Origin: Myxococcota bacterium
GTDB lineage: Bacteria > Myxococcota_A > UBA9160 > PR03
DNA length: 56,562 nucleotides
Assembly (NCBI GenBank): GCA_041611735.1
Contig: JBFIML010000028.1
Span: 1 to 56,562, forward strand
Reading direction: 5' to 3'
How positions within the stretch are numbered: position 1 is the first letter of the stretch; every line of letters starts with the position of its first letter. Positions 1-56,562 of the stretch are shown one piece after another. The notes beneath the pieces were generated by a model that was not told where the DNA came from, made no database searches, and saw only the letters and a program-made list of their open reading frames with translations. A program made the translations under genes and the position numbers.

Positions 1-1892
1 ACCGCCACCTCGCTCTGGAGCAGCTCGCCGCCGGACTCCGTATAGGCGAGTCCGGTGCACACGCCCACCCGGTCCTGCTCCTCGGCGCGGCCGAAGCGGT
101 ACTTGGCGACGCCCAGGTAGCGGCGCACCGCCCCGGGCGTGATGCGGCGCTTCTTCGCCTCGGCCCCCGCCTTCACCACTTCCCGGGCCACCTTGCGGCA
201 GATGGAGGCGATCTCCCGCTCCAGGCTCCGCACGCCGGCCTCGCGGGTATAGCGCCGGACGATCTCCAGGATGGCGCCGTCGCCGAACTCGATGTGGTCG
301 GCCTTGAGCCCGTTGGCCTCGCGCTGCTTCGGCACCAGGAAGCTGCGGGCGATCTCGAGCTTCTCCGACTCGATGTAGCCCGGCAGCTGGATGATCTCCA
401 TGCGGTCCTGCAGTGGCCGGGGGATCTGGTGCAGCACGTTCGCCGTGCAGATGAACATGACCCGCGAGAGGTCGTAGTCGAGATCCAGGTAGTGGTCCGC
501 GAAGGCGTGGTTCTGCTCCGGGTCGAGCACCTCGAGCAGCGCCGACGAGGGGTCGCCCCGGAAGTCGGTCGACATCTTGTCGACCTCGTCGAGCAGGAAG
601 ACCGGATTGCTGGTGCCGGCCTTGCGCAGGCTCTGGATCACCTTGCCCGGCAAGGCCCCGATGTAGGTGCGCCGGTGGCCCCGGATCTCCGCCTCGTCGC
701 GCACGCCCCCCAGGGAGACCCGCACGAAGTCGCGGCCCGTAGCCCGGGCGATCGACTTGCCGAGGGAGGTCTTGCCCACGCCGGGCGGCCCGACCAGGCA
801 CAGGATCGGACCCTTCATGCGCTCCACCAGGCTCTGCACGGCCAGGTACTCGAGGATGCGCTCCTTGGGCTTCTCGAGCCCGTAGTGGTCCTCGGCCAGG
901 ATGCCCTCCGCCTGGAGGATGTCACGGTTCTCCTGCTTGTAGTCCAGCCAGGGAAGCGTCAGGATCCAGTCCACGTAGTTGCGCACCACCGTGGCCTCGG
1001 CGCTCATGGGCGACATCATCTTGAGCTTGCGCAGCTCGCGCCGGGCCCGGGCCTGCACCTCCTTGGGGAGCTTCTTCTTCTTGAGCGCCTCCTCCAGCTC
1101 CTGGATCTCGTTCTTGAACTCGTCGCGCTCGCCCAGCTCCTTCTGGATCGCGCGCATCTGCTCGTTCAGGTAGTACTCCTTCTGCGAGCGTTCCATCTGG
1201 CGCTTGACCCGGGTGCGGATCTTGCGCTCGACGGCGAGCACCTCGATCTCGGCCTGCATGAGGCCGAACACCTCCTCCAGGCGACGGGCGGGCTCCAGGA
1301 TCTCGAGCAGGCGCTGGCGGTCGCCCACCTTGAGGTTCAGGTGGGCGGCGATCGTGTCCGCCAGCCGAGAGGGCGCCTGGATCTGCATCACCGAGTTCAG
1401 GGTCTCGGGCGGCACCTTCTTGTTGAGCTTCACGTACTTCTCGAAGGCCGCGTGGATGCTGCGCATCAAGGCCTCGACCTCGATGGTGCGCTCCTCCAGA
1501 TCGGCGACCGCGTCCACTTCGCAGGCGAACCAGGGATCGTGGCGGGCGAAGCTGCGGATGCGGGCCCGCGTCTTGCCCTCCACCAGCACCTTCACGGTGC
1601 CGTCCGGCAGACGCAGCAGCTGGATGATGGCGCCGACCGTGCCCACCCGGAACACGTCGTCCGGGCCGGGCTCGTCCTGGGCCGCGCGGCGCTGGGCCAC
1701 CAGCAGCAGCTCGCGGGACCCGTTCATCGCCTCCTCGAGCGCCCGGATCGACCGCGAGCGCCCCACGAAGAGCGGCACCACCATGTGGGGGAAGACGACG
1801 ATGTCGCGCAGCGGCAGGAGCGGGAGCACCCGGGCTCCCTCTTCCGAGGGCCGCGCGCTCCCCGCATCGTCGTCGCTCCGAAACAGCACCAT
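1..1892 (-). CDS. lon: ATP-dependent Lon protease (3' part runs off the window)
   Basis: Manual translation from ATG 1892: MVLFRSDD...[23 protein letters not shown] (Lon N-domain), Walker [15 protein letters not shown], ends in [16 protein letters not shown]. Lies directly after clpX. Confidence 0.97.
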
Positions 1893-1938
1893 GGGAACCG
1901 GATCTCCTGCGCGGGTTGTGGAGCCGGGGCGCCGGCGC

Positions 1939-3182
<1,244 letters not shown>

Positions 3183-3186
<4 letters not shown>

Positions 3187-3818
3187 CGCCGCTGACCTCC
3201 GGCTGCTCGTCCACCGCCCGTGATCGGGGCAGGCTCCGGGCGCCGGGTGACCACCTGGTCGATCAACCCGTACTCCCGCGCCTCCTCCCCGGACATATAA
3301 TAATCGCGCTCGGTGACCCGCGCGATCTCCTCCACCGGCTTGCCGGTGTGGCCGGCCAGGATCTCGTTGGTCCGCTCCCGCAGCTTCAGGATCTCCCGAG
3401 CCTGGATATCGACATCCGTTGCCTGTCCCTGAAATCCCCCCCAGGGCTGGTGGATCATGATGCGGGAATTGGGCAGGGCCATGCGCTTTCCGGGAGCGCC
3501 GGCCGCCAAGAGCAGCGCGCCCATGGAATATGCCGAGCCCAGACAGATGGTGGCCACGTCGGGTCTCACGTACTGGAGGGTATCGTAGATGGCGAGGCCG
3601 GCCGTCACGGAGCCACCCGGCGAATTCACGTACAAATGCACGTCCTTCTCGGGATCCTCCGCCTCCAGGAAGAGCATCTGGGCGATCACGAGGTTCGCCA
3701 CGTCGTCGTCGATGCCGCTGCCGAGGAACACGATGCGGTCGCGCAGCAGTCGCGAGTAGATGTCGTAAGCGCGCTCACCGCGGTGGTTCTGCTCCACGAC
3801 AATGGGGATGAGGGGCAT
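3183..3818 (-). CDS. clpP: Clp protease proteolytic subunit
   Basis: [25 protein letters not shown], catalytic Ser in AYSMG, IMIHQP. ATGA overlap with clpX. Confidence 0.99.
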
Positions 3819-3941
3819 GACTCGCTCCTGCCGACGCCGGTCGGGGCGCCGGGCACACCGGACTCCGCCACCTTCGCACGCGGGGGGGAAAAGAGCACGG
3901 GCCGCTGCGGGCGACCCCTCGGGAGCGCGCAGAACGCTCCT

Positions 3942-5285
3942 CTAAGTGCCCGCGATCTCTTGGATCTTAGCCTCGGCGAGGAGGAATTCAACGGCTCGGT
4001 CCTCGCGCAGGCGGGCCCGGAGCCCTTCCAGGAGCCCGGCCTCCTGGTAGGCCTTGCGGAGGCGGGACACGGGGACCCCCTGCTGCGTGGCCGTGGCCTC
4101 CAGGTGCGCGTCGACCTCCGCCGGCTCCACCTCCAGGCCCCGCTCCCGGGCCACCGCCTCCAGCAGCCACTGCTCTCGCAGGTCCCGCTCGGCCTCCGGA
4201 CGCCATTCCTCCTCCCAGCGGGAGAGCTGCGCCTCCATGGCCGCCGCCGGCAGGCCGCGGGTCTCGAGCTCCCGCCGGGCCATGGCGAGCCGGTGGTGCA
4301 GGCGCTGCTCTGCCGCCCCGGGCGGCACCTCGAACGAAACCCGCCCGATCAGGTCGTCGACGACCGTCCGGCGCAGCAGCGCCCGGGCCTCGCGCTCCCG
4401 GTGCTCGGCGAGCCGGCGGCGCACCTCGGCCCGCAGGGCCTCGAGGGAGGCGAAGTCCCCCAGGTCCCTCGCGAAGTCGTCGTCCAGGGACGGCAGCTCG
4501 CGGCGGCTCACGGCGAGCACCTCCACGTCGAACTCCACGGGCTTGCCGGCCAGCGCCGGGGCCGGGTGTTCCGCCGGGAACTCCGTGCGCAGCGTCCGGC
4601 GCTCCCCTGCCCGGGCTCCCTCGAGCTGCTCCTCGAAGCCCGGCAGAAAGCGCCCGGAGCCGAGCTCGACCCGTTCCTCGCGGCCCCGCCCGCCCCGGAA
4701 GGGCTGGCCCTCGACGCGTCCCTCGAAGTTCACGGTGACCACGTGCCCGCGCGCTGCCGGGGTGCCCTCGGCTTCCTCCGTGAGCACGGCCTGGCGCTGA
4801 CGCAGGGCCTCGAGCTCGTGCTCCACCTCGGCCTCCGCGACCTCCAGCGGGGGCCGTCGCGCGTGCAGCCCGGCGAGCTCCGGCAGCACCACCGCCGGCT
4901 TGACCTCGACCCGCACGCGGTAGTGGAAGGCGCATCCCTCCTCGGGCGGAGCTGCGTCCACGGCCGGCTCGCTGACGGGTACCAGGCCATGCTGCTCGAG
5001 GGCCCCCGGGAGGGTCTCGGACACGAGCTCGCGCTCCAGGTCCTCCGCCACCGCCGGCCCGTAGAGACGGCGCAGCACCGCGAGCGGCGTCTTCCCGGGC
5101 CGGAAGCCCCGCACCCGCACGCGCCGGCCGAGCTCGCGCCACGCGCGCTCGAAGGCGGACCGCACGCGCTCCGCCGCCACCTCCACCTCGAGGGTGCGGA
5201 CCACGTCGCCTTCCTCGGCAACATGCGCCCGGAAGGACGCGCCGGTGCCGCCCTCGGCTCCCGGTTTCCGGGTTTCAGCGGTCAT
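3942..5285 (-). CDS. tig: Trigger factor
   Basis: C-terminal 447 aa of ORF 3942..7034, starting at ATG 5285. Ribosome-binding GFRPGK motif, FKBP domain (LGSGRFLPGFEEQL), and tig-clpP-clpX-lon synteny. Confidence 0.96.
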   Translation of the reverse strand: MTAETRKPGAEGGTGASFRAHVAEEGDVVRTLEVEVAAERVRSAFERAWRELGRRVRVRGFRPGKTPLAVLRRLYGPAVAEDLERELVSETLPGALEQHGLVPVSEPAVDAAPPEEGCAFHYRVRVEVKPAVVLPELAGLHARRPPLEVAEAEVEHELEALRQRQAVLTEEAEGTPAARGHVVTVNFEGRVEGQPFRGGRGREERVELGSGRFLPGFEEQLEGARAGERRTLRTEFPAEHPAPALAGKPVEFDVEVLAVSRRELPSLDDDFARDLGDFASLEALRAEVRRRLAEHREREARALLRRTVVDDLIGRVSFEVPPGAAEQRLHHRLAMARRELETRGLPAAAMEAQLSRWEEEWRPEAERDLREQWLLEAVARERGLEVEPAEVDAHLEATATQQGVPVSRLRKAYQEAGLLEGLRARLREDRAVEFLLAEAKIQEIAGT

Positions 5286-5339
5286 GGTCTCGATGGGTCG
5301 GGTCGATGGGGACCTCGCGGGCGGGCGCTCCCGCCGCGG

Positions 5340-5424
5340 TGCCGGGGACAGGAGTCGAACCTGCACGTCCTTGCGGACGGTGGCTCCTAAGGCCACCGCG
5401 TCTACCCAGTTCCGCCACCCCGGC
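5340..5424 (-). tRNA. tRNA-Leu (anticodon TAG), CCA not encoded
   Basis: Reverse complement GCCGGGGTGGCGGAACTGGGTAGACGCGGTGGCCTTAGGAGCCACCGTCCGCAAGGACGTGCAGGTTCGACTCCTGTCCCCGGCA. Acceptor stem, anticodon arm GTGGC-CTTAGGA-GCCAC, long variable arm, GTTCGA T-loop. Confidence 0.97.
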
Positions 5425-5436
5425 GCGGCGCGAGGC

Positions 5437-5465
5437 AGACTAGGCACGAAGCCTGGGGGCGTCAA
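5437..5465 (-). promoter_or_regulatory. sigma70-type promoter for tRNA-Leu/tig
   Basis: TTGACG (5465-5460), 17-bp spacer, TAGTCT (5442-5437), then a GC-rich discriminator just before the tRNA. Confidence 0.75.
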
Positions 5466-5534
5466 CGCGCGCGGCGGCGGGGCTGCGGGAGTCCCGGTAG
5501 GCTGTGACCGGGGCCGGAGAGGAGAGAGCAGGCC

Positions 5535-6914
5535 GTGTCCGAAGCCCGTGCGCGAAGCGGCGCGGCGGCCGACGCCGGGGCGCCGGGCCGCTTCGAGGAG
5601 ATCTCGGGCTGGGGACGGACCCTGCGCGTCCGCGCGGAGCAGCTGCACCCCGAGCGCCTGGACTGCATGCCGCCGGGCGTGGTGCTGACGCGGGGCCTGG
5701 GGCGCTCCTACGGAGACGCCTCGCTCCCGCCCCGCCCCGGTGACCGCGTGGTCTGCGCCCGGCGCGCCGATCGCCTGCTCGCCTTCGATGCCGAACGCGG
5801 GCTGCTGCGCGCCGAGGCCGGCCTCTCCCTGGCGGCCTTGCACCAGATCTTCCTGCCCCGAGGCTGGTGCGCGCCGGTCTCGCCGGGCACCCAGTACGTG
5901 ACCCTCGGTGGGCTCGTGGCGGCGGACGCCCACGGCAAGAACCATCACCGGGACGGAAGCCTCGGACGCCACGTGACGGCCCTGCGCCTGCGCACCGCCG
6001 AGGGTCAGGTCCTCGAGTGCTCGGCGCAGCAGGAGCCGGAGCTCTTCGACGCCACGCTCGGGGGCATGGGACTGACCGGCCACATGTTGGAGGTCGAGCT
6101 GCAGCTCGCCCCGGTGACCTCGCCCTGGATCTGGCAGCGCACCGACCGCATCGCGCATCTGTCCGACCTGCTGGCCCGCCTGCGCGAGGCCGGCAGCCGC
6201 TGGCCCTACACGGTGGCGTGGCTCGACTGCCTGTCGTCCGGGCGCGCCTTCGGGCGCGGGCTCCTCATGCAGGGTCGCTGGGCCCACCCGGACGAGGCGC
6301 CGGCGACGCCCCCTGGCGCCGGGCGGCGCGTGCGGGTTCCCGTGGACGCGCCCGCCCTGGCCGCCCGGGCGATCCCGCTGGCCGGTCGGGTGTGGAACGG
6401 ACTCTCGTTCCGCTTCGCCGGGCGCCAGGAGGGCGTCATGGCGCCGGAGCCCTTCTTCCACCCCCTGGACGGCCTGCTGGACTGGAACCGTCTGTTCGGA
6501 CCCCGCGGCTTCTTCCAGCACCAGTGCGTGCTGCCCTACGACACGGGCGACCGGGCTGCGCTCGGTTTCCTGGAGGCGGTGCGCCAGCTGCCCATGCAGC
6601 CGCATCTCGTGGTGGTAAAGGACTTCGGCGCCGCGGGCCGGGGACTGCTCTCGTTCCCGCGGCCCGGCCTCACCGTGGCCCTCGACTTCCCGTGCCACCC
6701 GAGCCACACGCGCCCGGTGGTGGAGCGGCTGAATGCGCTGGTGCTCGAGCGGGGCGGGCGCATCTACCTGGCCAAGGACGCCTTCAGCAGCGCGGATCAG
6801 TTCCGGGCCATGGAGCCGCGTTGGGAGGCGTTCCAGACGCTGCGGGCGCGCTGGGATCCGAAGACACGCATCCGCAGCGCCCTCTCCGTGCGTCTGCTGG
6901 GGGATCCAGCATGA
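5535..6914 (+). CDS. FAD-linked oxidoreductase, DprE1-like (polyprenylphosphoryl-ribose 2'-oxidase)
   Basis: RGLGRSYGDA, VSPGTQYVTLGGLVAADAHGKNHH, LSFP..G.TVALDFP and GGRIYLAKD match the DprE1 family. Adjacent to DprE2-like and UbiA genes. Confidence 0.88.
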   Translation: MSEARARSGAAADAGAPGRFEEISGWGRTLRVRAEQLHPERLDCMPPGVVLTRGLGRSYGDASLPPRPGDRVVCARRADRLLAFDAERGLLRAEAGLSLAALHQIFLPRGWCAPVSPGTQYVTLGGLVAADAHGKNHHRDGSLGRHVTALRLRTAEGQVLECSAQQEPELFDATLGGMGLTGHMLEVELQLAPVTSPWIWQRTDRIAHLSDLLARLREAGSRWPYTVAWLDCLSSGRAFGRGLLMQGRWAHPDEAPATPPGAGRRVRVPVDAPALAARAIPLAGRVWNGLSFRFAGRQEGVMAPEPFFHPLDGLLDWNRLFGPRGFFQHQCVLPYDTGDRAALGFLEAVRQLPMQPHLVVVKDFGAAGRGLLSFPRPGLTVALDFPCHPSHTRPVVERLNALVLERGGRIYLAKDAFSSADQFRAMEPRWEAFQTLRARWDPKTRIRSALSVRLLGDPA

Positions 6915-7642
6915 GGGCGGTCGCGCTGGGGGCGACCCGGGGCATCGGGCGCGCGTTGGCGCGCGGTCTGGCGGAGCGGGGAGCGCAGCTCTTCCTGCTC
7001 GGGCGCGACGCGGACGAGCTGGCGCGCAGCGCACGCGACCTCGAGCTGCGCGGCGCCCGGCCTCCGGTGGGGCGGGCGCCCTGCGACCTGCTGGACCGCA
7101 CGAGCTTCGCCCCGGCCCTGGAGCGCGCCGAGGCCGCGTTGGGAGGCCTGGACGCCGTGATCGTGACCGCCGCCCGCTTCGCTCCCCAGGCTGCCCTGGA
7201 GGACGATCTCGAGGCCGTCGAGCAGCTGCTGCGCGCCGACTTCACCCATACCGCCCTCTTCTGCGAGCTGGCCGCCCGGCGCCTGGCGGCCGGCGGCGGG
7301 GGCCGGCTGTGCGTCTTCGGCTCCGTGGCCGGCGACCGGGCGCGGCGCAGCGTCGCCATCTACGGGGCCGCCAAGGCAGGGCTCGCCCACCATCTGGAGG
7401 GCCTCGACCTGCGCTACCGGGAACGCGGGGTGCGGGTGCTGTGCGTCAAGCCCGGCTTCGTGCGCACCGACATGACCGAAGGGCTCCCGGCTCCGCCCTT
7501 CGCCGCGGAGCCCGAACGGGTGGCGCGGGCCACGTTGCGCGCGCTCGACGGCCGGCGCACCGCGATCTACGCCCCCGGCATCTGGAGGCTCGTGATGCAG
7601 GCGGTCCGACGACTGCCGCGCAGGATGCGCGCGCGCCTGTGA
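6911..7642 (+). CDS. Short-chain dehydrogenase, DprE2-like
   Basis: ATGA overlap with the previous gene; GATRGIG, GSVAGDR, YGAAKAG, VKPGFVRTDMT. Confidence 0.85.
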   Translation: MRAVALGATRGIGRALARGLAERGAQLFLLGRDADELARSARDLELRGARPPVGRAPCDLLDRTSFAPALERAEAALGGLDAVIVTAARFAPQAALEDDLEAVEQLLRADFTHTALFCELAARRLAAGGGGRLCVFGSVAGDRARRSVAIYGAAKAGLAHHLEGLDLRYRERGVRVLCVKPGFVRTDMTEGLPAPPFAAEPERVARATLRALDGRRTAIYAPGIWRLVMQAVRRLPRRMRARL

Positions 7643-7683
7643 GCGTCGCTGCCCGCACGCGCGAGGGCGCGGCACGAGGAGGC

Positions 7684-8544
7684 ATGGCCCTCGATTTGCT
7701 GCGCCTCGCCCGCCTTCCCGAGTGGATCAAGGTCGTCTTCGTGCTGCTCCCGATCCCGTTCGCGCTGCGGGCCGGAGCCCGGCTCGACCCGGCCGTGGTG
7801 GCGCTGGGCGTGCTCGCGGTGTGCGTGACCGCGTCCGCCGGCTACGCCTTCAACGACCTGCGGGACGCTGCCGCGGACCGCGCCAGCCCGCGCAAGCGCA
7901 ACCGCCCCGTGGCCAGTGGCCGGCTGTCGCGGCGGAGCGCCGGAGTCTTCGCCGCCATCCTGCTGGTCACCGGACTCGCCCTCTCCGTGGCCACCGCGCG
8001 GCCCGCCGTCCTGGGGTTGCTGATGGTGTACGCCGCGGTCACCCTCGCCTACAGCTTCGTCCTGAAGCACGTTCCCCTGCTCGACGTCTTCGCCCTGGCC
8101 TCGGGCTTCCTGCTGCGGGTCCTGATCGGCTGCGCGCTGGTGCAGGCGCCGCCATCCAACTGGCTGCTGTTCTGCACGTTCGGGCTGGCCCTCTTCCTCT
8201 CCTTCGCCAAGCGGCGCGCCGATCTCGAGGGCGGCGATGGCGTCGACCACCGGCCGGCGCTGGCGGGCTACAGCGTCGGCTTCCTGCGCCACGCCATGTG
8301 GCTCACCGCGACCCTGTCCCTGCTCTCCTATGCGCTCTACAGCCAGGAGGCGGCGGTGTTCGTGGGGGGGCGCGAGCTGGCCGGCACGCCCTTCGTGGCC
8401 TTCGGGCTGCTGCACTACCTGCGCGTGGCGGAGCTCGGAAACGTGGACCTCTCCCCGGTGGCCATGGCCTATCGCTCGCGCGCCCTGCAGGGCTGCGCCC
8501 TGGGCTGGCTCGCGGTTACCGCCTGGAGCCTCGGCCTGTTTTGA
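7684..8544 (+). CDS. UbiA-family polyprenyl-phosphate phosphoribosyltransferase
   Basis: YAFNDLRD...DR.SPRKRNRPVASG Asp-rich motif, KRRAD, several TM segments. Alternative GTG start at 7639. Confidence 0.88.
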   Translation: MALDLLRLARLPEWIKVVFVLLPIPFALRAGARLDPAVVALGVLAVCVTASAGYAFNDLRDAAADRASPRKRNRPVASGRLSRRSAGVFAAILLVTGLALSVATARPAVLGLLMVYAAVTLAYSFVLKHVPLLDVFALASGFLLRVLIGCALVQAPPSNWLLFCTFGLALFLSFAKRRADLEGGDGVDHRPALAGYSVGFLRHAMWLTATLSLLSYALYSQEAAVFVGGRELAGTPFVAFGLLHYLRVAELGNVDLSPVAMAYRSRALQGCALGWLAVTAWSLGLF

Positions 8545-8560
8545 ATCGGCCCTCCCAGCC

Positions 8561-9814
8561 ATGACGGATCCCGCCGCACCGGACGCAGCCGCACCGCCGC
8601 CGCCCGCTCGGGGCGCCGTCGAACGCCGCCTGCGCCGCCATGGCCTCGTCGCTCGCCCGGAGTCCGTGGCGCGGATCGTCCCGCGGGTCGGTCTGCGCTT
8701 CCGGGAGGGCAACCGGGTGGATCTGTACCGCAGCGGCCGCGAGGCACTCGCCGCCATGCTCGACGCGATTTCCAGCGCCCAGTCCTTCCTGCACCTGGAG
8801 ACCTACATCCTGCGCGGCGACCTGGCCGGGCGCCGCTTCGTCGAAGCGCTGGCCGAACGCGCCGCGGCGGGCGTGGCGGTGCGGCTGCTCCACGACGCCT
8901 TCGGCTCCATGGGCCTGGATCCGGCGGTGCTCGGCCCGTTGTGGCGGGCCGGCGGGGAGGTGTTGGCCTTCAACCCACTTGGGCGCCTCTACCCGCGCTG
9001 GGCGCCGCGCCGGCGCGACCACCGCAAGCTCCTGATCGTGGACGGGCTCCGCGCCTTCACGGGCGGGGTGAACATCGGCGACGAGTACGACGCCCCGGCC
9101 GATCCGGACGGGCCGGGAGAGGAGGGCTGGCGCGACACGCAGGTGTGCGTGGAGGGTCCCGTCGTGCGCGACCTCTCCGGCGTGTTCCTGGAGAGCTGGT
9201 TCCGGGCCGACGGCCCGGAGCTTCCCTGGGCCGACGTGGTGGACGTGCGACCGCCCAAGTGCGGGGACGTGCGTTGCGCGGTGCTGCCCGACGGCCCCGG
9301 CTACCGCCGCCTGGCCCTGCGCCGCCTGCTCATCGAGCAGCTCGACGCCGCGCGCCGGACCGCCTTCCTCACCACGCCCTACTTCGCACCGGGACGGGCC
9401 GTGCTCGACGCGCTGGAGCGCGCCGCGAGCCGCGGCGTGCGGGTCGAGCTGGTGCTGGCCGGGCGCAGCGACCATCCCGTCCTGCGCCGGGTGGCCCGTT
9501 CGATGCTGCCCCGCCTGCTGGCGCGCGGGGTCCGCGTCTACGAGCACGAGAGAGCCCTCCTGCATGCCAAGTCCGCGGTGTTCGATGGCCGCTTCGCCTT
9601 CGTGGGCACCTCGAACCTGGACCGCCAGAGCTTCGACCACAGCTACGAGGTGAACCTGGCCATCCAGGACCGGGATGTGGCAGGACGCCTCGATGCGTTC
9701 TTCGCGCGCGACCGGGAGGGTTCGCGGGTCGTGGACCTGGAGAGCCTCGCCCGCCGCGGGCCCTGGGATCGTCTGCTCGACCGGATGGCGGCGCTCCTGC
9801 TCCACGTGATCTGA
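8561..9814 (+). CDS. Cardiolipin synthase, ClsB-like phospholipase D
   Basis: Two HKD motifs (DHRKLLIVDG, LHAKSAVFDG), GGVNIGDEY, WRDT, GTSNLD; no N-terminal TM anchor. Confidence 0.9.
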   Translation: MTDPAAPDAAAPPPPARGAVERRLRRHGLVARPESVARIVPRVGLRFREGNRVDLYRSGREALAAMLDAISSAQSFLHLETYILRGDLAGRRFVEALAERAAAGVAVRLLHDAFGSMGLDPAVLGPLWRAGGEVLAFNPLGRLYPRWAPRRRDHRKLLIVDGLRAFTGGVNIGDEYDAPADPDGPGEEGWRDTQVCVEGPVVRDLSGVFLESWFRADGPELPWADVVDVRPPKCGDVRCAVLPDGPGYRRLALRRLLIEQLDAARRTAFLTTPYFAPGRAVLDALERAASRGVRVELVLAGRSDHPVLRRVARSMLPRLLARGVRVYEHERALLHAKSAVFDGRFAFVGTSNLDRQSFDHSYEVNLAIQDRDVAGRLDAFFARDREGSRVVDLESLARRGPWDRLLDRMAALLLHVI

Positions 9815-9897
9815 AGCCACTCCGCCTGTCCCTTTCCTTTTGCCACCCGGCCGCGTTAGTCTTGTTTCCAACCTGAACCAAGGAGGGGTTCCGCCCC

Positions 9898-10401
9898 ATG
9901 GCCGCACGCAAGAGGACTGCACGCAAGAGGACCGTCCGGAAAAAGACGGCCCGTCGCCGTCCGGCCCGCAAGAAGACGGCGCGTCGCCGTACCCGGAAGA
10001 CCGCGCGGGGTGGCACCGCGAGCCGGGCGCTCAGCCGGCTGGAAGGGGATCTGCCCCGGAATCTGCGCTCCTTCTCACAGCGCGTGCGTCGCCAGCTGAG
10101 CGAGCTCGAGCGCGACGTGGAGAAGGCGGGCCGCACCGCTCGGCGCCGTGCGGCACGCCTGCTGCGCGAGGCGAGCCATCAGCTGGGCCGCCTCGAGGCG
10201 CACGGCGAGACCGGCTGGCGGCGGCTGGGGGCGCGCGCCCAGCGCGAGCTCCAGGGGCTGCTACGCCGCCTCGAGCGCGCGGTGAGAAGCCCGGCCGCGC
10301 GCAAGAGCACCCGCAAGCGCAAGAGCTCGCGGAAGAGCTCCCGCAAGCGGGCCTCCACGCGCCGGCGCAAGCCGGCCCGCCGGCGGACCCGCCGGGCCTA
10401 G
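9898..10401 (+). CDS. Highly basic histone-like protein: Lys/Arg-rich tails around an amphipathic helical core
   Basis: Strong SD AAGGAGG and a TAGTCT -10-like hexamer (9857-9862) upstream. RKRTA/RKKTA pentapeptide repeats at the N-terminus and RKSS repeats at the C-terminus. Confidence 0.8.
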   Translation: MAARKRTARKRTVRKKTARRRPARKKTARRRTRKTARGGTASRALSRLEGDLPRNLRSFSQRVRRQLSELERDVEKAGRTARRRAARLLREASHQLGRLEAHGETGWRRLGARAQRELQGLLRRLERAVRSPAARKSTRKRKSSRKSSRKRASTRRRKPARRRTRRA

Positions 10402-10424
10402 GAGACCTGCGCCGGACCCGCGAC

Positions 10425-10458
10425 ACTCCCGGCGGCGGGCAAACCCGCTGCCGGGAGT
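10425..10458 (+). other. 15-bp GC-rich stem-loop between the histone-like and baeRF genes
   Basis: ACTCCCGGCGGCGGG-CAAA-CCCGCTGCCGGGAGT with one G-U pair and no U tract. Confidence 0.6.
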
Positions 10459-10477
10459 TGCCCCAGAGGTGCGATCC

Positions 10478-11620
10478 GTGACCAACCGCCGCGACGCGAC
10501 GCTGCACCGCCCGACCCTGGAGCGGCTGCGGGAGCTGCTGGACGGAAGCAGCCCGCGGCTGTCCGTCTACCTGCCCCTGGAGACCGCGGTCCCCCAGGTG
10601 AAGCAGAACGCGGTCCGCCATCGTCAGGCCGTGGACGAGGCGCGGCGCAAGCTCGCCGCGCTCGGGGTGGCCGACGCGGCGGCCTGGACCGAGGGCCTCG
10701 CCGCCATCGAGACCGACCTGGGAGCGCTTCCCTTCCCGGCACGCGGCCTGGCCGCCTTCGCGAGTCCCGGGCGGCTGAACGTCTTCGGCCTGCTGCGGGA
10801 GGTGGAGGCGCGCGTGGCGGTGGGTGACGCCTTCCTCCTGCGCCCGCTGCTGGCGGCCGTGCAGCGCGATCGCACCTATCGGCTGCTGGCTCTCTCCGTG
10901 AACCGGGTGACCTTGCTGGAAGGCGACGCCCTCGGCCTCCGCGACGCCGAGGCGCCGGGGCTCCCGACGAGCCTCGAGCAGGCCCTCGGCTCGCAGCTGG
11001 TGGGGGGGACGCTCCAGTACCGCAGCGGCGCCCAGCGCGGATCTGCGCCCGTCTACCACGGCCACGGAGGCGCTCGCGACGAGCGCGAGGTGGACCTGGA
11101 TCGCTTCCACCTGATGCTGGCCCAGGCGGTGACGGAGCTCCTCAAGGGCCGGGACGAGCCGCTGGTGCTTGCCGCCGACCAGATCCACCAGGGACCCTTC
11201 CGGGCCGTGCTGCGCGTGCGGGGCCTGCTGGCGGAGGGCGTCTCGGGGAGCCCCGACCACCTGTCCGCCGACGCCCTGCACGCCCAGGCGTGGCCACTCG
11301 TGGAGCGGGCGCTCGCCGAGCAGGAGCGGGAGGCCCTTGCCGCCTACGAGCGGGCGCGCAACCGCGGCAAGGTGGTGGACGTGCTCGACGACGTGGTCTC
11401 GGCGGCCGTGCGCGGCCGCGTGCATCGGCTGTGGATCGACGCGGAGCGGAGCCTTCCGGGACGCGTGGACGAGGAGACGGCCCGCGTGGCCCCGGCTCGG
11501 GGCGAGGATGACCTGCTGGACGCGATGGCGGCGGTGGTGCTGCGTCGCGGCGGCGAGGTGCGCGTGGTGGCGCCTTCGCTCGTGCCGGGTGGCACGGGCG
11601 CCGCAGCGGAACTCCGCTAG
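10478..11620 (+). CDS. Bacterial archaeo-eukaryotic release factor-like protein (baeRF3/baeRF7-like)
   Basis: LSVYLP start, GLAAF, VGDAFLLRPLL, YRLLALSVN, VYHGHG loop, PLVLAA, AVRGRVHRLWI, DDLLD..A..VLRRGGEV. No GGQ motif. Confidence 0.8.
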   Translation: MTNRRDATLHRPTLERLRELLDGSSPRLSVYLPLETAVPQVKQNAVRHRQAVDEARRKLAALGVADAAAWTEGLAAIETDLGALPFPARGLAAFASPGRLNVFGLLREVEARVAVGDAFLLRPLLAAVQRDRTYRLLALSVNRVTLLEGDALGLRDAEAPGLPTSLEQALGSQLVGGTLQYRSGAQRGSAPVYHGHGGARDEREVDLDRFHLMLAQAVTELLKGRDEPLVLAADQIHQGPFRAVLRVRGLLAEGVSGSPDHLSADALHAQAWPLVERALAEQEREALAAYERARNRGKVVDVLDDVVSAAVRGRVHRLWIDAERSLPGRVDEETARVAPARGEDDLLDAMAAVVLRRGGEVRVVAPSLVPGGTGAAAELR

Positions 11621-11631
11621 GGCGCCCCGGG

Positions 11632-12759
11632 GTGGACCGCAGCGGCATCTCCCTGTTCCGCATCGCCGGCATCCAGATCCGCATTGACTACTCCTGGTTC
11701 CTGATCTTCCTGCTGGTGCTCGTGAGCCTCTCGGCCGGCTACTTCCCCCGCGCCCACCCCGACCAGACGACGGCCACCTACTGGGGCGCCGGGCTGGTGG
11801 CCACGCTGCTCTTCTTCGCCTCGATCCTGGCCCACGAGCTGGCCCACTCGCTGGTGGCCCTGCGCGCGGGCATCCGCATCCCGGCCATCACGCTGTTCCT
11901 GTTCGGCGGCGTCTCCCACATGGAGGAGGAGCCGCGCAGCCCGGGCTCCGAGATCCGCATCGCCATCGTGGGCCCGCTGATGAGCTTCGCCCTGGCGGCC
12001 GCCTTCTGGGGCCTGGCGCGCGCCCTCGGCGGCGAGCCCCGCTCCCTGCTCGGGGTGGTGTTCGTGTACCTGGCCTGGATCAACGCCGCCCTGGGCGTCT
12101 TCAACCTGATCCCGGGCTTCCCCATGGACGGCGGACGCGTGTTCCGCGCCCTGGTCTGGCGCCGGACCGGCTCCCTGGTGCGCGCCACGCGTCTGGCCAG
12201 CGACGTGGGCAAGGGCTTCGCCGTGGCGCTCATGGTGCTCGGGGCCATCGAGATCTTCAGCGGCGCCCTGGTGGGCGGCCTGTGGCTCGTCTTCATCGGC
12301 ATGTTCCTGCGCGGCATGGCCGGGGCGGGCTACCAGGGGCTGCTGATCCGCCAGGCCCTGGAGGACGTGTCCGTGGAGCAGGTCATGATCCGCGACGCAG
12401 TGAGCGTGGACCCGGACCTCCCGATCCGCCGCCTGATCGACGACTACTTCCTGACCACCGGCTACCGGGGCTTCCCGGTGGTGAAGGGCAGCGACGTGCT
12501 CGGCGTGGTCTCCATCGCCGAGGTGGCGCAGGTGCCGGCGGAGCAACGCGACCGGGTCCGGGTGCGCGAGCAACTGCGCGCCCTGACGCCCGAGCTCCGC
12601 ATCGCGCCGGACGCCTCCCTGGGCGAGGCCCTGCGGCGCATGGCGCAGAACGGCGGAGGCCGGCTGCTGGTGATGCGCGGCGAGCGCCTCGAGGGCATGA
12701 TCACCAAGACCGGCCTGCTCCGCTTCGTCGAGCTGCGGCGCCTGCTCGAGCCCGAGTGA
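11632..12759 (+). CDS. Site-2 protease (M50) with tandem CBS domains
   Basis: HELAH, FNLIPGFPMDGG, TM helices, C-terminal CBS pair (GFPVV...LGVVS; RLLVM...LEGMIT). Confidence 0.95.
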   Translation: MDRSGISLFRIAGIQIRIDYSWFLIFLLVLVSLSAGYFPRAHPDQTTATYWGAGLVATLLFFASILAHELAHSLVALRAGIRIPAITLFLFGGVSHMEEEPRSPGSEIRIAIVGPLMSFALAAAFWGLARALGGEPRSLLGVVFVYLAWINAALGVFNLIPGFPMDGGRVFRALVWRRTGSLVRATRLASDVGKGFAVALMVLGAIEIFSGALVGGLWLVFIGMFLRGMAGAGYQGLLIRQALEDVSVEQVMIRDAVSVDPDLPIRRLIDDYFLTTGYRGFPVVKGSDVLGVVSIAEVAQVPAEQRDRVRVREQLRALTPELRIAPDASLGEALRRMAQNGGGRLLVMRGERLEGMITKTGLLRFVELRRLLEPE

Positions 12760-12762
12760 CGT

Positions 12763-13506
12763 TCAGCGCGGGCGGCTTGGACCCGCCTCGGGCACGATCC
12801 GGCCCACCACCGGCAGGTGGTCCGAGGCCGCGCGGGCGGTGCGGGTCCGGTGCGCCCGCACCTCCTGAAGCACCGCGTGGGGCCGCACCCAGATGCGGTC
12901 GAGGGCCAGCAGCGGCCAGCGCGCCGGGAAGCTGCGCACGGCGCGCGAGCGACCGAGGCGGGTGTCGAGGACGCGCACCGAGGGCCGCGCCGGCAGCCAC
13001 TCGTTGAAGTCGCCAAGCACCACCAGCAGCCCGTCGCCCAGGGGCTCGAGCTGCGCCAGCAGACGCTGTGCCTGCGCGCGCCGCTCCCGGGCCCCCAGCC
13101 CGAAGTGGGTCACGACCACCCGCACGCTGCCCCCGTCGCAGGCGAGCTCCACGTCGAGGGCGCCGCGCGGCTCGCGGGCCGCCACGCTGAGGTCGATGCG
13201 CCGCAGGGAGAGGATCGGCCGCCGGGTGAGCAGGCCGTTGCCGTAGCGCCCGCGGTGGCGCTCCAGGGTGGGTCCGGAGACGGCCCCGAGACCGGTGGCG
13301 CGCCCCAGGTAGTCGATCTGGTCGAGCCCGTGCTCCACGTGGTAGCGGGCGTCCACCTCCTGGAGCCCGATCACGTCCGCGTCGAGCTCGTCGATCACCC
13401 GGGCCACCCGATCCGGGTCGTGACGCCCGTCGGCTCCGACGCAGGAGTGGATGTTGTAGGAGGCGACGCGCAGGGCCGGGATCTCCGAAGCGGGCGGCTG
13501 GCTCAA
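12763..13506 (-). CDS. Endonuclease/exonuclease/phosphatase family protein (YbhP-like)
   Basis: RVASYNIH, IGLQEVD, YGNGLL, THFGL, LGDFNEW, LDRIW, ASDHLP. TTG start overlaps the stop of the PLD gene; start uncertain. Confidence 0.9.
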   Translation of the reverse strand: MSQPPASEIPALRVASYNIHSCVGADGRHDPDRVARVIDELDADVIGLQEVDARYHVEHGLDQIDYLGRATGLGAVSGPTLERHRGRYGNGLLTRRPILSLRRIDLSVAAREPRGALDVELACDGGSVRVVVTHFGLGARERRAQAQRLLAQLEPLGDGLLVVLGDFNEWLPARPSVRVLDTRLGRSRAVRSFPARWPLLALDRIWVRPHAVLQEVRAHRTRTARAASDHLPVVGRIVPEAGPSRPR

Positions 13507-15617
13507 GCGCCCTCCGCATCGGCTCGCTGGAGCCAGCGCCGCGCTCCCGCGGTCAGCACCCCGAGTCCGGCGGCCACGGCCAGGGCGGCCGCGATGCTCC
13601 CCCAGCCGGGCTCGCGCAGCGCGTGGAGAGCCCGGTCGGCAAACCAGGCGATGCCCGCCACCCCCGGCAGGAGCGCCAGGAAGGTGCCGAGCACGTAGTC
13701 GCCGAAACGGATGTGCGACGAGCCGGCCACCAGGTTCACGATGGTGAAGGGAGCCAGGGGGACGATCCGCACGGCCGCCACCGCGATCACGCCACGCTGC
13801 GCCAGGCGCCGGCTCAGGCGGTTCAGGCCCGGCCCCCCCAGGCGCCGCACCCAATCCCGCCACAGCAGGCGGCCGAGCCCGTAGCCGGCCGCCGCGCTGG
13901 CCAGGGCTCCCGCCAGGGCCGTGGCGCCGCCGAGACCCGGGCCGAAGGCGAGCGCTGTCCCCAGGATGAGCAGGGTGACCGGCACCATCAGGAGCGATGC
14001 GACCGCGAACCCCGCCACGGCGGCCGCGGGTGCCCAGCTCTCGTGGCGCCAGGGCTCGACCCAGGCCACCAGCCGCTCGGGGCGGATCGCCTCGCCGAGC
14101 GCCGTCCAGCGCCAGGCCGCGGCCAGGAGCAGGAGCCCGAGCAGCACCGCGGCGGCACGCAGCAGCGGATGACGCGCCAGGCGCGCCGGCTCCTCGGGCA
14201 CCAGCGCCCGGACCACCGCCTCGGGCTCCACGGGGCGCTCCGGATCGACGCCTTCGGGAACCACCGCGTCCAGCCACGCCTCGACCTCCGCCTCGAGGGG
14301 CTCCAGGGTACGCGCCCCGCCGCGCAGCCGTTCGATCGCCCCCGCCAGGGAGCCCGTCTCGCCCACCGCGGCCGCGAACGACTCCGGGGCGACGCCCAGG
14401 TGCTCGGCCAGCAGCCCGTCCCGGAAGCCGGCGATGGCGCGGGCCGTCTGCGCGTTTCCCTCCGCCTCCACCGCCACGTCGCACTCCGTGTCGAGCCCCA
14501 TGGAGCGGTTGCTCAGGTTGGCGGACCCCACCCGCAGGAAGGCGTCGTCCACCACCATCACCTTGGCATGCACGTGCACGTCCACGCGCCGTTCGCCCCC
14601 GACCACCGGGTGGAGCAGGCGCAGCCGAGCGTGGCGGTCCGCCTGGCGCAGGCGTCGCACCAGCCGCGCCCGCAGCACCCCCATGGCCGTCTCCTCGAGC
14701 CAGCCCGAGCAGGAGCGGGGCAGCACCATCACCACCTCCGGGCCGTCCGCTTCCTCCAGCCGCCGGGCCAGCGCCTCTCCCACCCGGGACGCGGTCAGGT
14801 ACTGGTTCTCCACGTAGATGCGCTGGCGGGCCGCGGCGATGGCATCCAGATGCAGGCGCTCCACCTCGCGCACCTCGGCACGCCCGTCGAAACCCGGCTC
14901 GGTGCGGGCGATGGCCACGGGGACGTCGCGCAGGTCCGGGACGAGCTCCGCGGGCCAAGGATCCCCACCGCCCTCTACCGGCGCGAGCGCCTCGCCGGTG
15001 GCGCGCCGCCAGCGCTCCCGCGCCAGCTCGGCGAGGGCGCGGGCCGCGGCTCCGTCCACGGCTGCCTGCACGTCGTGGAAGGGTCCGTAGCGCGTGCCGT
15101 CGGGCTTCTGGCGCCGCGGGTCCTCGGGACGGTGCTCGCGGGTGTCCCAACGGGAGGCGGCCAGATCGATCCCCCCCACGAAGGCGAGGGCGTCGTCGAT
15201 CACCACCAGCTTCTGGTGATGGGAGGCACCCAGCGGGTGGCGGGCGTCCAGCTCGAAGCGCATGCGGTCGTGGGTGCGCCAGCCCAGGCGGAAGACCGGG
15301 AACGACTCGCGCTCGAGCGCGTAGAGCATGGCGAAGTCCCAGTCGAGCAGCTGGACCTGGAGGTCCGGGCGACGCGCGCACAGGGCATCCAGGAAGGGCG
15401 CCAGCTCGTCGGGCAGCCCGCTGCGGTCCGGGTCGCGGCGCAGGCGCAGGCGGCTGTGCACGTCCCAGCCCACGATGCGGATCGCGCGCTCGGCGCGCTC
15501 GGCGGCCGCGGCCAGGGCGGCGAAGTAGGCGGCCGCGTCCACCAGCAGCGCCATGCGCCGGGCAGGCGCCCGCCGCCAGCAGTTCCGGCCCTCGCGGGCG
15601 ATGCTTCCGGCAGTCAT
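13503..15617 (-). CDS. Phospholipase D with C-terminal VTT/DedA membrane domain
   Basis: HKD motifs SHHQKLVVIDD and HVHAKVMVVDD, GSANLSNRSMGLDTEC; C-terminal DedA features (RIVPLAPFTIVNLVAG, YVLGTFL). Start could be at 15659. Confidence 0.92.
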   Translation of the reverse strand: MTAGSIAREGRNCWRRAPARRMALLVDAAAYFAALAAAAERAERAIRIVGWDVHSRLRLRRDPDRSGLPDELAPFLDALCARRPDLQVQLLDWDFAMLYALERESFPVFRLGWRTHDRMRFELDARHPLGASHHQKLVVIDDALAFVGGIDLAASRWDTREHRPEDPRRQKPDGTRYGPFHDVQAAVDGAAARALAELARERWRRATGEALAPVEGGGDPWPAELVPDLRDVPVAIARTEPGFDGRAEVREVERLHLDAIAAARQRIYVENQYLTASRVGEALARRLEEADGPEVVMVLPRSCSGWLEETAMGVLRARLVRRLRQADRHARLRLLHPVVGGERRVDVHVHAKVMVVDDAFLRVGSANLSNRSMGLDTECDVAVEAEGNAQTARAIAGFRDGLLAEHLGVAPESFAAAVGETGSLAGAIERLRGGARTLEPLEAEVEAWLDAVVPEGVDPERPVEPEAVVRALVPEEPARLARHPLLRAAAVLLGLLLLAAAWRWTALGEAIRPERLVAWVEPWRHESWAPAAAVAGFAVASLLMVPVTLLILGTALAFGPGLGGATALAGALASAAAGYGLGRLLWRDWVRRLGGPGLNRLSRRLAQRGVIAVAAVRIVPLAPFTIVNLVAGSSHIRFGDYVLGTFLALLPGVAGIAWFADRALHALREPGWGSIAAALAVAAGLGVLTAGARRWLQRADAEGA

Positions 15618-15674
15618 CTCGATCGGGCGAGCATGGACTGTTGGGGGCGCGTCCCGCAACCGGGGCGGCGCGGC

Positions 15675-16865
15675 TCAGCAGGCGGAGCGCAGCATGCCGC
15701 AGGCGCTCAGGGCCTCGAGCACCAGCTTGCGCACTTCCTCCTCCCACACGAACGAGACGTGGCTGCCCTGGTACCAGGCCGCCCGGGGCCGGCCCCAGTG
15801 GAGCCACAGCTCGTGGGCGTGGTCGTGGGAGGCGATCCGGTCCGCGAGACCCGCGTAGAGGAAGCGGCGCTCGCGGGGAACGCGCGGGGCGAGCGCCAGG
15901 GGCGAGACCACGCGCAGGAGCTTCTCGATGCGATCCAGGGTGAAGCCGAGCCGGCGCGCGGCGCTCACCCCGAGCGGCGAGAGATGGGAACGCAGCAGGC
16001 GGCTGAAGTCGGCGGGCGGGATGCCGACGATCACGCAGTCGAGATCGGGTTCCAGGGCAGCCACCAGGGCGCTGGTGTAGCCGCCGAGGGAGAGGCCGTG
16101 GAGCCCTACCCGGGCCGCGCGCCGCGCGCGCAGCCAGCCGAGCAGCCGGCGCACGTCCCAGACCGCCTGGGCCTGGGCGTGGAGCGTGTCCACGAAGTCG
16201 CCGGTCAGGAAGCCGTCGCCGCTGCGCCGGCCCACGCGTCGGGGCCCATGGAACGGGAGCACCGGGATCGCCAGGTTGAGGCCCAGCTCCCGATGCAGCC
16301 AGCGGGCGCGAAAGCCCGCGAAGTCCACGGTGGGGCTGCCCATGCGGTAGCCCGGCACGCACACGAGCCAGGGGCGCGGCGCGCCGCGGTGCTCGAGGAT
16401 CCAGGCATGGGCGGTGCGGTTGGGCTCGTACGCCAGCCAGCGTGCGCGTCCGGGCTCGCCGCGGTGCGGCGCGTAGCCGCTCTCGAAGCGCAGGTGCCGG
16501 TAGCGTGCCCAGGGCAGGCCCACGTCGTCCTGACGCCCGCCTTCGAGGAGCGGTGGAGCCGGGTGGTAGCGCCTCGGGTTCTCGAGCCAGTTGCGCGCGG
16601 CGTACAGCGAGAGCGCGCGAGAGATCTCGCGCCCCAGGCGGCGTCGTTCCGGGAGGGGCACGAGCGGGGCCGCCACCAGCTCCGTGGCCAGGAAGAACTC
16701 GTCCAGCACGGCCTTGGACCCGAGGCTGAGCCCCCAGCGCGGCGCCGGCAGCTCCGCGGCCGCCTCCCCGCCCACGCGCTGCGTGCCCCAGCGCAGCCCG
16801 AGCACCAGCGGTGCCGCGCCCGAGCGCACTGCGAGACCGACTCCCCGGCTGATGCGTGCCAGCAA
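15675..16865 (-). CDS. Alpha/beta hydrolase family protein
   Basis: LPFHGPRR, nucleophile elbow GLSLGG, LADRI, GSHVS. Start uncertain. Confidence 0.85.
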   Translation of the reverse strand: MLARISRGVGLAVRSGAAPLVLGLRWGTQRVGGEAAAELPAPRWGLSLGSKAVLDEFFLATELVAAPLVPLPERRRLGREISRALSLYAARNWLENPRRYHPAPPLLEGGRQDDVGLPWARYRHLRFESGYAPHRGEPGRARWLAYEPNRTAHAWILEHRGAPRPWLVCVPGYRMGSPTVDFAGFRARWLHRELGLNLAIPVLPFHGPRRVGRRSGDGFLTGDFVDTLHAQAQAVWDVRRLLGWLRARRAARVGLHGLSLGGYTSALVAALEPDLDCVIVGIPPADFSRLLRSHLSPLGVSAARRLGFTLDRIEKLLRVVSPLALAPRVPRERRFLYAGLADRIASHDHAHELWLHWGRPRAAWYQGSHVSFVWEEEVRKLVLEALSACGMLRSAC

Positions 16866-16931
16866 TGCCTGCCCCCGGCGGAGGATGGCGACTCGTGTCC
16901 GTGCAACGGGCCGGGGGGGGTGGCCCCGAGA

Positions 16932-17007
16932 TGGTGAGCGCGCGGGGAGTCGAACCCCGAACCTAGGGATTAAGAGTCCCTTGCTCTGCCAATTGAGCTA
17001 CGCGCCC
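16932..17007 (-). tRNA. tRNA-Lys (anticodon CTT), CCA encoded
   Basis: Reverse complement GGGCGCGTAGCTCAATTGGCAGAGCAAGGGACTCTTAATCCCTAGGTTCGGGGTTCGACTCCCCGCGCGCTCACCA, a 76-nt cloverleaf. Confidence 0.98.
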
Positions 17008-17059
17008 GGACGGAAACTAGAGATCGAGACGCGATTCGGCAAGCGCCCGGGAAGGGCGC

Positions 17060-20000
17060 TCACTCCGGTGCGCCGAAGCCGCCGCCGCCAGGCGTCTCCA
17101 CCACCAGACAATCGCCGGGCTCGAGCAGGACGTGGGCCTTGCCGGGGAGCTCTTCGATGCGTCCATCGCGGCGCTCCACGGCGTTGCGGCCGCACGCGCC
17201 GGGTCGCCCGCCGCGCAGGCCGAAGGGCGCCACCGTGCGGCGCTCGCTGAGCAGCGTCGCCTCGACGGGCGCCAGGAAGAGGTAGCGACGCACCAGGCCG
17301 TCGCCGCCGGGCCAGCGCCCTGCTCCGCCCGAGCCGGCGCGCCGGGCAAAGGTCAGGAGCCGCACCGGGTAGCGCGCCTCCAGCACCTCCGGGTCGGTGA
17401 TGCGCGTGTTGGTCATGTGCACGTGCACGCCCGAGGCCCCGGCGAAGCCCTCCCCCGCCCCGGCCCCGCCCCCGATCGTCTCGTAGTAGCCGAAGCGTCC
17501 GGTCCCGAAGGCCACGTTGTTCATGGTGCCCTGGCTGGCGGCTGCCACGCCGAGGGCGCCGAGCAGCACGTCCACGATGCGCTGGGAGGTCTCCACGTTG
17601 CCGCCCACCACGGCCGCGCCCTCGGGCGGATCCAGGATCGAGCCCGGCGGGACGCGGATCGCCACGGGCGCCAGGCAGCCCCCGTTCAGGGGGATGCGCT
17701 CGGCCACCAGGCTGCGCAGCACGTAGATGACGGCGGCTCGCACCACCGCGCGCGGGGCGTTCAGGTTGCCGGGGACGGCAGGGCCGCTGCCCGAGAAGTC
17801 GATGGACATGCGCTCCCCTTGCACGCCGAGCCGCACGCGGAGGGGCGTCCCGTCGTCGAGACGGTCCTCGAAGACGTGGTCGCCGTCCGGAAGGCGCGCG
17901 ATCTCGCGGGCCACCTTGCCGGCTGCGGCCTCCTGGAGCTGGCGCATGGTGACCTCCACGGCGGCGAGCCCCTGCTCGCGCACCATCTCCAGCACGAGCC
18001 GCACTCCGGCGCGGTTCGCCGCCACCTGGGCCTCCAGGTCCGCCACGTTGTCGTCGGGGTTGCGGGCGGGAAAGCGCGCCCCGCAGAGCACCTGGCGCAG
18101 GCGGGCTTCGTCGATCCGCCCGTCCGCCACCAGCCGGAACGCGCGCAGCAAGACGCCCTCCTCCTCGATGCTGCGCGAGTCCGCCGGCATGGAGCCTGGG
18201 CTCTTGCCGCCGAGGTCCGCGTGGTGGCCCCGGCTCGCCACGAAGAAGGCCGGGCCCTTGCGCTCGGCCACCAGGACGGGGGTCACCACGGTCACGTCGG
18301 GCAGGTGGGAGCCGCCCTGGAAGGGGTCGTTGCTCGCCACCACGTCGTCGGGCCCGAGGTCCGGGAAGGCGTCGCGCACCGCGCGCACGGTCTCGCCCAT
18401 GGCGCCGAGATGCACCGGGATGTGGGGTGCGTTGGCCACCAGGCCCCCGTCCCGGTCGAAGACGGCGCAGGAGTAGTCGAGGCGCTCCTTGATGTTGGTG
18501 GAGACCGCGGTGTTGCGGAGCACGGCCCCCATCTGCTCGGCGATGGACATGAAGCGGTTGCCGAACACCTCGAGGCGCACGGGATCCGGTCGCGCGAGGT
18601 CGCTTGGGTCGGGACGCACCGGACCGGCGTGGTCCTCCACGGCCAGGACCCCATCCGCCTCGACACGCAGCCGGAAGCCGGGGTCGAGCACCACGGTGCC
18701 GGTCTCCTCCAGCACGATGGCGGGCCCCTCGAGCGCGTGGCCGGGGAGCAGGGCCTCCCGGTCGTAGACCGGCGCCTCCGCCCGGCCGGTCTCCGGGAAC
18801 CAGGCGCCCACGGTGCGGCGCGGGGCTGCCGGGCTGCGCGCGGGACCCGATCCCGCCGGCGGGCCGGGGGCTTCGTCCGCCGGCGGCGCCCGGACCCGCA
18901 CCCGCGCCGTGGTGACCTCCACGGCACGTCCGGGGCGCCCGTAGCCGAAGCGGCTCTCGTGCTCCCGGGCGAAGCTCCGCGCCCAGTCGCCGTCGGCGGG
19001 CTGCGCCACGGCGAGGGCGGTCTCGCTGCCCGCGTAGCGGAGGTCGAGGCGGTGCTCGACCCGGACGCGCTGCGGCGCGATGCCCTCGGCGACCAGCGCC
19101 TGGCGCCCCTCGGCCTCCAGGATCCGGAGGATCTCGTGGACGGAGGCCGGCGCGTGGCCTGCGGAGTCGAGGCGCAGGCGGCCCGCGTCGCGCTGCCCAT
19201 CCCAGCTGACGTCCGCCATGCCGATGCCGTAGGCCGAGAGCAGCCCGGCCAGGGGATGCAGACGCAACCGGCGCATCCCGAGCCGGCGCGCCACGGCGCA
19301 GACGTGCTGTCCCCCGGCGCCGCCGAAGCCCACCAGCAGGCCATCGCGCGGATCGACCCCGCGCGCCACCGAGACCTCCTGGATGGCCTGGGCCATGCTG
19401 GCGTTGGCCACCTCCACGAAGCCCGCTGCCAGCTCGTCGTCGCCGTGCGGGTGGCCGGCAGCCCGCACGGCCTCGGCCAGGCGGCCCAGGACGGCCCGGG
19501 CCGGCGCCTCCTGCAGCGCAAACGGGAAGCGGTCCGGCTGCAGGCGGCCCAGCAGGAGGTTCACGTCCGTGAGCGTCAGCTCCCGGGCCCGCGGCCGGCC
19601 CTGCGCGTCGCGCCGGCCGTAGCAGAGCGGTCCGGGATCGGCGCCGGCGCTCTCCGGTCCGACGGTGAGCCGGAAGCCGTCGAAGCGGCACAGGGAGCCG
19701 CCCCCCGCGGCCACGGTGTGGATGCGCAGCATGGGCGCCCGCACCCGGATGCCGCCCACCTCGGTCTCGAAGCCGCGCTCCACCTCCCCGTCCACGATCA
19801 GGGAGACGTCGGTGGAGGTGCCCCCCATGTCGAAGCCGACGGCGCAGCGGGCGCCCGCGGCGCGCGCCACCCGCGCCGCGCCCACCACCCCGCCCGCCGG
19901 CCCCGAGAGCAGCGCCGTCGGGCCGCGGAAGCGCGCCCCGTCGGTGAGGCCGCCCGACGACTGCATGAAGCGCACCCGCGAGCCGGGCAGCGCCGCCTCC

Positions 20001-20659
20001 GTGGCCTGCACGTAGCGGCGCAGGAGGGGGGTCAGGTAGGCGTCGGCCACGGTGGTCTCGCCCCGAGCCAGGAAGCCCATCTCCCGGGCCAGCTCGTGGG
20101 AGGCGCCAACGAACGGAAAACCCTCCGCCCGCGCGAGCTTGGCCAGTCGGACCTCGGGCTCTGGATGAGCATGGGCATGCAGCGTGACGAGGGCGACGGA
20201 CTCGACTCCCTCGCTGCGCGCGGACGCCAGGGCCCCGCGCAGCTCGGCCTCGTCGAGCGCCTCCAGCGGCGCACCGTCCGCCGCCACCCGCCCGCCGGTC
20301 TCCAGGACACGCTCGTGGAGCGGCGGGGGCCGTCGGATCTGCAGGGCGAAGAGCTCCGGGCGCTCCTGGGTGCGGATGCTGAAGACGTCGCCCAGGCCCC
20401 GGTTGGTGACGAGCAGCGTGCGCGCCCCGGCCCGTTCGAGGAGCGCGTTGGTGGCCACGGTGGTGCCGAGCTTCACTCGGCAGGGGGGCAGCGGTGCGCC
20501 GGGGGCGACCTGGCCGGCGCGCTCCAGGATGCGCCGGATGCCCTCCACCGGGGCTGCGTCCGTCGAGAGGAGCTTGGCGGTGTGGAGCGCCCCGTCCGGA
20601 GCGCGCCCGATCACGTCCGTGAAGGTGCCGCCCCGGTCGACCCAGAACTCCCAGGACAC
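17060..20659 (-). CDS. ATP-dependent 5-oxoprolinase (fused hydantoinase A/B type)
   Basis: [72 protein letters not shown]. Confidence 0.95.
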
Positions 20660-20692
20660 GCGCCAAGCGTAGGCCCGCCGGCGGAGGCGCGC

Positions 20693-22267
20693 TCAGGCCG
20701 GCCGGCGCCGCCGCACCAGGCGGCGCCCCACGCCGCGCAGGACCGCGCGCAGGTCGGCGCCGCCGAACAGGGCGACGCCCGCCGCACCGACGGCCGCAAA
20801 GACGGCGCCTCCGAGCATCAGGACACCGAGGGCGCGCAGCCCAGCGCCCGCATCGCCGACCCCGACCAGCGCGGCCGCGCCGGCCGCCGCGCCCACCGCG
20901 AGCGCCCGCCCGGCGCCGACGCCCAGGGCCCCGAGGCGAGGCGCTCCATGCAGGCGTCGCGCCAGGGCGAGGATGGCCAGGGCGTTGGCGTTCATGCCCA
21001 GGGCCCCGGCCATCGCCAGGCCCGCCACGCCGAAGCGCTTGCCGAGAGCCAGGTAGAGGGGGATCGCCGCCAGGGCGAAGCCCGTGCCGAGAAGCATCGG
21101 CCGCCAGGTGTCGCCGCGCGCGTAGAAGGCGCGCGCCGCGATCTGCTGCGCTACCCAGGCCGGCACCGCCAGGGCCAGCAGGCGCAGGAGCGTGGTCACG
21201 CGCGCGGCGTCGGAGGCGGTGAAGGCCCCGTGCTGGTACACGAAGCCGACCAGGGGCTCGGCCAGGGCGAAGGTGGCCGCGCCGGCCAGGACGCCCAGGG
21301 AGAGGCCGGCGGCCAGGGTGCGGTCCACGGTGCGGTTGAGCTCGTCGTGGCGGCCCGCGGCGAACAGGTGCGCCAGCGTGGGAAGCGCCGCCGCCGCCAG
21401 CGCCTGGCCCACCACCGCCACCGGCACCAGCATGAGCCGCCGGGCGTAGCCGAGCGACGCCACCGCCCCCTCCCCCAGCAGGCTGCCGAACCAGCGGCCG
21501 TACCACTCGTCCACCGTGAGCAGCGTGACGCCCAGCATGAGGGGCGCCGCCACCGCCAGATAGCGCAGGAAGTCCCGGTCGGCGGGCGCCACCCGCAAGC
21601 GGATGCGCACACGCCGCCGGGCATCGAGCCAGGGCACCAGGAAGGGACCCAGCACGGAGCCCACCAGGGCCCCCCACACGAACGCCTCCACCCCGATCCG
21701 CGGCGCCAGCAGGAGCGCGGCACCGATCATGCTCCCGTTGTAGAGCAGCGGCGCCAGCGCCGCGGCGGCGAAGCGGCCGCGGGCGAACAGCGTCGCCTGG
21801 AGGATCCCGCCCAGCACGAAGAAGATCTGGGCCGGCAGCGCGATGCGCGTGAGACGCGCCGTGAGCGCCCGGGTGTCCGCATCGAAGCCGCGGAACTGGA
21901 AGGCCACCAGCGGGTCGCTCCACCACCAGAGCAGGGCGGTGGCCGCGAGCGCCAGGGCGCCCAGGGTCCCGAGCACCGTGGCCAGCAGGCGCTCGGCCCC
22001 GGCCTCGTCGCCCGCGCCGCGCCGGGCGGTGTACAGGGGCAGGAAGGCGATCGAGAGCGCCCCTCCGGCCAGCAGGTAGTTGAGCAGGTCCGGGATCTGG
22101 AAGGCGGCGTAGTAGGCGTCGGTGCGGGCGCCGGCTCCCACCAGGTGGGCGAGGAGGGCCTCGCGCACGTAACCGAGCAGCCGCGAGAGCAGGACGCTCC
22201 CGGCCAGGAGCGCGGCCGCGGCCGGCAGCGCCGAGGCGCTGGGTGCGTCCCCGGAAGGCTTCTCCAA
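20693..22267 (-). CDS. murJ: Lipid II flippase MurJ/MviN
   Basis: LSRLLGYVRE, DAYYAAFQIPDLL, GGALSIAFLP, ARAFYARGDTWRP, many TM segments. Confidence 0.9.
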   Translation of the reverse strand: MEKPSGDAPSASALPAAAALLAGSVLLSRLLGYVREALLAHLVGAGARTDAYYAAFQIPDLLNYLLAGGALSIAFLPLYTARRGAGDEAGAERLLATVLGTLGALALAATALLWWWSDPLVAFQFRGFDADTRALTARLTRIALPAQIFFVLGGILQATLFARGRFAAAALAPLLYNGSMIGAALLLAPRIGVEAFVWGALVGSVLGPFLVPWLDARRRVRIRLRVAPADRDFLRYLAVAAPLMLGVTLLTVDEWYGRWFGSLLGEGAVASLGYARRLMLVPVAVVGQALAAAALPTLAHLFAAGRHDELNRTVDRTLAAGLSLGVLAGAATFALAEPLVGFVYQHGAFTASDAARVTTLLRLLALAVPAWVAQQIAARAFYARGDTWRPMLLGTGFALAAIPLYLALGKRFGVAGLAMAGALGMNANALAILALARRLHGAPRLGALGVGAGRALAVGAAAGAAALVGVGDAGAGLRALGVLMLGGAVFAAVGAAGVALFGGADLRAVLRGVGRRLVRRRRPA

Positions 22268-22363
22268 GCCGGACTTCCCCCCGGCGCCCGAGTATGGGGC
22301 ATCGCGCCCCGCGCTCGCCCGGGGGTCTCAAGGGCCGTCTCCGCCCGGCCGATGGATCTCGCG

Positions 22364-23221
22364 ATGCGCTCCGTGCCGACCCCCCTGCGGCGCGTCGCCG
22401 CCCTCCTGGCCCTGGGCCTGCTCCTGGCCCTGCCGGCCACCGCCGAGATCTATCGCTGGACCGACGACCAGGGCGGCGAGCACTTCACCCAGGACCTGAG
22501 CCGGGTGCCTGCAGACCAGCGTTTTCGAGCACGAAACGAGGCCTCGACTCGAGTCGAGAGGCGGCGCCTGCAGACCTACTCCTCCCCGGACGCCGGCGCC
22601 GCCCAGGCGCGTCGGCCGCGGGCCTCCGGCCAGACCCTGCGGATTCCCTTCGAGCCCGATGGCACCGTGATGCGGGTCCAGGCGCTGCTCAACGACTCCG
22701 TGGCGGTCCCCTTCCTGGTGGACACGGGGGCCAGCGGGATCTCGATCCCGCAGTGGGTGGCGGACCGCCTCGGCCTGAGGATCGGGCCGGCCACGGAGTG
22801 GATCCGCATCCAGACCGCCAACGGGCTGGTGGTCCGGCCCGTGGTCCTGCTCGAGTCGGTCTCCGTGGGCGATGCGCGCGTCCACAACCTGCCGGCCACC
22901 GTGACCCCGAGCCTCGAGTTCGGTCTGCTCGGAGGCACCTTCTTCAACAACTTCGTCTACCGGGTGGACACCGCCGCGGGGGTGATCTCCTTGACGCCCA
23001 ACGCGAGCGTGCGGGGAGGTCTGTCCGAGGGGCAGTGGCGGGCGCGCTTCCAGGAGCTGCATCAAGCGCTGGCGCGGCTCGACGCCTACTCCCAGCGGCT
23101 CCCGGAGACGCGCAGCCTCCGGCAGGGGGAGCTCGCCCGGCGACGCTCCGCGCTGGTGCAGGAGATCGAGGCGCTCGAGCAGCAGGCCAACCAGCTCGGC
23201 GTGCCCCAGGCGTGGAGATAG
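22364..23221 (+). CDS. Exported DUF4124 + retropepsin-like aspartyl protease with C-terminal coiled coil
   Basis: Signal peptide ending PATA|EIYRWTDDQG (DUF4124), FLVDTGAS, QTANG, GLLGGTF. This is the real 3' part of the 2029-aa shadow ORF. Confidence 0.88.
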   Translation: MRSVPTPLRRVAALLALGLLLALPATAEIYRWTDDQGGEHFTQDLSRVPADQRFRARNEASTRVERRRLQTYSSPDAGAAQARRPRASGQTLRIPFEPDGTVMRVQALLNDSVAVPFLVDTGASGISIPQWVADRLGLRIGPATEWIRIQTANGLVVRPVVLLESVSVGDARVHNLPATVTPSLEFGLLGGTFFNNFVYRVDTAAGVISLTPNASVRGGLSEGQWRARFQELHQALARLDAYSQRLPETRSLRQGELARRRSALVQEIEALEQQANQLGVPQAWR

Positions 23222-23270
23222 GGGGACGTTCTTGAACCCTTGCGGCCATCGTCCCGGCGCACTGCGGCGC

Positions 23271-23810
23271 GTGTGGGAAGAGGTCAACAAGTCCACGGCG
23301 TCCCTGCTCCTGCTCGGGCTGCTCGCGGCGGGGCCGGCGACGGCCGAGCTGTACCGGTGCATGGCGGCCGACGGGAGCGTGCGCTTCACGGACGACGCGA
23401 GCGCCTGCCCGGGCGCCCGCCCCCATGAGCCCCGCGGCCAGGTCCAGCGCTACGACGCCCCGGCGCCGCCCCGCCGCAGCGCCCCGGCCACCCGGCCTGC
23501 CCCGGCCGACTTCGACGCGAGGGCCGCCCAGGCGGAGCTCTGGCGCCAGAAGCTCGAGCAGGCGCGCCAGGAGGAGCAGGAGCTCGGCCGCGAGGTGGAG
23601 CAGCTCGAGCAGCTCGTCACCTGGTGCAACCGGGGCGGCAAGGTGCTGACCCGCGACCGCTCGGGCCTCAACCAGGACGTCTCCTGCGGCTCGGTGCGCG
23701 AGGAGCACGCGGGCAAGATCACGCGGCTCGGGGAGGTTCAGCGCTACCTGGCGGAGGGCATCCACGAGGAGTGCCGGCGCTCGGGCTGTCTCCCCGGCTG
23801 GCTGCGCTAA
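23271..23810 (+). CDS. Exported DUF4124-like protein with coiled coil and Cys-rich C-terminus
   Basis: PATA|ELYRCMAADGSVRFTDD, a coiled coil, ends ECRRSGCLPGWLR. Start uncertain (23232 or 23271). Confidence 0.75.
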   Translation: MWEEVNKSTASLLLLGLLAAGPATAELYRCMAADGSVRFTDDASACPGARPHEPRGQVQRYDAPAPPRRSAPATRPAPADFDARAAQAELWRQKLEQARQEEQELGREVEQLEQLVTWCNRGGKVLTRDRSGLNQDVSCGSVREEHAGKITRLGEVQRYLAEGIHEECRRSGCLPGWLR

Positions 23811-23816
23811 CGCTCC

Positions 23817-24944
23817 TTAGCCGCGGGGGGCCGCCTCCGGCGGGTTCAGCTCCCGCCAGACGCGTCCGTCCCAGCTCTCCACCACCACGTGGTCCCCCTC
23901 GCGCCCGCGCAGGTACGGGTAGCTGAGGGGCACCTTGCCGTAGGGCGTATCCAGCACGTAGAGCGGGATGGAGAACCCGCTGGTGCGCCCGCGCAGCGAG
24001 CGGAACAGCTCGAGCCCGCGCTCGATCGGCACGCGGAAGTGAGCCGTGCCCTCCAGGAGCTGGGCCTGGTAGCAGTAGTACGGGCGCACCCGCATGCGCA
24101 CGAGCCCCTCGCCGAGCGCCTTCAGCACCTCCGCATCGTCGTTCACCCCGCGCAGCAGGACGCTCTGGTTGCCCACCGGGATGCCCGCCCGGGCGAGCCG
24201 GTCGCAGGCCCGGGCCGCCTGGTCGGTGAGCTCGCGGGGATGGTTGAAGTGGGTGTTGACCCAGATCGGGTGATGCCGTTCCAGCAGCCCGCACAGGGCG
24301 TCGGTCACCCGGAACGGCAGGGTCACGGGCAGTCGCGTGCCGAGGCGGATGATCTCCACGTGGGGGATCGCGCGCAGGCGCCCGAGCAGCCAGTCGAGTC
24401 GTTCGTCGGAGAAGACCAGCGGATCGCCGCCCGTCAGGAGGACGTCGCGGATCGCCGGGGTGCGGGCGATCCACTCGAGCGCCCCCTCGAGCTCCCGGCG
24501 CCGCATGACCCACTCCTCGTCCCCCACCATGCGCTTGCGCAGGCAGAAGCGGCAGTAGAGCGCGCACTCGTTGTTCACGCAGAAGGCGATCCGGTCCGGA
24601 TAGACCCGGATCACGTTCTTGACCGGGGAGTGGGCCACCTCGTCCAGGGGATCCGCGAGCCCCAGCGGGTCCCGGGCCTCGGCGCTGCGGGGCACCACCT
24701 GGCGCCGGACCGGGCAGTCCGGGTCCTCGGGATCCATCAGGGACGCGTAGTAGGGAGTGATCACGAAGCGGAAGCGGGCGGCCAGCAGGTCGATGGCCTT
24801 GCGCTCGTCGTCGCTCACCCGGACCCAGCGCGCGAGCTCGTCGGCGGAGCGGATGCGGTGGCGCATCTGCCAGGCCCAGTCGCCCCAGTCTTCCGGGACC
24901 ACGTCCGCCGGGCGCGGCGCGGACGGCCACGCCAAGGCGCTCAC
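23817..24944 (-). CDS. KamA-family radical SAM/PLP aminomutase-like protein
   Basis: WGDWAWQ, ITPYY, CPVRRQVVP, YPDR, CALYCRFC, LLTGGDPL, THFNHPRE, NQSVLLRGVND, GKVP. GTGA overlap with the ligase gene. Confidence 0.93.
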   Translation of the reverse strand: MSALAWPSAPRPADVVPEDWGDWAWQMRHRIRSADELARWVRVSDDERKAIDLLAARFRFVITPYYASLMDPEDPDCPVRRQVVPRSAEARDPLGLADPLDEVAHSPVKNVIRVYPDRIAFCVNNECALYCRFCLRKRMVGDEEWVMRRRELEGALEWIARTPAIRDVLLTGGDPLVFSDERLDWLLGRLRAIPHVEIIRLGTRLPVTLPFRVTDALCGLLERHHPIWVNTHFNHPRELTDQAARACDRLARAGIPVGNQSVLLRGVNDDAEVLKALGEGLVRMRVRPYYCYQAQLLEGTAHFRVPIERGLELFRSLRGRTSGFSIPLYVLDTPYGKVPLSYPYLRGREGDHVVVESWDGRVWRELNPPEAAPRG

Positions 24945-25966
24945 GGGAGGCCGAGCCGGCGCAGCCCCGCGTCCAGGGCGCGGGCCACCAGCGCCTGGTG
25001 GGGCACGTCGATCAGCTCCGCCAGGATCCCGAAGGAGCCGTCCGGGGCGAAGGTGGGAAGCGGGTTCATCTCCAGGAAGACCGGGCGTCCCTCCGCATCG
25101 AGCTTGAAGTCCGCCCGGGCGAAGTCGCGGCACTCGAGGGCGCCGGCCGCCCGCACGGCCAGGGCGGCGAGCTCCTTCTCGAGGCCCGGGTCCAGGTGGC
25201 CCGGCAGGCAGGGCTGCCAGCCGTCCGGGTCCGCGGCCGCGTGCCGCTCCAGGGCGTGCAGGCCGATGCGGGTGGTCGCCTCCAAGGCTCGCTGGAGCAC
25301 GGGCAGCACCTCCGGCGGATCGTTGCCGAGCAGCGTCACCGTGTACTCGGCCCCGGGCAGGAAGGCCTCCACCAGAGCCGGCTGGCGGTAGCGCTCCACG
25401 ATGCACCCCACCGCCTGGACGAGCGCGGCGCGGTCCTCGACCCGCGAGCCCGGCCCGATGCCCTTGGCGGCGCCCTCCCAACGTGGCTTCACCAGGAGGG
25501 GAAAAGAGCCTGGAATCGCGACGCTTTCGGCTTCCTGAGCCGAGCGCATCACGCACCCCGGCGCGATCGGCACGCCCGCCGCTGCCACCAGGTCCCGGGC
25601 CCAGGCCTTGTCGAGGGTGAGGGAAAGGGTGAGCGCATCGGAGCCAAGCTGTGGGATCGCAAGCATTTCCAGCAGCACGGGACCCCACGCTTCGCGATTC
25701 CGGGAGCCGTGCCCCTCGGCGATGGTGAGGGCGGCGTCCAGGCTCGGGAGCGGCGCTCCGCCCGCGGCGGCGACCCCGGCCCGCTCCAGCAGGGCCCCCG
25801 GCGAGCCGAGCCGCACCGGGCGGTGGCCGAGCCAGGCCACGGCCGCCTCCAGGGCGGCGAGCGTCGCCTCCGACTCGTACTCCGCCTCCACGTCCGGGGG
25901 ATCGTCGGGCCGACGGGGATAGGTGCCGAAGAGCTCGTACAGAAGCCCGATGGAGAGGCCTGCCAT
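24941..25966 (-). CDS. D-Ala-D-Ala ligase-like ATP-grasp enzyme
   Basis: AEYESEAT, IAEG...RNREA, LTLDKA, LLVKPRWEG, VEAFLPGAEYTV, FARADFK, FLEMNPLP. Confidence 0.88.
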   Translation of the reverse strand: MAGLSIGLLYELFGTYPRRPDDPPDVEAEYESEATLAALEAAVAWLGHRPVRLGSPGALLERAGVAAAGGAPLPSLDAALTIAEGHGSRNREAWGPVLLEMLAIPQLGSDALTLSLTLDKAWARDLVAAAGVPIAPGCVMRSAQEAESVAIPGSFPLLVKPRWEGAAKGIGPGSRVEDRAALVQAVGCIVERYRQPALVEAFLPGAEYTVTLLGNDPPEVLPVLQRALEATTRIGLHALERHAAADPDGWQPCLPGHLDPGLEKELAALAVRAAGALECRDFARADFKLDAEGRPVFLEMNPLPTFAPDGSFGILAELIDVPHQALVARALDAGLRRLGLP

Positions 25967-26030
25967 GCCGGGCGAGGATACCCGCCGGCTGCCAGGGGAG
26001 CGATCGCGGCCCGGCGCGACCTGGGGCAGC

Positions 26031-26555
26031 ATGGCCGGGATGGGAGCGGGGGGAGCGACACGGCAGCCCCGGGCCGTGGCCTGGCGGGCCTGGTTGGCAG
26101 TGGCCCTGTGGGCCGGCCTGATCCTGCGTCTGTCCGGCGACGACCTCTCCGCCGCCTCCACCTCCCGTCTGCTGGGTCCGCTGCTGCGCTGGATCTTCCC
26201 GGAGCTCGACGCGCAGACGCTCCAGACGATCCACTTCATCGTGCGCAAGGCCGCCCACTTCCTGGAGTACGCGGTGCTCGGGGCCCTCGCGATCTGGGCC
26301 CTGCGCCGCAGCGGCACCTGGAGCGCGGGGCGACGCGCCGGCCTGGCCCTGGCCCTGGTGGCGGCAGTGGCAGCGCTCGACGAGGGGCACCAGTCGCGCT
26401 CGACGCGCCGCACGGGCTCGCCCTGGGACGCGGGCCTGGACGGGGCCGGTGGCGTGGCGGGAATCGCCCTGGCCACGGCCCTGGGGAGACGGCGCGCAGC
26501 CCCCGCTCGCCCGCCGGGGGTGGGCGTGATCGCAGGGGGACGGGGCGGGGCGTGA
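26031..26555 (+). CDS. VanZ-family membrane protein
   Basis: VRKAAHFLEYAVLG, LDEGHQ, RTGSPWD, about 4 TM segments. Confidence 0.85.
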   Translation: MAGMGAGGATRQPRAVAWRAWLAVALWAGLILRLSGDDLSAASTSRLLGPLLRWIFPELDAQTLQTIHFIVRKAAHFLEYAVLGALAIWALRRSGTWSAGRRAGLALALVAAVAALDEGHQSRSTRRTGSPWDAGLDGAGGVAGIALATALGRRRAAPARPPGVGVIAGGRGGA

Positions 26556-28204
26556 GGACGTTGCGGGGCGGCGGCTGGCTCAACCGCCTGGAGGCGCTCG
26601 GCAACGCCCTGCCCGACCCGACGACCCTGTTCCTGATCGGCGCGCTGCTCGTGATGGGCGTCTCGCAGCTGGCGGTCTCCCGGGGATGGTCGGTGGAGCG
26701 AACCACGACCCGCGAGGTGCGCGCGCCGGTGACGGACGCGTCCGGGGCTCCCCGGGTGGACCCGGCGGACGGCCGGCCCGTGACCATCGCGGTGCTCGGC
26801 GCGGACGGGCGCCCGCTCCAGGAGCGGGTCGTCGAGCGCGTGGAGCCGGTCGGGCTGCTCGCCCCGGACGGCCTCTACTGGGTGCTCGCGCACCTGGTGG
26901 AGAACTTCGTGCGCTTCCCGCCCCTCGGCATCGTGCTGGTGGGCATGCTCGGGATCGGCCTCGCCGAGCGGACCGGCTTCGTGGCGGCCCTGCTGCGCGC
27001 CACGTTGCTGGCGGTCCCGGCGTGGCTGCTGACTCCGACCGTGTTCGGGGTGGGCGTGCTCTCCTCCATGGCCCTGGACGCCGGCTACGTGGTGCTGCCG
27101 CCGGTGGCCGCCGCCCTCTTCCACGCGGTGGGGCGCTCGCCCCTGGCGGGTCTCGCGGCGGTCTTCGCCGGGGTCTCGGCCGGCTTCAGCGCGAACCTGT
27201 TCCTGACCGGCCTCGATCCGCTGCTGGCCGGCTTCAGCGAGGCGGGGGCCCGTTTCCTCGACCCGGGCTACGCGGTGGCCGTCACCTGCAACTGGTGGTT
27301 CATGATCGCCTCGACCCTGCTGGTGACCGCCGTGGGCTGGGCGGTCACGGCCTGGCTGGTGGAGCCACGCTTGCGCGAGCGGCCCGCCGCCGAGGGCGGG
27401 CCGCCGGACGGCGGGGCGGCGCCGGACGTGGGGCTCTCCCGGGAGGAGCGGCGCGGCCTGGCGGTGGGCCTGGTGGTGCTGGCGGCGACCCTGGCGCTCT
27501 TCGTGGCGGCCACGCGCATTCCGGGCGCGCCGCTCCACGGTGTCGATGGCCGCTTCCCGCGCTGGGTGGTGGCCATCGTCCCGCTGCTCTTCCTGGCCTT
27601 CGCCCTGCCGGGCGCGGCCTACGGCTTTGCCACGGGCCGGCTGCGCAACGACCGGGACGTGGCGCGCCTGCTGGGCGAGAGCATGGCGGCCATGGGCCCC
27701 TACGTGGTGATGGCGTTCTTCGCGGCGCAGTTCGTGGAGCTGTTCCGCCACTCGAATCTCGGGGAGATGCTGGCGCTCACGGGCGGGGCCTGGCTGGCCC
27801 GGGCCGCCCTGCCCGCCTCCGCCCTGGTGGCCAGCTTCGTCGTGGTGGTCGCGGTGGCGAACCTGTTCATCGGCTCCATGTCGGCCAAGTACGCCTTCTT
27901 CGCCCCGGTCTTCGTGCCCATGTTCATGCAGGTGGGGATCAGCCCGGAGCTCACCCAGGCCGCCTACCGGGTGGGCGACTCCGTGTCGAACGTGATCACC
28001 CCGCTGAACCCCTATGTGGTGATCGTCCTGGTCTTCATGCAACGCTACTTCCCGCGCGCGGGCGTGGGGACCCTGCTCGCCCTGATGCTGCCCTACGCCC
28101 TGGTGCTCGGAGTGGCCTGGACCGGCCTGTTGGTGGTGTGGATGGCGCTCGGCGTCGAGCTCGGCCCCGCCGGCCCCCTCGCCTACGTCCCGTCGGCGCC
28201 CTGA
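26552..28204 (+). CDS. AbgT-family transporter
   Basis: LNRLEALGNALPDPTTLF, NFVRFPPLG, GVSAGFSAN, YRVGDSVSNVITP. Confidence 0.95.
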   Translation: MRTLRGGGWLNRLEALGNALPDPTTLFLIGALLVMGVSQLAVSRGWSVERTTTREVRAPVTDASGAPRVDPADGRPVTIAVLGADGRPLQERVVERVEPVGLLAPDGLYWVLAHLVENFVRFPPLGIVLVGMLGIGLAERTGFVAALLRATLLAVPAWLLTPTVFGVGVLSSMALDAGYVVLPPVAAALFHAVGRSPLAGLAAVFAGVSAGFSANLFLTGLDPLLAGFSEAGARFLDPGYAVAVTCNWWFMIASTLLVTAVGWAVTAWLVEPRLRERPAAEGGPPDGGAAPDVGLSREERRGLAVGLVVLAATLALFVAATRIPGAPLHGVDGRFPRWVVAIVPLLFLAFALPGAAYGFATGRLRNDRDVARLLGESMAAMGPYVVMAFFAAQFVELFRHSNLGEMLALTGGAWLARAALPASALVASFVVVVAVANLFIGSMSAKYAFFAPVFVPMFMQVGISPELTQAAYRVGDSVSNVITPLNPYVVIVLVFMQRYFPRAGVGTLLALMLPYALVLGVAWTGLLVVWMALGVELGPAGPLAYVPSAP

Positions 28205-28262
28205 GCCGGGCTGGGAAGGCCCGCAGCGGGTGGTTAGATTCTGAAGCTCCCGTGGAGGTTCC

Positions 28263-29945
28263 GTGAACGCCGCGCTCCTCGCCGCGCTGGTCTTCGCGCT
28301 CTTCGCCCTGGGCTATCGCTTCTACGCGCGCTTCCTCGCCGAGCGCGTGTTCGCCCTGCGGGAGGACGAGCCGGTCCCGGCGCGGGAGCTGGAGGACGGC
28401 GTCGACTACGTCCCCACGCACCGGGGGGTGCTCTGGGGCCACCACTACACCTCCATCGCGGGCGCCGCGCCGATCGTGGGGCCCGCGGTGGCGGTGATCT
28501 GGGGCTGGGTGCCGGCGCTGCTGTGGGTGGCGCTCGGCACGGTCTTCATGGGTGCCGTGCACGACTTCGCGGCCCTCGTGATCAGCCTGCGCCACCGGGG
28601 CCGCTCGATCGGCGACGTCGCCGGCCACGTGATCGGGCCCCGGGTGCGGGCGCTGTTCCTGGTCATCATCTGCTTCCTGATCTGGATCGTGCTGGCGGTC
28701 TTCGCCTTCATCATCGGCACGCTCTTCGTGGCGTACCCGGGCTCGGTCTTCCCCATCAACGTCCAGATCGTGGTGGCGGTGGCGCTCGGCTGGCTGGTCT
28801 ACCGCCACAACGTGGGGATCTTCGCGCCGTCGCTGTTGGGCTACGCCCTGCTGCTGGCGGCGGTCTTCTACGGCAACGCCTTCGCCGAAGCGGTCCCCGC
28901 CGTGAGCCGGATCTCCGTCGAAGCCTGGGTGTGGCTGCTCATGCTCTACTCCTTCGCCGCCTCGGTGCTGCCGGTCTGGCTCCTGCTCCAGCCCCGCGAC
29001 TACCTGAACGCCCACCAGCTCCTGACGGGCCTGGCCCTGCTCACGTTGGGTCTGCTGGTGCTGAACCCCACCGTGCAGGCTCCCGCCTTCAATCCGAGCC
29101 CCGCCGGCGCCCCGCCCCTCATCCCCTTCCTGTTCATCACCATCGCCTGCGGCGCCATCTCCGGCTTCCACGGCCTGGTCTCTTCGGGCACCACCAGCAA
29201 GCAGGTGGGCTGCATGACCGACGCGCGCCCGATCGGGTACGGAGGCATGCTCGGCGAGGGCACCCTCGGCCTGCTGGCCGTGCTCGCTGCCACGGCCGGC
29301 TTCGCCAGCAGCGAGCAGTGGTGGGCCCACTACGCCAGCTGGGGCGCCGCGGACAGCCTCTCCGCCAAGCTCGACGCCTTCGTGAGCGGGGGCGGCAGCT
29401 TCGTGGCCTCCCTGGGCATCCCGCTCGAGACCGCCAAGACCTTCATCGCCGTGATGGTGATCGCCTTTGCCGCCACCTCCCTGGACACGGGCGCGCGCAT
29501 CCAGCGACTGGTGATCGCGGAGCTCGCCGACGCCTACGGGGTTCGCCCGCTCACCAACCGCTATGCGGCGGCGGGACTCGGCATCGGCCTGGCCCTGCTG
29601 CTGGCCGTGACCCAGGCCGGGGGCAAGGGCGGGCTCATCCTGTGGCCGCTCTTCGGCACCACCAACCAGCTGCTGGCCGGGGTGACGCTGCTGGTGGTCT
29701 CGGTCTGGATGCGCCGGCAGGGGCGTCCCTACCTCTACACGCTGGTGCCCATGCTGCTGGTGGCCGCCGCCACGGTGACCGCCATGCTGGGAGAGGTGCG
29801 CAGCTACTTCGTCGGCGGCAACTGGCTGCTCTTCGGCATGGGCACGACCATCCTGGCCTGCGACGTGTGGGTGCTCTTCGAGGGCCTGCGCCTGCTGGCC
29901 ACCACGCCGTCCGGCCTCGCCGCCCGCCCGGCCCCGGGAGGCTGA
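28263..29945 (+). CDS. cstA: Carbon starvation protein A family transporter
   Basis: DGVDYVPT, HHYTSIAGAAPIVG, LLQPRDY, ITIACGAISGFH, LWPLFGTTNQLL. Confidence 0.95.
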   Translation: MNAALLAALVFALFALGYRFYARFLAERVFALREDEPVPARELEDGVDYVPTHRGVLWGHHYTSIAGAAPIVGPAVAVIWGWVPALLWVALGTVFMGAVHDFAALVISLRHRGRSIGDVAGHVIGPRVRALFLVIICFLIWIVLAVFAFIIGTLFVAYPGSVFPINVQIVVAVALGWLVYRHNVGIFAPSLLGYALLLAAVFYGNAFAEAVPAVSRISVEAWVWLLMLYSFAASVLPVWLLLQPRDYLNAHQLLTGLALLTLGLLVLNPTVQAPAFNPSPAGAPPLIPFLFITIACGAISGFHGLVSSGTTSKQVGCMTDARPIGYGGMLGEGTLGLLAVLAATAGFASSEQWWAHYASWGAADSLSAKLDAFVSGGGSFVASLGIPLETAKTFIAVMVIAFAATSLDTGARIQRLVIAELADAYGVRPLTNRYAAAGLGIGLALLLAVTQAGGKGGLILWPLFGTTNQLLAGVTLLVVSVWMRRQGRPYLYTLVPMLLVAAATVTAMLGEVRSYFVGGNWLLFGMGTTILACDVWVLFEGLRLLATTPSGLAARPAPGG

Positions 29946-29949
29946 GCCC

Positions 29950-30813
29950 ATGGACGTCCGCCGTCTCGAAGGCCGCACCGCGCTCGTGACCGGGGCCGCC
30001 AGCGGCATCGGCCGCGCCAGCGCCCTGGCCTGCGCCCGGCGGGGCGCCGACCTGGCGCTGTGCGACGTGAACGAGGCGGGGCTCGCCGAGACCGAGCAGG
30101 CGGCCCGCGCCCTGGGACGCCGCGTGTGGACCCGGCGGGTGGACGTCTCCGACGCGCACGCCATGCGCGGCTTCGCGGACGACGTGCACCAAGAGGTCGA
30201 GGCCGTGGACCTGCTGGTGAACAACGCGGGGGTGGCGGTGGGCGCGCGCTTCCTGGACACGCCCCTGGAGGACTGGGACTGGCTGGTGCGCATCAACCTG
30301 ATGGGGGTCGTGCACGGCTGCCACTTCTTCGTGCCGGCCATGATCCGGCGCGGCCGCGGCGGACACGTGGTGAACGTGGCCTCGGCCGCGGGTCTGGTGG
30401 CCGCCTCGCCGCTGGCCGCCTACTCGAGCACCAAGTTCGCCGTGGTCGGCCTCTCGGAAGCGCTGCGGGAGGAGCTCGCGCCCCACGGGATCGGCGTCAC
30501 GGCGGTGTGTCCCGGCATCATCGACACGCCCATCACGCGCGCTGTTCGGCTGCGGGGCGAGGCGGCCCGGCCCGAGCGCCGCGAGCGCATGATCGCCCTC
30601 TACGAACGGCGCGCCTATTCGCCCGAGCGGGTGGCCGAGAACCTGCTGCGGGCGGTGCAGCGCAACCGGAGCGTGGCCCCCATCTCGCCCGAGGCCTGGG
30701 TCATGCACTACGGCAAGCGCTTCGCGCCGCGGCTGCTGCGCTGGCTCAACCGCAAGCTGGCCGAGCGGACGTGGGGCGAGACGTCGGCGTCAGGGCCGCC
30801 CGGCACGCGCTGA
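29950..30813 (+). CDS. Short-chain dehydrogenase/reductase
   Basis: TGAASGIG, NNAG, NVASAAG, YSSTK. Confidence 0.95.
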   Translation: MDVRRLEGRTALVTGAASGIGRASALACARRGADLALCDVNEAGLAETEQAARALGRRVWTRRVDVSDAHAMRGFADDVHQEVEAVDLLVNNAGVAVGARFLDTPLEDWDWLVRINLMGVVHGCHFFVPAMIRRGRGGHVVNVASAAGLVAASPLAAYSSTKFAVVGLSEALREELAPHGIGVTAVCPGIIDTPITRAVRLRGEAARPERRERMIALYERRAYSPERVAENLLRAVQRNRSVAPISPEAWVMHYGKRFAPRLLRWLNRKLAERTWGETSASGPPGTR

Positions 30814-31324
30814 GGGACGCCCGGCACCAGCCGGCGTTCTCGGGCTCCTCTCCCGTGAGCAGCCGGATCACGCCCAGGTGGGTCACGATGGCGACGCGGC
30901 GGCCTGGCGGCCGCGTCGCCAGCTCGTCGAGCAGCGCCGCCACCCGCGCCCGCACATCCGCCAGGCGCTCGCCCCCGCCGGGGCGCAGTGCCGGGTCCCC
31001 GCGCCGGAGACGCGCCAGCTGCGCGGGCCAGCGCGACGCGATGGCGGCCCCCGTGAGCCCCGTCCAGGAGCCGAGGTCGCGCTCGCGCAGGCGCGCGTCG
31101 GAAGCGGGCAGGAGACCCAGCCGCTCGCCCAACAGGCGCGCCGTTCCGGCCGCACGCCGCAGATCGCTGGTGCGTAGCGCGGTGAGCTCCGCGTGCACCA
31201 GCCGGGCCGCCAGCTCCCGGGCCTGGGCGCCTCCGCGCGCCGAGAGCGGGGGGTCGCCCTGTCCCTGCCAGCGGCCGGCGGCGTTCCAGGTGCTCTCCGC
31301 GTGGCGGATCAGCCAGAGATCCAC
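30746..31324 (-). CDS. Histidine phosphatase (phosphoglycerate mutase-like)
   Basis: LIRHAESTWN, SDLRRA, LRERDLG, IVTHLG. 3' end overlaps the convergent SDR by 68 bp. Confidence 0.9.
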   Translation of the reverse strand: MDLWLIRHAESTWNAAGRWQGQGDPPLSARGGAQARELAARLVHAELTALRTSDLRRAAGTARLLGERLGLLPASDARLRERDLGSWTGLTGAAIASRWPAQLARLRRGDPALRPGGGERLADVRARVAALLDELATRPPGRRVAIVTHLGVIRLLTGEEPENAGWCRASLSACRAALTPTSRPTSARPACG

Positions 31325-31331
31325 CGGCGCC

Positions 31332-32645
31332 TCAGCGACGCCGGCGGGTCCGCGCTCGGGCCCGGGCCTCGGGCTCCTTCGGGAACGCGCGGCTGATGGC
31401 GAAGATCAGGCGCAGCAGATTGAGCGAGGCCGGGTCCAGGAAGGGCTTGCCGCTCGTCACCAGGGCCACCGCCAGGCCGCGATCCGGATCCGCCCACGAG
31501 AACACGTTGGTCAGGCCCAGATGACCGAAGGCGCGCCCGGTGTCCGGGCCGAACAGGCTCACCAGCCGTCCGCCCAGCATGAAGCCGAGCCCGTAGCGGA
31601 TCGGGACCGCCAGGGTGAGGTCGAAGTCCCAGTAGGTCTGCTCCACGTTGGCCCGGCGCACGGTGCGGCTGTCGAAGACGCGCACGCCCTCGACCTCGCC
31701 CTCCTCGAGCAGGCACTGGTAGAAGGTGCACAGATCCTCGGCATTGGTCACCACATTGGCCGCCGGCACCACGGCGGTGAGGAAGCGCGGATCCTGCGCG
31801 AGCGCCACCGCCTCCTGCAGGGTGGCGCCCAGGGCACGGCGGAAGAGCTGCCCGAAGGGCGGCAAGGGCGGAACCCCGGTCACCGCGTCGCGGGCCACGC
31901 GCGGCACGTCGTCGGGCTTCACTCCGAAGTTCATCCAGCGCAGGCCCAGGGGCTCGAGGATCTCCTTGTGCAGGACGCTGCGGATGTCCTGGCCGGTGGC
32001 CTGGCGCACCACCTCCCCGAGCACGAAGCCACCGGTCACGGCGTGGTAGGCGAGCTTCTGGCCGGGGCGCGAGATCAGCGGAGCCTCCGCCAGGATCTCC
32101 ACGATCTCGTGCGGCCGCTCCAGGAGATCGAGCTTCATCAGGCCGGCGGGGATGTTCGGGATCCCGGCCCGGTGGGCCAGCACGTGGGCGATGGTGATCC
32201 ACTCCTTGCCCCGGCGCCGGAAGGACGGGACGTAGTCGCACACCCGGTCGTCGATGTGGAGCGCCCCCTTCTCGTCGAGCTTGTGCACCACCATGGCGGC
32301 CACGGCCTTGGAGGCCGAGTAGATCCGGAAGGGCGTATCGGTGGTCACCGGGACGCGCTCCGCCCAGGGCGGATCGCCGGGCAGGTTGCCGCTCGCACAG
32401 CCCAGGGCGCGGTTCAGGATCAGGGCGCCACGCCGGCGAATGGCCAGCTGGAGGCCGGGATAGAGCCCGGTCCGGTACAGGGCCCGCGCCGCCTCCCAGA
32501 TGCTCTCGACCGCGCCCCGGGAGCTGCCCACCTCCCGGGGCCGGACTTCCTCGCCCACGGCGGTGATGGCGTCCAGGTCCGCGGGAACCGCGCAGGTGGC
32601 GCGCAGCCAGGTGGGAAGCCGCAACCAGCGTTCCAGGGGGGCCAC
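31332..32645 (-). CDS. Serine hydrolase, beta-lactamase/LipE-like esterase
   Basis: SxxK in YSASK, LAHRAG, AYHAVTGG, FGHLG. GTG 32645 preferred over ATG 32693 because an extended -10 (TGGTACGCT) lies 6 nt upstream. Confidence 0.9.
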   Translation of the reverse strand: MAPLERWLRLPTWLRATCAVPADLDAITAVGEEVRPREVGSSRGAVESIWEAARALYRTGLYPGLQLAIRRRGALILNRALGCASGNLPGDPPWAERVPVTTDTPFRIYSASKAVAAMVVHKLDEKGALHIDDRVCDYVPSFRRRGKEWITIAHVLAHRAGIPNIPAGLMKLDLLERPHEIVEILAEAPLISRPGQKLAYHAVTGGFVLGEVVRQATGQDIRSVLHKEILEPLGLRWMNFGVKPDDVPRVARDAVTGVPPLPPFGQLFRRALGATLQEAVALAQDPRFLTAVVPAANVVTNAEDLCTFYQCLLEEGEVEGVRVFDSRTVRRANVEQTYWDFDLTLAVPIRYGLGFMLGGRLVSLFGPDTGRAFGHLGLTNVFSWADPDRGLAVALVTSGKPFLDPASLNLLRLIFAISRAFPKEPEARARARTRRRR

Positions 32646-32746
32646 GCGAGGAGCGTACCAGCCGCGATCCCGAGGAGCCCGTGTCCACGGCATGATGCTT
32701 CCCCTTCGGCAGGAGAAGGGCGTATCGTGAGCGACGGCAGAGCCCC

Positions 32747-33406
32747 ATGGAAGTCGCTTCCCGCCCGGCCTCCGAAGCGACGCGCCTGGCGCGCGTCCGG
32801 CGCGTCTACCGGGCCTTCGTGTGGATCTACGACCCGTTCCGGCGCCTCTGGAGCCGCCTCACCCGCCGGCTCGAGGGCGAGCTGGACGCCCTGTTCGCCA
32901 GCCGCATCGGACCCGAGACGCGCCTGCTCGAGCTGGCGCCCGGCACCGGCGTCAACCTGGTGCGCCTGCAGCAACGCGCGCCCGGCTTTCGCTCCTACCT
33001 CGGCATCGACGCCAGCCCGCAGATGCTGGCCCGGGCCGAGCTGCGGGCGGGCAACGACGCGCGCGTCGAGCTCCGACTCGGCGACGTGACCGACCTCTCG
33101 GCCGTCCCCGGCCCCTTTGACTTCGTGGTCTCCACCTGGCTGCTCTCCCATCTCGAGCGTCCGGAGGCCACGGTGCGGGCAGCGCTCGAGCGGCTCGCCC
33201 CGGGCGGCACCGCCGCCTTCCTGTTCAGCACGCGCCCGACCTGCGCCGGGCTGCGCCTGCTGCTGTGGCCCTTCTATGGCGCGGCGGCGGCGGGCTTCGT
33301 GGATCCCGAGCCGATCCGTCGCCTGCCGGGTCTCGAGCGGACCGCGACGGCTTTCGGCGGCCTCGCCACCCTGACCGTGTTCCGCAGGCCGCCCGCCCCG
33401 CCTTGA
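32747..33406 (+). CDS. Class I SAM-dependent methyltransferase
   Basis: LLELAPGTG, GIDASPQML, LGDV, FDFVVS, LAPGG. Confidence 0.9.
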   Translation: MEVASRPASEATRLARVRRVYRAFVWIYDPFRRLWSRLTRRLEGELDALFASRIGPETRLLELAPGTGVNLVRLQQRAPGFRSYLGIDASPQMLARAELRAGNDARVELRLGDVTDLSAVPGPFDFVVSTWLLSHLERPEATVRAALERLAPGGTAAFLFSTRPTCAGLRLLLWPFYGAAAAGFVDPEPIRRLPGLERTATAFGGLATLTVFRRPPAPP

Positions 33407-33431
33407 CAGATACCCCCATGGGGTATAGGGT
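33403..33431 (+). promoter_or_regulatory. sigma70 promoter containing a CsoR-type operator
   Basis: TTGACA (33403-8), 17 bp, TAGGGT (33426-31). The palindrome ATACCCC-CAT-GGGGTAT (33410-33426) fills the spacer and resembles G/C-tract CsoR operators. Confidence 0.9.
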
Positions 33432-33437
33432 CGAGGC

Positions 33438-33722
33438 ATGGACGCGGAGGGGAAGCGCCAGGCCCGCGCCCGCCTGCGGCGCATCGCCGGCCAGGTGGCG
33501 GGCATCGAGCGCATGATCGACGAGGACCGCTACTGCGTGGACGTGCTGCTGCAGATCGCGGCGGTGCGGGCGGCTCTGGATCGGGCCGGCAAGCTCGTGC
33601 TCGGCGCCCACGTGGAGACCTGCGTGGCGCAGGCCTTCCGCAGCGGGAGCGCCGAGCAGCGGCGCCGCAAGCGCGACGAGCTGCTGGAGGTCTTTTCCCG
33701 CTTCGCGGACATCGCCCGCTGA
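33438..33722 (+). CDS. csoR: Copper-sensing repressor, CsoR family
   Basis: RLRRIAGQVAGI, Cys-His-Cys ligand pattern (RYCVD...AHVETCV), upstream operator, downstream Cu ATPase. Confidence 0.93.
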   Translation: MDAEGKRQARARLRRIAGQVAGIERMIDEDRYCVDVLLQIAAVRAALDRAGKLVLGAHVETCVAQAFRSGSAEQRRRKRDELLEVFSRFADIAR

Positions 33723-33743
33723 CTCCGAGCACGCCAGGGGCCC

Positions 33744-35924
33744 ATGAGCGAACCCTGCCACGCCTGCGACGATGGACCGGACGGCACCAGCCCGCCGGCC
33801 CCCTCGGGCGCCGTCTCCTACACCTGCCCCATGCACCCGGAGATCGTGCGCGACGCTCCGGGTAGCTGTCCGGTCTGCGGCATGGCCCTCGAGCCACGCA
33901 TCCCCACCGACGAGGAGGGGCTCGGCGAGCTCCGGGACATGACGCGGCGCCTTTGGATTGCGGGGGTACTGAGCGTGCCGCTGCTCGCCATCGCCATGTC
34001 CGACATGATCCCCGGGCGCCCGTTCGAGGACGCCCTGCCGCCAGGCGTTCTCTCCTGGCTGCAGCTCGCTCTCGCGACCCCCGTGGTGCTGTGGGGCGGC
34101 TGGCCCTTCTTCCAGCGCGGCTGGACGTCGCTGCGCACGCGCGCCCTCAACATGTTCACCCTGATCGCCCTGGGGACCGGCGCGGCCTACGTCTACAGCG
34201 TGGTGGCGACCCTGACCCCGGGCCGCTTCCCGGCGTCCTTCCACGTGCGGGAGGGCGAGGTGGGGGTCTACTTCGAGGCGGCAGCGGTGATCGTGACGCT
34301 CGTGCTGCTCGGGCAGGTACTCGAGCTGCGCGCGCGCCACCGCACGGGCGCGGCGATCCGGGCGCTGCTGGGCCTCGCTCCCAAGAGCGCCCGGCGCATC
34401 GGCCCGGACGGCCGGGAGGAGGACGTGCCCCTGGCGCAGGTGCAGCCCGGGGATCGGCTGCGCGTGCGCCCGGGCGAGAAGGTGCCCGTGGACGGCGTCG
34501 TCCTCGAAGGAACCAGCGCCGTGGACGAGTCCATGGTGACCGGCGAGCCGATGCCCGTGACGAAGCGCGCAGGGGATCCGGTGGTGGGGAGCACCGTGAA
34601 CGGCACCGGGTCGATGGTGATCCGGGCCGAGCGCGTGGGCGCGGAGACGCTCCTCGCCCAGATCGTGCAGAGGGTGGCCGAGGCCCAGCGCAGCCGCGCG
34701 CCCATCCAGCGCCTGGCCGACGGGGTCGCCGCCTGGTTCGTGCCTGCCGTGATCGTCGTCGCGGCGCTGACCTTCGTCGTCTGGGGCTGGCTCGGACCCG
34801 AGCCGCGCATGGCCCACGCGCTGGTGAACGCCGTGGCGGTGCTGATCATCGCCTGCCCGTGTGCTCTGGGCCTCGCCACCCCCATGTCCATCATGGTGGC
34901 GACGGGAAAGGGGGCGACCGCGGGCGTGCTGTTCAAGAACGCCGAGGCCATCGAGTCGATGCGCAAGGTGGACACCCTCGTGGTGGACAAGACCGGCACC
35001 CTGACCGAGGGCAAGCCCAAGCTGGTGACCCTCGAGCCCGCCGCGGGGTGGGCCGACGACGAGCTCCTGCGCCTGGCCGCGAGCCTCGAGCGGGCCAGCG
35101 AACACCCGCTGGCCGCAGCCATCGTCGCCGGCGCTCGGGAGCGGGGGGCCTCCCCGGCGCCGGTCGAAGGCTTCGAGTCCCTCACCGGGCGCGGCGTGCG
35201 CGGCCGGGTGGAAGACCGCAGCCTGGCGCTCGGCAACCGCAAGCTGCTGGACGAGCTCGGGATCGAGGTCGGGTCCCTGGCTGCGCGCGCCGAGGCCCTG
35301 CGCGGCGAAGGCCAGACGGTCCTGTTCGCCGCCGTGGACGGGAAGCTCGCCGGCCTCGTGGGCGTCGCCGATCCCATCAAGGAGACGACTCCCGAAGCGA
35401 TCCGGACCCTGCACGCCGAGCGCGTCCGCATCGTGATGGTGACCGGCGACAGCCGCACCACCGCCCAGGCGGTGGCGCGCCGCCTCGGACTCGACGAGGT
35501 GATCGCGGAGGTCCTCCCCGAGCGGAAGCTGGAGGAGGTGAAACGCCTGCAGGCGGAAGGGCGCATCGTGGCCATGGCCGGCGACGGCATCAACGACGCC
35601 CCGGCCCTGGCCCAGGCGCACGTGGGGATCGCCATGGGGACGGGCACCGACGTGGCGATGGAGAGCGCCGACGTGACCCTGGTGAAGGGGGACCTGCGCG
35701 GGATCGTGCGGGCGCGACGTCTCTCGCGCGCGACGCTCCGCAACATCAAGCAGAACCTCTTCTTCGCCTTCGTCTACAACGGGCTGGGCGTCCCCGTCGC
35801 GGCCGGTGCCCTGTACCCGTTCCTCGGGCTGCTACTGAGCCCCATGATCGCCGCCGCGGCCATGAGCGCGAGCTCCGTGTCCGTGGTGGGCAACGCCCTG
35901 CGGCTGCGCCGCGTCGCCCTGTGA
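33744..35924 (+). CDS. copA: Cu(I)-exporting P1B-type ATPase
   Basis: N-terminal YTCPMHP...[34 protein letters not shown] and MSASS motifs. Confidence 0.96.
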
Positions 35925-36979
35925 GCCGGGCAGAGCGGGAGAGCGGGGAAGCGGCCGTCGGCTTCCGACTGATGACCGCCCACGAAGCCCGCCAGCGCCT
36001 CCGCGAGGACCCCACCCTTCTCGTCCTCGACGTGCGGCGGCGAGCGGCCTTCGAGGAGCGCCCCGAGGCCGTGCCGGGCGCCGTGCCCGTCCTGCTGGAC
36101 GAGGATCCGCTGCGCCTTCCCCGCGAGCCCCCGGAGCGCCCCATGCTGGTCTACTGCCTCTGTCACGGAGAGGCGTCGAGCTCGCGCGTGGCGCGCTGGC
36201 TGGTGGAGCAGGGCCAGCGGGAAGTGGCGGTCCTCCAGGGGGGCGTCGACGCCTGGAAGCAGCGCGGCTACCCGGTGGAGCCGATCCGCCTCGATCGAAG
36301 GCAGCAGCTGGCGTGGCGCGCCCGCTTTGTCGCCGGACCCGGCGCCCGGGCCCCGGGCGAGGACGGCTTCCTCCCGCGCCTGGTGAGTCAACGCCTGCTC
36401 GAGGGGCACGAGCTTCCCCTGCGCCGGACGCTGAGCGTCCTGTTCGTGGACATGGCCGATTCGACGCGCCTGCTCGGCTCCCACTCCACCGAGAACGTGC
36501 TGCGCCTGGTGCAGGCGTTCATGGCCATCGTCGTCGAGGTGGGCGCGCTCCACTGCGGCGACGTGCACGACTTCGAGGGGGACGGCGCCCTGCTCTACTT
36601 CGAGGGCGCCGGCGAGGCGGTCCCGGCGGCCTTCGAGCTGCGCGAGCGCCTGCTGGCGCTGCGACGCACCCTGCCGGAGCTGCCGGTCCCCCGCCTGGCC
36701 CTCGACGAGGGTCCGCTCGTCGTGGGCCTGGTCGGGGGGCGCTTCCGGCGCGCCGTCGCCCTGGTCGGGCCGGCGGTGCCCCGTGCCGCCCGCATCCTGA
36801 AGCTGGCTCCACCCGGCGGGATCATCGTGACCCACGAGGTCCTGGAGCGGGCGCGCGAGACGAGCCCGGACCTGGCGCGCTGCTTCGAGCCCATGCCGGA
36901 GGTTCCCCCGCTGCGAGGGTTCGAGCACGAGACCCTTCTGCTCCACGTGGCGCCGCCGCCCGGGTCCGGCCACCCGTGA
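35921..36979 (+). CDS. Rhodanese domain + class III nucleotide cyclase domain fusion
   Basis: GTGA overlap with copA (alternative ATG 35972). Rhodanese: [30 protein letters not shown]. Cyclase: [36 protein letters not shown]. Confidence 0.85.
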
Positions 36980-37638
36980 GCGGGCCCGCGTCCTCCTACG
37001 TCCCCGCGCTGCGCTTTCACGCGCTGACCCGCTTCTACGACGCGCTGCTCGCCCGCACCCTCAAGGAGGACCGCTTCAAGGGGCTGCTGGTGGAGCAGGT
37101 CGGAGCGCGGGCGGGCTGGCGCATCCTCGATCTCGGCTGCGGCACCGGGACGCTGACCCGACGCCTCAAGCAGGCGGCCCCGGAGGCGCTCGTGGTCGGC
37201 GTGGACGCGGATCCTTGGGTCCTCGACATCGCGCGGCACAAGGCCTCGGCGGCCGGTCTCGAGATCGAGTTCCGTCAGAGCCTCGCCGCCGAGGCGGACT
37301 TCGACGCGCACAGCTTCGATCGCGTGACGGCGAGCCTCTTCTTCCACCACCTGCTGCCGTCGCAGAAGGTCCGCACGCTCGAGCGGGCGTTCGCCTGGCT
37401 CCGGCCGACGGGGGAGCTGCACGTGGCCGATTGGGGCCGCCCCCACGACCTGGCCATGCGGCTCGCCTTCGTGCCGGTTCAGCTCCTGGACGGCTTCGCG
37501 AACACGAGGGATCACGTGCGCGGCCGCTTCGAGACGCTGCTCCGCGAGGTGGGCTTCGAGGCGGTCGCGTGCACCCATCGGGAGCGGACGCTGTTCGGAA
37601 CCCTGGCCCTGTTCCGGGCCGTGCGGCCGGCGCGGTAG
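36976..37638 (+). CDS. Class I SAM-dependent methyltransferase
   Basis: GTGA overlap with the previous gene; YVPALRF..LTRFYD, ILDLGCGTG, SLFFHHL, LHVADWG. Confidence 0.92.
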   Translation: MSGPASSYVPALRFHALTRFYDALLARTLKEDRFKGLLVEQVGARAGWRILDLGCGTGTLTRRLKQAAPEALVVGVDADPWVLDIARHKASAAGLEIEFRQSLAAEADFDAHSFDRVTASLFFHHLLPSQKVRTLERAFAWLRPTGELHVADWGRPHDLAMRLAFVPVQLLDGFANTRDHVRGRFETLLREVGFEAVACTHRERTLFGTLALFRAVRPAR

Positions 37639-37669
37639 GCGGGTCCGGGAGGATCCCCCGTGCCGCGGC

Positions 37670-38353
37670 TCACGGAGCCTGAGCGGCCCCGCTACGCGCC
37701 AGGCGGCGTCGCAGCAGCCAGGCGAGCGGCGCGGCCAGGACGAGGGCGGCCAGCAGCGGCGCCAGGGCGTGTCCCAGCACCAGGTGGCGCAGACCCGCGA
37801 AGGGGCAGGTCGCGTGCACCACCAGGGCGCCCGTGGCCACGGCACCCGCCACGGCGAGGCCCATCACCAGGGGGGGACGCTGGGGTGCGGCTCCGGACAC
37901 GAAGCCGACCAGCGCGGCGGCGGGCGCCAGGCCGACCAGCAGGGCGCCGAGCAGGCAGACGCCGTCGCGCGTCCAGGGCGGCGAGGCGGCGCCCGCCGGG
38001 AGCACCCACAGCAGCGGTCCGGCCACCATGCCCAGCGCCGCAGCGGCGGCCAGCAGGGCGAGACCGAGCCGCTCGACGCCATCGCGACCCGGCACGCTCG
38101 CGCCGAGGGCCGCGAGCGCACCGCCTACCGCCGCCAGCGCGAGTCCACCGAAGAGGGCCGCGAAGCCCGGCGCCGAAGCCAGCAGCCCACCCAGATCCTG
38201 ACGCAGTCCCGAGAGCCCGAGCGCCAGCGCCGCCGCGAGCAAGCCAGCGGCGGCCGCGCCGAGACCCGCCACGCGCAGCCGCGCCACGCGGCGCACCGGA
38301 CGCAGGTCGCGCGCCAGCTCCCGGACCAGGCGCTCGCTGGCCGCTTCGCTCAC
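37670..38353 (-). CDS. NrsF-family (DUF1109) membrane anti-sigma factor
   Basis: GTGA-coupled to the ECF sigma; LVRELARDLRPVRR, about 6 TM, SVPGR, Cys in GVCL and HATCP, APQRP. Confidence 0.85.
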   Translation of the reverse strand: MSEAASERLVRELARDLRPVRRVARLRVAGLGAAAAGLLAAALALGLSGLRQDLGGLLASAPGFAALFGGLALAAVGGALAALGASVPGRDGVERLGLALLAAAAALGMVAGPLLWVLPAGAASPPWTRDGVCLLGALLVGLAPAAALVGFVSGAAPQRPPLVMGLAVAGAVATGALVVHATCPFAGLRHLVLGHALAPLLAALVLAAPLAWLLRRRLARSGAAQAP

Positions 38354-38916
38354 GGCCGGCTCCCTGCCAGCCGCTTGCGCAGGGCCTGGTAGCCCCGGTG
38401 CGCCCGCACCTTCAGGGCCCCGGGCGTGGTCCCCACCCGCAGCGCCGCCTCCGCCACCGAGAGGCCCTCCAGGTGCAACAGCTCCACGGCCTCCCGCTGG
38501 CGGGGGGGCAGCTCCGCCAGGGCCCGGGCCAGGTCCGGGGACAGCGCCTGGCGCTCCAGCTCGGCCCCGAGGTCGGGGGCCACGAGCTCGACCTCCTCCA
38601 GGCCGATCTCCGGCCCGCGCCGCGCCCGCGCCCGGACGAGGTCGATCACCGCATGGCGTGCGATGGCGCGCCACCAGGGGCCGAAGGGTCGCTCGGGCCG
38701 GAAGGTGTGACGGGAGCGGTGGATGGAGAGCAGCGTGGTCTGCACGACGTCCTCCGCAGCCGGTCCGGCCAGCCGGCCGCGAACGAACGCCCGGAGTACC
38801 GGCAGGAGGTCGCGCAGCAGCCGTTCGTAGGCCCGGGCATCGCCCTCCTGGGCCGCCGCCATCCAGGCGCGCCAGCGCTCGTCGCGCTGGCTCTCCCCGG
38901 GTGTTCGCTCGCTCAT
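38350..38916 (-). CDS. ECF sigma factor, SigF/EcfF (NrsF-associated) type
   Basis: MAAAQEGDARAYERLL, AEDVVQTTLLSIHRSRHTF, ALKVRAHRGY; adjacent NrsF. Confidence 0.92.
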   Translation of the reverse strand: MSERTPGESQRDERWRAWMAAAQEGDARAYERLLRDLLPVLRAFVRGRLAGPAAEDVVQTTLLSIHRSRHTFRPERPFGPWWRAIARHAVIDLVRARARRGPEIGLEEVELVAPDLGAELERQALSPDLARALAELPPRQREAVELLHLEGLSVAEAALRVGTTPGALKVRAHRGYQALRKRLAGSRP

Positions 38917-38976
38917 ACGTGGCAACGGCCCCTCCGGTTACGCCCTCCAGCGTAACCGCCCGGCCCGTTCAGCGTA
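38916..38976. promoter_or_regulatory. Back-to-back ECF-type promoters GTAACC-N15/16-CGTA
   Basis: Plus strand: GTAACC 38952-57, N15, CGTA 38973-76. Minus strand: GTAACC 38941-36, N16, CGTA 38919-16. Together they form the inverted repeat CGGTTACGC-N6-GCGTAACCG. Confidence 0.7.
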
Positions 38977-39006
38977 GTGCAGAGGCGAGCAAGAAGGAGC
39001 CCACCC

Positions 39007-39597
39007 ATGTGGAACCGGGGGCAAGATGCAGACGGCAGGTCCGTGGGGCGGCGGTCGTCGCAAGCCGAGGCCCGCGCCCTACCCTGTCACGACCGGGAGC
39101 AGCTCGGCGCCCTGCTCCTGACCCTGGAGCCGCGCCTGACCGCCGTGGCCCTGCGCCTCACGCGCGATCCGGACATCGCCCGCGACGTGGTCCAGAGCGC
39201 CTTCGAGAAGGTGGTGCGGCACTGCAGGCGCTTTCGGGGCGGCTCCAAGGTCTCCACCTGGATGCATCGCATCGTGGCCAACGAAGCGCTCATGTGGCTG
39301 CGCAGGGAGCGACGCCGCACGGATCGGACCGCTGCCGTCGCGGACTGGGCGGAGACCTCGATCGCCGATCCGTTGCCCAGCGCCCCGGAGCTGCTGGAGC
39401 GCGCTCGCGCCAGCCAGCAGGTGCGGCGCGGGCTGGACGCCCTGCGTCCGGAAGAGCGTGAGATCCTCGAGCGCTGTACGCTGGAAGGGGAGAGCTATCT
39501 GCAGCTCAGCGCCGAGACCGGGATCCGTCCCGCCGCGCTCAAGAGCCGTGCCTTTCGGGCTCGCCGCCACCTCGGCGAGATCCTGGCGGAGGGCTGA
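39007..39597 (+). CDS. ECF sigma factor
   Basis: SD AAGGAG; ARDVVQSAF, FRGGSKVSTWMHRIVANEAL (region 2), ALKSRAFRAR (region 4). Confidence 0.9.
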   Translation: MWNRGQDADGRSVGRRSSQAEARALPCHDREQLGALLLTLEPRLTAVALRLTRDPDIARDVVQSAFEKVVRHCRRFRGGSKVSTWMHRIVANEALMWLRRERRRTDRTAAVADWAETSIADPLPSAPELLERARASQQVRRGLDALRPEEREILERCTLEGESYLQLSAETGIRPAALKSRAFRARRHLGEILAEG

Positions 39598-39598
39598 C

Positions 39599-40597
39599 AC
39601 GCATCCCCGCGCACACCGCCCGGCCGGCGCCCTGGCGCTCGGCCTGGTCCTCGCGCTCGCCCTCGGTGCACGCGCCGCCGAGTCCCCGGCGCAGGACGAC
39701 GCCGGCGCGGGCAGGCTCAACGGCTTCCGGCTCGAGCCCGCCGCGGTTCCCGTCGAGGAGATCCTGCGCGGCGGTCCGCCCCGGGACGGAATCCCGGCCC
39801 TGACCGACCCCAAGCACGTTCCCGCGGCGGAGAGCTCCTGGAGCCCCGACACCTTCGTGATCGGCGTGGCATTGGGTGGCGAGGCACGTGCCTATCCGAT
39901 CCCCATCCTAAACTGGCACGAGCTGGTGAACGACTCCCTGGGCGGCCAGCCGATCCTGGTCAGCTACTGCCCGCTCTGCGGCACCGGCATCGTCTTCGAG
40001 CGTCGCATGGGACAGACGGTGCGGCGCTTCGGCGTCTCGGGGCTCCTGTTCCGCTCGGACCTCCTGCTCTACGACCAGGAGACCGAGAGCCTGTGGTCGC
40101 AGATCGCCGCGCGCGCCGTGACGGGCCCCTCCCTGGGGCAGCGTCTGACGCCCCTGCGCTCGCGCATGCTGCCCTGGAAGGAGTGGCGCGAGCAGCACCC
40201 GGACACCCGCGTGCTCGACCGGGAGACGGGTCACGCCCGTCCGTATCATCGCTCGCCCTACGAGGGCTACGAGCGCTCCGAGCAGGTCTCGTTCCCGGTG
40301 CCCCTGGACCGGCGCTACCACCCGAAGATGCCGACGCTCGGCCTGCGAAAGCGGGACGGACCGGCGCGCGCCTATCCCGCGGCCGAGCTGGTGCGCGCGG
40401 GCGGTCGCGCTGCCGAGACGTTCGCGGGCTCGGTAGTCGCCGTGAGCTACGACCCGGAGCGCCAGGTGTTCGAGGTGGAGGCGCCGCCGGAGGTGGAGGT
40501 GATCGAGGGCTACTGGTTCGCGTGGATGGCCTTCCATCCCGAGAGCACGGTGTTCGTCGCCAGACCCACGGAGCCGGGCGCGGACGACGGCTCGTGA
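39599..40597 (+). CDS. Exported DUF3179-family protein (CxxC)
   Basis: GGPPRDGIPAL, ARAYP..ILNWHELVND, YCPLCGTG, FGVSGLL, YDQETESLWSQ, YWFAW.AFHP. Start uncertain: ACG 39599, GTG 39548 or CTG 39632. Confidence 0.88.
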   Translation, partial: THPRAHRPAGALALGLVLALALGARAAESPAQDDAGAGRLNGFRLEPAAVPVEEILRGGPPRDGIPALTDPKHVPAAESSWSPDTFVIGVALGGEARAYPIPILNWHELVNDSLGGQPILVSYCPLCGTGIVFERRMGQTVRRFGVSGLLFRSDLLLYDQETESLWSQIAARAVTGPSLGQRLTPLRSRMLPWKEWREQHPDTRVLDRETGHARPYHRSPYEGYERSEQVSFPVPLDRRYHPKMPTLGLRKRDGPARAYPAAELVRAGGRAAETFAGSVVAVSYDPERQVFEVEAPPEVEVIEGYWFAWMAFHPESTVFVARPTEPGADDGS

Positions 40598-40869
40598 GTC
40601 CAGCTCCGCCCCCTCCCCGGGCGCCGCCGGGGGGCCCGGTCCGGCATGGGGCGCTCCGGCGGTGCGTTCGGCAGCCGCCCGGGGCTCGCCCGCCACTCGG
40701 CCCAGGTGTGCTCCAGGGGCCTGCCCGCCTCCCCCGGGTCCTCGAAGCACACCGCCCACCAGCGCCGCCAGGCCCCTGCTGCGCTCTCCCTGCCCGACGC
40801 CACGCATGCCACCCGCATGCCGGCGCTTTCCCGCGCAAGCGCGCTCTCCCTTCCGTTAGTATGGCCGCC

Positions 40870-42297
40870 ATGCTGGGGGGCTACGAGCCGGGCTGGGCTT
40901 CCCTGGCCCCGGCGGCGGTGGCGATCCTCCTCGCCTTCGCCACGCGCCAGGTGATCCTCGCGCTCTTCGCGGGGATCGTGACCGGCAGTGCAGTGCTGGT
41001 GCTCTCCACCGGCCAGCTGGCCGACGCGAACTTCATCACGCGCTTCCTGCTGCCGGCGGTGGGCTCAAGCGCCTACGCCAAGATCCTGCTCATCTACCTC
41101 TGGTGCCTGGGCGGCCTGATCGGCATCTGGGAAACCACCGGGGGCGCCCGCCACTTCGCGGAGACGGTGGGACGCCGGATGGCCCGCGGTCCGGCTTCGG
41201 CGCTCGTCTACACCTGGCTGCTCGGGGTGGTCTTCCACCAGGGCGGCACCGTCAGCACCGTACTGGCCGGCACCACGGCCCGTCCCGTGGCGGATCGCCA
41301 CCGGGTGAGCCACGAGGAGCTGGCCTACGTGGTGGACTCCACCGCCTCGCCGGTGGCCACGGTGCTGCCCTTCAACGCATGGCCCGCCTTCGTGGCGGCC
41401 CTGGTGGTGGGAACCATCCCGCTCTTCCCGGACGAGCAGGCGGGCGTGCGCTTCTTCTTCGCGGCGGTGCCCTTCAACTTCTACGCCCTGTTCGCGGTGA
41501 CCTCGACGCTGCTCTTCGCGGTCGGCCGCCTGCCCTGGGTGGGAGGCACCATGGGTCGCGCGCGGGAGCGGTCGCGGGGCAGCGGAGCCCTGGATGCCCC
41601 GAGCGCGCAGCCCATGCTCCAGGAGCTTCCCACGGAGTGGGTGCCGGGGAGGCCGTACGCACCCAGCCTGGCGGACTTCGCGGTGCCCATTGGCGTGCTG
41701 CTCGGCATGGCCATCCTGCCCTACGTGATCTGGCAGGCCGACTGGATCAACGAGGCCTTCCTCTCCTGCGTGCTGGCGGCGGTGGTGGTGGCGCGCGCGC
41801 GGGGCATGCCGACCCGCGACGTGGTGGACGGCTTCGTGCGCGGCTGCCAGCGCATGACCATCGGCGCCATCATCCTGGGTCTCGCCGTGACGCTCGGCAG
41901 CGTCTCGAAGGAGCTGGAGACCGCCGCCTTCCTGGGCGCCCGGCTGGGCGAACACCTGCCGGAGCTGGCGCTCCCCGCCCTCCTCATGGTGCTGTGCATG
42001 GTGATCGCCTTCTCCACGGGCACCTCCTGGGGCACCTACGCCGTGGTCTTCCCGGTGGCCATGCCGCTCGCCTGGGGAGTGAACCCGGACCCCTTCTACA
42101 TGAAGGTCTGCTTCGGGGCGGTGCTCGGCGGCGCGGTGTTCGGCGACCAGTGCTCGCCCATCTCGGACACCACGATCCTGTCCAGCATGTTCACGGGCTG
42201 CGACCTGATGGATCACGTGAAGACGCAGCTCCCCCTGGCCCTGGCGGCCGCGGGGCTCGGCGCCCTCGTCTCGACCCTGCTGGTCGCGAGCGGCTAG
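40870..42297 (+). CDS. Na+/H+ antiporter NhaC-family transporter
   Basis: WASLAP..VAILLA, SHEELAYVVDSTASP, FSTGTSWGT, GAVFGDQCSPISDTTILSS, DHVKTQLP. Confidence 0.93.
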   Translation: MLGGYEPGWASLAPAAVAILLAFATRQVILALFAGIVTGSAVLVLSTGQLADANFITRFLLPAVGSSAYAKILLIYLWCLGGLIGIWETTGGARHFAETVGRRMARGPASALVYTWLLGVVFHQGGTVSTVLAGTTARPVADRHRVSHEELAYVVDSTASPVATVLPFNAWPAFVAALVVGTIPLFPDEQAGVRFFFAAVPFNFYALFAVTSTLLFAVGRLPWVGGTMGRARERSRGSGALDAPSAQPMLQELPTEWVPGRPYAPSLADFAVPIGVLLGMAILPYVIWQADWINEAFLSCVLAAVVVARARGMPTRDVVDGFVRGCQRMTIGAIILGLAVTLGSVSKELETAAFLGARLGEHLPELALPALLMVLCMVIAFSTGTSWGTYAVVFPVAMPLAWGVNPDPFYMKVCFGAVLGGAVFGDQCSPISDTTILSSMFTGCDLMDHVKTQLPLALAAAGLGALVSTLLVASG

Positions 42298-43633
42298 AGC
42301 GGATCTTCGGGACAGGACTCCGGGGATCGGACGCCCCGGCCCGGCGAGCCGCGAGGGCCTCACGCAGGCCCAGGTAGGTGGTCAGGTCGCGCGCCTCGCC
42401 GAGCGTCCGAAGCGCCGACGCGAGGGCCGGCTCCTCGAGTCCGGCCGAGAGGCGCACCGCGACGCCCTCCGAGACGAGCTGCAGCGGGCCGCGCAGGCCA
42501 CGCGCCCCGAAGTCGTCGAGGCGCAGGGCGGAGGCGGCGACGAACTCCGCCGCCTCGGCGTCGGAGTCGAAGCGGATCCACAGGCCGACCGCGAGGCCGT
42601 CCGCACACTCGAAGACCACGAAGCGGTCCCCGTCCCATCCGGCGGCGGCCGCCTCCGCCTCGGCCCGGGTCGCCCCGCGCTCCTGCAGCCACAGACGCAG
42701 GCCGAGCTCGCCGAGCGTGTCCCGGTGCACCTCGCCGCAGCCGGGAGCCAGCTCCCCAGCGGAGGCCACCTCCAGCAGGGTCGGCGCATCGCGCCGCGCC
42801 GGATCCAGCCAGCGCTCCGGGTGGAGCAGCTGCTCGCTGGAGAGCGGCGGGTCGTGCAGCGCCGCGTCCAGGGCCGGCGGCCCGGCGCGCTCGGCCAGGC
42901 GGTAGGCCAGCGCGTAGCCGAGGGTGTACTGGAGCGCGAGGGGCTCGCGCACCGCGCGGGGAAGGTGCGGATGGGTGGCGGCGAGCCAGCCCGGGCCCAG
43001 CTCCGCGGCGAGCTCCCAGGGCGTCGCCATGCGTCCCGCACCCATGGCGGCCGCGTCTTGCTGCTCGGCCCAGGTGGCGTCCCCTTCGAGCAGGGCGCTC
43101 AGGGCGAAGGCCAGGTCCGCCTCGTCCCACAGCACCGCCAGCAGATCCGCCACGGGCGCGTGCTCGGCCTGCAGCGCATGGACGAGCTCGTGCACCACCA
43201 CGCGCTCGCGTTCCGGATCCCGGTCGGCGGCCGCGTGGGATCGGCCCGACTCGACCACGTAGGTGGTGCGGGTGGCGGGAGAGAAGAAGCCCACGGCCAC
43301 GTCCCCGAAGAGCTCGAGCAGGGCGGGCCGCAGGGCGGTCCCCGGCGGGAGCTGGCCCACGGCAACGCCGGCCCGCTCCACCCGCTCCAGGCGGTCGCCG
43401 GGGAACAGATGCGCCGCCTCCCGGGCCAGTAGAGCCGGCAGCGCCTCCCGGGGCACCTGGCGAAGGGGGACGGGCGAGCCGAAGGCGAGACCGCGGGCCG
43501 CTTCGGCGCGGCGAACGAGCTCGGGAAGCCAGGACGGTGCCAGCTCCGGGTGCAGCGCGGCACACGCCAGACCTGCCGCGGCCAGGACGACGGACAGGAG
43601 CCGGATTCCCGTGCCGGTAGACCGCAGGCTCAT
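42191..43633 (-). CDS. Putative lipoprotein zinc metallopeptidase (HExxH)
   Basis: Lipobox-like AGLA|C, GFFSP, VVVHELVHALQ, ALLEGDA, PPLSSEQLLHPE, DTLGELG, AAGWDGD. Last ~50 aa are low quality and overlap the nhaC-like gene. Confidence 0.8.
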   Translation of the reverse strand: MSLRSTGTGIRLLSVVLAAAGLACAALHPELAPSWLPELVRRAEAARGLAFGSPVPLRQVPREALPALLAREAAHLFPGDRLERVERAGVAVGQLPPGTALRPALLELFGDVAVGFFSPATRTTYVVESGRSHAAADRDPERERVVVHELVHALQAEHAPVADLLAVLWDEADLAFALSALLEGDATWAEQQDAAAMGAGRMATPWELAAELGPGWLAATHPHLPRAVREPLALQYTLGYALAYRLAERAGPPALDAALHDPPLSSEQLLHPERWLDPARRDAPTLLEVASAGELAPGCGEVHRDTLGELGLRLWLQERGATRAEAEAAAAGWDGDRFVVFECADGLAVGLWIRFDSDAEAAEFVAASALRLDDFGARGLRGPLQLVSEGVAVRLSAGLEEPALASALRTLGEARDLTTYLGLREALAARRAGASDPRSPVPKIRSSRSRPAGSRRGRRAPRPPGPGGAASSRDPSGRSP

Positions 43634-43815
43634 GGTCGCACTCTATCGCCCGGGCCCCCGAGATCTTTTCCCCGCGGGGCATGACCGGCAGCCGAAGCTC
43701 CCTCCCCATCGTCGGCTCAAGCGTTTTTGGGGAGCACCCGATCTGTCTGGCGGGGAGCTCCCGACGCGGCCGCGTCGGGGCGCCGGACCTGGTTTCGGGT
43801 CCTGGGGGGAGACCC

Positions 43816-45819
43816 ATGACAGCCCAGTTTCGACCTGGCCCGCGCCCGCGTGCGGTCCTGGGCCCGGCGGCCCTCGCCGTCGTCCTCGGGCTTGCGCTCG
43901 CCGGGGAACCCGCGCGCGCGGCGGACCCGCGGGCGGATCTCTCGCGCCTGAGCCTCGAGGAGCTCATGGAGGTCGAGGTCACCTCGGTCTCGAAGCGCGC
44001 CCAGAAGCTCTCGGAGGCGCCGGCCGCGGTGACGGTCCTGACCGCGGACGACCTGCGTCGCTCCGGTCACACGAGCATCCCCGAGGCCCTGCGCATGGTG
44101 CCCGGCCTGCACGTGGCGCGCATCGACGCCAACAAGTGGGCCATCACGTCGCGGGGCTTCAACGGCCGCTTCGCCAACAAGCTGCTGGTGCTGATCGACG
44201 GACGCAGCGTGTACACCCCGCTCTTCTCCGGCGTCTACTGGTCCGTGCAGGACGTCCCCCTGGAGGACGTGGACCGCATCGAGGTGATCCGCGGCCCCGG
44301 CGGGACGCTCTGGGGCGCCAACGCCGTGAACGGGGTCATCAACATCATCACCAAGCCCGCACGCGACACCCAGGGCGCGCTGCTCTCGGCCGGCGCCGGC
44401 AGTCACGAGCGTGCCTTCGGCACCGCGCGCTGGGGAGGCGCGGTCGGTGAGAACCTCCACTACCGCCTCTACGGCAGGGGTTTCGATCGCGATGCCTTCC
44501 GGACCTCCGGGAACGAGGAGGCCACCGACGGGTGGGACGTGCTGCGGACCGGCTTCCGCCTGGACTGGGAGCTGGGAGACCGGGACACGCTGACCCTCCA
44601 GGGTGACGCCTACGACGGCGACGCCGGCCAGGGCTTCGTGTTCGCGCCCGGCCGCGACCGCATCGACCTGCGCGGGGCCAACCTGCTGAGCCGCTGGACA
44701 CGGAGCCATTCCGAACGCTCCCAGACCATGCTGCAGGCCTACTACGATCGTAGCGAGCGGGAGGAGGGACTGGCCGGCGAGACCCGCGACACCTTCGACT
44801 TCGAGCTGCAACACGACTTCGCGCTCTCGGACCTGCACCAGCTCACCGCGGGCCTCAACTACCGCGTAACCGCCGATCGCATCGACGGCACGCCCTTCGT
44901 CGGTTTCACGCCCGACGCGCAGACCGACAATCTGGTGGGAGCCTTCGTGCAGAGCCAGCGGACGCTGGTTCCCGGGCGCCTATCCGCCACGGTCGGCTCC
45001 AAGTTCGAGTACAACGAGTACACCGGCTTCGAGATCCAGCCGACCGGGCGGCTGTTGTGGACGCCGAGCGAGCGCCACACCTTCTGGAGCGCCGTCTCGC
45101 GCGCCGTCCGCACCCCGTCGCGGGCCGACACGGGCGTCTCCCTGCTGCTGCCGTCCGACACGCCGGGGCTCTTCCTGGCACTCGAGGGCAACCGCCGCTT
45201 CGAGTCGGAGAACCTGCTGGCCTACGAGATCGGCTACCGGGGTCTCCTGCGCCACAACCTGACCGTGGATGCGGCGGCCTTCTACTTCGAATACGACGAC
45301 CTGCGCTCGCTGGAGGTGACCGGCCCGCCCGCCTTCTCGGCCTTCCCGCCGCCGGGCGCCTTCGTGGCTCCGGCCCGCTTCGAGAACCGGCTGGACGGGC
45401 ACTCCTACGGCCTCGAGTTCGAGAGCACCTGGCAGGCCACCCAGCGCTGGAAGCTCTCTGCGGGCTGGACCCTCTTCAAGCTGCAGCTCTCCCGGGACCT
45501 GGACAGCAACGACCCGGTGGCCGAGGGCAACGAGGACGACAGCCCGGCCCACCAGCTCCACCTGCGCTCGTCCCTGGACCTGCCCGGGAACCTCGAGCTC
45601 GACGCCGCGGTGTACTACGTGGGCAAGATCGACGGCCAGAACGTCGGCTCCTACTGGCGCGGGGACCTGCGCCTCGGCTGGAAGGTCCGCGAGGACCTGG
45701 AGCTCGCCCTGGTGGGCCAGAACCTGTTCGACCACGCCCACCCGGAGTACGGCGAGTTCTTCGCGATCCCGACGGAGATTCCGCGGAGCTTCTACGTGGG
45801 AGTCACCTGGCGTCACTAG
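43816..45819 (+). CDS. TonB-dependent outer-membrane receptor
   Basis: Signal peptide, LSLEELMEVEVTSVSKR, plug motifs LLVLIDGR and IEVIRGPGGTLWGANAVNGVINIITK, beta-barrel ending PRSFYVGVTWRH. Confidence 0.95.
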   Translation: MTAQFRPGPRPRAVLGPAALAVVLGLALAGEPARAADPRADLSRLSLEELMEVEVTSVSKRAQKLSEAPAAVTVLTADDLRRSGHTSIPEALRMVPGLHVARIDANKWAITSRGFNGRFANKLLVLIDGRSVYTPLFSGVYWSVQDVPLEDVDRIEVIRGPGGTLWGANAVNGVINIITKPARDTQGALLSAGAGSHERAFGTARWGGAVGENLHYRLYGRGFDRDAFRTSGNEEATDGWDVLRTGFRLDWELGDRDTLTLQGDAYDGDAGQGFVFAPGRDRIDLRGANLLSRWTRSHSERSQTMLQAYYDRSEREEGLAGETRDTFDFELQHDFALSDLHQLTAGLNYRVTADRIDGTPFVGFTPDAQTDNLVGAFVQSQRTLVPGRLSATVGSKFEYNEYTGFEIQPTGRLLWTPSERHTFWSAVSRAVRTPSRADTGVSLLLPSDTPGLFLALEGNRRFESENLLAYEIGYRGLLRHNLTVDAAAFYFEYDDLRSLEVTGPPAFSAFPPPGAFVAPARFENRLDGHSYGLEFESTWQATQRWKLSAGWTLFKLQLSRDLDSNDPVAEGNEDDSPAHQLHLRSSLDLPGNLELDAAVYYVGKIDGQNVGSYWRGDLRLGWKVREDLELALVGQNLFDHAHPEYGEFFAIPTEIPRSFYVGVTWRH

Positions 45820-45868
45820 GGCGGAGCCTGCAACGGTGCAGCCACGCGGCGCGGACGAGGTATCGGCG

Positions 45869-46408
45869 GTGAGGCGGATCGGAGGCATCCTGCTGCTCGG
45901 GCTCCTGGGGCTCGCGGCGCTCCCGGCGTCTGCGAACCCGGCGCGCGAGTACGAGGTGAAGGCCGCCTTCCTGCTGAACTTCGCCCGCCTGGTGCACTGG
46001 CCCGACACGGCCTTCACCGCTCCGGACATGCCGATTCGCGTGGTGTGCTTCGCCCGGAATCCCTTCGCGGGCGCCCTCGAGGCAATCCTGGCCCAGGAGA
46101 CGGTCCAGGGTCGCGCCTTCCGGGTCGAGACCACGCAACGCCTGGCAGACGTGCGCGGGGCCCACCTGGTCTTCGTCCCCGCCGACCAGGCCGGCGCCCT
46201 GGACGACCTGGAACGCACCGTGGAGGACGCGCCCGTGCTCCTGGTGGGCGAGAGCGAGGGATTCGCCGCCCGGGGCGGCGTCATCAACCTCTACACCGAG
46301 GACGGACGCATCCGCTTCGAGATCAACCGCAAGGCCGCGGAGCGCCGGGGGCTGCGCTTGAGCTCGCGGCTGCTGCGCCTCGCGCGCTTGGTGGCGGAGC
46401 AGCGCTAG
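45869..46408 (+). CDS. YfiR-family periplasmic protein
   Basis: Signal peptide, EYEVKAAFLLNFARLVHWP, HLVFV, GGVINL, RIRFEIN..AA...GLRLSSRLLRLA. Confidence 0.92.
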   Translation: MRRIGGILLLGLLGLAALPASANPAREYEVKAAFLLNFARLVHWPDTAFTAPDMPIRVVCFARNPFAGALEAILAQETVQGRAFRVETTQRLADVRGAHLVFVPADQAGALDDLERTVEDAPVLLVGESEGFAARGGVINLYTEDGRIRFEINRKAAERRGLRLSSRLLRLARLVAEQR

Positions 46409-48454
46409 ATGGCGCCCACCCGCCCTTCCTCCATCGGACGTCGCCTGGCCGGGACGCTCTTCCTGACCAGCGGGGTGGCCGTGACCCTGGCCTGCGTCGT
46501 GCTGGTCCTCTACGACACGATCTCGCTCCGGCACGCCACGGCCCGGGAGGTGCTCACCCTGGCCCGGGTGATCGGTCTCAACACCGCCGACGCGCTCCGC
46601 TTCTCGGACCCCGAAGCGGCCCGCCTCACCCTGCAATCGCTCAGCGCGGCGCCGGAGGTGCTCCAGGCGGTGGTCTACGATGCCGCCGGGCGTCCCTTCG
46701 CCCGCTACCGGGCCAGTGCGTCCCGGAGCGGTGAGCTGCCTCCGCCGCCCTCGAACCGCCCCCACTTCCACCGCTTCCACGACCACCACCTGGACGCCTA
46801 CCGCGAGCTCGTGCTGGGAGGCGAGAAGATCGGAGCCATCGGCGTACGCTGGGACACGCGGCCCCTGGTGCGCCGCGTGCAGAGCTATCTCGGCATCGTG
46901 GCGGTCCTGCTACTGGCCGTCTACGGCGTCTCGCGCTGGATGGCGCGGGTGCTGCGCGACCGCGTGGCAGACCCCCTGGTCGCCCTGGCCCACGGCGCCC
47001 AGGCCGTGGCCGAGGGTCGGCTCGCCACGCGCGTCTCCGCCACGGGCGACGACGAGATCGGGACGCTGGCGCGCTCCTTCAACGCCATGGCTGCGGGCCT
47101 GCGCGACCTCGTCACCCGCGTGCGCGAGAACATGGAGGCGGTCAGTGAGGTTGCCGAGGCGCTGCGCGAGGATTCCGGCCGCATCTCCGCCGACGCCGCG
47201 CGCCAGGAGGGCGCCGTGGGGGAGGCGTCGACCTCGATCGGCCAGGTCACCGGCTCGATCCACGACGTGAACGAGAGCGTGAGCCAGCTGGCCGATCGCG
47301 CCCGCGACACCTCCAGCTCGATCGTCCAGATGGACGCCGCCATCAACGGGGTGGCGGCCCACATGGACCGCCTGGCGGAGTCGGCGGAGGAGTCGTCCTC
47401 CGGAGCGCTCGAGATGGCGGCCAAGGTGCGAGAGATCGTGGCGGCCATGGAGAGCCTCGAGGAGGCCACCGACGAGACCGCCGCCCGCCTGCGTCAGCTC
47501 GCGGAGTCCGTGGCGCGGGTCGAAGGCAACGCGCGCGAATCGGGGGATCTCTCCCGCGAGGCCAGCGAGGAGGCGGCGCGCGGCATGGGGGCGGTCGAGG
47601 AGACCATGCTCTCCATGCGCGAGATCCGCAGCAGCTTCGAGCGCATCCAGGGCAACGTGCGCGGGCTCGCCCAGCAGTCGGAGGCGATCGGGGACATCCT
47701 GGCGGTGATCGAGTCCGTGGTGACGCAGACCAACCTGCTGGCGCTCAATGCCGCCATCATCGCCTCCCAGGCCGGAGAGCACGGCAAGCCATTCGCGGTG
47801 GTGGCAGAGCAGGTGAAGACCCTGGCGGAGCGCACCTCCCGCTCCACCCGCGAGATCGCCGCACTGATCCAGGGCGTCCAGAGCGAGACCGCCGCCACGG
47901 TGGGCGCAGTGGAGGCAGGCTCGGAGAAGGTCGCCCAGGGCGTGGCGCGTTCCAGCGAGGCCGGGGAAGTGCTCAAGGCGATCATGGAGAAGGCGGATCG
48001 CACCGCGCGTCGGGTGAGCGAGATCGTGGAAGCCACCGCCCGACAGACCGAGGACATTCGCGACGTGGAATCGGCCATGGCCCGCGTGCGCAGCCTGGTG
48101 GAGCAGACCAATCGCTCCACCCATGAGCAGGAGAAGGTGGGCTCCGAGATCGCCGCGGTGGTGGAGCGGATCCGGGCGCTGGGACTCGAGGTGAAGCACT
48201 CCACCAGCGAGCAGCGCGGTCAGAGCCGGCGCATCACCGGGGCCGTGGAGGCGGTAGCCGGGGGGGTCGACCAGATCCGCGAGGCCACCGAGGCCCAGAC
48301 CCAGGAGAGCGAGCGGATCCATCACGCACTCGGGGTGTTCCGGGAGGTGGCCGCGGAGAGTGCGCGCCGCGGCGAGGCCTTCCACCGCATGGTCAAGACG
48401 CTCGCCGAACGGTCGCGGCGCCTGGAAGAGGCCATCGACCGCTTCGAAACCTGA
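46409..48454 (+). CDS. Methyl-accepting chemotaxis protein with CHASE8-like periplasmic sensor and HAMP
   Basis: TM1, ALRFSDPEAARLTLQSL...AVVYDAAGRPFARY, TM2, HAMP (DDEIGTLARSFNAM), signalling tip QTNLLALNAAIIASQAGEHGKPFAVVAEQVKTLAERT. Confidence 0.93.
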   Translation: MAPTRPSSIGRRLAGTLFLTSGVAVTLACVVLVLYDTISLRHATAREVLTLARVIGLNTADALRFSDPEAARLTLQSLSAAPEVLQAVVYDAAGRPFARYRASASRSGELPPPPSNRPHFHRFHDHHLDAYRELVLGGEKIGAIGVRWDTRPLVRRVQSYLGIVAVLLLAVYGVSRWMARVLRDRVADPLVALAHGAQAVAEGRLATRVSATGDDEIGTLARSFNAMAAGLRDLVTRVRENMEAVSEVAEALREDSGRISADAARQEGAVGEASTSIGQVTGSIHDVNESVSQLADRARDTSSSIVQMDAAINGVAAHMDRLAESAEESSSGALEMAAKVREIVAAMESLEEATDETAARLRQLAESVARVEGNARESGDLSREASEEAARGMGAVEETMLSMREIRSSFERIQGNVRGLAQQSEAIGDILAVIESVVTQTNLLALNAAIIASQAGEHGKPFAVVAEQVKTLAERTSRSTREIAALIQGVQSETAATVGAVEAGSEKVAQGVARSSEAGEVLKAIMEKADRTARRVSEIVEATARQTEDIRDVESAMARVRSLVEQTNRSTHEQEKVGSEIAAVVERIRALGLEVKHSTSEQRGQSRRITGAVEAVAGGVDQIREATEAQTQESERIHHALGVFREVAAESARRGEAFHRMVKTLAERSRRLEEAIDRFET

Positions 48455-48477
48455 AACCGGCACGAGGAGTCGACCCC

Positions 48478-49206
48478 ATGGGAGAACAAAGCGAGGTGCT
48501 GGTGCTCGACCTGGGACCCGAGAGTCTCGGCTCCCTGGTGCTGCGCATCCGGCGCCTGCGGCTGCCCGTGCTGCACGCCCGCGCCCCCGGCGAGGCGGAG
48601 CGCCTGATCGACGCCGAAGGCGAGCGGATCCGCGCCGTGCTCTTCCACCCCGAGCTGCCGGAAGCGGAGCGACAGGGGCTAATGACCCAACTACGCCAGC
48701 AGGCCTTCGAAGGCCCGCCGACCCTCGTGGTGGTGGGACGCCCTCCGAGCGCAGAGATCCGCGCCGGCCTGCGCGCGGAGGGGTTGGAGCAGGCCCTGTG
48801 GGAGCCCTTCGACGACCGGACCCTGCGCTTCGTGGTGAACGAGGCGCTGGCCCCGCCGTCGGCGCGGGCCACGCGCGAGGGCATCCGGGTGCCCGCCTCG
48901 GTGATGGCGCGCGTCGAGAGTGGGGGCCGCGTGCGCCAGGTGCACACCTACAGCCTGTCCACCACCGGGGCGTTCCTGGAGACACCGCGCCCTTCCGTGC
49001 GCGGGACCCGCCTCGGCGTGGAGATCCCGTTGCCCGACGGAGTGCTGCTTGCGGAGGCCCAGGTGGTGTTCTCCAACGTGCCCGGCAACCTGCAGCGGCC
49101 CAACCTGCCCCTGGGCATGGGGGTCCGCTTCGACGGGTTGAGCCGCGAGGAAGCAGCCCGTCTGCGCCGCTGCGTGGAGGCGCGGGCCACCCAGCTGCTG
49201 GTCTAG
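48478..49206 (+). CDS. PilZ-domain protein with degenerate receiver-like N-terminus
   Basis: SD GAGGAG; REGIR (RxxxR), SLSTTGAFLET, AEAQVV, GMGVRF. N-terminal alpha/beta region ending LWEPFD..TLRFVV. Confidence 0.82.
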   Translation: MGEQSEVLVLDLGPESLGSLVLRIRRLRLPVLHARAPGEAERLIDAEGERIRAVLFHPELPEAERQGLMTQLRQQAFEGPPTLVVVGRPPSAEIRAGLRAEGLEQALWEPFDDRTLRFVVNEALAPPSARATREGIRVPASVMARVESGGRVRQVHTYSLSTTGAFLETPRPSVRGTRLGVEIPLPDGVLLAEAQVVFSNVPGNLQRPNLPLGMGVRFDGLSREEAARLRRCVEARATQLLV

Positions 49207-49209
49207 TGC

Positions 49210-49845
49210 CTAGGGGTCGGGGGTCGGAGCGCCGACGACCCGCGCGCGCAGGGTCTCGGCCAGGGCCCGGAAGGCCAGCGCCCGGTGGGAGATCCGGTTC
49301 TTGCGGCTGGCGGGCAGCTCGGCCATGGAGCGACCCTCCCCCTCCACCGCGAAGATCGGGTCGTAGCCGAAGCCGCCTTGGCCGCGGGGGGCCTCGAGGA
49401 GGCGGCCCGTGCACTCGCCCCGGGCGGTCGTCACGCTGCCGTCGGGCCAGGCGAGTGCCGCGACGCACACGAAGCGGGCGCTGCGCCGCTGGGCCGGCAC
49501 CCCCTCCAAGGCGGCCAGCAGCGCGCGCACGCGGCCGGCGTCGTCGAGCCCGGCGCCTCCGTAGCGAGCCGAGCCAGGACCGGGGCCGCCGTCCAGCGCC
49601 TGCACTTCCAGGCCCGAGTCGTCCGCCAGGGCCGGGCGCCCGGCGCCGTGGGCCGCGGCACGCGCCTTGGCCACGGCGTTCGCCTCGTAGTCGTCGCCCT
49701 CCTCGGGGAGCCAGACCTCCGGAAAGGCGCCCACGCTGCGGAGCGAGAGCGGCAGGTCGCCCAGGATGGCGCGGATCTCCAGCAGCTTGCCCGGGTTGGA
49801 GGTGGCGACCACCACCTCCCGGTAGGAAGCTCGCCCCCCGCTCAC
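49210..49845 (-). CDS. rdgB: Non-canonical purine NTP pyrophosphatase
   Basis: ATSNPGK, ALADDSGL, GFGYDPIF, KNRISHR; coupled to rph. Confidence 0.96.
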   Translation of the reverse strand: MSGGRASYREVVVATSNPGKLLEIRAILGDLPLSLRSVGAFPEVWLPEEGDDYEANAVAKARAAAHGAGRPALADDSGLEVQALDGGPGPGSARYGGAGLDDAGRVRALLAALEGVPAQRRSARFVCVAALAWPDGSVTTARGECTGRLLEAPRGQGGFGYDPIFAVEGEGRSMAELPASRKNRISHRALAFRALAETLRARVVGAPTPDP

Positions 49846-50573
49846 GGGTCGAGCCGGGCCTGCGCCAGCGCCTTCGCCTGGTACCCCGCGAGCTCGCGGA
49901 TCCCGCGCAGCGCCAAGGCCGTCATGGCCTGCAGGGCCTCGCTCGAGAAGCTCCCGTGCTCGGCGGTGCCTTGCACCTCCACGAAGCGGCCGCTGGCGGT
50001 GGCCACCACGTTGAGGTCCACCTCTGCGCGGGAATCCTCCTCGTAGGGCAGGTCCAGCACGACCTGGCCGTCCACGATTCCGACCGAGACGGCCGCCACG
50101 GGCTCGCGCACCGGCGCCCTCGGCAGCACACCCCGGTGGGCCAGCCGCCGCAGCGCCAGGTCCAGCGCCACGAAGCCGCCGCTGATCGCCGCCGAGCGGG
50201 TACCTCCGTCGGCTTGGAACACGTCGCAGTCCACCCACAGGGTCCGCTCTCCCAGGGCGTCCAGCTCCACCGCCGCCCGCAGGCTGCGGCCGATCAGGCG
50301 CTGGATCTCCTGGGTGCGTCCGGAGAGGCGCCCGCGGGACGCCTCGCGCTGGGTGCGCCGGTCCGTGGAGCCGGGCAGGAGCGCGTACTCGGCCGTCACC
50401 CAGCCGCGTCCCGTGCCCTCCAGGAAGCGCGGCACCGTGAGCTCCTCGCTCACCGTGCAGAGCACCCGCGTGCGCCCCATGCCGAACAGGACCGACGCCA
50501 GCGGGTTCTCGGTGAAATCCAGCTGGACCTGGACGCAGCGCAGCGCTTCCGGGGCGCGCCCGTCGGCGCGCAT
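49842..50573 (-). CDS. rph: Ribonuclease PH
   Basis: MRADGR, GWVTAEY, GRTQEIQRLIGRSLR, QADGGTR, EVQGTAE. Confidence 0.97.
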   Translation of the reverse strand: MRADGRAPEALRCVQVQLDFTENPLASVLFGMGRTRVLCTVSEELTVPRFLEGTGRGWVTAEYALLPGSTDRRTQREASRGRLSGRTQEIQRLIGRSLRAAVELDALGERTLWVDCDVFQADGGTRSAAISGGFVALDLALRRLAHRGVLPRAPVREPVAAVSVGIVDGQVVLDLPYEEDSRAEVDLNVVATASGRFVEVQGTAEHGSFSSEALQAMTALALRGIRELAGYQAKALAQARLDP

Positions 50574-51373
50574 CAGCCGCCCTCGCCCGTGGCGTCCTGG
50601 CGGTGGGTCCCGCGCCGCGCGTCGTAGCGGCGCCCGAACTCGAGCACGGCTCGGGTCAGGGCCCGGGCAATCTCGGCGCGTCGCGCGGCGCCGCGCAGCG
50701 CCTGCCCTTCCTCCTGGTTCGTGACGAAGCCGATCTCCACCAGCGAGGCCGGCATCTGCAGGCCCATCAGCACCACGAAGGGTGCCTGCTTCACCCCCCG
50801 GGAGGGGCGCCCGTCCAGGGTCGCCAGCTCCCCCTGGGCCAGGCGGGCGAATTCGTTCGACTCCCTCAGGTGCTCGGTGGCCATGAGGTCGCCCAGGATC
50901 GAGAGCAGCGGGTCCCCCTCCCCGAGTCCGGGAAGCTTCACGCGCTGGAACGCGTCGTTCTCGCGTCGCGCTACCTGACGGGCGGCGTCGTCGCTGGCCT
51001 CGAGGGACAGGAAGTAGGTCTCGATGCCCCGCACCCGGGCGCTGCGCGCCGCGTTGGCGTGGATCGAGACGAAGAGGTCCGCGCGTGCGTCGTTCGCAAT
51101 GGCGGTGCGCTGCTCGAGGGGCACGAAGCGGTCGTCCTTGCGGGTGAGCACGACGCGAAGGCCCTGGGCCTCGAGGCGACTGGCCAGCTGGCGAGCCACG
51201 TCGAGCACGAGCTCCTTCTCGGTGAGTCCCCGGGGACCGCGAGCGCCCTCGTCCTCCCCGCCGTGGCCGGCGTCGATCACGACCACGTCGAAGCGGTCCT
51301 GCTCCACTTCCGCCGCCCCGATCAGGGCGAGCGGGAGCAGCACGGCCCAGAGCCCGCGCGAACGTCGGCCCAC
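50573..51373 (-). CDS. N-acetylmuramoyl-L-alanine amidase (Amidase_3)
   Basis: VVIDAGHGGED, EKELVL, FVSIHANA, SLVEIGF. Confidence 0.95.
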   Translation of the reverse strand: MGRRSRGLWAVLLPLALIGAAEVEQDRFDVVVIDAGHGGEDEGARGPRGLTEKELVLDVARQLASRLEAQGLRVVLTRKDDRFVPLEQRTAIANDARADLFVSIHANAARSARVRGIETYFLSLEASDDAARQVARRENDAFQRVKLPGLGEGDPLLSILGDLMATEHLRESNEFARLAQGELATLDGRPSRGVKQAPFVVLMGLQMPASLVEIGFVTNQEEGQALRGAARRAEIARALTRAVLEFGRRYDARRGTHRQDATGEGG

Positions 51374-51494
51374 GACGCCTACACCCCTCCCTGCGGGGCA
51401 AAGTACCCCAGAAGAGGGTCGGCGTGCGAGCCGATGCGCTGAAGTCCGGGGCCCGGCCCGCAGGCGGACGGGGCGCCCGGGGACGTCCGTGACC

Positions 51495-53264
51495 TCAGGA
51501 GCCTTCCGGTGCCGCCCTGGCGGGGTCGGGCTCCGGCGTGAACCCTTCGAAACTCGCCCCGGCGGGAACCGGCTCGCCGAAAAGCGCCCCCTGCACGAGC
51601 TCGCAGCCGTAGCGGCGCAGGAGCGCCAGCTGCTCCGCGCTCTCCACGCCCGCGGCCCCCACCTCCAGGTCCAATCTGCGCGCCAACGCGATCAATGCCT
51701 CTGCCACGCGCTCCTTGGAGGCATCGCAACCCAATCCAGCCACGATGGAACGGTCCAGCTTCACGCCGACCGCCCCCGTGCCCTCGAGGTCCAGCAGCGA
51801 GAAGCGCCCCGCGCCGAAATCGTCGATCCAGACCCGAACGCCCAGCTTTCGCAACAGCTCCAGGGTCGTTCGCAGCACGCCCGGTTCGTCGTTGACGCCG
51901 TTCTCGCTGATCCCGATCTCGAGCCTGCGGGCGTCCAATCCGGAGTCTCGGAGGCACCCTTTCAGGGTCGCAACGAAGTTCTTCTGGCGCAGCTGGCGCA
52001 AGCTCACGCTCACGGCGACCCGCACGCCGCGGCTGACCACCTCGCTCCACCGCATCGCGTCCTCGCAGGCCCGGCGCAGCAGCCACTCGCCGATCTGGAG
52101 CAAGACGCCCGACCCCTGCGCCGCAGGCATGAACTCCTCGGCGTCCAGCAGGCCGCGCCGCGGATGGCGCCAGCGAAGCAGCGCCTCGACGGCCAGCAAC
52201 TGGCCCGTTGCGCTGTGCACCCGCCGCTCGTAGTGGACGACCATCTCCTTGCGTCCGAGCGCGCCTTCCAGGTCGTCTCGCAGACCGGCCGGGTCCCGGG
52301 CAACGGGGTCGTGGCCTTCGTCCAGGTGGAAGCGGTACTGGCTGGGTCCCGCTGCCTTGGCGCGGTACATCGCCGCATCGGCGTGGCGGATCAGCGTGGC
52401 CGCGTTGCGCCCGTCGCGGGGAAAGACGGCGATCCCGATGCTGGCGCTCAGCGAGAGTTCCTGCCCCCCCACCAGGTACGGCCGGGCCAGGGCGGACACG
52501 AGCTTCTCCGCCACCACGGCCGGATCCCCTTCGCGCAAGACGTCCTGTGCGACCACGACGAACTCGTCTCCCCCCAGGCGGGCGGAGAGGTCGCTGCGCC
52601 GCACGGTGTTCGCCACGCGTTCGCCGACGGCCTTGAGGATCTCGTCCCCCACGTGATGGCCCAGGTCGTCGTTGATCCGCTTGAAGTCGTTCAGGTCGAT
52701 GAACAGAATGGCCAGTTGCTTGTCGTTGCGGGAGGCGTAGGCCAGCACCCGGCCGAGTTGATCCTGGAAGTAGGCGCGATTCGGGAGGCCGGTGAGCCCA
52801 TCGTGGTTGGCCAGGAAGTATTCGCGCCGCCGGGCCAGCGTGAGCTCGGAGAGAAGCCGGTGGCGCTCGATGGCGCTGCGCAGCGTTCGGAGCACGGTCA
52901 TGCGATCCGACTCGTGCTTGATCAGGAAGTCCTGGGCCCCGTAGCGCAGCGCCTTGAAGGCCAGGTCCTCCTGATCGGACCCCACCAGGACGATGACCGG
53001 GACGGTCCAGGCCATGACACGGGCCCGAACCAGCGTTTCCTCTCCCCACGCATCCGGAAGACTCAGGTCGAGGAGCACCGCGTCGAAGAGCTCGTCCTTG
53101 ATCCGGCGCGCCGCCTCTTCGAAGCCACGAGCAGCGTGAGTCTGGAAGCGGGTGTCATCGCAGCTCTCCAGCAGCTGCCGCAACCGCTTGCCCTCGGCCG
53201 CGTCGTCCCCGACGAGCAGGATCCGGAGCTGTTGGGCAATGGGTGCGTCCAAGATTTCCGTCAT
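51495..53264 (-). CDS. REC-GGDEF-EAL protein (intact GGDEF, degenerate EAL)
   Basis: REC LLDLSLPD; HDGLTGLPNR, INDDLGH..GD, RRSD I-site, RLGGDEF; EAL domain VEALLRW and DDFG with several catalytic substitutions. Confidence 0.93.
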   Translation of the reverse strand: MTEILDAPIAQQLRILLVGDDAAEGKRLRQLLESCDDTRFQTHAARGFEEAARRIKDELFDAVLLDLSLPDAWGEETLVRARVMAWTVPVIVLVGSDQEDLAFKALRYGAQDFLIKHESDRMTVLRTLRSAIERHRLLSELTLARRREYFLANHDGLTGLPNRAYFQDQLGRVLAYASRNDKQLAILFIDLNDFKRINDDLGHHVGDEILKAVGERVANTVRRSDLSARLGGDEFVVVAQDVLREGDPAVVAEKLVSALARPYLVGGQELSLSASIGIAVFPRDGRNAATLIRHADAAMYRAKAAGPSQYRFHLDEGHDPVARDPAGLRDDLEGALGRKEMVVHYERRVHSATGQLLAVEALLRWRHPRRGLLDAEEFMPAAQGSGVLLQIGEWLLRRACEDAMRWSEVVSRGVRVAVSVSLRQLRQKNFVATLKGCLRDSGLDARRLEIGISENGVNDEPGVLRTTLELLRKLGVRVWIDDFGAGRFSLLDLEGTGAVGVKLDRSIVAGLGCDASKERVAEALIALARRLDLEVGAAGVESAEQLALLRRYGCELVQGALFGEPVPAGASFEGFTPEPDPARAAPEGS

Positions 53265-53362
53265 CGCCGAACTGCCTGACCGTCCGCCTGGAACGAGTGA
53301 AGACGAGGTCCGACTTCGCGAGACTGCTTATCGGTGCAGCCGGCAGGAGACTCCATCCAGGG

Positions 53363-54193
53363 TTACCCGGAGGCGGACGGCGGGGCCTCCTGAAGGGCGA
53401 GCAGGTCCCCGAGCGTGGCGAGCTCGGGCCGCTCCAGGGCGATGTGCAGCAGCTCCACCAGGGCCCGCGCAGTGGCCTCGGCGTCGCCCAGGGCCCGGTG
53501 ACGGGCGGGATTCGAGATGCCGAAGTGGGCGGAGAGCGCGTCGAGGCCGTAGCGGCCGAGCCGCGGGAGCAGCCGACGCGCGAGCATGCGAGTGCACAGG
53601 ACGGGCCGGGCCAGGGGCGGCAGTCCGTGCTCGTGCAGCGCCCGCGCCACGAAGCCCGCGTCGAAGCGCGCGTTGTGGGCGACGAAGGGCGCGTCCGGCG
53701 CGAGGGCGAGCCAGGCGTGGAAGCGGGTCACGGCCTCGGCAAGCGGCGGGGCCCCCTCCACGGTCTCCGCCTCGATGCCGGTGAGTCGCGTGATCGAGCG
53801 GGGGATCGGCAGGTTCGGGTCGATCAGGGTGTGGAAGCGCTCGGTGGGACGCAGGCCGGCCACGCGCACCGCGCCGATCTCCAGGATCGAGGCCCGGGTC
53901 GGGGCGAGCCCCGTGGTTTCCAGATCGACCACCAGGAACTCGGCGCTGGCGAGCGCGCGTCGACCCGCGAGCCCGTGGGCCAGCAACGCCAGGTCACGCG
54001 GCCCGAGGGGTTCGGGCAGGTTGTCCACGGGGCCGCCCAGGAAGGCAGCCAGCAGACGCCGGGCCAGGTGATCCTCCACGGGCGCCCGGAGCGACAGGAG
54101 CCGTCGCGCCAGCTCGCAAGCCGGAAGCGGCTCACCCGCCTCGCCGAGCCGGGCGAGCACGCCGCGCAGCGCGCCGGGCGGAACGGCGGACAC
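53363..54193 (-). CDS. DEDDh 3'-5' exonuclease (DnaQ/PolC-epsilon-like) with N-terminal extension
   Basis: VVDLETTG, FVAHNARFD, RHRALGDA. GTG 54193 has a GAGG SD and lies downstream of a predicted promoter. Confidence 0.9.
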   Translation of the reverse strand: MSAVPPGALRGVLARLGEAGEPLPACELARRLLSLRAPVEDHLARRLLAAFLGGPVDNLPEPLGPRDLALLAHGLAGRRALASAEFLVVDLETTGLAPTRASILEIGAVRVAGLRPTERFHTLIDPNLPIPRSITRLTGIEAETVEGAPPLAEAVTRFHAWLALAPDAPFVAHNARFDAGFVARALHEHGLPPLARPVLCTRMLARRLLPRLGRYGLDALSAHFGISNPARHRALGDAEATARALVELLHIALERPELATLGDLLALQEAPPSASG

Positions 54194-54239
54194 GCCAACC
54201 TCGACGGAGGAGAGCCGGACCCGGGGAGGGGACCCATCG

Positions 54240-54268
54240 AGCGTAGGAAGCGCCCCGCAGGGGGTCAA
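54240..54268 (-). promoter_or_regulatory. sigma70-type promoter for the exonuclease gene
   Basis: TTGACC (54268-63), 17 bp, TACGCT (54245-40). Confidence 0.65.
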
Positions 54269-54312
54269 GCGCTGCGGTGACACGCCCCGCCGGGCTGCTA
54301 TTCCTTTGCAGA

Positions 54313-56403
54313 ATGAGGGGTCGTATCGCCCCGGTGCTGCTCGCCCTCGCCACGGCGACGGCGATGGCGCCGGCTGCCGCCGAGCCGCCCGCAGTGGCCC
54401 GCGCGCGCTACTCGGTGGAGGGCGAGACCCTCACGGCCGCCACCGTCTTCTTCCTGGCGGCGGCCGTGGAGGGGGGCACCGCCGCCGTGGGGGCGGCCCA
54501 CTCCTTCGACCTGCGCAAGCTGCCTCGCGCCGAGCGCGTGGACTTCCAGCTCGGACGCTCCGGCCGGCGCGTGAGCGCGGCGACGCGGCTGCTCGCCTCG
54601 CCCGGGCGTCCCTTCTCCGCCCCGGGCGGCACGCTGCGCGACGACTTCGTGCTCTTCGCCCTGGATCTCCCGCTCGACGGCGTGCGCGTGCTCGAGGCGG
54701 ACCCCCGTCCGCGGCCGGAGCCGGGCGAGCGGGTGCGGATCCTCGGCGTGCCGGCCACGATCCCCCGGGACGAGGACGACATCTTCGGCCGGGTGCTCGA
54801 GGTGGACGCGACCCGCCTCGAGATCGAGCTGGACGTGACGTACGACCTGCGCGGGTGGGGCGGTGCGCCCGTGCTCACCCAGGAGGGGGGACGCGTGGTG
54901 GGCATCCTCCAGGCCGCCTGGCCGGAAGGCGCCACCCTGCGCGTGGCGGCCACCCCGATCGAAGCCGTGACCGAGGCCCTGGCGGGTGCGCTGGGGGGCG
55001 GTCGCGGGCGACCCCTGGCCGAGTTCCGGGGCGCCGCGCTGCCGCCGGCGCAGGCGCCCACCGCGGCGCCGCCGCGGGAGGTGTCCGTGCCGGCCGCCCG
55101 GACCCCCTCGGGCGGCGCCCTGCTGGGGCGGGCCACCCAGGGGACCGCCCGACCGATCTGGGTCGAGATCGAGCATCCGAGCGACGAGGCGGTGGTGAGC
55201 GACCCGCTCGGCGCCTTCGTGGCCGGGCGGGCGCTGGCGCCGCGGGGCGATTTCCGCCGCATCGACGTGGTGGTGGTGATCGATACCTCCGGCTCCACGC
55301 GAGAGCCGACGGGCGTGGACGTGAACGAGAACGGGGTGGTGGGCAAGCCTCAGCTCGGCGCCCTGGGCGGCCTCTTCGAGCTGGGCAGCACGGACGCCGG
55401 CGATTCGATCCTCGCCGCGGAGGTGGCGGCGGCCCGTCACCTCCTGCGCTCCCTGGACCCACGCAGTACCCGGGTGGGACTCGTCACCTTCGCCGGCGAG
55501 TCCTCGAGCGGCGGCTTCTTCGGCCGGCGCCCGGCCGCGTCCCTGACCGAGGTCGAGCTCACCACGGAATTCGCGCGCGTCGAGGAGGCCCTGGATCGCG
55601 TGCTCGAGCGCGGGCCTCGCGGCAGCACCCACATGGCCGCCGGCGTGGACCAGGCCACGATCGAGCTGCTCGGCCTGCGCGGCGCCCGCTCGGAGCCGGA
55701 TCCCCAGGCGGAGAAGGTCGTGCTGTTCCTGACCGATGGGCGCCCCACCCTGCCCTACGGGCCCGGCTTCGAGAGCGACAACGTGAAGTCGGTACTGCGG
55801 GCCGCGGAGCGCGGTGCCCGCTCGGGCGTCCAGGTGCACACCTTCGGAATCGGCGCAGAAGCGCTGGAGGGACCCATCGCGCTGGTGGAGCTCGCCACGC
55901 GGACCGACGGCATCTTCACGCCCGTGCGCGATCCCGGCAACCTGGTGGACGTGATCGAGCACGTCGACTTCGCCAACGTCGAATCGATCCGGGTGGAGAA
56001 TCGGACCACGGGGGAGCCTGCCGAGCCGGTGGTGAAGAATCCGGATGGAACCTTCGCTGCACTGGTGCCCATGCGCGCCGGACCGAATCGCATCGAAGTG
56101 ACGGCCCGGGCCAGCGATGGCTCCGAAGCCAGCAGCCAGGTCGTGGTCCAGTACGCCCCGGACGGCCCCGCGGCCGCCGTGCCGCCGCCGCTGGTGGCCC
56201 AGCACAACCGCCTGCTCGAGCAGCGCCTGCTCGAGCTGAAGCGCGACCGGCTGCAGCTCGAGCGAACAGAGGCGGAGAAGGCCCGCAAGGAGCTGCTGAT
56301 CGAGATCCAGCGGGAGCGGGAGGAAGCGCGTGAGCGCGCCGACCGGCAGCGCAAGGAGCTCGAGCTCAAGGTGGAGCCGGAGCCCGAGGCACCTTCCCCC
56401 TAG
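54313..56403 (+). CDS. Exported protein: trypsin-like (probably inactive) domain + vWA domain + beta-rich segment + coiled coil
   Basis: Signal peptide; GAAH, DFVLF, GWGGAPV, RVVGI; MIDAS VVIDTSGST, FLTDG, VHTFGIG; C-terminal E/R/K heptads. Confidence 0.85.
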   Translation: MRGRIAPVLLALATATAMAPAAAEPPAVARARYSVEGETLTAATVFFLAAAVEGGTAAVGAAHSFDLRKLPRAERVDFQLGRSGRRVSAATRLLASPGRPFSAPGGTLRDDFVLFALDLPLDGVRVLEADPRPRPEPGERVRILGVPATIPRDEDDIFGRVLEVDATRLEIELDVTYDLRGWGGAPVLTQEGGRVVGILQAAWPEGATLRVAATPIEAVTEALAGALGGGRGRPLAEFRGAALPPAQAPTAAPPREVSVPAARTPSGGALLGRATQGTARPIWVEIEHPSDEAVVSDPLGAFVAGRALAPRGDFRRIDVVVVIDTSGSTREPTGVDVNENGVVGKPQLGALGGLFELGSTDAGDSILAAEVAAARHLLRSLDPRSTRVGLVTFAGESSSGGFFGRRPAASLTEVELTTEFARVEEALDRVLERGPRGSTHMAAGVDQATIELLGLRGARSEPDPQAEKVVLFLTDGRPTLPYGPGFESDNVKSVLRAAERGARSGVQVHTFGIGAEALEGPIALVELATRTDGIFTPVRDPGNLVDVIEHVDFANVESIRVENRTTGEPAEPVVKNPDGTFAALVPMRAGPNRIEVTARASDGSEASSQVVVQYAPDGPAAAVPPPLVAQHNRLLEQRLLELKRDRLQLERTEAEKARKELLIEIQREREEARERADRQRKELELKVEPEPEAPSP

Positions 56404-56561
56404 GCACCGGCCTCGGAGCCGCGGCGGCGCAGCCAGGCGGCCCAGTCGCCCCCCGGCACCCGGGGCAAGCCGCGGACGTCCCGGTTGTAGACGTAGCTCC
56501 AGCAACGCAGACTCGAAGCGCCGCTGCGCAGCGCTCGCACGCGACGGCGCACGAACAGGCT
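56400..56561 (-). CDS. C-terminus of a probable gamma-glutamylcyclotransferase (AIG2-like); 5' part outside the window
   Basis: Manual translation SLFVRRRV...CWSYVYNRDVRGLPRVPGGDW...*. Its TAG shares the CTAG palindrome with the stop of the convergent gene. Confidence 0.65.
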   Translation of the reverse strand, partial: SLFVRRRVRALRSGASSLRCWSYVYNRDVRGLPRVPGGDWAAWLRRRGSEAGA

Positions 56562-56562
56562 C

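Follow-up and report, generated by a model that had tools for sequence, protein, structure and literature searches.

In the genome of an uncultured marine myxobacterium (MAG), one operon encodes a TonB-dependent receptor (TBDR) of the outer membrane, a YfiR-like protein of the periplasm and then a chemoreceptor-type transducer, at the position that a histidine kinase takes in related operons. An already known module for envelope sensing appears to have been rerouted to a chemosensory pathway. On balance we lean towards reading the locus as a variant of the TOL_0244/TOL_0243 module, in which an MCP output of about 64 heptads would replace the histidine kinase and which would work by analogy with YfiBNR.

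The operon and its products

Within the window (the whole stretch of DNA that was analyzed, 56,562 nucleotides), four genes follow each other on one strand, encoding a TBDR (TOL_0244), a YfiR-like protein (TOL_0243), a 681-aa CHASE8-HAMP-MCP protein and a pseudo-receiver/PilZ protein. The tight, co-directional spacing described in the sequence-only reading was borne out, with gaps of 16, 0 and 23 nt; the 0-nt gap means that the ATG of the MCP gene directly abuts the YfiR-like stop, as had been proposed. All four reading frames are intact and show strong coding GC3 (0.91-0.93 in each gene). A gene for a secreted HExxH protein (42191..43633, minus strand) is divergent from the TBDR gene, and the 182-nt intergenic region between the two (43634..43815) is presumed to be the promoter region of the operon. 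A scan of 42300-49600 for sigma-70-like or terminator-like sites detected none. The operon ends with the PilZ gene, which is convergent with rdgB (Ham1).

The TBDR (43816..45819, plus strand) consists of a signal peptide, a Plug (E 1.4e-22) and a 22-strand-type barrel (E 1.6e-28), and belongs to the TOL_0244 family (NF053590, cut-off 645), its score being 713.8 bits, or 714.2 bits when the whole genome was searched. Its start at 43816 is an ATG that opens the signal peptide and is preceded by a GGGGGAG motif; a longer ORF from 43681 probably does not mark the real start. The Plug occupies residues 110-219 of this long ORF, leaving about 30 residues between signal peptide and Plug, and the Pfam search found Plug and barrel only, with no extra N-terminal signaling (STN) domain.

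The YfiR-like protein (45836..46408, plus strand) carries a signal peptide and a single cysteine, and is the product of the only DUF4154 gene of the host genome. It matched PF13689 (E 3.7e-43) and scored 146 bits with NF053591 (TOL_0243; cut-off 125), making it a member of that family, whereas the YfiR equivalog model NF053586 (cut-off 85) gave it 24.4 bits. The profile of its family matches the solved YfiR of P. aeruginosa (E 6e-12). In passages of PMC4887326, the C-terminal region of P. aeruginosa YfiR is named as the contact site for both YfiN and YfiB and as a small-molecule pocket. The most conserved part of the YfiR-like family is the C-terminal region matching this contact site and pocket; the conserved surface is RFEIN/LKISSRLLRLA, and Glu163 of the protein aligns to the E of RFEIN. 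Disulfide-based redox sensing has been reported for YfiR, and cannot apply to a protein with one cysteine.

The third gene (46409..48454, plus strand) encodes the MCP-type transducer, for which Pfam and an AF2 model gave the order TM1, periplasmic CHASE8, TM2, HAMP and signaling hairpin. A profile scan recovered all three domains expected of it, namely CHASE8 at residues 40-144 (46526..46840; 52.8 bits, cut-off 27), HAMP at residues 184-233 (46958..47107; E 1.2e-12) and MCPsignal at residues 380-563 (135.9 bits, cut-off 34.6), and Pfam detected no HisKA, HATPase or GGDEF domain in the protein. Residues 8-229 matched NF053592 ('HK_near_YfiR_like') with E 1.4e-46, the score of 158.9 bits staying under the cut-off of 194; the DgcN/YfiN model was matched with 63.4 bits (E 1.8e-17), below the cut-off of 325. 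Together with the CHASE8 match, these results uphold the earlier assignment of a YfiN/CHASE8-type sensor to an MCP. In the AF2 model (pLDDT 91.2), the CHASE8 domain has two helices, the first of them long, and a five-stranded sheet, placed between two membrane helices. Its best fold matches were the sensor domains of WalK/YycG, CitA and DctB, along with chemoreceptor Cache domains, so that a single-Cache/PDC fold is predicted.

The signaling hairpin (47108..48454, plus strand), delimited by Pfam and tip alignment, has its tip at Glu457 within NLLALNAAIIASQAGEHG (residues 442-459). The arm from the end of HAMP (233) to the tip (457) and the arm from the tip to the C-terminus (681) are each 224 residues long, corresponding by length to 32 + 32 heptads. 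The hairpin would therefore be of about the 64-heptad class, as judged by length and not by class profiles; profile HMMs for the heptad classes of MCPs are described in part of the MiST paper (PMC6943060). The strict methylation consensus had one match in the MCP (residues 570-579), and Gln574 is invariant in 20/20 aligned members of the MCP family.

The last gene product (48478..49206, plus strand) combines an N-terminal domain at residues 6-124 with a PilZ domain at residues 133-234 (Pfam and structure model). The 'REC-like' description of the N-terminus proved apt: a confident model (pLDDT 93.4) forms a (beta-alpha)5 fold that matches receiver domains. Since His57 occupies the phospho-Asp site and Glu109 the Lys site, it is a pseudo-receiver. 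The PilZ domain scored 41.2 bits in Pfam (cut-off 22.5) and matches the fold of c-di-GMP-bound PilZ domains. RxxxR and (D/N)xSxxG are the motifs of PilZ c-di-GMP receptors; in this protein RxxxR (R133, R137) is invariant across 50 aligned homologs, and the second motif reads SLSTTG, which lacks the initial D/N. The protein belongs to a multi-copy family, and its gene is found 3' of the MCP gene only in the host and its closest relative (1/31). It may be a lineage-specific addition that would let c-di-GMP act on the pathway. REC-GGDEF-EAL genes occur near the operon both in the window and in genome G035.

Conservation of the YfiR-like and MCP gene pair

The best 150 of 5133 sensor relatives (E <= 1e-10) were classified by phmmer with seed proteins from this analysis. 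Histidine kinases made up 95 of these 150 and MCPs of about 680 aa 26; none had a GGDEF output, and 29 were unclassified (15 of them shorter than 330 aa). Of the two outputs said to be usual behind TBDR-YfiR pairs, the kinase was thus recovered among these relatives and GGDEF was not. In a tree, 26 of the 27 MCP rows, the window's included, formed one clade (SH-like support 98), indicating that these MCPs are a protein family of one origin and not a one-off.

Among the 401 Myxococcota genomes that were sampled, MCP orthologs occur in 30, all from the order of the host, with 36-80% identity and a spread over seven families. A YfiR-like gene lies directly upstream of the MCP gene in 26 of 31 assessable genomes, a pairing that is more than chance. 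A second, overlapping scan, which used the full-length MCP alignment via the tip motif, gave the same neighbor at 8/9 assessable loci; a locus search with the single MCP sequence returned the closest relative only. Four genomes (G032, G207, G222 and G290) have the MCP ortholog with no YfiR-like gene upstream. Where genomes of the order possess a TOL_0243-like gene, it is present as a single, MCP-linked copy in 6/10. The conserved core is the YfiR-like gene plus the MCP gene. Downstream of the MCP gene no conserved gene was found in relatives, the neighbors varying by genus (DUF2855, amidohydrolase, MgtC, MFS, secreted proteins).

Some further candidates were set aside. Locus L041 of G017 is a paralog inside a che cluster, and L039 of G036 is a 580-aa form that has no CHASE8. 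The second scan also gave long matches in Hyalangium, a Deltaproteobacteria MAG and a Nitrospirae MAG, which have neither this sensor nor the YfiR-like protein.

The predicted fold raises another reading, in which the Cache-fold domain of the MCP binds a small ligand directly and the YfiR-like protein has another target, or only delivers the ligand, and is no repressor. The Cache/PDC fold binds small ligands directly in other receptors, and the fold matches include the ligand-binding CitA and DctB domains as well as chemoreceptor Cache domains. Binding of vitamin B6 and L-Trp by YfiR is also reported in passages of PMC4887326, and the four genomes with an unpaired MCP point the same way. We nevertheless regard direct ligand binding as improbable: the pairing is retained in most genomes, at the locus with no gap between the two genes, the sensor shares homology with those of YfiN and the YfiR-associated kinases, and in most of these genomes the YfiR-like protein has no other CHASE8 partner.

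The TBDR fared differently from the core pair. The sequence-only reading had proposed a triplet of TBDR, YfiR and MCP; the last two are kept, but a TBDR gene was found upstream of the pair at only 5/25 assessable loci, and the PilZ gene is likewise not kept. The TBDR is therefore facultative and not a fixed first step. It is possible, if doubtful, that the YfiR-like protein and the MCP are a self-contained two-gene periplasmic/envelope sensor, the TBDR being a co-transcribed transporter from an ancestral operon that has no signaling part. The 20 loci at which an adjacent TBDR is missing suit this explanation, as does the lack of a FecA-type N-terminal signaling domain in the Pfam search. In family f7 the gene upstream of the pair is that of a divergent TPR protein, and four YfiR-MCP genomes with no adjacent TBDR have related TBDRs elsewhere, alone, with no YfiR-like gene beside them; in G207, which has the MCP, no TOL_0244-like TBDR was detected.

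A mere passenger TBDR is, however, harder to reconcile with the curation of its family as an equivalog by YfiR-like neighborhood. The TBDRs adjoining YfiR-MCP in four other genomes scored 662-708 bits, all above the NF053590 cut-off, whereas an orphan copy (617.5 bits) fell below it. No fewer than four families of the order (f1, f4, f10 and f12) also retain TBDR adjacency, and the host genome has very few TBDRs, among which the operon TBDR is the sole TOL_0244 member above the cut-off.

The candidate array and the proposed pathway

No che genes were found within the window or adjoining the operon, which would agree with an orphan MCP that has no working array, or with a silent operon, the arrangement having no present function. 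We consider this highly improbable, given four intact frames with strong coding GC3, orthologs kept over seven families at the identities given above, and a complete che cluster elsewhere in the genome. This cluster, on contig C9, encodes a DUF4388 protein, CheY, CheA, two CheW and an MCP, then CheR and CheB. Its MCP has the same unusual 18-residue tip as the operon MCP (18/18 residues identical) and aligns across the whole cytoplasmic domain with short gaps only, whereas the MCP of the Dif-like set on contig C52 is much shorter and matches at 12/18 tip positions. The search for a cognate che cluster in the genome therefore yielded a candidate: judged by tip sequence and length alone, the C9 cluster is likely to be the array of the operon MCP. 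Its identification with Che4 of M. xanthus was rejected on the length of Mcp4, given as 538 aa in Table 1 of PMC3945109. At least one further copy of a long-type MCP is present in 9/9 order-level relatives with a full-length ortholog. No flagellar genes were detected in the host genome, so that the output of the pathway would be a non-flagellar behavior.

The divergence of the YfiR-like protein is correlated with that of the MCP periplasmic domain (r 0.87); given the cytoplasmic domain, the partial r is 0.53, a value reached in 0/5000 permutations. This correlation weakly supports a partnership of the two proteins. A complex prediction of MCP residues 36-160 with YfiR-like residues 36-190, from a 24-row alignment, gave a score of 0.15 and a mark of 0.32 and counts neither for nor against binding. 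Binding of the YfiR-like protein to the MCP periplasmic domain is proposed by analogy with YfiBNR, synteny and the correlated divergence being its indirect support.

We infer every mechanistic step by which the YfiR-MCP pair would work. In the favored reading, the secreted YfiR-like protein would bind the CHASE8 domain (single-Cache fold) of the MCP dimer and hold it in one signaling state, until a periplasmic cue removes or alters it. This cue could be a ligand that is imported via the TBDR and bound by the YfiR-like protein; alternatively, the outer-membrane receptor could capture the YfiR-like protein. From HAMP the change would travel to the hairpin tip. The operon MCP would join an array formed by the 64-heptad MCP of C9 with its CheA and both CheW, and the C9 CheY, CheR and CheB would supply output and adaptation. 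The TBDR would be an optional front end of this pathway.

The sequence-only reading had an outer-membrane receptor pass a signal through YfiR directly into a chemosensory array, which is partly supported. The sensor type and the near-constant YfiR-like neighbor agree with that proposal; the facultative TBDR with no Pfam signaling domain does not. In a bolder reading, the TBDR would gate the array, the YfiR-like protein reporting substrate uptake or binding to the 64-heptad MCP, which seems to us rather unlikely. If true, the substrate reported would be too large or too scarce for porins, and a non-flagellated myxobacterium would steer its surface motility by what its outer membrane imports. 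Alternatively, c-di-GMP-linked behavior would be steered via the adjacent PilZ protein and the nearby REC-GGDEF-EAL enzymes. Either way, this would be a three-compartment chemosensory relay that has no described counterpart.

Comparison with known systems

NCBIfam curates TOL_0244 (NF053590) and TOL_0243 (NF053591) together with a YfiR-like-associated histidine kinase (NF053592). The first two genes of the locus exceed the cut-offs of their models, and the third shares TM-CHASE8-TM-HAMP with the kinase, gene order and strand also agreeing. The output at the locus, however, is an MCP hairpin and not HisKA/HATPase, and its sensor remains below the NF053592 cut-off. A literature search found no paper on this curated set, and no characterized example of a TBDR-YfiR-MCP architecture in print, as had been supposed.

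In FecA-FecR-type cell-surface signaling, the genes of an envelope signaling chain accompany that of an outer-membrane TonB-dependent receptor, and the same would be true of the TBDR at the locus. Unlike FecA, this TBDR has no detected N-terminal signaling domain, the operon has neither an anti-sigma nor an ECF sigma factor, and a soluble protein of the periplasm would act as the relay.

Precedents exist for cross-talk between c-di-GMP and chemosensory pathways. Wsp is a Che-like pathway that drives c-di-GMP. In MapZ-CheR1, a PilZ protein acts on chemoreceptor methylation (PDB 5xly title). By analogy, such cross-talk could explain the PilZ gene behind the MCP gene and the nearby REC-GGDEF-EAL genes, although the PilZ protein of the locus differs in having a pseudo-receiver, in belonging to a multi-copy family and in being MCP-linked in two genomes only.

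The chemoreceptors Tar and Trg of E. coli sense in a binding-protein-dependent manner. WalK with YycH/YycI is a further accessory-protein precedent (by PDB title), and at the locus, too, a soluble or accessory protein outside the cytoplasm would determine the state of a sensor that spans the membrane. In contrast to Tar/Trg, the partner is of YfiR type, a repressor in the known case, rather than solute-binding, and the sensor is CHASE8 instead of a four-helix bundle. The locus makes it possible to test whether a periplasmic partner other than a solute-binding protein can control a chemoreceptor.

YfiBNR (TpbB/HmsCDE) of P. aeruginosa, E. coli and Yersinia resembles the locus in having a DUF4154 protein beside an inner-membrane CHASE8-HAMP protein, with an outer-membrane partner encoded alongside and a conserved C-terminal YfiR surface. 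YfiN, however, is CHASE8-HAMP-GGDEF, whereas the MCP has no GGDEF; the outer-membrane partner in the operon is a TBDR and not the OmpA/Pal-like lipoprotein YfiB; and the YfiR-like protein is below the YfiR equivalog cut-off, with one cysteine only. To our knowledge, the only enzyme known to be under YfiR-type control is a diguanylate cyclase, with a set of histidine kinases added by database curation. At the locus the same sensor and its partner are joined to a third type of output, that of an MCP, and since this arrangement is kept as a family across one Myxococcota order, the YfiR-like/CHASE8 pair acts like an input module that can be moved between outputs. The locus also contributes an input to chemosensory pathways of the non-flagellar kind, for which few signals have been identified, and comparison of the MCP and kinase versions provides a route to what the uncharacterized TOL_0244 receptors sense.

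Architecture of the four-gene set

The window spans the entire 56.5-kb contig C28, which belongs to a 4.09-Mb genome of 118 contigs (95% complete, ~74% G+C), and its segment 43816–49206 is filled by four plus-strand ORFs with intergenic gaps of 16, 0 and 23 nt, the MCP start abutting the stop of the YfiR-like gene. Third-position G+C was 0.91–0.93 in all four. Because of this tight co-directional spacing, a divergent gene upstream and the convergent Ham1/RdgB gene next downstream of the PilZ gene, the TBDR, YfiR-like, MCP and PilZ genes look like one operon. A sequence scan around the set detected no promoter-like or terminator-like sites. The divergent ORF (42191–43633, minus strand) codes for 480 aa with a signal peptide and a HELVH (HExxH) motif, and had no Pfam match; its product may be a secreted metalloprotease, with a promoter region common to the TBDR operon. 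The window also holds a heavy-metal P-type ATPase gene (33744–35924) and two divergent ECF-type sigma factor genes (38350–38925, minus; 38977–39597, plus), followed by a DUF3179 protein gene.

The TBDR comprises plug and barrel and scored 713.8 bits against NF053590 (TOL_0244 family; cut-off 645). Its start at 43816, as chosen in the sequence-only reading, opens a signal peptide, and no extra N-terminal signalling domain was detected. The second ORF, YfiR-like, matched DUF4154 (Pfam E 3.7e-43) and NF053591 (TOL_0243 family; 146 bits, cut-off 125) and, at 24.4 bits, fell short of the 85-bit cut-off of the YfiR equivalog model; a profile of 24 orthologues matched the P. aeruginosa YfiR structure (E 6e-12). 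In YfiR, C-terminal F151, E163, I169 and Q187 form a putative YfiN site, which overlaps the YfiB interface and has a pocket that binds vitamin B6 and L-Trp (PMC4887326). By profile alignment E163 corresponds to the E of the RFEIN motif, and conservation within the YfiR-like family is highest along the RFEIN...LKISSRLLRLA stretch. The window's protein has one cysteine only, which, as read from its sequence, rules out YfiR-style disulfide sensing.

The third ORF encodes the 681-aa MCP, in which domain scanning established CHASE8 (residues 40–144), HAMP (184–233) and MCPsignal (380–563). Residues 1–229 matched NF053592, the YfiR-like protein-associated sensor histidine kinase (E 1.4e-46; 158.9 bits, short of the 194-bit cut-off), and also DgcN/YfiN (E 1.8e-17). 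The hairpin tip is Glu457, with the HAMP end 224 residues before it and the C-terminus 224 after; judged by length, the hairpin would have 64 heptads, and a 64H class is listed in PMC6943060 and PMC8235581. The single strict match to the methylation consensus lies at residues 570–579, where all 20 of the aligned family members carry Gln574.

The fourth ORF (242 aa) was modelled (pLDDT 93.4) as a (beta-alpha)5 receiver fold (residues 6–124) and a PilZ barrel (133–234), with His57 in place of the phospho-Asp and Glu109 in place of Lys. The gene spacing, the MCP domains and the REC-like/PilZ product thus agree with what had been read from the sequence. In the PilZ part, RxxxR is kept without change across 50 homologues; the sequence at the second motif is SLSTTG. 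The family is large (425 clusters at E <= 1e-5), with three paralogues in the window's genome and between one and four per genome in five relatives; those in G019 and G022 are unlinked to the MCP. A PilZ gene follows the MCP in only one of 31 other genomes (G003), and the PilZ–MCP link rests on two genomes; elsewhere the downstream genes vary by genus. Downstream of the PilZ gene, at a distance of 2.3 kb, is a REC-GGDEF-EAL gene (51495–53264, minus), separated from it by rdgB, a gene resembling RNase PH and an amidase gene; in G035 the TBDR-YfiR-MCP set is preceded at ~1 kb by a co-directional REC-PAS-GGDEF-EAL gene (L040:557-2875, plus). These neighbours are suggestive of a possible c-di-GMP tie.

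Occurrence and origin of the MCP family

An exhaustive HMMER search with sensor residues 1–240 gave 12,419 cluster representatives at E <= 1e-3 (5,133 at E <= 1e-10), and the best 150 were classified locally with phmmer seeds. These comprised 95 histidine kinases, 26 MCPs and 29 unclassified proteins (15 of them <330 aa). None of the 150 was a GGDEF protein, one of the two outputs (with His kinases) that TBDR-YfiR pairs had been expected usually to precede. The MCPs were mostly 676–689 aa and made up nine of the top ten. A FastTree phylogeny of the sensor parts (149 rows: the representatives less two of <235 aa, plus the window's sensor) placed 26 of 27 MCP rows, including the window's, in one clade (SH-like support 98), with two changes of the MCP label; the sensor–MCP fusion is therefore essentially a single old event that defines a family.

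An MCP orthologue (E <= 1e-75) was present in 30 of 401 sampled phylum genomes, the window's own included. The other 29 all belong to the same order (families f1, f4, f7, f8, f9, f10 and f12), and none was found in families f13 and higher of this sample. Occurrence is patchy in the window's own family (2/16). Scanning species-representative genomes through the tip motif, a set that overlaps the phylum sample so that counts were not summed, gave 80 loci, ten with this sensor type, all from uncultured MAGs titled Myxococcota or Deltaproteobacteria. A Myxococcota-type YfiR-MCP locus is also carried by three further MAG records, titled Spirochaetales or Spirochaetaceae (L076, L090, L118), and these submitters' labels are probably wrong. 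A sensor-less form was seen in family f4 (G036, L039:3724-5466, minus), a 580-aa relative with HAMP and MCPsignal (45% identity over residues 207–679) that lacks both CHASE8 and a YfiR-like neighbour.

Synteny was assessed in 31 of 32 other genomes with a full-length orthologue (G373 was cut by a contig end). The YfiR-MCP pairing is conserved, with YfiR-like directly upstream on the same strand in 26; in G127 the upstream match covers 19 residues only, and G032, G207, G222 and G290 had no YfiR-like gene upstream. In family f7 (L034:355-2559 and L035:575-2824, both minus) the pair is closely followed by genes for an AglB/STT3-type oligosaccharyltransferase and an AAA ATPase, and on its upstream side a divergent gene encodes a large TPR protein.

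The pair of the proposed triplet was retained in most relatives, its first member in a minority: among 25 of those 26 genomes assessable further upstream, a TBDR preceded the pair in five (G003, G002, G019, G035 and G176; that of G002 is cut by a contig end). In G222 the TBDR immediately precedes the MCP, leaving no space for a YfiR gene. MCP-linked TBDRs that were scored (G003, G019, G035 and L085) all exceeded the TOL_0244 cut-off (662–708 bits), as does the window's, whereas an orphan copy in G022 reached 617.5 bits. Four of five checked genomes without an adjacent TBDR have sub-cut-off relatives elsewhere (550–629 bits), none beside a YfiR-like gene; the fifth (G207) has none anywhere. A TOL_0243-like gene occurs in 10 of 41 genomes of the order-level sample, the MCP-linked copy being the only one in six, and has kinase-type neighbours in G018, G037 and G024. 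At L172 (G018:C70), a kinase-type locus from within the order, the TBDR (TOL_0244-like) stays next to YfiR-like and sensor but is divergent from them, and operon structure is lost.

The candidate chemosensory pathway

No che genes lie within the window; the genome as a whole encodes four MCPs, along with two che clusters. In the cluster on contig C9, genes for a DUF4388 protein, CheY, CheA and two CheW are joined by those for an 860-aa MCP and a zinc-ribbon protein, and CheR and CheB are encoded farther along; the C52 cluster has the order MCP-CheW-CheY-Hpt-CheA-CheC/X. The C9 MCP tip is identical to that of the window's MCP at 18 of 18 residues (NLLALNAAIIASQAGEHG), and their alignment spans the entire cytoplasmic domain with three short gaps; the orphan MCP on C11 shares 14/18 and the far shorter C52 MCP 12/18. 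Moine et al. (2014; PMC3945109) used phylogeny and the CheW-contact region to assign orphan MCPs to Che systems. By this approach we infer from the identical tip and full cytoplasmic alignment that the window's MCP belongs to the C9 pathway, so that the cognate cluster that had been sought now has a matching candidate present. A domain search found neither FliG_C nor Flagellin_N in this genome, which excludes flagellar rotation as the output. A 1052-aa open frame away from both clusters (C69:1010-2380, plus) holds CheB and CheR domains and is likely a fusion of the two that carries additional domains; C80 encodes a third CheR.

Proposed relay and known systems

In the predicted sensor structure (pLDDT 91.2), two helices, one of them long, and a five-stranded sheet lie between two membrane helices. 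The best fold matches were the sensor domains of WalK/YycG, CitA and DctB and Cache chemoreceptor domains, and this modelled Cache-fold sensor could bind a ligand alone. A relay through YfiR-like has against it that the TBDR is absent from most YfiR-MCP pairs and that a few MCPs lack YfiR-like. On the side of a partnership stand the putative YfiN site reported for YfiR and the conserved stretch of YfiR-like on which its E163 falls. Pairwise divergence of YfiR-like and the MCP periplasmic domain was correlated (r 0.87; partial r 0.53 given the cytoplasmic domain, matched by 0 of 5000 permutations); since relatedness among the sequences inflates significance in tests of this kind, the correlation lends the partnership weak support.

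In the proposed relay, a periplasmic cue, which the TBDR, where present, would supply or gate, would relieve the hold of YfiR-like on CHASE8. One review names CHASE8 once, among Cache-clan domains of c-di-GMP enzymes. No characterised example had been known to the sequence-only reading, and none emerged: a search with subscription journals outside its scope found no published account of the TBDR/YfiR-like/kinase set or of the MCP version. The TBDR/YfiR-like/kinase set is already curated in NCBIfam. By analogy with YfiR acting on YfiN, YfiR-like would bind the CHASE8 domain of the MCP and set its state.
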